Origin: Promethearchaeota archaeon
GTDB taxonomy: Archaea; Asgardarchaeota; Lokiarchaeia; Sigyniarchaeales; SOKP01
Length of the DNA stretch: 33,806 bases
Assembly: GCA_048938005.1 (NCBI GenBank)
Contig: JBHLMQ010000034.1
Span: 1-33,806, forward strand
Direction: 5' to 3'
A model generated the notes under the pieces. That model was not told the DNA's origin, did not search any database, and saw only the letters and a list, made by a program, of their open reading frames with translations. A program made the position numbers and the translations under genes. Within the stretch, counting starts at the first letter, position 1; every line of letters begins with the position of its first letter. This document shows positions 1-33,806 of this stretch, one piece after another.

Positions 1-465
1 AGTTTTGATATTCCAGTTACAGGTGCAACACTAGACTTTATGACATTCTTTGAAATTGAAGGTGATTGGGATTATGGCTATGTAGAGGTATATGATCAAA
101 ATACTGGAGAATGGTATACATTAGATGCTCCTGGTACAGTTGATTATGTAGCTCATGCTCAAGATAATCCCAATTGTCCTAATGGTCGTGAACCCACAGA
201 TTATGAGGCGGCAACAAGATGGCATGCATTTACTGGTGATAGTGGTGGATGGATTCCTGTATCAATGGATTTAACTCCTTTTGCTGGGCATAGAATCGAT
301 ATTTACTTTACATTATGGCAAGATGGTGCTTTTACATTACAAAATATGTACATTGATTACATTTCAATCCCAGAGATCGGGTTCTTCGATGACGTAGAGG
401 CTGGTGAGGATGGATGGACGAGTACCGGTTGGTACGTCACTGATGGAATCCAAGATAACGGTTTT
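1..465 (+). repeat. Direct repeat copy 1 (paralogous protease domain), matches 3201..3665
   Basis: Ungapped match at an offset of exactly 3200 nt. For example, 61-120 and 3261-3320 differ at only 5 of 60 positions. Confidence 0.92.
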
Positions 466-702
466 AGCATAACTGCAATTGACACTAAAGGAGTACCTTC
501 AGCTCGTTATCCAGAGCCCGCCAGTAATAACGCTATGACATTACATGGAGTTTGGCATATGACCACTGACCCAATAACACAAATTGGCATGATGACTGTA
601 CCTGCTACTCCTGTTAAATCAGGTCGCGTTATGGTTGCTATAGTTAGCAACCATGCAGGTCATATTCTATCAGCCCACTACGATTTCTATGTGCTCTGGT
701 AG
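1..702 (+). CDS. 5'-truncated secreted metalloprotease paralog (immune inhibitor A/M6-M30-like), C-terminal beta-rich domains only
   Basis: The frame is open from base 1 (SFDIPVTGATLDFMTFFEIEGDWDYGYVEV...) and is near-identical in protein sequence to the C-terminal third of ORF 1701..3905. The start lies outside the window. Confidence 0.85.
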   Translation, partial: SFDIPVTGATLDFMTFFEIEGDWDYGYVEVYDQNTGEWYTLDAPGTVDYVAHAQDNPNCPNGREPTDYEAATRWHAFTGDSGGWIPVSMDLTPFAGHRIDIYFTLWQDGAFTLQNMYIDYISIPEIGFFDDVEAGEDGWTSTGWYVTDGIQDNGFSITAIDTKGVPSARYPEPASNNAMTLHGVWHMTTDPITQIGMMTVPATPVKSGRVMVAIVSNHAGHILSAHYDFYVLW

Positions 703-731
703 TTCTAAATAAAAAATAAAACTAATTATTC

Positions 732-742
732 TTTTTTTTTTT
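732..742 (+). terminator. Oligo-T (archaeal-type) terminator
   Basis: T11 run 30 nt after the stop of the protease paralog. Confidence 0.6.
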
Positions 743-824
743 ATACTTTGTTGTATAGTATTGTGCCTTTATTCAAAAAAAAATTGACAGAAAGACTTAA
801 GAATCCTAATTAAGTAGATAGATT

Positions 825-1197
825 ATGAAAGAATGGAGCGAGAAACTAAATTTTGATCCTTTTACTAAATTTTTATCTACAAAAAACGAAATATTACAAT
901 AATTTTTTAAACGAGATCTTTTGGTAGAACAAGTAGGTTCAATAGAAGAAATATGGGAATCATCTTTAGTATTAAGGATTATTGATAAGCAACAAGAGGA
1001 TGGTTCATGGAAATACCCCAGTAGTAAAAAAGATTTAAGGACACAAGAAAACTATGATCAAATTGAGATATATAGACAATTAGGATTTTTAATACAGAAA
1101 AATGGTTTTATTAAAAACTATGTTGGGATTGGAAACGCTGCCGAGTACTTTTATTCGAAATGACGCTTAACACATTAAGAGATAGGCAAAGATCTTT
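825..1197 (+). pseudogene. N-terminal remnant of a prenyltransferase/terpene-cyclase-like (QW-repeat alpha/alpha-toroid) hypothetical protein
   Basis: ATG at 825 reads MKEWSEKLNFDPFTKFLSTKNEILQ*FFKRDLLVEQ..., with an in-frame TAA at 900-902, a QW-like motif KQQEDGSW and a premature TGA at 1161-1163. A short scrap (1166-1189) then matches the C-terminal remnant at 4168-4191. Confidence 0.7.
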
Positions 1198-1488
1198 AAT
1201 GTTTAATCATTGAGACTCTAACTTAGACATAAATAATTCACATAAATAATTCAAATAATAAAATTTTTGAGATTCAATTTTTCCTTTGAAAATTATTATA
1301 TAAATTTAGATAACTTATAATTATAAGGTAAAATTAAAAAAATTCTTTGAATTGAAAATATTTTTTTTTAGTTTTGTTAGTGAAATACTTATATCTATTT
1401 TAGAGATCTCTGAGTTATTCTAATAAAAGCTATGTCCAGTATATAATTTCATTTTTGACTTTCAATTTTGTAAAATGAAAAAAAAAAA

Positions 1489-1496
1489 TTTATATA
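1489..1496 (+). promoter_or_regulatory. Putative TATA box for the protease gene
   Basis: TTTATATA preceded by an A-rich tract. The implied transcription start near 1520 coincides with the start of the first hairpin. Confidence 0.4.
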
Positions 1497-1520
1497 TTAC
1501 ACCTCATAATATAAAACTCA

Positions 1521-1629
1521 CTAAAAACGTCTAAAATTTCGAAGTGTGTAAATCACATTCAGAAGTTTTTAGACTTTTTAGCACTGTTCGTTATATCTTC
1601 AAATTATAACTGATTTGGGATATTGAACA
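1521..1629 (+). other. Two adjacent long imperfect hairpins in the putative 5' leader of the protease gene
   Basis: Hairpin 1 (1521-1581): CTAAAAA/TTTTTAG, GTCTAAAA/TTTTAGAC and inner GTGTG/CACAT arms. Hairpin 2 (1585-1629): TGTTC/GAACA, ATATC/GATAT and TTCAAAT/ATTTGGG with G-U pairs. Confidence 0.5.
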
Positions 1630-1700
1630 TTAAAAATGGAAAAGAAAATATTGAAAAATTTAAAATAAAAAAAATATAAATTAAAAAAAGTTGGAAAAAA

Positions 1701-3905
1701 TTGAAAAAGAATAAAATTTTAGTAGCTATCTTAGTGTTATCTTTGTTGGGTATTTCTATTATTCCATTTCTTTCTTTGAATAAAGCTAATCCTGCCCAGG
1801 TTTCATTTGCTTCATTAGTTGATGAAAGATTTGATCGATTAGGTCCTGGAGCAGTAGATTTACATTACGAAGCTTTAGGGGCTAAAGAAATTGCCGTTCG
1901 TCAGGAAGCAGCAATGTTGGGACCGGAAGCGTTAATAGATCCAATTGTTCAGGGTGAATCGGCTGAGCCAGGTGATAGTTTTACCTTTACCGTATCTGAT
2001 AATGGTCTAGGAATTGATTATGATGAAGACTTTTATATAATTGATGATGGTGTTGGTGCTCATGGATTAATACTAGTTGAAGAAGCAGCATATCTCGCAT
2101 ATGGACTTTATGGGGAATATCGCTTCCCAAATCCTGAAACTTATAATGCATCTTCTACCGATCCTTGGTTAAGGGAGTACGATGTCATAACTCAGGATCA
2201 ATTATTATATCTATTAGACCAGTTTGATAACAATATGTGGCCTACAGTTACGGGCGTATTTGGAGAACCATTAGCGCGTGGAGATGAAGGACAAAAAATT
2301 TGGACTTTAATATTCAATATTCGTGACGAATCATATTATGATCCTGATGCTACTTCTTATATCGCAGGCTACTTCTCAGCCAGTGAAAGTACGGATAATC
2401 AAAAAAATATAATGCATATAGATTCATACGATTGGGCGAGACGTACTGGTCCTGATGTACCACGACCATATCTTTATGAGGGCACCTTCGCTCATGAATT
2501 TGAGCATCTTGTACATTTTGACCAAGATCCAGATGAACCATCGTGGGTTGATGAGGGTTGTGCTGAATTATCAGCGTTCTTATGTGGTTATGGTCATCCT
2601 GATCGTCATATTGACGATTACTTTTTCTATCATCCAATAACTGCATTAACCTATTGGGGTAATAGTCTTGAGGATTATGGACAGAAGTATTTATGGATAC
2701 TTTATCTTTACGAAAAGTTTGGCGGAGCAGACTTCATTTCTGCCTTAGTACAAGAACAAGCCAATGGTATCGAAGGTATTGAAAAAATGCTGAAAAGCGT
2801 TTCTCCTTGGTTGAACTTTGATATGGTCTATAATTGGTGGACTATGGCTATCTACTTAGATGACGAAGTACATTTTGGTGGGATATACGGTTTTGAGACT
2901 CTTGATATCGGTACTGCGGATACTTACTATGGAACTATTGAAGGCTACCTGCAACTTTATGAAGCTTCTTGGGGTTTCCCACAAATTTATGAAGCTCCAT
3001 TTGAAGTAGAATCCGATTGGTGGTGGGGTATTTATTTTGGCGATCCTAAACCATATTGTCCTCATTATTTCCGTTTTACTAATGAAAAATTATCAAAAGC
3101 ATATTTTGATGGACAAGATTGGTCGGGTGTCCTTCCAAGCAGTGGAGATTATGAATGGTATTCTGATGCCTCAGCTTGGGCATGGCGTAGTTTCTATCAA
3201 ACATTTAATATTCCTGCTGGTGGTGCAACACTTAACTTTATGACGTATTTTGAAATTGAAGATGATTGGGACTATGGCTATGTAGAGGTGTATGATCAAA
3301 ATACCGGTGAATGGTATACATTAGATGCTGCTGGTACAGTTGATTATGTAGCTCATGGTCAAGATAATCCCAATTGTCCTGGTGGTCGTGAACCCACGGA
3401 TTATGAGGCAGCTTTAAGATGGCATGCATTTACTGGTTATAGTGGTGGATGGATCCCTGTATCAATGGACCTCACTCCATTCGCTGGGCATGATATTGAT
3501 CTTTACTTTACGTTATGGCAAGATGGAGCTTTTACTCTACAAAATATGTACATTGATGACATTTCAATTCCAGAAATTGGTTTCTCTGATAGTGCAGAGG
3601 AAGGTGAAGCTGATTGGACTTCTACAGGCTGGTTTGTTACTGATGGGATGTTCGATAACCATTTTGGTGTCACTATCCTTCAAGCTAAAATAAAACCTCC
3701 AGAAGTTGATGTTAAGTTATATTATACTCGTATTATGTGGATTGATCATACAACTGAGACTGGAAAAATGTTTTTAGGAAGAACACATGCTAAATCTCAC
3801 AAAGTCAGAGTCGCAATAGTTAGTAATCGTGCTGATCACATACTACCTGCACATTATATATTCGGCGTTAAAGAGGTCTCATGGCACTGGTTTTTTTGGT
3901 GGTAA
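1701..3905 (+). CDS. Secreted zinc metalloprotease, immune inhibitor A (M6)/M30-like
   Basis: N-terminal signal peptide (MKKNK plus a hydrophobic stretch), zinc motif AHEFEH followed by WVDEGCAE, YIAGYF, and an InhA-like C-terminal domain (EIEDDWDYGYVEV, GWIPVSMDLTPFAG). TTG start. Confidence 0.85.
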   Translation: MKKNKILVAILVLSLLGISIIPFLSLNKANPAQVSFASLVDERFDRLGPGAVDLHYEALGAKEIAVRQEAAMLGPEALIDPIVQGESAEPGDSFTFTVSDNGLGIDYDEDFYIIDDGVGAHGLILVEEAAYLAYGLYGEYRFPNPETYNASSTDPWLREYDVITQDQLLYLLDQFDNNMWPTVTGVFGEPLARGDEGQKIWTLIFNIRDESYYDPDATSYIAGYFSASESTDNQKNIMHIDSYDWARRTGPDVPRPYLYEGTFAHEFEHLVHFDQDPDEPSWVDEGCAELSAFLCGYGHPDRHIDDYFFYHPITALTYWGNSLEDYGQKYLWILYLYEKFGGADFISALVQEQANGIEGIEKMLKSVSPWLNFDMVYNWWTMAIYLDDEVHFGGIYGFETLDIGTADTYYGTIEGYLQLYEASWGFPQIYEAPFEVESDWWWGIYFGDPKPYCPHYFRFTNEKLSKAYFDGQDWSGVLPSSGDYEWYSDASAWAWRSFYQTFNIPAGGATLNFMTYFEIEDDWDYGYVEVYDQNTGEWYTLDAAGTVDYVAHGQDNPNCPGGREPTDYEAALRWHAFTGYSGGWIPVSMDLTPFAGHDIDLYFTLWQDGAFTLQNMYIDDISIPEIGFSDSAEEGEADWTSTGWFVTDGMFDNHFGVTILQAKIKPPEVDVKLYYTRIMWIDHTTETGKMFLGRTHAKSHKVRVAIVSNRADHILPAHYIFGVKEVSWHWFFWW
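3201..3665 (+). repeat. Direct repeat copy 2, matches 1..465
   Basis: Ungapped nucleotide match to bases 1-465 at offset 3200. Confidence 0.92.
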
Positions 3906-3928
3906 ATTTATCTTAAATTATTATTAAA

Positions 3929-3939
3929 TTTTTTTTTTT
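3929..3939 (+). terminator. Oligo-T terminator
   Basis: T11 run 24 nt after the protease stop, mirroring 732-742. Confidence 0.6.
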
Positions 3940-4003
3940 ATTTTGTCTATTTTGTTTAATTAAAAAAGAACTTAAGAGATAATTTTTGATTTTCTAATCT
4001 TCT

Positions 4004-4296
4004 CTTTTAGCTTCAAGATTCTTTAAACTTGATAAATATCCTGATCGAAAGGTTATAGATTATTGGTTAGAGTATCATTCCCCTTTTGGTTTACAGATAT
4101 TGTATCTTCACTTGACACACTCTCGAACGTAGGTTTCACTTCTTCTCTCCGTCAAATTGATTTAGCACTTAATACATTAAGAGATAGACAATTAGAAAAC
4201 GGTTTAGGGGATTTAAAATTAATAAAGACTAAAGATAAAGATCTTCCTCTTTGTATTGCTTTAGCTATCTGTCGAATATTTAAGAAATTTTATTAA
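4004..4296 (+). pseudogene. C-terminal remnant of the same QW-repeat toroid hypothetical protein, frameshifted
   Basis: The frame from 4004 reads LLASRFFKLDKYPDRKVIDYW, then shifts near 4066-4069 into RVSFPFWFTDIVSSLDTL...RQLENGL...ALAICRIFKKFY*. There is no start codon or N-terminal part. Confidence 0.7.
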
Positions 4297-4375
4297 TTGT
4301 TTGAATTTTTAAGGTAGGTTTGATTAATCCAAATATTATTAGCATGAATTTAAAAATTGCTTAAGGAAAACTAGT

Positions 4376-5311
4376 TTGGAATTTCAAAATATTCAGGATT
4401 TACTAAGAGAATTAAAAGATGATAACACCTCTGGCGCTTCTGAGTTTATTGATAAAGTTCTTGAAATAATTAAATTTCAACTTAGATTGATCCATGATCC
4501 ACATAAAGACATCAGAGAGAATATTTTTAACTTATCGAAACAAATAATTTATACTCGCCCAAGTATGGCTCCTCTTATCAATACAATGGGATATCTTATT
4601 CATGATTTAGAAAAAATAAATAAAAGTATTATAGAAGAAAGATTGAGCCAATTTTATATCTATAGAGAAAAAATTAAAGAATCTTTAGAGTTAGCCTTTC
4701 ACAGTTTTTTAAAAGAGAGTAAGAAAATTCCACTGAAAGTAATGCTAATATCATATAGCTCAACGATTATCAATCTAATATTGCGAAATAAAGATTTTAA
4801 CCTTGAGATATATGTTCTAGAATCAAGACCACTTCTTGAGGGACGCAAGGTTGCTGAGATTTTATCTCAATATTTTAAAACGCATCTTATAGTCGATGCT
4901 GCAATGGGAAAATTTATTGATCAAATCGATGTAGTGTTAATTGGAGTTGATAGTATCTTAGAAGATGGTTCGATTATAAATAAGATTGGCACATATCCGT
5001 TAGCTGTGCTAGCTGATTCAAGGAAAATTGATGTATATGCAGTCGCAGATTCTTTGAAGTATAACCTAAAGAGTCATTTCGGCAGAGATATTATAATTGA
5101 AAAGAAGCCTATAGAAGAAATTTATGATAAAGAAATAAAAAACACATCTTTAGAAATACATAATTATTATTTTGATATTACTCCTTCTATTTATTTTACG
5201 GGAATTATTTCTAATTATGGCATCCTAAAAATTAATGAGTTTCTGGAAAAGGTGAAAAGTGATCTTCCAATCGAGTGGTTTAAATATTTATTAAATAATA
5301 AAAGGATATGA
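4376..5311 (+). CDS. Translation initiation factor IF-2B alpha/beta/delta family protein
   Basis: Motifs SGA, RPSMAP, SYSST, ESRPLLEG, GVDSILEDGSIINKIGTYPLA and YFDITP. It lacks the catalytic Cys (THC) of the sugar-phosphate isomerase members. Confidence 0.85.
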   Translation: MEFQNIQDLLRELKDDNTSGASEFIDKVLEIIKFQLRLIHDPHKDIRENIFNLSKQIIYTRPSMAPLINTMGYLIHDLEKINKSIIEERLSQFYIYREKIKESLELAFHSFLKESKKIPLKVMLISYSSTIINLILRNKDFNLEIYVLESRPLLEGRKVAEILSQYFKTHLIVDAAMGKFIDQIDVVLIGVDSILEDGSIINKIGTYPLAVLADSRKIDVYAVADSLKYNLKSHFGRDIIIEKKPIEEIYDKEIKNTSLEIHNYYFDITPSIYFTGIISNYGILKINEFLEKVKSDLPIEWFKYLLNNKRI

Positions 5312-6555
5312 TTTTAAAATCAAAAATGAGCGCTCACGAATCAGAATTTAAAAAATTAAAAGAAAACTATACTGAAAAAAATCTTAATGTAGATAATGCT
5401 TATAGGATTACAGACCGACTAGCATTCCCTCGGTTAATTGGTTCAGAAGGAGAGAAAGAGGCTATCAAAATTGTATTGGACGAATTTAGAAAAGCAGGAT
5501 ATAATTCAATTAGCCAACAAAAGTTTAAGACTTCTTTCCATAACTGGACTTTTTCGAGATATATTTTTTCAATACTTGGTTCGGGATTGATTCTATTAGC
5601 ATTATCCTTCTATATATCTCCTATAATAACAATTTGTCTTTTCATTCTTGGAATTTACCTTTCATTTAGAGCGCTGGCAGTTTCTACTTCAACTAAAATT
5701 AAATTAAGTAGAAACCCGAAATATAATTTTGAGACAGAAAATATTTATGTTAATCTGAGAAGTAAGAATTCTAATTGTAAAATAATATTCATGGGACATT
5801 GGGATTCTAAATCTCAAACATTTTCACCATCGACACGAATTTTGATGTTTATGATATTTGTTTTTGGTTCTCTTATTCTCTATTTGTTTTATTTAATTTT
5901 AAGCCTTCTTAAGCTTTTTATGAATCTTAATTTACCAATTTTAAACAATATTTTATTAGATGTTTGTATAATCATTGCCATCATTGGAGCAATTAACTAT
6001 TTTAATAAAACAGGTAATGATTCTCCTGGGGCGTTTGATAATGCAGCAGCGGTAGGTGTGTTAATAGAACTTGCCAGATATTATAAAAAAAATCCAATTA
6101 AAAATATTGACTTAATGTTTTTAAGTACTGGTTCTGAGGAACTAAACTTAGGAGGGGCAACTCATTTTATCCAAAGTTTTAAAAATAAATTTGACAAAAG
6201 CTCAACTTTTTTTATTAATTTAGATTTCATTGGAGGTTCGGAACTAATAAGATTAATAAGTTCTTATGGTATTCCACGAAAAATTTCTTCGAAAAAATTA
6301 AATAAATTATTTCTAGAAAGTGCTAAAGACTTAGCAATTAGAATAAAAGATATATATGCCCCTACTGGAGTTTGGTCTGATTATATGCCAATAGTTCAAG
6401 AAGGATTTGAAGCTTGTTGGGTTGGTTCTCAACCGGGATTGAAGTTTGTACATACTAAGAACGATAAGATGAACTTAATTTCTAAGGAAGGAATCAAAAA
6501 CATACTCTATTTATGTATAAAGGTTATCGACAAATTTAATAATGAATATAATTAA
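5308..6555 (+). CDS. Membrane-embedded M28 family peptidase
   Basis: Motifs PRLIGSEGE, GHWDS, GAFDNAAAV, GSEE, NLD, SDY and HT..D, interrupted by about 4 hydrophobic helices. ATGA overlap with the upstream gene. Confidence 0.85.
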   Translation: MILKSKMSAHESEFKKLKENYTEKNLNVDNAYRITDRLAFPRLIGSEGEKEAIKIVLDEFRKAGYNSISQQKFKTSFHNWTFSRYIFSILGSGLILLALSFYISPIITICLFILGIYLSFRALAVSTSTKIKLSRNPKYNFETENIYVNLRSKNSNCKIIFMGHWDSKSQTFSPSTRILMFMIFVFGSLILYLFYLILSLLKLFMNLNLPILNNILLDVCIIIAIIGAINYFNKTGNDSPGAFDNAAAVGVLIELARYYKKNPIKNIDLMFLSTGSEELNLGGATHFIQSFKNKFDKSSTFFINLDFIGGSELIRLISSYGIPRKISSKKLNKLFLESAKDLAIRIKDIYAPTGVWSDYMPIVQEGFEACWVGSQPGLKFVHTKNDKMNLISKEGIKNILYLCIKVIDKFNNEYN

Positions 6556-6703
6556 TCTCATATTTTTCTGATTAATCTTGGCTATTATTTATAAATTAAA
6601 TCTAGGAAAGCTTTAAGAAATATTGTACATAACTTAAATTTTATCCTAAGATTTATTTTATCAAAATTGATTATCGAAAAAAATAATTAAAATTTTGTTT
6701 ACA

Positions 6704-7702
6704 ATGTTAACTTCAGAACAAATTAAAGAAGTTTTAAAAAATGATGTTATAAATCTTCGATTCCATGCAAGGGGAGGACAAGGAGGTGTTACTGCTTCCA
6801 ATTTATGTGTGGAAGCCTTTTATGGTTACGGTGTTTGTCAACCCCTTTTTGGTGCTGAAAGAATGGGTTCTCCAACAGAAAGTTATGTAAGACTTTCTTC
6901 AAATGAAGATTTAGTAAGAAACAATGAACAAGTGTATGGTCCTCATTTTGTTTCTGTATTAGATCCATCATTATTAGGAGAAATTAATGTAACTGCTGGA
7001 ATGCCAAGAGGCGGTTGGCTTATTGTAAATACAGTTATGGATCAAGCTACGGTTCAGGATATTGTTGGGAGAAACGATATTAATATTGCAACTATAGATG
7101 CTACAAGAATTGCTTTAGATATTTTAGGAAGAAATATTACAAATACAATAATTTTAGGGGCTTTAATTCGAGTTTCTCATCTCTTTACTGTGGATGAATT
7201 GTCTGATGCCATCATGAGACGTTTCAAAGGAGAAATCGCAGGAAAAAATATGCAAGCAATAAAACAAGCAATTGAAGAAACATGTGTATATGATCTTGGA
7301 ATTGATATTGATTTTTCTTTAGATACGAAAGTACCATGGCAACAGGTAAAACCAGGTTTGCCGGGATATAAAGAATTAGATAAAGCAGGAGTGTGGTATT
7401 GTGACGAAGATGTTATTCCATTTGGAAGTTCCCAAATAATGACTGGTTCATGGGGAGAATGGGAAATAATTTGGGATGAAGAAAAATGTACTGATTGTGC
7501 TCAATGTTGGTATATCTGCCCAGATTTTGCTATACTCAGGGTAATAGGAGAAGATGGATTATGGCATATGGCAGGAATTGATAGTTTTCATTGTAAATCT
7601 TGTCAGAATTGCTTAAACATTTGTCCAGTAGACGCTATAAGTAAACAATTAAAACAGGGTCCAGCATCTTGTGCTTTACCTGAAGATCAAGGAGGTGAAT
7701 AA
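6704..7702 (+). CDS. porC: 2-oxoacid:ferredoxin oxidoreductase gamma subunit fused to delta (2x[4Fe-4S] ferredoxin) subunit
   Basis: Gamma motifs RFHARGGQGGVT, FGAERMGSP and NTIILGAL. C-terminal CTDCAQCWYICP and CKSCQNCLNICP. ATG at 6704 is preferred over TTG at 6695. Confidence 0.9.
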   Translation: MLTSEQIKEVLKNDVINLRFHARGGQGGVTASNLCVEAFYGYGVCQPLFGAERMGSPTESYVRLSSNEDLVRNNEQVYGPHFVSVLDPSLLGEINVTAGMPRGGWLIVNTVMDQATVQDIVGRNDINIATIDATRIALDILGRNITNTIILGALIRVSHLFTVDELSDAIMRRFKGEIAGKNMQAIKQAIEETCVYDLGIDIDFSLDTKVPWQQVKPGLPGYKELDKAGVWYCDEDVIPFGSSQIMTGSWGEWEIIWDEEKCTDCAQCWYICPDFAILRVIGEDGLWHMAGIDSFHCKSCQNCLNICPVDAISKQLKQGPASCALPEDQGGE

Positions 7703-7706
7703 ATCA

Positions 7707-8945
7707 ATGAGTATAGAACCAATGCGTATTTTTTTCAAGGAAATTAAAGAACCTATCGAAACTACCATGATTGGTAATTATGCGGTTGCTGGAGGTGTAA
7801 CCCAAACAGATCCAGATGTAATTTGTGCATTTCCAATAACTCCCCAAACCCAAGCTGTTGAAGGTCTTTCTGATGTTGTCCATCATGGTAGGTTGAAAGC
7901 TGCATTTGTTAATGTTGAATCTGAATTAGCTGCTATAACCTACTCAACAGCAGCATGTGCTGCAGGAGCTAGATCATTTACAGCTACGGCTTCCCAAGGT
8001 TATTTATTAATGACGGAAGGATTACCTATGGCTGTTGGTTGGAGGGTTCCGTTAACAATGATGATAAGTGCACGAGCATTTAATTCTCCCAATTTATCAA
8101 TTTGGAATAGTTGGGAATTTACACAAACTAATTCTGAATTAGGATGGAATTGTATTGTATCTGAAAATGTACAAGAAACTTATGATGCCGCTATTTTATC
8201 AGTCATGATTTCAGAAGATTCTCTTTTTCCAACTATGTTTGTACATGACGGTTTTATTATTTCTCATTCTGTACAGAACCTAACTCTCATCCCAGATGAA
8301 ATTGTTAGAAAATTAACTCCAAAAAAGCCTAGACATCACATTACTACTGAAAAACCTGGTACTTGGGGAGGAATTGTAACTCCCGATTATTTCATGGAGG
8401 GAAGAAGAAAACTTGAAGAAGATAAAAAACCAGTATTAGGGATTATGAAAAAGTGCTTTAATGATTTTGCTAATGCTACAGGACGTAAATATGATTTAAT
8501 TGAAACTTTTAATTTAGATAATTCTTCGAATTCTTCGAAAACGGCATTTCTAACTATGGGATCCATGTGTGGAAACATAATCAGCTGGATGACAAAGAAT
8601 AAAGATATAGGTTTAATTAAAATTCGTTCTTATAGACCATTTCCTTATGAAGATTTACAAAAAATAGTGCAAGAACACAATCTTGAGAAATTAATTATAT
8701 TAGAAAAATCAGATTCTCTAAATGGACTTTTACCTCCATTTTCAATGACCATTGCTTCAGCATTATATCCTCTTGGCACAATATTTAGAAGTTTTGTTGT
8801 TGGTTTAGGAGGTCGGGATGTCACTCGAGATGAATTTGATGTCGCAAAAAAGAAAATGGAGTCGGTAACAGATATGAAAGGACCTCTTTATTCTTATTTG
8901 GGTGTAAGAGAAACAAAAGATAAAATTTTGGGGGTGGATAATTAA
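7707..8945 (+). CDS. porA: Pyruvate/2-oxoacid:ferredoxin oxidoreductase alpha subunit
   Basis: FPITPQT, VESELAA, TATASQG, DGFIISH, RPFP and GLGGRD motifs. Shine-Dalgarno GGAGGTGA at 7691-7698 supports ATG 7707. Confidence 0.92.
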   Translation: MSIEPMRIFFKEIKEPIETTMIGNYAVAGGVTQTDPDVICAFPITPQTQAVEGLSDVVHHGRLKAAFVNVESELAAITYSTAACAAGARSFTATASQGYLLMTEGLPMAVGWRVPLTMMISARAFNSPNLSIWNSWEFTQTNSELGWNCIVSENVQETYDAAILSVMISEDSLFPTMFVHDGFIISHSVQNLTLIPDEIVRKLTPKKPRHHITTEKPGTWGGIVTPDYFMEGRRKLEEDKKPVLGIMKKCFNDFANATGRKYDLIETFNLDNSSNSSKTAFLTMGSMCGNIISWMTKNKDIGLIKIRSYRPFPYEDLQKIVQEHNLEKLIILEKSDSLNGLLPPFSMTIASALYPLGTIFRSFVVGLGGRDVTRDEFDVAKKKMESVTDMKGPLYSYLGVRETKDKILGVDN

Positions 8946-8946
8946 A

Positions 8947-10035
8947 ATGGTGCAACAAGAGAGAAACATAATTAAATTGGAGGATCTATTAACAGTAGAA
9001 GGAAAATCTAATGTTTTATTTTTTAATTATGATAATGAAGCATTCATGAATACTGGTATTCAAGAAAGTGGTGGAACACCTCCATATGCATCCACTACAA
9101 CAGGGCCAGCAGGAGAGTTGATCCCTGGAAAGGTTGGAGTTAAGCAAGATTTAGTCACGCCTTTTGCCTTTTATGGTTCAAACTCATTATTTTTAGCAAC
9201 TGTCAACCCTGCATATCCTAATGATTTTATGGGTAAAGTAGTAGAGGCATTAAAAACAAATGGTTCTTCATTTATTCAAGCTTATTCTGATTGCATGAGA
9301 GGGTGGCGACATGGTGCCGAAGATGCTGTTAAAATATCGAAATTAGCCACTGATAGTGGATATTGGCCATTATATACGATTCGAGTAAAAGATGGTATTC
9401 CTACTTTCTCCTATTATCGAGGTTTGGACATAGATAAGGATAAATTTGTGGAATATCTAAGATCAATGGGACGATTCAGACATTTATTTAAGCCTAAATT
9501 CATGGAAAAAGAAATTGATGAAATTATATATTATACAGAACAAAGAAATAAGAAGATAAAAGGATTAATTGATACATTTGGGGCAGAAAAACCTGTTGAT
9601 ATTTATAGAGTTAATCGAAAAGCTTTAGAACCACAGACGCATTTATTTCCTGGACATGGTCTTTGTCCTGGATGTGGAGCTGGAATGGTTTTAAATCAAA
9701 TGGCGACAGCCGCAACTCAAGTTGCTGGTAATAATATTATATATGTAAATAATACATCTTGTTCAGAGGTGTCCACCTCTAAAGATAATGTTAGCTCATG
9801 GCGTGTCCCCTGGGTTCATCATCTATTTGAATCAGGTGCTACTGTTGCAGAAGCCTTAAGCACAGGTTATAAAATTCGAAAAGCTAAAGGTGATTTCAAT
9901 GGTGAAGTACCCTATGTAATACATATTGGAGGGGATGGATCAACTTACGATATTGGATTTCAATTTCTAAAGGCAGCTTTAGTCCGAACAAGCACTATGG
10001 TTGAGATGAATCTTTATTTAAAAGATCAAAAATAA
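8947..10035 (+). CDS. porB: Pyruvate/2-oxoacid:ferredoxin oxidoreductase beta subunit, circularly permuted
   Basis: All PorB motifs are present but in swapped order. YDNEAFMNTGIQ.S..TP, K.DL, SDC..GW and GYWPLY come first, and GHGLCPGCG, NNTSCSEV, HHLFE and GGDGSTYDIGFQ come last. Confidence 0.9.
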   Translation: MVQQERNIIKLEDLLTVEGKSNVLFFNYDNEAFMNTGIQESGGTPPYASTTTGPAGELIPGKVGVKQDLVTPFAFYGSNSLFLATVNPAYPNDFMGKVVEALKTNGSSFIQAYSDCMRGWRHGAEDAVKISKLATDSGYWPLYTIRVKDGIPTFSYYRGLDIDKDKFVEYLRSMGRFRHLFKPKFMEKEIDEIIYYTEQRNKKIKGLIDTFGAEKPVDIYRVNRKALEPQTHLFPGHGLCPGCGAGMVLNQMATAATQVAGNNIIYVNNTSCSEVSTSKDNVSSWRVPWVHHLFESGATVAEALSTGYKIRKAKGDFNGEVPYVIHIGGDGSTYDIGFQFLKAALVRTSTMVEMNLYLKDQK

Positions 10036-10076
10036 TTTTTTTAAATTTTTTATTTATTTTATTCCTATCTTCTTTT

Positions 10077-10844
10077 ATGCCAATTTATATAGAGAAAAAT
10101 TATCCTGTTTTTACTGTAATAATTGATAATCCTCAAGTGAAAAATGCTGTAGATGGCCCTACGGCATCAGAAATTGCAAATGCTTTTCGGGATTTTGAAG
10201 AAGATGAAAATGCATTAGTTGGAGTACTATGGGGAGCAAATGGAACATTTTGTTCCGGAGCAAATTTAAAAGCTATTGCAAAAGGTCAAGGGAATCGGAT
10301 TGATAAAGAAGGAGATGGTCCAATGGGACCTAGTAGAATGATGTTATCTAAACCTATAATTGCAGCAGTGGCAGGTTATGCTGTTGCGGGTGGATTAGAA
10401 CTTGCTTTATGGTGTGATATGCGTGTTGCTGAAAAAAATGCTATTTTTGGAGTTTTTAATCGTCAATTTGGCGTCCCTCTTATAGATGGAGGGACTGTGC
10501 GCCTTCCAAGATTAATTGGATTAAGTAGAGCGATGGATATGATCCTCACTGGACGTCCAGTTTCTTCCCAAGAAGCTTATGAGTGGGGTCTTATAAATCG
10601 TATTGTTGATATCGGACAATCCAAACTAGAAGCGGAGAAATTAGCCAAAGACTTAGCATCATTTCCACAAGTTTGTATGAAAAATGATCGTATGTCTACA
10701 TATACTCAGTTTGGATTAGGTATAAAAGAAGCTATGATAAAAGAATTCGAATTTGGTTTAAAAACATTAGAAAGCAAGGAATATCTAACTGGGAGTGAAG
10801 CATTTTCTCAAGGAAAAGGAAAACATGGATTTTTTAATGATTAG
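10077..10844 (+). CDS. Enoyl-CoA hydratase/crotonase family protein
   Basis: FCSGANL, KPIIAAVAGYAVAGGLELALWCD, MDMILTGRPV and WGLINRIV motifs. Confidence 0.92.
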   Translation: MPIYIEKNYPVFTVIIDNPQVKNAVDGPTASEIANAFRDFEEDENALVGVLWGANGTFCSGANLKAIAKGQGNRIDKEGDGPMGPSRMMLSKPIIAAVAGYAVAGGLELALWCDMRVAEKNAIFGVFNRQFGVPLIDGGTVRLPRLIGLSRAMDMILTGRPVSSQEAYEWGLINRIVDIGQSKLEAEKLAKDLASFPQVCMKNDRMSTYTQFGLGIKEAMIKEFEFGLKTLESKEYLTGSEAFSQGKGKHGFFND

Positions 10845-10890
10845 ATCACTATTTTAAATATTTATTAATTAAATATTTCTTGGTGATTTA

Positions 10891-11307
10891 GTGATAGAAT
10901 TTAATGAATTTAGAGTTAAAACTCCAGAAAGAGAGATTATATTAGATATTACTAGTGAGATTAATAATATCGTAAGAAAATGCAATATAAAAGAGGGTGT
11001 TTGTAGAGTATTTGTTCCCCATACTACTGCAGGTATAACTATTAATGAAAATGCAGATCCTTCGGTCATCAGAGATATTAGCACCTATTTAAGTAAATTA
11101 ATTCCAAGAGGAGGAGGATTAGGGTATACATATAGACATGGTGAGGGTAATTCTGACGCCCATATTAAGTGTTCACTAACAGGGCATTCAGTTGAGTTAT
11201 TGATTCATGAAAATCGATTAATGCTTGGTACATGGCAAGGAATAATGTTCGCGGAATATGACGGACCTCGAAATAGAAGAATATATGTACAAATTTATGG
11301 AGAATAG
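10891..11307 (+). CDS. yjbQ: YjbQ/UPF0047 family protein (secondary thiamine-phosphate synthase)
   Basis: PHTTAGITINENADPSV, HGEGNSDAHIK and LGTWQGIMFAEYDGPRNR motifs. Confidence 0.95.
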   Translation: MIEFNEFRVKTPEREIILDITSEINNIVRKCNIKEGVCRVFVPHTTAGITINENADPSVIRDISTYLSKLIPRGGGLGYTYRHGEGNSDAHIKCSLTGHSVELLIHENRLMLGTWQGIMFAEYDGPRNRRIYVQIYGE

Positions 11308-11406
11308 GTTCAATAATTCTTAAAGATTTAAATTGGTTCTAATAAGGACAAATTTTATCTAAAAGTTATTAAAATAATAAGATCCTGTTATTAAAATTTA
11401 AATATA

Positions 11407-11457
11407 AAAGTGTTTAATCTTCACATGTAATTCAAACTTTATTTATTGAAACACTTT
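11407..11457. promoter_or_regulatory. Inverted repeat upstream of the ECF operon
   Basis: AAAGTGTTT (11407-11415) and AAACACTTT (11449-11457) with a 33-nt spacer, ending 25 nt before the S-component ATG. Confidence 0.3.
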
Positions 11458-11482
11458 AAAAATAATTTAAAAGGTAAAAAAA

Positions 11483-12238
11483 ATGAGTGAAATGGAAGAA
11501 GTAAAACCAGGAGTAACGTGGGAACATATAGTAGTTACCGCTCTAGCTACAGGAGCTGCCGCTTTATTAGCAATTTATGCGGTGATAATAGCTCCAGTAG
11601 CGCCATTTCCTGGAGTTTCAGGTCTATATTTAGCTGCAGCTATTTATGTTCCGCTAAGTTTATGGCTAGGTTTATGGGGGTGCATTGCGGGATATTTCTC
11701 ATGCGTGATTCTAGGGTTTGTAGCTACACCTTTTGGCGCTGTAAGTTTTATTTGGTCATTAGCTGACTTTGTAGAAGGGTTCATCCCATTAGTTGCGTTT
11801 AGATTATTCAAGGCAGATGTAGATATTGGAGCAGATTTAAAAAGAAAAAATCCGTTATATATTCTACTTGCTGTTTTAGTTGTAAATCTCGTTTTAGCAG
11901 CATTAGCTACTGCTATAGAGGGTTTAGGAATACTATGGATAATTACGTTAGTAATCGCCATTGTTCTCATAGTTGGCATGTATATCTTAAATCCATCTAA
12001 GTCATGGTTAATTTATGTTGTTTTTGGAATATTTGGTGCAGCAATAGGTTCAGCATTAATAGGAATTGCCGTTCCAATAGCTTTTGGATACGGAAGCTGG
12101 GATGCTTTTGGGGTAGGAGTAATTGGATGGTTTGCAGGAGATTTAATTGTATTGTCTGCAATAGCAACTCCTATGATGGTATATTTAACAGGAAAAATTA
12201 AAGAAACCTCTGTTTTCGTGGAGAATTGGTTTTCGTAA
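11483..12238 (+). CDS. Integral membrane protein, probable ECF transporter substrate-specific (S) component
   Basis: About 8 hydrophobic helices with an S-component-like A..VP..LW.G.WG pattern. First gene of a tight run with EcfT and EcfA. Confidence 0.7.
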   Translation: MSEMEEVKPGVTWEHIVVTALATGAAALLAIYAVIIAPVAPFPGVSGLYLAAAIYVPLSLWLGLWGCIAGYFSCVILGFVATPFGAVSFIWSLADFVEGFIPLVAFRLFKADVDIGADLKRKNPLYILLAVLVVNLVLAALATAIEGLGILWIITLVIAIVLIVGMYILNPSKSWLIYVVFGIFGAAIGSALIGIAVPIAFGYGSWDAFGVGVIGWFAGDLIVLSAIATPMMVYLTGKIKETSVFVENWFS

Positions 12239-12247
12239 ATTTTTGGG

Positions 12248-13120
12248 GTGAAAGTAATCTCAACTCTATCTAAAACTTTTTTTTCTTATATTCCTTCAAC
12301 CTCTATAATGGCAAAGATTCATCCTGTAACAAAATTAGCACTAGTTTTTATATTAAGTATTATTTCTCTTATCCTTCCAAATGTTTTTGATGTAATATAT
12401 CTTCTTTTATTTGATATCATTCTAATAATCCTCATAAAAGTTCCAATTTTCTCGAAAGGATTTAAGAAAGCAATAATTGCCTTTTTATTAGCAAATATTT
12501 CGATTTTTATAGCGTGGTTTTTTTTTTCTCATGAAGAAGGAAATATAACTTTTTTTGAGACTACCATTGTTTTAATAAAAGATAAATGGAATTGGCATAT
12601 TTTAATAACAGATCAAACAATTTTTAAAGCAGCTAATATTTCGCTTAGAGCAATAACTATGTTTTTTTTAATGTTATTTATGTTTGTCGCAATATCCGAT
12701 CGCGATTTAATTCATGGTTTACGCTCAGTGAAAGTTCCATTTTCCGTGTGTTTAGTAATAAGTATGACTTTTCGAGGATTATCGATGTTTCAACAGGAGT
12801 ATGTTGTTGTAAGGGAAGCGATGATGACACGAGGAGTTGAATTTGAAAAAGTATCTATACGGAAAAAAATTAAAAATTTCGTATCAATTTTTATTGCATT
12901 AATTGTATTAATGTTTAAACGAACAGAAGAAATGTCTTCTTCAATTGAAGCAAGAGGAATTCCTTTACGCTCAAAAAAACGGACTGTTTATCACTATTAT
13001 CCCATGAAAAAGAAAGATTATTTTATAATCTTTTTATTACTATCTTTTTTAATCTATTCAATTTATTTACAGATTATAAACGGAAGTTTTCTATTTTCAA
13101 TTATAAGACTATTTATGTGA
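12248..13120 (+). CDS. ecfT: ECF transporter transmembrane component T
   Basis: IHPVTKL N-terminus, multiple transmembrane segments, and coupling motifs EAMMTRG and SIEARG. Confidence 0.9.
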   Translation: MKVISTLSKTFFSYIPSTSIMAKIHPVTKLALVFILSIISLILPNVFDVIYLLLFDIILIILIKVPIFSKGFKKAIIAFLLANISIFIAWFFFSHEEGNITFFETTIVLIKDKWNWHILITDQTIFKAANISLRAITMFFLMLFMFVAISDRDLIHGLRSVKVPFSVCLVISMTFRGLSMFQQEYVVVREAMMTRGVEFEKVSIRKKIKNFVSIFIALIVLMFKRTEEMSSSIEARGIPLRSKKRTVYHYYPMKKKDYFIIFLLLSFLIYSIYLQIINGSFLFSIIRLFM

Positions 13121-14653
13121 ATGTTGTTGGAACCAGTTATTCATTTTAAAGATTTCTCATGGAGATATAAAGCATCTAAGGATTTAATACTTAGAAATAT
13201 AAATTTAACGATTTTTCGCAATGAATTTATTGGAATCATGGGTCCTACTGGTGCAGGAAAATCTACTTTATGTTCTTGTATTAATGGTCTTATTCCATTA
13301 AGAAGTCGTGGATGGGTTAAAGGAACTGTTGAAGTATTAGGTATGGATACTCGAAATGCAAAAATGGCTAACATTGGAAAACAGGTTGGTTTAATCTTTC
13401 AAGACCCTGAATCACAATTTGTTATGATGACTGTTGAAGATGAGATTGCTATTGGATTAGAAACATTGGCTCTTAGCCGTGAAGAAATCAAAGAAAGAAT
13501 TGAGTGGGCTCTTAAGTTAGTTGGATTAGAAGGATATGAAGATAAGTCTCCAGATGAACTCTCTGGTGGTCAAAAACAAAGAATAGCCATCGCCTCAATT
13601 ATGGCAATGAGGCCAGAAATTCTTATACTAGATGAACCTACATCAGATCTTGATCCAGAAGGAAAACGAGAGATTTTTGAATTATTAGAATCAATTCGAA
13701 ATGAATTCCAACTCACAATTGTTCTAGTTAGTCATGAAACAAGGAAAATTTTTCAATATTGTAACAGAGTTGTTATTCTTGACGAAGGAGAGATTAAATT
13801 TGATGGAGATACTTCACAACTAACTCAAAATAAGGATATCTTTGATAATATAGGCCTTTATTATCCGATAGATAGTTTGAATTATATCAAATCATTAGAG
13901 AATACTTATTGTGAAGAATCTGAGAATATTCCTATAATTGAAATTACAAATTTAAGTTATACTTATCCTAATCAAACGGAGGCTTTAAAAAATATAAACT
14001 TAAAAATTTTTCTAAATGATTTTGTAGCTATTATAGGAAAAAATGGTTCTGGTAAAACTACATTAATAAAACACTTCAATGGCCTTTTTAAACCACAACA
14101 AGGAAAGGTTCAAGTAAAAAGTAAATCAATTAATGAGTATACAATCTCAGAAGTCTCTCAAATTATAGGATACTGTTATCAAAATCCAGATCATCAACTC
14201 TTTAAAAATACAATTAGAGGAGAAATTGAATATGGATTAAAAAATCTCAAATTTCCTGATGAAGAAATCGAAAATCGTTTTAATGATATTGTAGAGCTTC
14301 TAGATCTTAAGAAATTTGAAGAAATGTATAAATCCACATTTCATTTAAGTAAAGGAGTGCGCCAAAGACTAGCCTTAGCTTCGGTATTAGTATTAAAACC
14401 TGAGATACTAATAATTGATGAACCTACGACAGGTCAAGATTATCGTATGATTGAAGAATTTATGAAAATTTTAAAAGATCTTCATGCAAATAAACGCACA
14501 ATAATTATAGTAACTCATGATCCAAGAGTTATAGCTAAATATTCTAAAGAGGTAATTATTCTTGACAATGGAAAATTAATAAAGAAATTACCCACAGCAG
14601 AATTTCTTAAAGATAAAGAGCTACAAAAGATTGCAGCCTATACTCCACCATAG
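13121..14653 (+). CDS. ecfA: ECF transporter fused double ATPase (EcfA-A')
   Basis: Two ABC domains: GPTGAGKS / FQDPESQ / LSGGQ / LDEPT and GKNGSGKT / YQNPDHQ / LSKGV / IDEPT. Confidence 0.92.
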   Translation: MLLEPVIHFKDFSWRYKASKDLILRNINLTIFRNEFIGIMGPTGAGKSTLCSCINGLIPLRSRGWVKGTVEVLGMDTRNAKMANIGKQVGLIFQDPESQFVMMTVEDEIAIGLETLALSREEIKERIEWALKLVGLEGYEDKSPDELSGGQKQRIAIASIMAMRPEILILDEPTSDLDPEGKREIFELLESIRNEFQLTIVLVSHETRKIFQYCNRVVILDEGEIKFDGDTSQLTQNKDIFDNIGLYYPIDSLNYIKSLENTYCEESENIPIIEITNLSYTYPNQTEALKNINLKIFLNDFVAIIGKNGSGKTTLIKHFNGLFKPQQGKVQVKSKSINEYTISEVSQIIGYCYQNPDHQLFKNTIRGEIEYGLKNLKFPDEEIENRFNDIVELLDLKKFEEMYKSTFHLSKGVRQRLALASVLVLKPEILIIDEPTTGQDYRMIEEFMKILKDLHANKRTIIIVTHDPRVIAKYSKEVIILDNGKLIKKLPTAEFLKDKELQKIAAYTPP

Positions 14654-14741
14654 CTCTTGACTTTTATAATCGGTTGTAATTAAAAATGTTTAATTTTTTT
14701 CTAATATTCAGTTTTTTATCAATTCAAAATAGGGGATTTAA

Positions 14742-15809
14742 ATGGATTTTGGATTTAATTCTTTAATAAATTTAGCAAAAATTAAAAAGAACGTCAAGAG
14801 AAAGCGAATTTCGAGTTATGACAAGACTGGAGCTAATGCTGATTTTAAAATTATAGAAAAAAAAGAAAAGTTTGAACTGTGTAATTTAACTTGCACGGGT
14901 ATTATAAAACATATTTGGATGACACTTGCTTCTGAAGATTCAAATTATTTAAGGAAAGTGGTAATTCGAATGTGGTGGGATGATGAAAAAAATCCCTCTG
15001 TTGAATGTCCAATTGGAGATTTTTTTGGAATAGGTCATGCGAAAACAGTAAATTTTTGGAGTTTACCACTTTCTATGGGTCCCAACGATGGTAAAGGATT
15101 CAATTGCTGGTTTCCGATGCCATTTTCTAAAAATGCAAAAATTGAGGTTGAAAATGAATCAGAAGATACACTTATTCTTTATTATTATATTGATTACGAG
15201 GAATATCAAGAAATTAATGAATCTTTAGGCAGATTTCATGCATGTTGGAATAGAGAAAATCCCTGTAAAGGACAAAATTATGAATATTTAAAGCAAATGG
15301 ATTGGAAGTCGGAGATGTTTAATAAGAAAAACCTCACACATAAAGATGATTATTTAATATTAGAAGTAGAGGGTGAGGGTCATTATGTTGGATGTCATTT
15401 GGATATTCATAACTTATTTGAAACTGAGAGAGAAAACTGGCCTGGTGAGGGAGATGACTATATTGAAATCGATAATGCAGAGATCATACTACATGGAACG
15501 GGGACGGAAGACTATTTCTGTGGGGCGTGGAGCCCAAGTCAATATTATTGTTCTCCATATTATGGGATCCCTTTACCTGGCGGGAAAAATTGGAGTGGAA
15601 AAATCTCATATTATAGGTATCATATTGAGGATCCAATCTATTTTCATAAAAATATTAAGGTTAAAATTGAACATGGCCATGCAAATCAACGCTCAGATGA
15701 TTGGTCATCAACAGCATATTGGTATCAGACAGATCCTCATAAAAAATTTAATCCTATTTTATCAGTAGAAGAAAGATTGCCAAGAGAAGAGCCGAAGGAT
15801 ATAATTTGA
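14742..15809 (+). CDS. DUF2961 / glycoside hydrolase family 172 protein
   Basis: SSYDKTGAN.D, IKHIWMT, PSVECPIGDFFG, NCWFPMPF, acidic motifs WPGEGD and GTGTEDYF, IEHGHAN and SSTAYWYQ. No signal peptide. Confidence 0.9.
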   Translation: MDFGFNSLINLAKIKKNVKRKRISSYDKTGANADFKIIEKKEKFELCNLTCTGIIKHIWMTLASEDSNYLRKVVIRMWWDDEKNPSVECPIGDFFGIGHAKTVNFWSLPLSMGPNDGKGFNCWFPMPFSKNAKIEVENESEDTLILYYYIDYEEYQEINESLGRFHACWNRENPCKGQNYEYLKQMDWKSEMFNKKNLTHKDDYLILEVEGEGHYVGCHLDIHNLFETERENWPGEGDDYIEIDNAEIILHGTGTEDYFCGAWSPSQYYCSPYYGIPLPGGKNWSGKISYYRYHIEDPIYFHKNIKVKIEHGHANQRSDDWSSTAYWYQTDPHKKFNPILSVEERLPREEPKDII

Positions 15810-15830
15810 TTTAAGTTAAACGTTATATCT

Positions 15831-16673
15831 TTAATTTTTATCTCTGAATGAAATATCATATTCTACTCTTTCCAACCATTCAATAACTAAAGAATTAAAT
15901 AAATTTGCTTTTTCTATTTGTAGATTATGACCTGCTTGATCTAGGATTGCAAAAGTGGCTCTTGGATAATTTTCAATAATTTTCCAAGCATCACGATACC
16001 CAACTGTAATATCCTGCCTCCCTAAAAGAAATAATGAGGGTTTATCAAATAATTTTAAACGGTGGTCAACTTTAAAAGAAAATGAGTAATTGGCGGGAAA
16101 TATTTTATCAGCAAAATTTTGATCCGCTATTTTAAGACCAGATAAGATTTCATCATTATATCTTTCCCACACTTCTCTGTTCTGGACTACTAAAGATTCT
16201 TCTAATTCTATAACATCTATTGGATTTAAACTTGAAATAAACTTATCATCTTTTATAAAAACTCTAACTTTTTTTGGTAGATAACGTTTTTCTGGTTGGG
16301 GGATTATAAGAGGACAAATAAATAAAATACCATCTACAAAATCAGATCTCTTTAAAATAATACCTCTTGCTAAATAGCATCCATAAGATTCACTAGCAAT
16401 TATGAATTTTTCATCAGGAATGATTTTATCTATAAATTCTAGAACAATTTCAAGTATCTCATCTGAATTTTTTATCCAATCTGGTCCAGTTGTTTTCCCC
16501 ATTCCAGGTAAATCAAAATAAATTCGTTTGTAATTATCTTTTTTTTCGAAAATAGGCTCCATACATCCTTTCATTAAGCGATGGTCAGGCATAAATCCAT
16601 GAACCATTAAAATAGGGTACCCTTTACCATACATCTCATAGTAAATTTCTATATTTTCAAGATCACACTTCAA
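15831..16673 (-). CDS. Alpha/beta-fold hydrolase
   Basis: HGF oxyanion motif, DLPGMG, nucleophile elbow SESYG, GRQD and AGH catalytic His. Confidence 0.88.
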   Translation of the reverse strand: MKCDLENIEIYYEMYGKGYPILMVHGFMPDHRLMKGCMEPIFEKKDNYKRIYFDLPGMGKTTGPDWIKNSDEILEIVLEFIDKIIPDEKFIIASESYGCYLARGIILKRSDFVDGILFICPLIIPQPEKRYLPKKVRVFIKDDKFISSLNPIDVIELEESLVVQNREVWERYNDEILSGLKIADQNFADKIFPANYSFSFKVDHRLKLFDKPSLFLLGRQDITVGYRDAWKIIENYPRATFAILDQAGHNLQIEKANLFNSLVIEWLERVEYDISFRDKN

Positions 16674-16745
16674 TACATTATCAACTCTATTGAATTTAAA
16701 TTATGAAAAAATGTTGAATTAAAAAAATAAAAGTTAAGAAAAAAA

Positions 16746-18119
16746 TTAATTATTTTTTATTTCTAATTTTCTTAAACGTTCTTCATGAAGAATTTTCAAT
16801 TTCTCTTGTTGTTCACTGAATTTTTTGTAATTTAGAGGGAAGAATGTAAAAATTAATAAGCCAATTAAAATACCAATAGCAGGAACAATCGATACAGAAA
16901 GTTGTAAGCCAACTAAACCAGAAGGTGGTTGAGTATCTAAATTCGGGTCGAAGCCGCTAAGCATTTGGATAATTATTAAAGCAACAGCAGAAAGAACCAT
17001 TGATAGTCTTGCAATAAAAGCTCCAATTCCCCCATATGTCGCTTCCCGCCGTTTTCCTATTTTTATTTCATCATAATCTATTCCAGCAGAAATTACTGGC
17101 TCAGTCATTAACGTACCACACGCACCTATTCCAGGAATAAGCCCTATAATAGTCAATGTAATAAAATCACTTACAAAAAACAGTAATATCATACCTACAC
17201 CAAATATAGCCATCGCAAGCGCTAAACCAAATTTTGGTCCCTTCTTTCCATATAATTTCCACCATAAGGGGACAGCAGCAATTATTCCTAACGCTATCCC
17301 TATCATAGCAAAACCTTCCATACCTTCCTCTATTTTTAAAATAAATCTTGCATAAAGAGGTAGAATCATTAAAGTAAAACCAAAACAAAAATCTAGCATT
17401 GCATATGTTACTGCTCCAATTAAAAATGGTTTATTTGAAAGAACTGCTTTAAATGCCTCTAATATTGGTAAAGGTTCATCTATTTGATACTCTTTTCTTT
17501 CTCTTGTCCCTAAAAGGGAAAGATACATTGTAATGGGAATTGAAATACCCATTATAACTCCTACTAGTGCCCAACTACCAAACGCAGCTGCAATCATAGA
17601 AGGAATCATAACTCCTATCATAGATGAAATAAATGCTATTGTATCTTTGATTGCAACAACTGAAGCTCGCTCACGCTCATCTTCATACATCTCTGTATAT
17701 AAAGCACTCCAAGCTGTAATCACAATTGTAAATCCAGTATCAAAAAGAAATAGCATGTAAAAACCATGAAGAAAAACTAATCTCTGATCTGTATATGGAA
17801 CCCACCACAGTAAAATAAAGCCTATCGTCATTGGTATGGTTCCATAGATGATCCATGGTACTCGACGACCTTTTTTTAGTTTTATTTTATCCATGTAGTA
17901 TCCAATTAAAGGATCGTTTACTGCATTCCATATCCCATAAAAAATGAGGAGGATCCCAAAATTAAAGAGGGAAAGACCTGCGTGAACGGTATAAAACGTT
18001 AATAGCCAAGTTCCGATCATATTAAATGGAAGTGCAGATGGCACAGCCCCTAAAGAGTAAAAAAGGTGTCCCAAACGTGAATGTACTTTATCATCAATTT
18101 TTTTTTGTATTTCACTCAT
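16746..18119 (-). CDS. MFS glycoside-pentoside-hexuronide (GPH/MelB-like) symporter
   Basis: WNAVNDPLIG, GRRVPW, DYDE...GKRREATY motifs and about 12 transmembrane segments. ATG 18119 is preferred over TTG 18128. Confidence 0.9.
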   Translation of the reverse strand: MSEIQKKIDDKVHSRLGHLFYSLGAVPSALPFNMIGTWLLTFYTVHAGLSLFNFGILLIFYGIWNAVNDPLIGYYMDKIKLKKGRRVPWIIYGTIPMTIGFILLWWVPYTDQRLVFLHGFYMLFLFDTGFTIVITAWSALYTEMYEDERERASVVAIKDTIAFISSMIGVMIPSMIAAAFGSWALVGVIMGISIPITMYLSLLGTRERKEYQIDEPLPILEAFKAVLSNKPFLIGAVTYAMLDFCFGFTLMILPLYARFILKIEEGMEGFAMIGIALGIIAAVPLWWKLYGKKGPKFGLALAMAIFGVGMILLFFVSDFITLTIIGLIPGIGACGTLMTEPVISAGIDYDEIKIGKRREATYGGIGAFIARLSMVLSAVALIIIQMLSGFDPNLDTQPPSGLVGLQLSVSIVPAIGILIGLLIFTFFPLNYKKFSEQQEKLKILHEERLRKLEIKNN

Positions 18120-18230
18120 AATGATCAATATTTCATATTATTAATTACAGTTTAATTTTAGTTTAAGATATATTTGAAATTTATTATAAAATTAGAAAAT
18201 TAATTTAATTCTTTTATAAAAAAACTAATA

Positions 18231-19724
18231 TTAATCCTCTTCGATAATCTCCAAACCTAGAATCTTTGCTCCGATTATAAAATGTTCCTTCCAATCTCCG
18301 ATAAATGAAACACGATGCCATCCGAAAGATTCCCAATCATAATTCCTCATAATTTTTTCAACATTGTCTTTTACAAGCATTTTTGATACACATCCTTTTT
18401 CATCAACCACATTATCGATAATTTTTCCTCGTCTAATCGAAATTTTCTTTGTAAAAACACTTATTTTTATTGTAGTAACCATTTCACCAACGGGGAATTT
18501 AACACAAGGAGAAGCACCTAAGTAATGGGTTTCCCCATGATAGACAATTTCATAAGGTGATGATGGTCCATCAATTCCAAAAAGTCTATTTGGAGCTACA
18601 CAGTGCATATATGTTATTTGATCATTAATACCGTCAAAAGTATGGTTAGAAACAAATCCCGGTCGACCAGTTAAATATAACCCAAAAAGGAAACTTACAG
18701 TTGAATCCATATCAGATTCACATATACCATATATCCCTTCATTACTTAATTCAAAATAAGCCATACAAGGATAAGCAGGTAATATTCCTGTCAGCAAAAA
18801 TGTACCACAATCAGGAGTAAACACATCTATATCTTTATCTTGTAAGAGTTTTTTAAAAGCGAGGTATAATTTCGCAGAATTCAGAATAGTCTTTTCGGAG
18901 GGTTCTACTTTTAGTGCGTTCCTGATCCATTTATCAGCAATTTTTTTAGCTTCCTCCTCATTTACCTTTATATAATATTCCAGAATCTCATTTGGATCTC
19001 CACTTATCATTTCTATACCAAAAAATTCTTTCAAATTTCTTCTATATTTTGTTTCATCCATTCTCCACTGATGTGCTTGATCTTTACCAACAGTATCTGT
19101 ATAAAATTCAAACTCTTTATCACCACTCATTTTTACAACTTGTTCAAGAAACTCAGGATGCTCTTTTAATATTATCCTCCGTTCCGGATTGAATAATCCT
19201 AATATTACATCCCAGTTCATCTTTATTACATCGCTAGCATAAACTAAAACTCTCTTTCCCCTTAACTGTAGTAAGTTAATTAAGATTTCAATTGGTTGTT
19301 TAAAATCTTCAATCTTTTGTGAAGATATTGGAAATACTTGGTAATTTCTATTTCTAATATTAGAATAAATTTTAGTAAATGTGTGATCTCCTCCATATAC
19401 ATAATTAGCAAGAACAACTGGTTTTTTACTTTCGATAAATTCAATTCCTGCTTGGACTATTCCGGGATCCCCATAATGACCTATTGTAAAGATAATTAGC
19501 CCATTTGCTTCTAATATGCTTTCTTTAAGAGCTTCAATTGAGGATTTATCATATTTAGTAATTATATCCCCCCAACTAAATGCTACATTTGGAAACTTCT
19601 CAATTAAATACTCCTTAATTAACATAATTAGTTTTAAATTGTCATAACCTAAATAGGGCCATCCTGCTTCCCATTGTGGTTTCCCAATATAAATAACCTG
19701 AATTTTTATTTTTCTAGATATCAT
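18231..19724 (-). CDS. L-fucose/D-arabinose isomerase-like (FucI/AraA fold) protein
   Basis: AKLYLAFKKL, PCMAYFEL..EG..GICESD, HCVAP, and C-terminal GWHRVSFIGD, typical of FucI-like proteins. Confidence 0.7.
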   Translation of the reverse strand: MISRKIKIQVIYIGKPQWEAGWPYLGYDNLKLIMLIKEYLIEKFPNVAFSWGDIITKYDKSSIEALKESILEANGLIIFTIGHYGDPGIVQAGIEFIESKKPVVLANYVYGGDHTFTKIYSNIRNRNYQVFPISSQKIEDFKQPIEILINLLQLRGKRVLVYASDVIKMNWDVILGLFNPERRIILKEHPEFLEQVVKMSGDKEFEFYTDTVGKDQAHQWRMDETKYRRNLKEFFGIEMISGDPNEILEYYIKVNEEEAKKIADKWIRNALKVEPSEKTILNSAKLYLAFKKLLQDKDIDVFTPDCGTFLLTGILPAYPCMAYFELSNEGIYGICESDMDSTVSFLFGLYLTGRPGFVSNHTFDGINDQITYMHCVAPNRLFGIDGPSSPYEIVYHGETHYLGASPCVKFPVGEMVTTIKISVFTKKISIRRGKIIDNVVDEKGCVSKMLVKDNVEKIMRNYDWESFGWHRVSFIGDWKEHFIIGAKILGLEIIEED

Positions 19725-19870
19725 TTTTTAAAAACCTGCTAAATTATATATAAAATTATACAATTATTCAAAGATATTTTAGAAATTATAATTTTTTAAA
19801 AGTTAAAAACATAAAATATAACATACAAGTAGATTTTAGTATTATCAATTTATATAGGGATTCAATAAAA

Positions 19871-20761
19871 ATGACAGCAGTTTTCTACTGGTTAGGGGTT
19901 ACATTAGCTATTTCTTCAGGATTATCAAATCAATTTGGGACTGTATTGCAAAAAAAGGTTGTAAATGAACTCCCAGATGAATCAAAACTTATGAGGAGTC
20001 TTATTAAAAAACGATTATGGGTATTGGGTCTTATATTACAATATGGATTAGGAGCGGTACTTTATATGATGGCACAATTATATATTGGTCCTGCGTTAAT
20101 TCCTGGATTTATGGCTTCAGGGTTAATCGTTTTAGCAATAGGATCCATTAAAATCGTAGGTGAAACATTGAATAAAGGAGAAATTTTTGGTATTGTATTA
20201 ATGATAATAGCCTTTTTTTTATTAGGAATGAGTGAATTATCAATTGAAATTACTAGTATGAATCTTTTAGAGATATTGTTTATTATAAGGGTATTAAGTT
20301 TTACACTCATTGTAATATTAATCTCTATTATTTGTTATATGATACAGCGAAGAAATAATAGGTTTAAGGGAATTTTATTAGCAATAATATCAGGTTTCAT
20401 GTTTGTACTGTCTAATTTTTGGGTAAGTCCATTAATTGGAGTTATAGGTAATGTTTTAAGTGGTGCTTATAACTTAGCTGAATTTATGTTATTTATTTTT
20501 TCTGTAATAATTTTAATTTTATCTAATTTTCTAGGTGTTTTTACCATTCAAAAATCATTTACAATAGGTCAAGCAAGTAATTTAGTTCCTATCCAACAAG
20601 TTCCAACCCTGCTCGCCCCTATAGCAATATACTTTCTAATATTTCTCTTAACCCCACCCAGTTTCTTATCTATTTTCTACTTAATTTTTGGAATTACACT
20701 AATTATAATTAGTTCGTTTCTATTAGGAAAAAGATCAGCACAATTAGAACAAATTAAATAA
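19871..20761 (+). CDS. DMT superfamily transporter, NIPA (Mg2+ transporter)-like
   Basis: About 9 transmembrane segments. LAISSG....G.VLQKK, LW..GL and GETL patterns resemble NIPA/EamA proteins. Confidence 0.7.
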   Translation: MTAVFYWLGVTLAISSGLSNQFGTVLQKKVVNELPDESKLMRSLIKKRLWVLGLILQYGLGAVLYMMAQLYIGPALIPGFMASGLIVLAIGSIKIVGETLNKGEIFGIVLMIIAFFLLGMSELSIEITSMNLLEILFIIRVLSFTLIVILISIICYMIQRRNNRFKGILLAIISGFMFVLSNFWVSPLIGVIGNVLSGAYNLAEFMLFIFSVIILILSNFLGVFTIQKSFTIGQASNLVPIQQVPTLLAPIAIYFLIFLLTPPSFLSIFYLIFGITLIIISSFLLGKRSAQLEQIK

Positions 20762-20785
20762 TTTTATATTCTATACAATTATATT

Positions 20786-21586
20786 ATGGCGAAATTCATA
20801 TTTTTTCAAGCTCATCCTGATGATTTAGAGCATAAGTGTGGCCATTTAATGCATTATCTCGCAACTAAAGGCAAAAGGAATCATATCATTAAAATTGCAT
20901 CTATTACTAAAGGAGAATTTGGGCTTCCGGGTCCTCAATACGATAAATTTAAAGGAGATTTACTCGCAAAAATTAGAACACAAGAATTGTTTGATGCTGA
21001 AAAAATCCATGGGATTCCTCCGGAGAATATAGATTTTTTTGGATATATTGATGGATTTGTACCATTTAATAAAGAATTTATTAACAGAATTGCTGAATAT
21101 CTAAAAAAAGAAAGACCAGATATCATTTTTGCTCCAGAAGCAATCTATTCATGGTATTATCATATGGATCATATAAACACTGGAAGAACGATATTTTATA
21201 TTATCCACAATAAATTAATTGATTTTATTCCAATCCTTTATTTTTATACCTCTTTGCATCCGAATTTTTTTTTTGGTTTTGAAAAAAGGGATATCAAGTC
21301 TTTAACTTACAAATTGATTGCATGTCATAAAACACAAAACTGGCTTTTAAGATATACTATGCTCCCTTATCGCCCATTTAGTAGATTTGCGGGAAGAAAG
21401 CTCCCAGGTTGGAGATATGCTGAACCATATCGGCGAGTGTATTTCAATAAAAATAATTTACAGAAGAATAAACAACCATTAATTATACGAATTTTTAGCC
21501 ATTTTTTTTCCAGTCTTCCATGGACTAAAGCAAAATATCCTCAGGATATGTTACTAGAAATCAAAAAGAACAAGGAAAAAAAATAA
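20786..21586 (+). CDS. PIG-L/LmbE family N-acetyl-sugar deacetylase
   Basis: AHPDD, T.GE.G, R..E, DG, RPDIIF, HMDH and HKTQ motifs. Confidence 0.88.
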   Translation: MAKFIFFQAHPDDLEHKCGHLMHYLATKGKRNHIIKIASITKGEFGLPGPQYDKFKGDLLAKIRTQELFDAEKIHGIPPENIDFFGYIDGFVPFNKEFINRIAEYLKKERPDIIFAPEAIYSWYYHMDHINTGRTIFYIIHNKLIDFIPILYFYTSLHPNFFFGFEKRDIKSLTYKLIACHKTQNWLLRYTMLPYRPFSRFAGRKLPGWRYAEPYRRVYFNKNNLQKNKQPLIIRIFSHFFSSLPWTKAKYPQDMLLEIKKNKEKK

Positions 21587-21631
21587 TCTTATAAAAGAAG
21601 GATAAATTTAATTTTTTAAAGGTGAAAATAT

Positions 21632-21976
21632 ATGGCATCAGCTGAAGATTTAAAGCAAGCATTAGAAAAATGGGCAAAAAAACTTGATGATCCAGAAATT
21701 GCAGAAGAGTTTGAAGATTTTAATAAAACTATGCAATTTATTTTTCCTGATATCGATTACAAAGTTCAACTAATCTTTCAAGATAAAAACGCGAGATTAG
21801 AGGATGGATTTAATGACAATGCTGAAATGAGTTTAGAAGTAGACTCTAATCTTTTTCTAGGTATATTAACTGGGGAAATAGATCCAATGGAAGCATTTAT
21901 GGATGGTACACTTAAACCAAAAGGAACCATGTCCGATTTAGAAAGATTAGAGATTTTTCTGGATGAATTTGATTAA
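21632..21976 (+). CDS. SCP2 sterol/lipid-binding domain protein
   Basis: 114 aa with GEIDPMEAFMDGTLKPKGTM, matching the SCP2 C-terminal signature. Shine-Dalgarno AAGGTGA upstream. Confidence 0.85.
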   Translation: MASAEDLKQALEKWAKKLDDPEIAEEFEDFNKTMQFIFPDIDYKVQLIFQDKNARLEDGFNDNAEMSLEVDSNLFLGILTGEIDPMEAFMDGTLKPKGTMSDLERLEIFLDEFD

Positions 21977-21997
21977 AATTTTGAGGATTTTTATAAA

Positions 21998-23119
21998 ATG
22001 GAACCAATTGGTTATAATAAAAAAAGAGCTTCTCAAATTCTTGAGAAGAATAATATAGATGCATTAATAGCCACTACACCAGTGAATGTTTTTTATACTA
22101 CTGGTATTCCAACCTTACATGTTGCTCCTAATCCTATATTATTTGTACTTTACAATCAATATCCAAGTTTTTCAATAATAACTAATGATGGAGAAGTATT
22201 TTTATTAATATGGATGTTATATGATAGCGTAGAAACATTTTCATGGGTGAAAGATTATGAACGTATCGGGTCGCCGCAAGGAGCATTGAAGATTCTGGGT
22301 GAAAAAATTGAAGAACTCGGTTTAGAAAATAAGACATTAGGGATTGAAACTTTAATGCCTCGATATCAATCTGAATTTCTTCGAAAAAAGTTTTCTAATG
22401 CTTCTTTTGTAGATGGAGATAATCATTTTTTGGAAATGCGTTTAATAAAATCTGAAGAAGAAATAAAAAGAATTAAAAAATCAACTGAAATTGCTGAAAA
22501 AGCGATCTTAAAATGTGTTGAGGCTGTGAAAGAGGGAATTACTGATTATGAATTGCTTCAGATTGCTAGAAGTACAATTGTTGGTGAAGGCGCAGAAGGA
22601 TGGGATCATTTGACTATGAATATTGGGAATTCAGATCCCGAAGCTCCAGGAGTTGGAACGGTCGTTCGACCAAGCGAAATGATAAGGTTTGATTTTGGAG
22701 CCGTATGGAAAGGTTATGTCTCAGATGTAAGTAGAGAGGCTATTCTTGGTGAGGTACCTAAGAAGGGAGCAATGGCAATGGAGAATATGATTAAAGTACA
22801 AGAATTTTGTTTAGAAAACCTTAAACCAGGAACTAATCCAAAAAAACTATATGATGATACTTATAAATATTTTAAACAAATAGGAAAAGGTCGTTGTAAC
22901 ATAATTGGTCATAGTATTGGATTAGAAACCGAAGAAACTCATATAATTGGACCAGGTCACAGTTTTAATGGTTTAATTGAAGAAAATATGGTGTTGGATG
23001 TAGAAGCATGGCAAATTGTTAGAGGTCAAGGCTTAGTTGGAATTGAAGATTGCTATAGGATTACAAGCTCTGACTGCGAGAGACTTTCCAATCTAGAAAA
23101 AGAGATTTTTTTAAGATAA
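21998..23119 (+). CDS. M24 family (Xaa-Pro peptidase/creatinase-like) hydrolase
   Basis: Creatinase-like N-domain (NVFYTTG), RLIKSEEEI, and metal ligands DFG, SDVSR, GHSIGL, E and IED. Confidence 0.88.
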   Translation: MEPIGYNKKRASQILEKNNIDALIATTPVNVFYTTGIPTLHVAPNPILFVLYNQYPSFSIITNDGEVFLLIWMLYDSVETFSWVKDYERIGSPQGALKILGEKIEELGLENKTLGIETLMPRYQSEFLRKKFSNASFVDGDNHFLEMRLIKSEEEIKRIKKSTEIAEKAILKCVEAVKEGITDYELLQIARSTIVGEGAEGWDHLTMNIGNSDPEAPGVGTVVRPSEMIRFDFGAVWKGYVSDVSREAILGEVPKKGAMAMENMIKVQEFCLENLKPGTNPKKLYDDTYKYFKQIGKGRCNIIGHSIGLETEETHIIGPGHSFNGLIEENMVLDVEAWQIVRGQGLVGIEDCYRITSSDCERLSNLEKEIFLR

Positions 23120-23146
23120 TTTTATTAATTTCATTTTTTTCCTTAT

Positions 23147-24265
23147 CTAATAATTTTTTTGTACAACCTTCTCTAAGCCTTCAAGTATGCTTTTTGTGCC
23201 TATTGTATTATAAATTTCCATTAATTCATTTCTATTTGCAGTCTTTCCTTTTTTGGCAGACAAGTATGCCATCAAAACTGTTGCTATTGCTTCTTTCGCT
23301 TGTTCTGGAGTAAATTCTGGCTCTTTATCCTTAAGAATGCATTCTGTAAAATGAGCATCTTCATATCCTATTGAAATAGGGTAATAAGAAAGTGCGGGTC
23401 CATGTTCAATTTCAGGTTCAAACCACATACCCAAATTCTTTCCCATATCTTCATGTTTAGAAAAAATTCTCACTGGCTTTTCCCATTCATGATTTTCAAT
23501 AATTGTACCTTTAGTCCCATATATTTCCATACTATTGTTAAAAGGAGAAACAACAGTAAAACTTACAACTGTTTCAGCTATTGTTCCTTTTTTATATTTT
23601 AAGAAAACCATTGCATTATCTTCTGCTTTTTCTTCTAAAGTAGTATATTGTTTTGTTATCCAACTATAGGCTGATTCTACTATATCATTTAAAATCCAAT
23701 TTATTGTAGCAAATTTGTGCGCCCCCATATCCATAAGACAGCCTCCTCCTGCCTTTATTGGATCACCCTTCCAAAATCCAGCTTTCATAAGCCCCTCAAC
23801 TTCATTTACTCCTTCATAAGATCGAACTAAAAAAATTTCCCCTAATAATCCTGACTGCACCGCATCCATAATGTATTTATGAGCTGGTAAAAATCGATGA
23901 TTTTCTGCTATCATAAATTTTACTCCTGCCTTTTTAGTGACTCTAATCATTATATCGCATCCTTCTAGGGTAGTTGCCATAGGTTTTTCACATAAAACGT
24001 GTTTCCCTACTTCTGCTGCGGCAATAACATATTGTTCATGAAGGTAATGGGGTACCATTATTATAACAGCATCAATTTCACTCTTTAGAAAATCATCTAG
24101 CTCATCGTAGTACTCCATTTTATTCTTCTGAGCCATTAATCTTCCAAGTTTTTCATTTGTATCAAAAATGGATTTAAATTTAATTTGGGGATTTCTTCTA
24201 ATAGCACGTTGATGATATCTAAATGCAGCTCCAGAACCAATAATTCCATATCTTACAAAATCCAT
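23147..24265 (-). CDS. Gfo/Idh/MocA family oxidoreductase
   Basis: GIIGSG, PHYLH, GKHVLCEKPMA and GGGCLMDMGAH motifs. Confidence 0.92.
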   Translation of the reverse strand: MDFVRYGIIGSGAAFRYHQRAIRRNPQIKFKSIFDTNEKLGRLMAQKNKMEYYDELDDFLKSEIDAVIIMVPHYLHEQYVIAAAEVGKHVLCEKPMATTLEGCDIMIRVTKKAGVKFMIAENHRFLPAHKYIMDAVQSGLLGEIFLVRSYEGVNEVEGLMKAGFWKGDPIKAGGGCLMDMGAHKFATINWILNDIVESAYSWITKQYTTLEEKAEDNAMVFLKYKKGTIAETVVSFTVVSPFNNSMEIYGTKGTIIENHEWEKPVRIFSKHEDMGKNLGMWFEPEIEHGPALSYYPISIGYEDAHFTECILKDKEPEFTPEQAKEAIATVLMAYLSAKKGKTANRNELMEIYNTIGTKSILEGLEKVVQKNY

Positions 24266-24286
24266 AAATAAGAAAAATAATAGTAT

Positions 24287-24298
24287 AATTTATAAATT
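24287..24298. promoter_or_regulatory. Palindromic TATA-like element between divergent genes
   Basis: Perfect palindrome AATTTATAAATT in a 43-bp divergent gap. The TTTATAAA core lies 24 nt from the Gfo ATG. Confidence 0.4.
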
Positions 24299-24308
24299 TG
24301 TTCCAAAT

Positions 24309-25100
24309 TTGAAGGTGAATAAAATTCGAGTTAAAGACAAAGTTGTGATTTTAACTGGAGCCGCTTCTGGAATTGGGAGATCTACTGCAATTTTATTAGC
24401 AAAAGAAGGTGCTATACAAATTCTTTCAGACATTGATGAGGATGGATTAAAAAAAACTTTTGAAATGCTTGAAGAAGGAAAAGAACGAACAACTATAATA
24501 AAAGTAGATGTAAGAAATCCAGAAGAAGTCAAAAATATGATTGAATCAACAATAGAAAACCATGGAAGAATTGATATTCTAATTGTAAATGCAGGGGTGG
24601 TGCGAGTAGGACCTGTTGAGACATTTCCAGATGAAGATTATGACCTTTTAATTGATGTAAATTTAAAGGGTACTCACTATACTTGTAAATATGCTGTTCC
24701 TTATTTTAAAAAACAAAAGTCTGGTTCAATTATAACTTTAGCTTCTGTGGCAGCCCATATTGGACAAGTTGCGCATGCAAATTATTGCTCTACTAAAGCA
24801 GGAGTCTTAGGATATACAAGGGCTCTAGCGTTAGATTTAGCACCGTATAATGTTAGGGTTAATAGTGTAAGTCCTGGTGCTACAGACACACCAATGCTAC
24901 AGAGTGATGTAGCAAAACAAGCGAAAGACAGAGGAGTAACATATGAAGAAGTTAAAAAAGAGTTTGAACAAGAAGGTGTTATGGGGCGTTGGGCCACACC
25001 AGAAGAAATAGCTACAGGAATACTTTTCTTGGCAACAGAGGAATCCTCTTATATAACTGGAGCTGATCTTAGAATTGATGGTGGGTGGACCACTCAATAA
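24309..25100 (+). CDS. Short-chain dehydrogenase/reductase (SDR)
   Basis: TGAASGIG, NAG, catalytic S and YCSTK, PGATDT and DGG. The start is uncertain (TTG 24309, GTG 24315 or ATT 24324). Confidence 0.92.
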   Translation: MKVNKIRVKDKVVILTGAASGIGRSTAILLAKEGAIQILSDIDEDGLKKTFEMLEEGKERTTIIKVDVRNPEEVKNMIESTIENHGRIDILIVNAGVVRVGPVETFPDEDYDLLIDVNLKGTHYTCKYAVPYFKKQKSGSIITLASVAAHIGQVAHANYCSTKAGVLGYTRALALDLAPYNVRVNSVSPGATDTPMLQSDVAKQAKDRGVTYEEVKKEFEQEGVMGRWATPEEIATGILFLATEESSYITGADLRIDGGWTTQ

Positions 25101-25106
25101 AGAAAA

Positions 25107-25116
25107 TTTTTTTTTT
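25107..25116 (+). terminator. Oligo-T terminator
   Basis: T10 run 6 nt after the SDR stop, between convergent genes. Confidence 0.55.
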
Positions 25117-25131
25117 ATAAAATTTTTATAC

Positions 25132-25827
25132 CTATTCTAATGCCTTTTTAATTGCGGCTCTTGCGAGTAATCTAGTAGAATCTAAAATAGGTAATGAAAA
25201 ATCATTTGGATCTATGAGTAAGGGAATCTCCGTGCAACCAAGGACAACTGCATTACAACCATTCTTGGCTAACTTTTGTATAACTTTATTATAAACTCGT
25301 CGAGATTCTTCTGAAAAGACACCATTTACTAACTCTTCAAATATTATTTTATCAATTTTTTCTTGATCTGAAGCATCAGGGATTTCAGAAGTTATTCCAA
25401 ATTTCTTGAGGGCATTAGGATAAACGTGAGAATTCATGAGATATTTTGTCCCTAAAATTCCTAGATGTTTAAATCGTTTCTGTTTAGCCTCTTCTCCTAC
25501 AACTTCTGCGATATGCAACCAAGGAATAGGTGATTTAGCTATCATTAAATCAAATGCCTGGTGAATAGTATTATCAGGACAAATTGCAAAATCTGCTCCC
25601 GCATTTGCTACGATTTGAGCAGAAGTGAGCATTAATTCCGCTACCCCTTCCCAATTTCCATTCCAGATATGTTGCATATAATCAGAAAGAGGTGGTGTAT
25701 GTATTGTTATTTCAGGGTGTCTATATTTAAACAATTTTTCCTGAGATTCAATACATATTGTTGTATAGCAAAGAGCAGCTCCTTCTGCGCTACAAGCAAC
25801 AATTCCAATATGTTTTACCAATTTCAA
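25132..25827 (-). CDS. Aspartate/glutamate racemase family protein
   Basis: CPDNTIH, LGILGT and VVLGCTEIPL, DST motifs. TTG start at 25827 or 25821. Confidence 0.88.
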   Translation of the reverse strand: MKLVKHIGIVACSAEGAALCYTTICIESQEKLFKYRHPEITIHTPPLSDYMQHIWNGNWEGVAELMLTSAQIVANAGADFAICPDNTIHQAFDLMIAKSPIPWLHIAEVVGEEAKQKRFKHLGILGTKYLMNSHVYPNALKKFGITSEIPDASDQEKIDKIIFEELVNGVFSEESRRVYNKVIQKLAKNGCNAVVLGCTEIPLLIDPNDFSLPILDSTRLLARAAIKKALE

Positions 25828-25854
25828 TCCCCTTTTATTTTAAGTATTAAACCT

Positions 25855-26997
25855 CTACCAATTTAAATTTTTATAATTATTTTGGATGACAGGCAGAAAA
25901 TTGTCTAAAATATTCGCTGTACCTTCTTTTTTTGAATAATTTTTAAACTCATCCATGCTAACAATCATTCCTCTCTTAGCAGAGAGATAAGAAAGAAGTA
26001 CAACAGCAACTGCTTCTTTTGCTTGCTCAGGGGTGAATTCAGGTTCTTTATCATTTAAGATACAATCAGCAAAATATCGATCTTCATATCGAGCCGATAT
26101 TGTATAATACTGTGGATAAGCCCCATGTTCAATAGGTTCAGATGGGCTATAAAATTCGCCCTTCTTCTCCGCTTCAGGATGAGATGAAAAGATTTTAATG
26201 GGTTGTTCCCTAGAATGATCTTCATAAATAGTACCTTTTGTTCCCTGTAATTCAGTACTATTATTTAAGGGATGTACAGTGGTTGAGGATAAAGCAACAC
26301 TTACGATTGCCCCTGATTTATAACGTAATAGAATTATTGAAGTATCCTCTCCTTTATTCGATGGGCTGTTTACGGTTTTTGAGCACCAACACTGGGCTGA
26401 TTCAACATCACCTAAAAACCAATTTAGCATAGTAAATTTATGAACACCTTGATCCATGACAACTCCACCACCACCTTTATCAAAAGTAAAATTCCACACA
26501 TTAGGATCCAGAAATTCTTGAGGATCACAATAAGCACCTTCATATGTTCGGGCTAAAAATACATCTCCAATAAAATCTTTATTTAAGAGAGTTTTAATGT
26601 ATCGATGAACCGGTAAAAATCTGTGATTTTCAGCTATCATGAACTTTACACCCGCTCTTTCAGTCGCTTTAATCATTCTATCACATTCTTCAAGTGTACA
26701 TGCCATAGGCTTTTCACAGAGTATATGTTTACCAGCATCAGCAATTTTTTCGGTTAAGTCAGCATGTAGATAATGAGGTATTAATAAGAGCACTGCTTCT
26801 ATATCACTATGAAGAAATTCATCCAAATTAGTATATGGTGTAAGTTTATTACGTTTAGAAACTCGATTTAAATTATTTTCATTAATATCATAAGCAGCTA
26901 TAAATTTAATATTTGGATTATGATCTTTTTTGATGCCTAATATATGAAAATTACTTGCATTTCCACATCCTAAGATCCCAAACTTTACCAATTCCAT
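25855..26997 (-). CDS. Gfo/Idh/MocA family oxidoreductase (paralog of 23147..24265)
   Basis: GILGCG, GKHILCEKPMA, AGVKFMIAENHRFLP and GGGVVMDQGVH motifs. ATG 26997 aligns with the paralog's start. Confidence 0.92.
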   Translation of the reverse strand: MELVKFGILGCGNASNFHILGIKKDHNPNIKFIAAYDINENNLNRVSKRNKLTPYTNLDEFLHSDIEAVLLLIPHYLHADLTEKIADAGKHILCEKPMACTLEECDRMIKATERAGVKFMIAENHRFLPVHRYIKTLLNKDFIGDVFLARTYEGAYCDPQEFLDPNVWNFTFDKGGGGVVMDQGVHKFTMLNWFLGDVESAQCWCSKTVNSPSNKGEDTSIILLRYKSGAIVSVALSSTTVHPLNNSTELQGTKGTIYEDHSREQPIKIFSSHPEAEKKGEFYSPSEPIEHGAYPQYYTISARYEDRYFADCILNDKEPEFTPEQAKEAVAVVLLSYLSAKRGMIVSMDEFKNYSKKEGTANILDNFLPVIQNNYKNLNW

Positions 26998-27024
26998 ATT
27001 AAAAACCTTTTTTCCTAAAAACAA

Positions 27025-27774
27025 TTACATGGTCATTCCACCATCAATTAAAAGACTAATACCTGTACAAAATTCATTCAATGCGAGAAATAAGACACCT
27101 TCTGCTATTTCTTCAGGTTTTCCAAGTCTTTTTAATCTCTGACGAATAATGTATTGCTGTCTTACCTCTTCATAATCCCCTCCTCTACTTTTAATCCTTT
27201 CTGCTAATGAAGGAGTATCTGTAGTTCCAGGGCATATAGCATTGACTCTAATTTTATCCTCCAGATAATCCATAGCCATAGCTCTCGTCATTGAAAGGAC
27301 TGCTCCTTTAGACGCCGTGTAAGCTGCTCTATCTTTAACTCCTTTAAATGCAACTGAAGAAGAATTATTGATAATTACTCCTTGTGTTTTTCGTAAATAT
27401 GGGATAGCATATTTAGTTACCAAATAGATACCACGTACATTAATAGCCATAGTTTTATCCCAATCTTGGGTTGATATTGAATCAATTGCCCCTCCAAGAA
27501 CAATTCCAGCATTATTAAATAAAATATCTATTTTATGATAATTATTTATAGTCTTTTCTATTATTTTTTTCGCCTCTTCTTCCACAGAAACATCAGCTTG
27601 AACAAAAATAGCATCTCCACCAATGGATTTAATTTTTTCTACAACATTCTTGGCTGAATCTGACAAAGAATTACAACATACTTTTGCACCTTCTTTAGCA
27701 AAAAGAATAGCAGTAGCTTCACCAATTCCTGCTCCTGCTCCTGTTATTATAGCTATCTTATCTTTTAATTTCAT
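27025..27774 (-). CDS. Short-chain dehydrogenase/reductase (SDR)
   Basis: TGAGAGIG, NNAG, YTASK, ICPGTTDTP and DGG motifs. Confidence 0.92.
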   Translation of the reverse strand: MKLKDKIAIITGAGAGIGEATAILFAKEGAKVCCNSLSDSAKNVVEKIKSIGGDAIFVQADVSVEEEAKKIIEKTINNYHKIDILFNNAGIVLGGAIDSISTQDWDKTMAINVRGIYLVTKYAIPYLRKTQGVIINNSSSVAFKGVKDRAAYTASKGAVLSMTRAMAMDYLEDKIRVNAICPGTTDTPSLAERIKSRGGDYEEVRQQYIIRQRLKRLGKPEEIAEGVLFLALNEFCTGISLLIDGGMTM

Positions 27775-27816
27775 GTTTTACTATTTTAAAATATTTTTAC
27801 TTTTTAATTTAAAAAA

Positions 27817-28623
27817 TTATTTTAAGCCTAATATCTTGCGAGCTTCAGATGGATCAGCTGTTTCACGACCTACATGTTTGCTAATACTCATATAATTCTT
27901 AACAATTTCTGCATTATTTTTTGCTGCTACTCCTTTTCTTATAAAAGGATAATCTTCAGTACCAACCCTTATGTTTCCCCCGTGTGTAAGAACAAAAACT
28001 AAAACTTTCATTTGATCCTCTCCCATTACACTTACTGTGTGAATACAATTAGGTGGAATGTATCTTTTCCTATGCATATATTCTTCGAAATTAGCAGGAC
28101 TCCATGTTCCACCAGGCCAATTAAAAAACAATGTTAAAATATGAGGTTTTGCCCATTCTAATAATCCTTTTTTTATTAAATAATTTAAATTCCAATATGA
28201 TCCATGTTGCCAAACTTCCCATTCTGGTCGGATATTACTTTCTTTACATTTTGCACAATATTCCTCTAATTCCTCTAAAGGATGTAAAACATCTACAGTT
28301 ACTTGAGTAAAATGTTCAGCATGGTGATTTAATATAATTGACATCATATCTGGTTTGGCCTCAAAATCACCTTTTCTTTTAGGGATTGATTCACTCGACA
28401 TACCGGCTTGAATAATAACATCACACCTTTCTCGTATTTGTTTAACAGTTTCAACTTCCTCGCCTCTAGGGAGATGAATATGGACAATCGCAGCACCAGC
28501 TTCGTAACATTCTACTACATCATCTATTAATTTATCAGTGATCTGTGCCCAATTCTTAACTTCAGGATATATCCATGAATTTGCTGTAGTAGCAGTGATA
28601 ATTAATTTTTGATCTTCATTCAT
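27817..28623 (-). CDS. Beta-keto acid cleavage enzyme (BKACE/Kce, DUF849) family
   Basis: CYEAGAAIVHIH (Zn His pair), KPDMMS, RPEWEV and GGNIRVGTED. GGAGGATGA Shine-Dalgarno-like site favours ATG 28623, with 28635 as an alternative. Confidence 0.85.
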   Translation of the reverse strand: MNEDQKLIITATTANSWIYPEVKNWAQITDKLIDDVVECYEAGAAIVHIHLPRGEEVETVKQIRERCDVIIQAGMSSESIPKRKGDFEAKPDMMSIILNHHAEHFTQVTVDVLHPLEELEEYCAKCKESNIRPEWEVWQHGSYWNLNYLIKKGLLEWAKPHILTLFFNWPGGTWSPANFEEYMHRKRYIPPNCIHTVSVMGEDQMKVLVFVLTHGGNIRVGTEDYPFIRKGVAAKNNAEIVKNYMSISKHVGRETADPSEARKILGLK

Positions 28624-28648
28624 TACTTTATTCATCCTCCTGGATCTT

Positions 28649-29686
28649 TTATCTTGAAACACGTCCAGAGGTATCTCCACCCATTAATCTAAGAACCTCA
28701 TCTACCGAGACTAAATTAAAATCGCCTAAAATCGTGTGTTTTAGACAAGAAGCAGCAACAGCAAAGTTAAGTGCATTTTGAAGATCTTCTTTGTATGTGA
28801 GTAATCCATAAATTAAACCTCCCATAAAAGAATCACCTCCACCTACTCTATCAACAATCGGTGTTATCTCGTATTGAGGACCTACATACATTTTATTTCC
28901 ATTATATAAGACTGCTGACCAAGTATTATAACTCGCAGAAATTGATCCTCTAAGAGTTATTGCTACTTTTTTCAGATTTGGAAATTGTTTTACTATTTCT
29001 TCAACTACAAATTTATAATTTGCGGGATCTAACTTTCCCGTGGTAATATCTGTTTTTGGGGCTTTGATACCCAACACTTTATCAGCATCCTCTTCATTTC
29101 CAATTGCTACTTCACAATATTTAATCAATTCAGGCATAACTTCTTTGGATTCTTTTCCATATTTCCAAAGTTTACTCCGGTAATTTAAATCACATGAAAC
29201 TGTGATATTTTTTTCTTTTGCAACCTTTACAGCTTCAAGACAAATACTTGCTAAATTTTGAGAAATTGCTGGTGTAATCCCTGTCCAATGAAACCAAGTT
29301 GCTCCTTCAAATATCTTATCCCAATTAAAATCTTTAGGATCTGCTTCTGAAATAGCAGAATTGGCTCTATCATAAATAACCTTACTTGGTCGAATTGAGG
29401 ATCCCATTTCGAGATAATAAATTCCAATTCTATTCCCTCCTCTCACTATATTCTTAGTATTCACACCAAATTGTCTAAGGAACTGAATACAAGCATCACC
29501 AATTTCATTATTCGGCAATTTAGTTATATAATCAACAGGAATTCCATAATTAGCCAATGATACGGCAACATTAGCTTCACCTCCACCATATATTACATCA
29601 AAAGAACGAGTCTGGATAAAACGTTTAAAATTAGGGGGAGAAAGTCTAACCATAATTTCTCCAAAAGTTACAACTTTTCCGCTCAT
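28649..29686 (-). CDS. kdgK: 2-keto-3-deoxygluconate kinase-like PfkB sugar kinase
   Basis: VVTFGEIMVRLSPP, YGGGEANVAVSLA, YDRANSA, SCDLNYR, NEED and DRVGGGDSF motifs. Confidence 0.85.
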   Translation of the reverse strand: MSGKVVTFGEIMVRLSPPNFKRFIQTRSFDVIYGGGEANVAVSLANYGIPVDYITKLPNNEIGDACIQFLRQFGVNTKNIVRGGNRIGIYYLEMGSSIRPSKVIYDRANSAISEADPKDFNWDKIFEGATWFHWTGITPAISQNLASICLEAVKVAKEKNITVSCDLNYRSKLWKYGKESKEVMPELIKYCEVAIGNEEDADKVLGIKAPKTDITTGKLDPANYKFVVEEIVKQFPNLKKVAITLRGSISASYNTWSAVLYNGNKMYVGPQYEITPIVDRVGGGDSFMGGLIYGLLTYKEDLQNALNFAVAASCLKHTILGDFNLVSVDEVLRLMGGDTSGRVSR

Positions 29687-29821
29687 TATGAATCTCTCTC
29701 TGATGATTCTATTTTGATATTAATGGGTTTTCAAAATTTCTTTATATGTTTTAATGATATCTTGAATTATTTAAGCTTTTTTTATTTAAATTTATATAGA
29801 AAAAAATTTGAAAAAAGAGTT

Positions 29822-31756
29822 TTAGGTAATTTTAGTAATATTAACAGTATGAACGCCATCTCTTTTAGTTTTTATGAAAACTAGTTGTTCATCTTCTTTT
29901 TTATCGATTTCTCCATCTGATATCATTACTTCATACCCATTTGGGTATTGAATATTAGGTACATAAATTATTGTAGGAGCTTTTATAGAAGAATCAGCAT
30001 CAAATTCGAGATTAAATACTTTTTCTTTAAAAATGAACTCCATTTTCAGTGGTGTACCAGAGCAATGAATAAAATGGGGACGACAAAATCCTTCAATTGC
30101 TCTCCCTCCACTATTAATATCACTGAGATCTACCTGCTGATCCCTACTAAAAATAGATAGATCTTCCATATTCCAAAGATCTCCCCATTCATTATTGTTA
30201 TCAGCTGTATAGTTCCATTGAGTAGCATGCAGCAAATTAACATCTAGAGCATTATAGTACATTGTTAGTAATTTTATGTGCTTCTCCCATGCTGTTTCAG
30301 GTTCATTCCTAAATTTATGATAAGCTTCTTTTTTATTAAGATCATATGGTAATCCAAATTCCCCTATTAAAGTTGGAATTCCTCCATGAATAGATTGTGC
30401 GATACTTTTTATATTACCTAATTGCTGTATAAACATTTCTTGAACATTCTTTTTTCCAAGTACTATTTTATCAGTCACTAAATCATAACTAGTCTTTATC
30501 ATAGACCGTTTAATACCCAGAGTTCCTCCATCATACCAATGCCCAGCGTGTACTACATTTTTCGGTACATTAAAAGTTAATTTCTCTCCTCTCAATATTC
30601 GAATAGGATGTGATTCAAAAAAGATAATCGCATCAGGAATTATTTCTCTAATGTTTTTAGCATACTTCTCAAAAAAAGGTGATAAGTAGTCCTGATAGAA
30701 GTCAATTTTTCTATCTTGTTTAACTACAAAGTAATCGTTATTTTGAATAATTGGATTACCATCTTCATCGAATCCCCAGACGCCTTCTTTTTTCCATATA
30801 TCTTCAGCACTTTTGAACCAACAAGAAACTTTTCCTTTATTTAATTCATCTCTCCTTGTTTCCTTAACTCCAAGTCTTTTTACTTCTTTATACCCCACCA
30901 CTCGAGAATACCCCGATCCTGTTAAGATTGCGTCTATAGGTGTGAAAGTATAGCCTAAGTCATCGGTAAGCTTTTCAATACCAACCCCATCAACTTTTTT
31001 TTCAATCCAACCTTGTTCAGGTTCATTCATAGTATCAAAACCAATTACGTAAGGATTATCCTTAACTCGTATAGCAACCTGTTTAATTGCATTAATATAA
31101 TGTAATTGAAAATAATCTTGAGCACTCATTCCATCAATTTTACACGAGGGGGCAAAATCTTTTCCTCCGAAAAATAAAGTCCACATTGTTCCATTAGCAA
31201 ATCTAACAGCGTTACTTGACCAATGCAGATAAGGAAAAGCATTTGGATTATTTGGGTCATATCTATATTGCATTACTAAAGCAGCATCAGTTGCATCGAA
31301 CTTTGTGAAATCTAAACCTACTTTTTCAAAAGTCCATCCTGGTGCTCCATCTCCTCCACTCATCCGACTCCAAACGTCTTGATGAGGATCAATAAATGTA
31401 TAGAATTTGTATTCCGCTGAAATTTTTAGTATCTCCTCTATATAATCCAGATATTCCTTATCATATTCTTTTGGTCCTTTATGTTCAATGGCCTCCCAAG
31501 TTACGAGAAATCTTAAACAATTGAAACCCCAATGTTTTAATCGTGAAAAGTGTTCATCTGCTTCTTTTAGAGGAAATGGGCGACCAACAAAAGAAACATC
31601 TCTATGATCACTAAAATCAGTTTTAATATGCGTTGCTCCATTTGGAGAAAAAGGGATTTTTGTGCTTCCACCTAAATTCACGCCCCTCAATAATACAGTG
31701 CGTTCTTTATCATCAAGGAACCATTTATTCTTAATTTTTAACTTTAATTTCGTCAT
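29822..31756 (-). CDS. GH5 glycoside hydrolase, glucosylceramidase/steryl-beta-glucosidase-like (GH5_12-type) with C-terminal GH5_C domain
   Basis: RGVNLGG, FVGRPFPL.EADEHF.RL..WG, TWEAIEH.GP, DPHQDVWSR.SGGDGAPGWT, catalytic NEP and IGEFG, and WNYTADN. No signal peptide. Confidence 0.85.
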   Translation of the reverse strand: MTKLKLKIKNKWFLDDKERTVLLRGVNLGGSTKIPFSPNGATHIKTDFSDHRDVSFVGRPFPLKEADEHFSRLKHWGFNCLRFLVTWEAIEHKGPKEYDKEYLDYIEEILKISAEYKFYTFIDPHQDVWSRMSGGDGAPGWTFEKVGLDFTKFDATDAALVMQYRYDPNNPNAFPYLHWSSNAVRFANGTMWTLFFGGKDFAPSCKIDGMSAQDYFQLHYINAIKQVAIRVKDNPYVIGFDTMNEPEQGWIEKKVDGVGIEKLTDDLGYTFTPIDAILTGSGYSRVVGYKEVKRLGVKETRRDELNKGKVSCWFKSAEDIWKKEGVWGFDEDGNPIIQNNDYFVVKQDRKIDFYQDYLSPFFEKYAKNIREIIPDAIIFFESHPIRILRGEKLTFNVPKNVVHAGHWYDGGTLGIKRSMIKTSYDLVTDKIVLGKKNVQEMFIQQLGNIKSIAQSIHGGIPTLIGEFGLPYDLNKKEAYHKFRNEPETAWEKHIKLLTMYYNALDVNLLHATQWNYTADNNNEWGDLWNMEDLSIFSRDQQVDLSDINSGGRAIEGFCRPHFIHCSGTPLKMEFIFKEKVFNLEFDADSSIKAPTIIYVPNIQYPNGYEVMISDGEIDKKEDEQLVFIKTKRDGVHTVNITKIT

Positions 31757-31851
31757 AAAAATGTCCAGTTTATAATATTTTTCTCTTTCTAATTAATTTT
31801 AATAATTATTTTTGTTTTTTATTTTTAAAGGATTTAATTATTGCTGAAAGA

Positions 31852-33456
31852 GTGAGTGACATTCGAAATATTGCCATAATCCCTGAACCTGTATCAGTAA
31901 CCATTACATCAGGGAAGTTTAGATTAACAGAAAATACGATAATATTTACAAATCAGAAATTATTCAAATTAGGCGAGTATTTAAAGAATCTACTTTTACT
32001 GCCTACTGGATATGATTTAACCATAAAAGAAGTTAAAGAAACAATTGATAATGATAATTTTATAAATCTCAAACTAATTGATAACAAAAATAGATTGGGA
32101 TCTGAAGGTTATATTCTTGAAGTAAGTTCACAAGAGATAATTATATCAGCATCTAATCCAGAAGGTATTTTTTACGGAATCCAAACAATCAGGCAACTTC
32201 TTCCTACTGAATTGGAATGTAATAGCATTGTTGAAAATATTGATTGGGAAATTCCTTGTTTAAAAATAGAAGATTATCCCCGGTTTTCTTGGCGCGGATA
32301 TATGCTTGATGAGGCAAGGCACTTTCATGGAAAAGAGGTTGTTAAGAGAATATTAGATTTTATGCCATTGTTAAAATTAAATAAATTTCATTGGCATCTT
32401 ACAGATGATCAGGGATGGAGAATTGAAATTAAAAAATATCCTAGACTTACTGAAATTGGTTCTAAAAGAGAGGAAACACAAGTTGGTGGTCGTTTCAGTA
32501 AAAAAAGGGATGGAGTTCCCCATTCAGGATACTATTCGCAAAAGGATATTCAAGAGATTACTGAATATGCAATAGATCGATTTATTACAATAATACCTGA
32601 AATAGATATGCCAGGTCATACTAGAGCTGCTTTAGCTTCTTATCCAAATCTAAGTTGTAGAGGTTATCCTTTTAGAGTATCTACGCATTGGGGTCTTCAT
32701 AGAGATGTTATGTGTGTAGGAAAAGATGAAATTTTTGAATTTATTCAAGAAACCTTAAAAGAAATAAGAGATCTATTTCCTTCTAACATAATACACATCG
32801 GGGGGGACGAAGTACTTCTAAAAAGATGGAAAGAATGCCCAAATTGTCAATTAAGATTAGAGAAAGAAGGGTTGAAAAATGAGAAAGATCTTCAAGGCTA
32901 TTTTACTAATAGGGTAACTACATTCCTAAACTCTATTAGACAAAAAGTAATATGTTGGAATGTTAAATTAAATAAGAATCTGGACGGAGAAATAATTCTT
33001 CAATATTGGTTACGTGGAAAGAAAAATATTCGTGAGCATATAAAAAAAGGGGGAGACGTTATAATGTCAAATTTCAAATATACTTATCTTGATCATACAT
33101 ATTCTTTTACACCCTTAAAACTGGCATATAAATTTGAACCAGTTCTAAGAAAATTAGAAAAGAAATATCATAAACAAATATTAGGGTTAGAAGCACTTAT
33201 GTGGGGAGAATACATCCCAAATATTAAACGCTTAGAATGGCAGACCTTTCCACGTCTTATAGCATTTGCAGAAATTGGATGGACTCCTAAACATAAAAAA
33301 AATTATCACTCATTTCAAGAGAGATTAAATAAATTCCTTAAGAGATTAGATATAATTGGAATAAACTATGCTAATTCTAAAGAAGTTAATCCTAATGTCT
33401 TAAAAAGATTATTTAAAATATTTACTTTACCGATCGAAAAAAAAGGAGGAACTTAG
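31852..33456 (+). CDS. GH20 beta-N-acetylhexosaminidase
   Basis: DYPRFSWRGYMLDEARHF, HWHLTDDQGWR, PEIDMPGH, catalytic HIGGDE, YLD and WGE. No signal peptide, GTG start. Confidence 0.95.
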   Translation: MSDIRNIAIIPEPVSVTITSGKFRLTENTIIFTNQKLFKLGEYLKNLLLLPTGYDLTIKEVKETIDNDNFINLKLIDNKNRLGSEGYILEVSSQEIIISASNPEGIFYGIQTIRQLLPTELECNSIVENIDWEIPCLKIEDYPRFSWRGYMLDEARHFHGKEVVKRILDFMPLLKLNKFHWHLTDDQGWRIEIKKYPRLTEIGSKREETQVGGRFSKKRDGVPHSGYYSQKDIQEITEYAIDRFITIIPEIDMPGHTRAALASYPNLSCRGYPFRVSTHWGLHRDVMCVGKDEIFEFIQETLKEIRDLFPSNIIHIGGDEVLLKRWKECPNCQLRLEKEGLKNEKDLQGYFTNRVTTFLNSIRQKVICWNVKLNKNLDGEIILQYWLRGKKNIREHIKKGGDVIMSNFKYTYLDHTYSFTPLKLAYKFEPVLRKLEKKYHKQILGLEALMWGEYIPNIKRLEWQTFPRLIAFAEIGWTPKHKKNYHSFQERLNKFLKRLDIIGINYANSKEVNPNVLKRLFKIFTLPIEKKGGT

Positions 33457-33476
33457 GTTAAAATTAAATTAACATA

Positions 33477-33806
33477 TTAGACATACTCTATTGTTGCGGG
33501 TGGTTTTGGTGTCACATCGAAATATACATTAATAGTTTTAGAAAAAGTAAGTAATTTTTGTGTTAACTCTCTTAATAGATTTATAGGTAAATTTGTAACA
33601 GTTGCAGTTCTTGCATCTTTACTATTAATCGATCTAATAATAACATCAAATTTCCCTTCAGGATTACCTCCTAATTCATATAAAATCCTAGCATACCCTT
33701 TTAATTCGGAAGCCTTCTCAATTAGTTTTGCATAATCCCAATCTCCTTTTTCACATAAAGGAACCTCGTAAATTCGCTTCCCATTAACTAATCCAGTAAC
33801 TTTTTT
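33477..33806 (-). CDS. guaA: GMP synthase (ATP pyrophosphatase/dimerisation) C-terminal part, runs off the window
   Basis: Not in the ORF track. Manual translation gives KKVTGLVNGKRIYE...IIRSINSKDARTA...VYFDVTPKPPATIEYV*, matching the GMP synthase C-terminal KPPATIE signature. Confidence 0.8.
   Translation of the reverse strand, partial: KKVTGLVNGKRIYEVPLCEKGDWDYAKLIEKASELKGYARILYELGGNPEGKFDVIIRSINSKDARTATVTNLPINLLRELTQKLLTFSKTINVYFDVTPKPPATIEYV

Follow-up and report, generated by a model that had tools for sequence, protein, structure and literature searches.

A conserved 2-oxoacid:ferredoxin oxidoreductase beta subunit with circularly permuted order in Lokiarchaeia

Described relatives and the layout of the locus

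2-Oxoacid:ferredoxin oxidoreductases (OFORs) belong to the ancient core of anaerobic carbon and energy metabolism, and the GDG...N motif has, to our knowledge, served for three decades to define ThDP enzymes as a whole. Within the ThDP superfamily the order of domains differs between the transketolase and dehydrogenase types (PP-PYR-third domain) and the decarboxylase types (PYR-third domain-PP), a difference called circular permutation in the available text of a preprint that also describes the GDG...N motif as "strictly maintained" across the superfamily (bioRxiv 10.1101/2021.03.21.436335). The gene described here resembles those cases, as far as that text goes, in that order has changed within the superfamily and the cofactor site would stay intact. 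Whereas they move whole domains, however, the cut in this gene lies inside the PP domain and inside the GDG...N motif itself.

The closest described system is the four-subunit archaeal PFOR of M. acetivorans, whose PorB (9bt4 chain C) is the best match of our beta subunit (169 bits; Foldseek E 1.9e-10). The two proteins have the ThDP/Mg residues, the four cluster cysteines and the WPLY region in common, and both are encoded alongside alpha, gamma and delta partners. They are approximately 33% identical, but the halves of our protein are swapped, and at 362 residues against 296 it carries an extra leader (21 residues), tail (15) and linker (approximately 34); in addition, gamma and delta are fused at our locus. 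Oxalate oxidoreductase of Moorella thermoacetica (5c4i, 5exd, 5exe) likewise consists of three polypeptides with a fused domain III and ferredoxin subunit, and its beta subunit is the second-best PDB match, although its own order is canonical. We judge, with a probability of roughly 0.88, that the gene product is a genuine and functional OFOR beta subunit in circularly permuted form, namely the PP domain (domain VI) that binds ThDP and a [4Fe-4S] cluster, and that it belongs to a 2-oxoacid:ferredoxin oxidoreductase encoded by three genes; this judgement includes the catalysis that we infer for it.

The features of the locus within the window, the whole stretch of 33,806 nucleotides that was analysed, are as follows.

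6695..7702, + strand: fused gamma-delta subunit (OFOR domain III plus two-cluster ferredoxin domain V), 335 aa
7707..8945, + strand: alpha subunit (PYR domain I plus domain II), 412 aa
8947-10035, + strand: permuted beta ORF, 362 aa; stop codon 10033-10035; T-rich sequence 3'
8947..9009, + strand: beta residues 1-21, new N-terminal leader, without counterpart in PorB
9010..9525, + strand: beta residues 22-193, canonical C-terminal half; matches 9bt4_C 118-282 and 5c4i_C 130-290
9526..9627, + strand: beta residues 194-227, linker from old C-terminus to old N-terminus, between the two PDB-matched stretches
9628..9987, + strand: beta residues 228-347, canonical N-terminal half; matches 9bt4_C 5-115 and 5c4i_C 13-127
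9988..10035, + strand: beta residues 348-362 and stop codon, new C-terminal tail
10036..10076, + strand: T-rich spacer 3' of the operon, read directly from the sequence; putative terminator
10077..10844, + strand: crotonase/enoyl-CoA hydratase gene (Pfam ECH_1, 5.9e-40; NCBIfam PRK08259, 385 bits, over the cut-off)

The gamma-delta protein matched Pfam POR over residues 27-194 (4.2e-26) and Fer4 families over 258-320, and exceeded the cut-offs of both NCBIfam PorC_KorC and PorD_KorD; residues 55-317 were also matched by the NCBIfam model of the fused "delta" subunit of oxalate oxidoreductase. The start of alpha was set at 7707, the equivalent of the Met used by relatives, instead of the GTG at 7671 that opens the listed ORF. 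Alpha matched Pfam POR_N (1.6e-53) and PFOR_II (9.1e-12), and its 290 bits against NCBIfam PorA_Arch fall below the cut-off of 550. The beta ATG begins 1 nt past the TAA of alpha, and T-rich sequence follows the gene, both as described in an earlier, sequence-only reading of this DNA.

Two halves of PorB in reversed order

When permuted beta was compared with PDB chains using phmmer, it matched PorB in two stretches whose order is reversed. In M. acetivorans PorB (9bt4_C), query residues 228-347 correspond to chain residues 5-115 (68.8 bits, i-E 3.5e-18) and query residues 22-193 to chain residues 118-282 (99.9 bits, i-E 1.3e-27), and the beta subunit of oxalate oxidoreductase (5c4i_C) gave the same reversed two-piece pattern. 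This pattern far exceeds chance. The sequence-only reading had named a colinear alignment to canonical PorB as the result that would overturn the permutation; the alignment is not colinear.

The cut falls in the loop that connects the GDG helix to the DNE/NTG strand. As a consequence of the swapped order, the ThDP/Mg motif GDG-x(about 25-30)-N/DNE is not contiguous: GDG sits 32 residues short of the C-terminus, and DNE comes 28 residues into the chain, which places the two halves of the Mg-diphosphate motif at opposite ends of the chain, as had been proposed. The C-terminal half (residues 22-193) contains the NVLFFNYDNEAFMNTG strand and loop, the fourth cluster cysteine (C116, within SDCMRGW) and GYWPLY, while the N-terminal half (residues 228-347) contains CPGC (C240 and C243), NNTSC (C272), GGDG (329-331) and the post-GDG helix. 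The positions given for these elements were all accurate, with NVLFFNYDNEAFMNTG running from N22 at 9010, HLFPGHGLCPGCG from H232 at 9640 and GDG at 9931-9939.

Curated family models reflect the same arrangement. Pfam TPP_enzyme_C matched only residues 17-111, corresponding to model positions 69-150 of 151 (23.1 bits; cut-off 21.9). Among NCBIfam models, PorB (210 bits; cut-off 405), VorB (175; 405) and oxalate beta (180; 590) each matched in two stretches, and no NCBIfam model gave a colinear full-length match above its cut-off. Because the scores miss every cut-off, the models failing on the swapped order, NCBI labels the permuted proteins "hypothetical". Profile HMMs of the two halves, by comparison, sorted proteins into 128 permuted and 130 canonical, with 0 intermediate. 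A search of the literature outside subscription journals and supplements found no description of a permuted OFOR or PP domain. The protein is a real, conserved and, as far as that search reached, undescribed variant of a known enzyme.

Conservation, descent and distribution

In an alignment of 107 sequences, C240, C243, C272, C116, G329, D330 and G331 were invariant (107/107), as were Y28, D29, N30, E31, A32, N35, T36 and G37. The four cysteines align to cysteines of 9bt4_C and 5c4i_C, and we take them to be the ligands of the proximal [4Fe-4S] cluster (CxxC, C, C). The sequence-only reading was thus right that all four cluster cysteines and the TPP residues are kept. The permuted gene is under purifying selection, with a whole-gene dN/dS of 0.035-0.061 in the 8 of 10 pairs with unsaturated dS, and 0.020-0.075 for each half in the same 8 pairs wherever the dS of that half could be estimated. 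In the leader, residues I9 and L15 are at least 90% conserved, and dN/dS exceeds that of the core.

These data bear on whether the protein is a decaying or non-catalytic relic that has lost ThDP binding, be it a pseudogene or a structural or regulatory subunit. Such a history would fit the scores that miss all NCBIfam cut-offs, the long stem branch described below, the absence of the gene from 31 of 161 genomes of the class, an in-frame stop in a few relatives and the low model confidence at the cofactor loops. We nevertheless consider it very improbable, given that every ThDP/Mg and cluster ligand is invariant, that dN/dS is low in both halves, and that the alpha partner is conserved even better (62-96% identity). 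In the four relatives inspected, moreover, the stops lie within a 30-31-base hairpin insert that resembles a spliced mini-intron rather than decay. The ligands and the selection together support the earlier suggestion that the permuted beta subunit is functional, as far as can be judged from sequence.

The colinear permuted gene (360 aa) was present in 130 of 161 Lokiarchaeia genomes, spanning 7/7 families, and in 35 of the 40 high-quality genomes of the class. Since 31 of the 161 genomes, 5 of the 40 high-quality ones among them, gave no match, the enzyme is dispensable. In a hand count of the phylum sample, the window's own family had the gene in 58 of 68 genomes, and two further families of the class had it in 6/7 and 1/1. 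Only 1 of 223 sampled genomes from other classes of the phylum carried it, and this single carrier is probably a bin contaminant. Among the best 120 of 249 homologues, most were 356-368 aa long with 55-94% identity and 95-100% coverage, the others being shorter or partial, and the organism names were Lokiarchaeota, Promethearchaeota and Helarchaeota; homologues in this identity range came from NCBI, JGI, ENA and Logan sources.

The genome itself is a metagenome assembly of 101 contigs with 7.23% contamination, in which two porB halves could have been misjoined, or a tandem repeat collapsed, during assembly or binning. The same order, length and frame recur, however, in the 130 class genomes, including single-contig assemblies (G213, G309, G312, G337 and G380), and in the proteins at 55-94% identity from the four sequence sources. 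Misassembly, which the sequence-only reading had listed as a way in which its proposal could fail, is excluded by this recurrence. An artefact would also not be inherited with sequence divergence or give a dN/dS near 0.05, and we give this explanation almost no weight. A search for sequencing runs listed 20 DNA entries from 7 studies and no RNA entry, a listing that bears on neither expression nor habitat.

In a quick tree of 83 rows, built without an outgroup and with 108 of 128 permuted and 20 of 75 eligible canonical proteins left out, the 20 permuted rows grouped as a single clade (SH-aLRT 100) whose stem measures 1.16 substitutions per site, with a polytomy as its sister group. The permuted proteins share a single origin. 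We propose that the halves were rearranged a single time, in the stem of the class Lokiarchaeia as defined in the genome collection; the permuted gene has since been kept by purifying selection. The search of related genomes that had been suggested recovered the same permutation in 130 of 161 class genomes, and the idea that it marks a lineage holds at the level of the class (7/7 families against 1 probable contaminant in 223 other-class genomes).

As to the route, the gene may have split at the GDG-helix/strand loop and re-fused in the other order, as opposed to a tandem duplication with in-frame fusion and trimming of both ends. Fission and re-fusion would be consistent with a leader and tail that have no detectable likeness to the segments expected as remnants under duplication. 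When the leader and tail were compared with a GDG helix and a DNE strand as degenerate copies, the only hhalign match spanned 9 columns in the wrong register (P 0.11), and a fixed-register profile score ranked 189 of 289 registers. Duplication-and-trimming remnants in the leader and tail are therefore not supported by these sequence comparisons. A loss of signal in 15-21 residues over a long stem would be expected under either model, however, and a split PorB was not found among the proteins searched. The representative library held 24 entries with a C-terminal half only, comprising fragments, long fused proteins and canonical-length proteins with a sub-threshold N-terminal half; because the short entries that were inspected proved to be contig-end fragments or internal-Met calls, they offer no evidence of a split gene. 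On these grounds we regard fission and re-fusion as a rather unlikely route.

Operon, predicted assembly and substrate

The order gamma-delta, alpha, permuted beta was kept in every permuted locus whose flanking DNA was examined, and gamma-delta is a single ORF in all of them, whereas in four loci from other classes (L030-L033) the gamma and delta parts matched as two separate stretches. The alpha subunit is 62-96% identical to the alphas of other permuted loci versus 31-37% to those of canonical loci. Outside the three genes, a crotonase gene lies downstream in L006, L008, L012, L013, L015, L020, L021 and L022 of the 19 loci of the window's own family (L006-L024); it was not matched in the more distant loci L025-L029 and is a neighbour only within that family. 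An M32 carboxypeptidase and a PLP enzyme are neighbours in one genus only. Across the permuted loci compared, no neighbour beyond the three genes was conserved that could serve as a clue to the substrate.

With five other POR_N alpha genes in the same genome, redundancy is high. Two canonical Por/Vor-type sets lie on contigs C63 and C96, where alpha and delta genes adjoin beta, and on C96 gamma as well. Although their betas come from the same organism and are members of one family with permuted beta, they align colinearly with the PorB and VorB models, at 365-400 bits and so slightly short of the cut-off of 405. These betas share 32-38% identity with permuted beta, and the tree places them elsewhere.

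In the architecture that we propose, the chain would open with the strand that bears the second half of the Mg-diphosphate motif (YDNEAFMNTG), followed by the old C-terminal half with the fourth cluster cysteine; a linker of a helix and a strand would then lead into the old N-terminal half with the CxxC and the third cysteine, and the chain would close with GDG and its helix. An ordinary PP fold would re-form in three dimensions, so that the GDG aspartate from the C-terminal end would meet DNE and NTG from the N-terminal end around Mg-ThDP. Docking of the PP domain on alpha would then follow the canonical enzymes, with the PYR domain as its partner.

An AlphaFold2 model of permuted beta built from 107 sequences gave a single compact fold with a pLDDT of 84.6. 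In this model the leader forms a strand (6-10) and a helix (11-15), the linker a long helix (187-211) followed by a strand (212-221) with pLDDT >90, and the GDG helix runs on into the tail to residue 354. The cofactor loops (residues 32-40, 52-57 and 117-119) are the lowest-confidence parts, with pLDDT <50, as would be expected of apo loops, and the ThDP site stays outside the model. Foldseek aligned approximately 211 columns to PorB (TM 0.43 by query length, 0.52 by target length), and at E <1e-4 it returned OFOR chains only, each over approximately 210-270 columns; because its aligner is sequential, a partial alignment is what a permutant would give.

Docking of alpha and beta gave scores of 0.83, 0.83 and 0.80, compared with 0.00 for the best of 3 controls. 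Of 80 solved complexes 58 reached the mark used, as did 2 of 110 mismatched pairs; because our own alignments went into the docking, these calibration counts apply only approximately. The runs agreed in at least 97% of contacts, with a partner pLDDT of at least 86. The predicted alpha interface is formed mostly by the canonical N-terminal half (residues 228-347), and tail residues 351, 355 and 357-358 are among the predicted contacts. These models support docking of permuted beta on alpha. Of the complex structure that the sequence-only reading had called for, modelling gave a single-domain fold with high confidence (pTM 0.89) and placed beta on alpha; as similar complexes have already been solved, the docking score may in part reflect likeness to them.

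The most likely substrate would be pyruvate or another small 2-oxoacid such as 2-oxobutyrate, and the products, acyl-CoA and reduced ferredoxin, would flow into amino-acid fermentation. Alpha keeps FPITPQT, NVESE and SARA...LSI in alignment with the M. acetivorans and D. africanus enzymes, at positions that presumably serve pyruvate binding and ThDP activation. In 9bt4, 7plm and 1b0p, the residues that we assume to define specificity have aligned counterparts here in FPITPQT, SARA...LSI and beta N35. Alpha has NSWEF, on the other hand, where the solved enzymes have NDHQD or GDHQD, and this changed motif, the long stem and the sub-cut-off NCBIfam scores leave room for an altered specificity or role.

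A functional enzyme that acts on a different 2-oxoacid (2-oxobutyrate, branched-chain, aromatic or oxalate-like), or mainly in the synthase direction, is accordingly a possibility that we hold open at less than even odds. No equivalog model was reached, PorB, oxalate beta and VorB all scoring below their cut-offs; in having three genes with gamma and delta fused, the locus is like oxalate oxidoreductase; peptidases and a crotonase are among the neighbours, joined in one genus by a PLP enzyme; and two canonical Por/Vor-type sets are present in the genome. In the available text on a cultured relative, pyruvate or 2-oxobutyrate are key intermediates (Imachi et al. 2020, PMC7015854). All three subunits, however, match best to pyruvate-type models and to the PFOR structure of M. 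acetivorans, the alpha residues at the pocket positions named above are retained, and the neighbours are not conserved past the three genes. Oxalate oxidoreductase itself was considered and rejected, with equivalog scores below the cut-off throughout (alpha 129 against 500, beta 180 against 590, delta 66 against 230), and nothing in the locus points to oxalate.

Taking the locus as a whole, we lean towards reading permuted beta as the first case in nature of a circular permutation that falls inside the ThDP-binding PP domain of a thiamine enzyme of any kind, one that cuts the hallmark GDG...N motif and yet would remain active. It would represent a single rare genomic change marking Lokiarchaeia, with new termini, namely the leader strand and a tail in contact with alpha, that may have changed how the cofactor site assembles or closes. 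2-Oxoacid oxidation is held, in the available text of the same study, to be the main ATP route in Loki-type archaea and the proposed Asgard ancestor (PMC7015854), and metabolic reconstructions can miss this subunit because NCBI records label the protein "hypothetical". As a single rare change found in all 7 sampled families and essentially absent elsewhere in the phylum, the permutation is a usable clade marker and can flag mis-binned contigs. A natural, selected enzyme that would build its ThDP site from the two ends of one chain points to the loop after the GDG helix as a permissive break point, and makes permuted beta a ready-made test case for PP-domain folding and Mg-ThDP loading.

A beta subunit with its halves in reversed order, and its operon

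Three closely spaced forward-strand genes in the window make up a 2-oxoacid:ferredoxin oxidoreductase (OFOR) operon:

6695-7702, + strand, fused OFOR gamma (Pfam POR) and two-cluster ferredoxin delta subunit (Pfam)
7671/7707-8945, + strand, alpha subunit (POR_N and PFOR_II)
8947-10035, + strand, permuted beta subunit, 362 aa

The alpha frame as listed starts with a GTG at 7671 and overlaps the gamma-delta gene; in relatives the start is a Met equivalent to position 7707 (MS-I/V-EPM), 5 nt past the gamma-delta stop. As the sequence-only reading had stated, a single base separates the alpha stop codon from the ATG of the beta frame, and a T-rich stretch follows the beta stop, both of which are seen in the sequence. 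Upstream, positions 4376-5311 encode an IF-2B-family protein and positions 5308-6555 a membrane-anchored M28 peptidase. With a crotonase gene downstream these genes form a peptide/amino-acid and acyl-CoA setting, which is not kept in other families.

The sequence-only reading had described the beta frame as a circularly permuted PorB, and on checking its motifs and coordinates were all correct (N22 at 9010, H232 at 9640 and GDG at 9931-9939). When the protein was aligned by phmmer to all PDB chains, canonical PorB was matched twice, in reversed order: residues 228-347 matched residues 5-115 of the Methanosarcina acetivorans PorB chain 9bt4_C (independent E 3.5e-18), and residues 22-193 matched its residues 118-282 (independent E 1.3e-27). 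The beta chain of Moorella thermoacetica oxalate oxidoreductase, 5c4i_C, likewise gave a reversed pair of matches. The break falls between the post-GDG helix (...DIGFQFLKAALVR) and the strand NVLFFNYDNE, inside GDG...N, which bears out a cut within the TPP-binding motif. Three segments of the permuted beta are new relative to PorB: a leader of 21 residues, a tail of 15 residues and, at residues 194-227, a linker that bridges the old termini. The Pfam model TPP_enzyme_C matched with its back part only (residues 17-111, 23.1 bits), and the NCBIfam scores were all far below cut-off (PorB 210, VorB 175 and oxalate-beta 180 bits), which explains why every NCBI name among the listed homologues is 'hypothetical protein'. 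At the level of sequence, the permutation is real.

A preprint describes whole-domain order as varying between ThDP enzyme groups, terms this circular permutation, and calls the GDG...N motif strictly maintained (bioRxiv 10.1101/2021.03.21.436335). In the full-text-searchable literature, neither a permuted OFOR nor a permutation within the PP domain (the ThDP-binding domain of beta) was found described. The permuted porB is without annotation in public records and absent from the searchable literature.

Distribution, conservation and origin

A word-indexed protein search gave 249 matches. The best 120 of these were mostly 356-368 aa long and colinear with the query (55-94% identity, 95-100% query coverage), the rest being shorter or partial; they came from NCBI, JGI, ENA and Logan assemblies under the names Lokiarchaeota, Promethearchaeota and Helarchaeota, with one Thor- and one Hermodarchaeota label. 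Among the best 150 of the 50%-identity representatives, searched exhaustively, P0121 was the one further representative that was full-length and colinear; a few fragments also appeared, and the remainder matched in two stretches. With HMMs of the two halves, 128 proteins were assigned to the permuted order and 130 to the canonical one.

At a threshold of E 1e-50 or better, 130 of 161 Lokiarchaeia genomes, the window's own included, carry the gene (by family: f1, 107/134; f31, 1/1; f2, 12/14; f32, 4/4; f4, 1/3; f3, 2/2; f33, 2/2), as do 35 of the 40 high-quality genomes and 26 of the 30 genera. This recurrence of a colinear gene, together with diverged homologues from several sources, excludes misassembly. 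In a phylum-wide sample of 300 genomes, counted by hand, the gene occurred in 58/68, 6/7, 1/1 and 0/1 genomes of the four class families sampled and in 1 of 223 genomes of other classes. That sole copy (L038, G211:C23:1-2799) lies on a 2.8-kb contig, is 79-84% identical to the window's operon, and belongs to a 5.9-Mb bin with 8% contamination; the contig is probably mis-binned, a case that illustrates the use of permuted porB as a contamination flag. The suggestion of a lineage-marking rare change is thus upheld, since the gene is present in all seven class families counted versus 1 of 223 genomes elsewhere: permuted porB marks the class Lokiarchaeia.

A quick IQ-TREE maximum likelihood tree (LG+C20) was built from 83 rows, with the halves put in a common order: 20 permuted rows, 55 canonical representatives and 8 canonical genes taken from Asgard loci. 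The permuted rows formed one clade (SH-aLRT 100), whose stem measures 1.16 substitutions per site; no sister group was singled out by this tree. Whole-gene pairwise dN/dS was 0.035-0.061 in the eight pairs, of ten relatives, with unsaturated dS, and 0.020-0.075 for the two halves in these pairs, as far as their dS allowed an estimate; the leader, linker and tail gave higher and noisier values. The four [4Fe-4S] Cys and the TPP residues, said to be kept, proved invariant in an alignment of 107 permuted proteins (C116, C240, C243 and C272; Y28, D29, N30, E31, A32, N35, T36 and G37; G329, D330 and G331).

Wherever flanking sequence is available, gamma-delta, alpha and permuted beta follow one another in this order, also in the most distant loci (53-63% beta identity). 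Alphas of permuted loci are 62-96% identical to that of the window versus at most 31-37% for those of canonical Asgard loci, so the whole enzyme is a distinct lineage. In canonical loci of other classes (L030-L033), gamma and delta matched as two separate stretches and beta had its usual order.

The textbook route to circular permutation is tandem duplication, in-frame fusion and trimming. Under it, the leader and tail should derive from the helix and strand that meet at the cut; no signal of such remnants was found in either. A split PorB, which would favour fission and re-fusion, was not found among the proteins classed by the half HMMs.

Variants of the locus in relatives

Five relatives flagged with an internal stop were examined, and four carry a short insert in permuted porB right after the G37 codon (NTG|IQES); the window's gene has none. 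The 30-base inserts contain the gene's only in-frame stop, and the 31-base insert shifts the frame, so that the gene cannot be read through unless the insert is removed. Within the insert is a 7-9-bp hairpin; its stem covaries from genome to genome, and the exon bases on either side are able to pair. Cutting by the bulge-helix-bulge rule would restore the nearly invariant Ile38. The insert resembles a mini-intron of the archaeal bulge-helix-bulge type, lying in a protein gene.

Some relatives have extra genes between permuted porB and crotonase (a UPF0175/DUF3368 pair in G171; FrhB-like and FlpD-like genes in G329), and a second, partial copy of the porB 3' end follows each insertion. This suggests that the gap is an insertion hot spot that duplicates the porB end. 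Separately, locus L035:1084-3229 (G153:C34) holds a single 715-aa open frame in which residues 1-334 of alpha run on into residues 20-362 of permuted beta; this is a natural fusion of the two subunits with a deletion, or else a fault of assembly.

Table. Inserts and partial 3' copies of permuted porB in relatives
L042:552-582 (G321), insert, 30 bases
L043:532-562 (G377), insert, 30 bases
L046:581-611 (G376), insert, 30 bases
L045:569-600 (G019), insert, 31 bases
L039:3053-3400 (G329), partial copy, residues 247-362
L040:3644-3742 (G171), partial copy, residues 330-362
L041:2079-2231 (G252), partial copy, residues 308-358

Predicted fold, partner and substrate

Using the 107-sequence alignment, AlphaFold2 predicted one compact domain (pLDDT 84.6, pTM 0.89). 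In the model, strand 6-10, helix 11-15 and strand 21-28 precede the old C-half; the linker forms a long helix (187-211) and a strand (212-221); and the old N-half ends in strand 323-328, with helix 337-354 continuing into the tail. Confidence is low in the cofactor-holding loops 32-40, 52-57 and 117-119. Significant Foldseek matches were to OFOR chains only, led by 9bt4_C (E 1.9e-10; TM 0.43/0.52), and covered about half to two thirds of the chain (208-271 columns), exactly as a sequential aligner would do with a permutant. We infer that the normal PP fold re-forms with its first and last core strands adjacent, and that D330 and the DNE/NTG residues would meet on Mg-ThDP.

Docking of alpha with permuted beta scored 0.83, 0.83 and 0.80 versus 0.00 for the best of three controls, with the runs agreeing in at least 97% of their contacts and partner pLDDT of at least 86. 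Of solved complexes, 58 of 80 attain the docking mark, and of mismatched pairs, 2 of 110; our own alignments were used here. These models support binding of alpha to permuted beta, although the pass may reflect likeness to solved alpha-beta complexes. The predicted interface is formed on the beta side by residues 262-358, among them the tail positions 351, 355 and 357-358, and on the alpha side by residues around the NVESE motif.

Aligned to solved PFORs, alpha keeps FPITPQT, NVESE and SARA...LSI, which we take to be pyruvate-pocket and ThDP-activating positions. Since the best model matches are Por-type families, the substrate is most likely pyruvate or some other small 2-oxoacid, an assignment that is the weakest step of our argument. 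Counting the alpha gene of the window, its genome has six POR_N alpha genes, the others being on contigs C54, C63, C96, C5 and C28, so 2-oxoacid oxidoreductases are highly redundant there; C63 and C96 carry two canonical Por/Vor-type sets just below NCBIfam cut-offs. For a cultured relative, Imachi et al. (PMC7015854) describe the main energy-yielding step as the work of OFORs on pyruvate or 2-oxobutyrate.

The reading of the gene as a natural permutant of an ancient core enzyme is supported by the reversed match, wide occurrence and low dN/dS. The permuted beta probably works like PorB, yet it lacks two formal hallmarks of that family, an uninterrupted motif and a model match in colinear order. 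It is a real circular permutant of a subunit of a core anaerobic enzyme, old and under selection.
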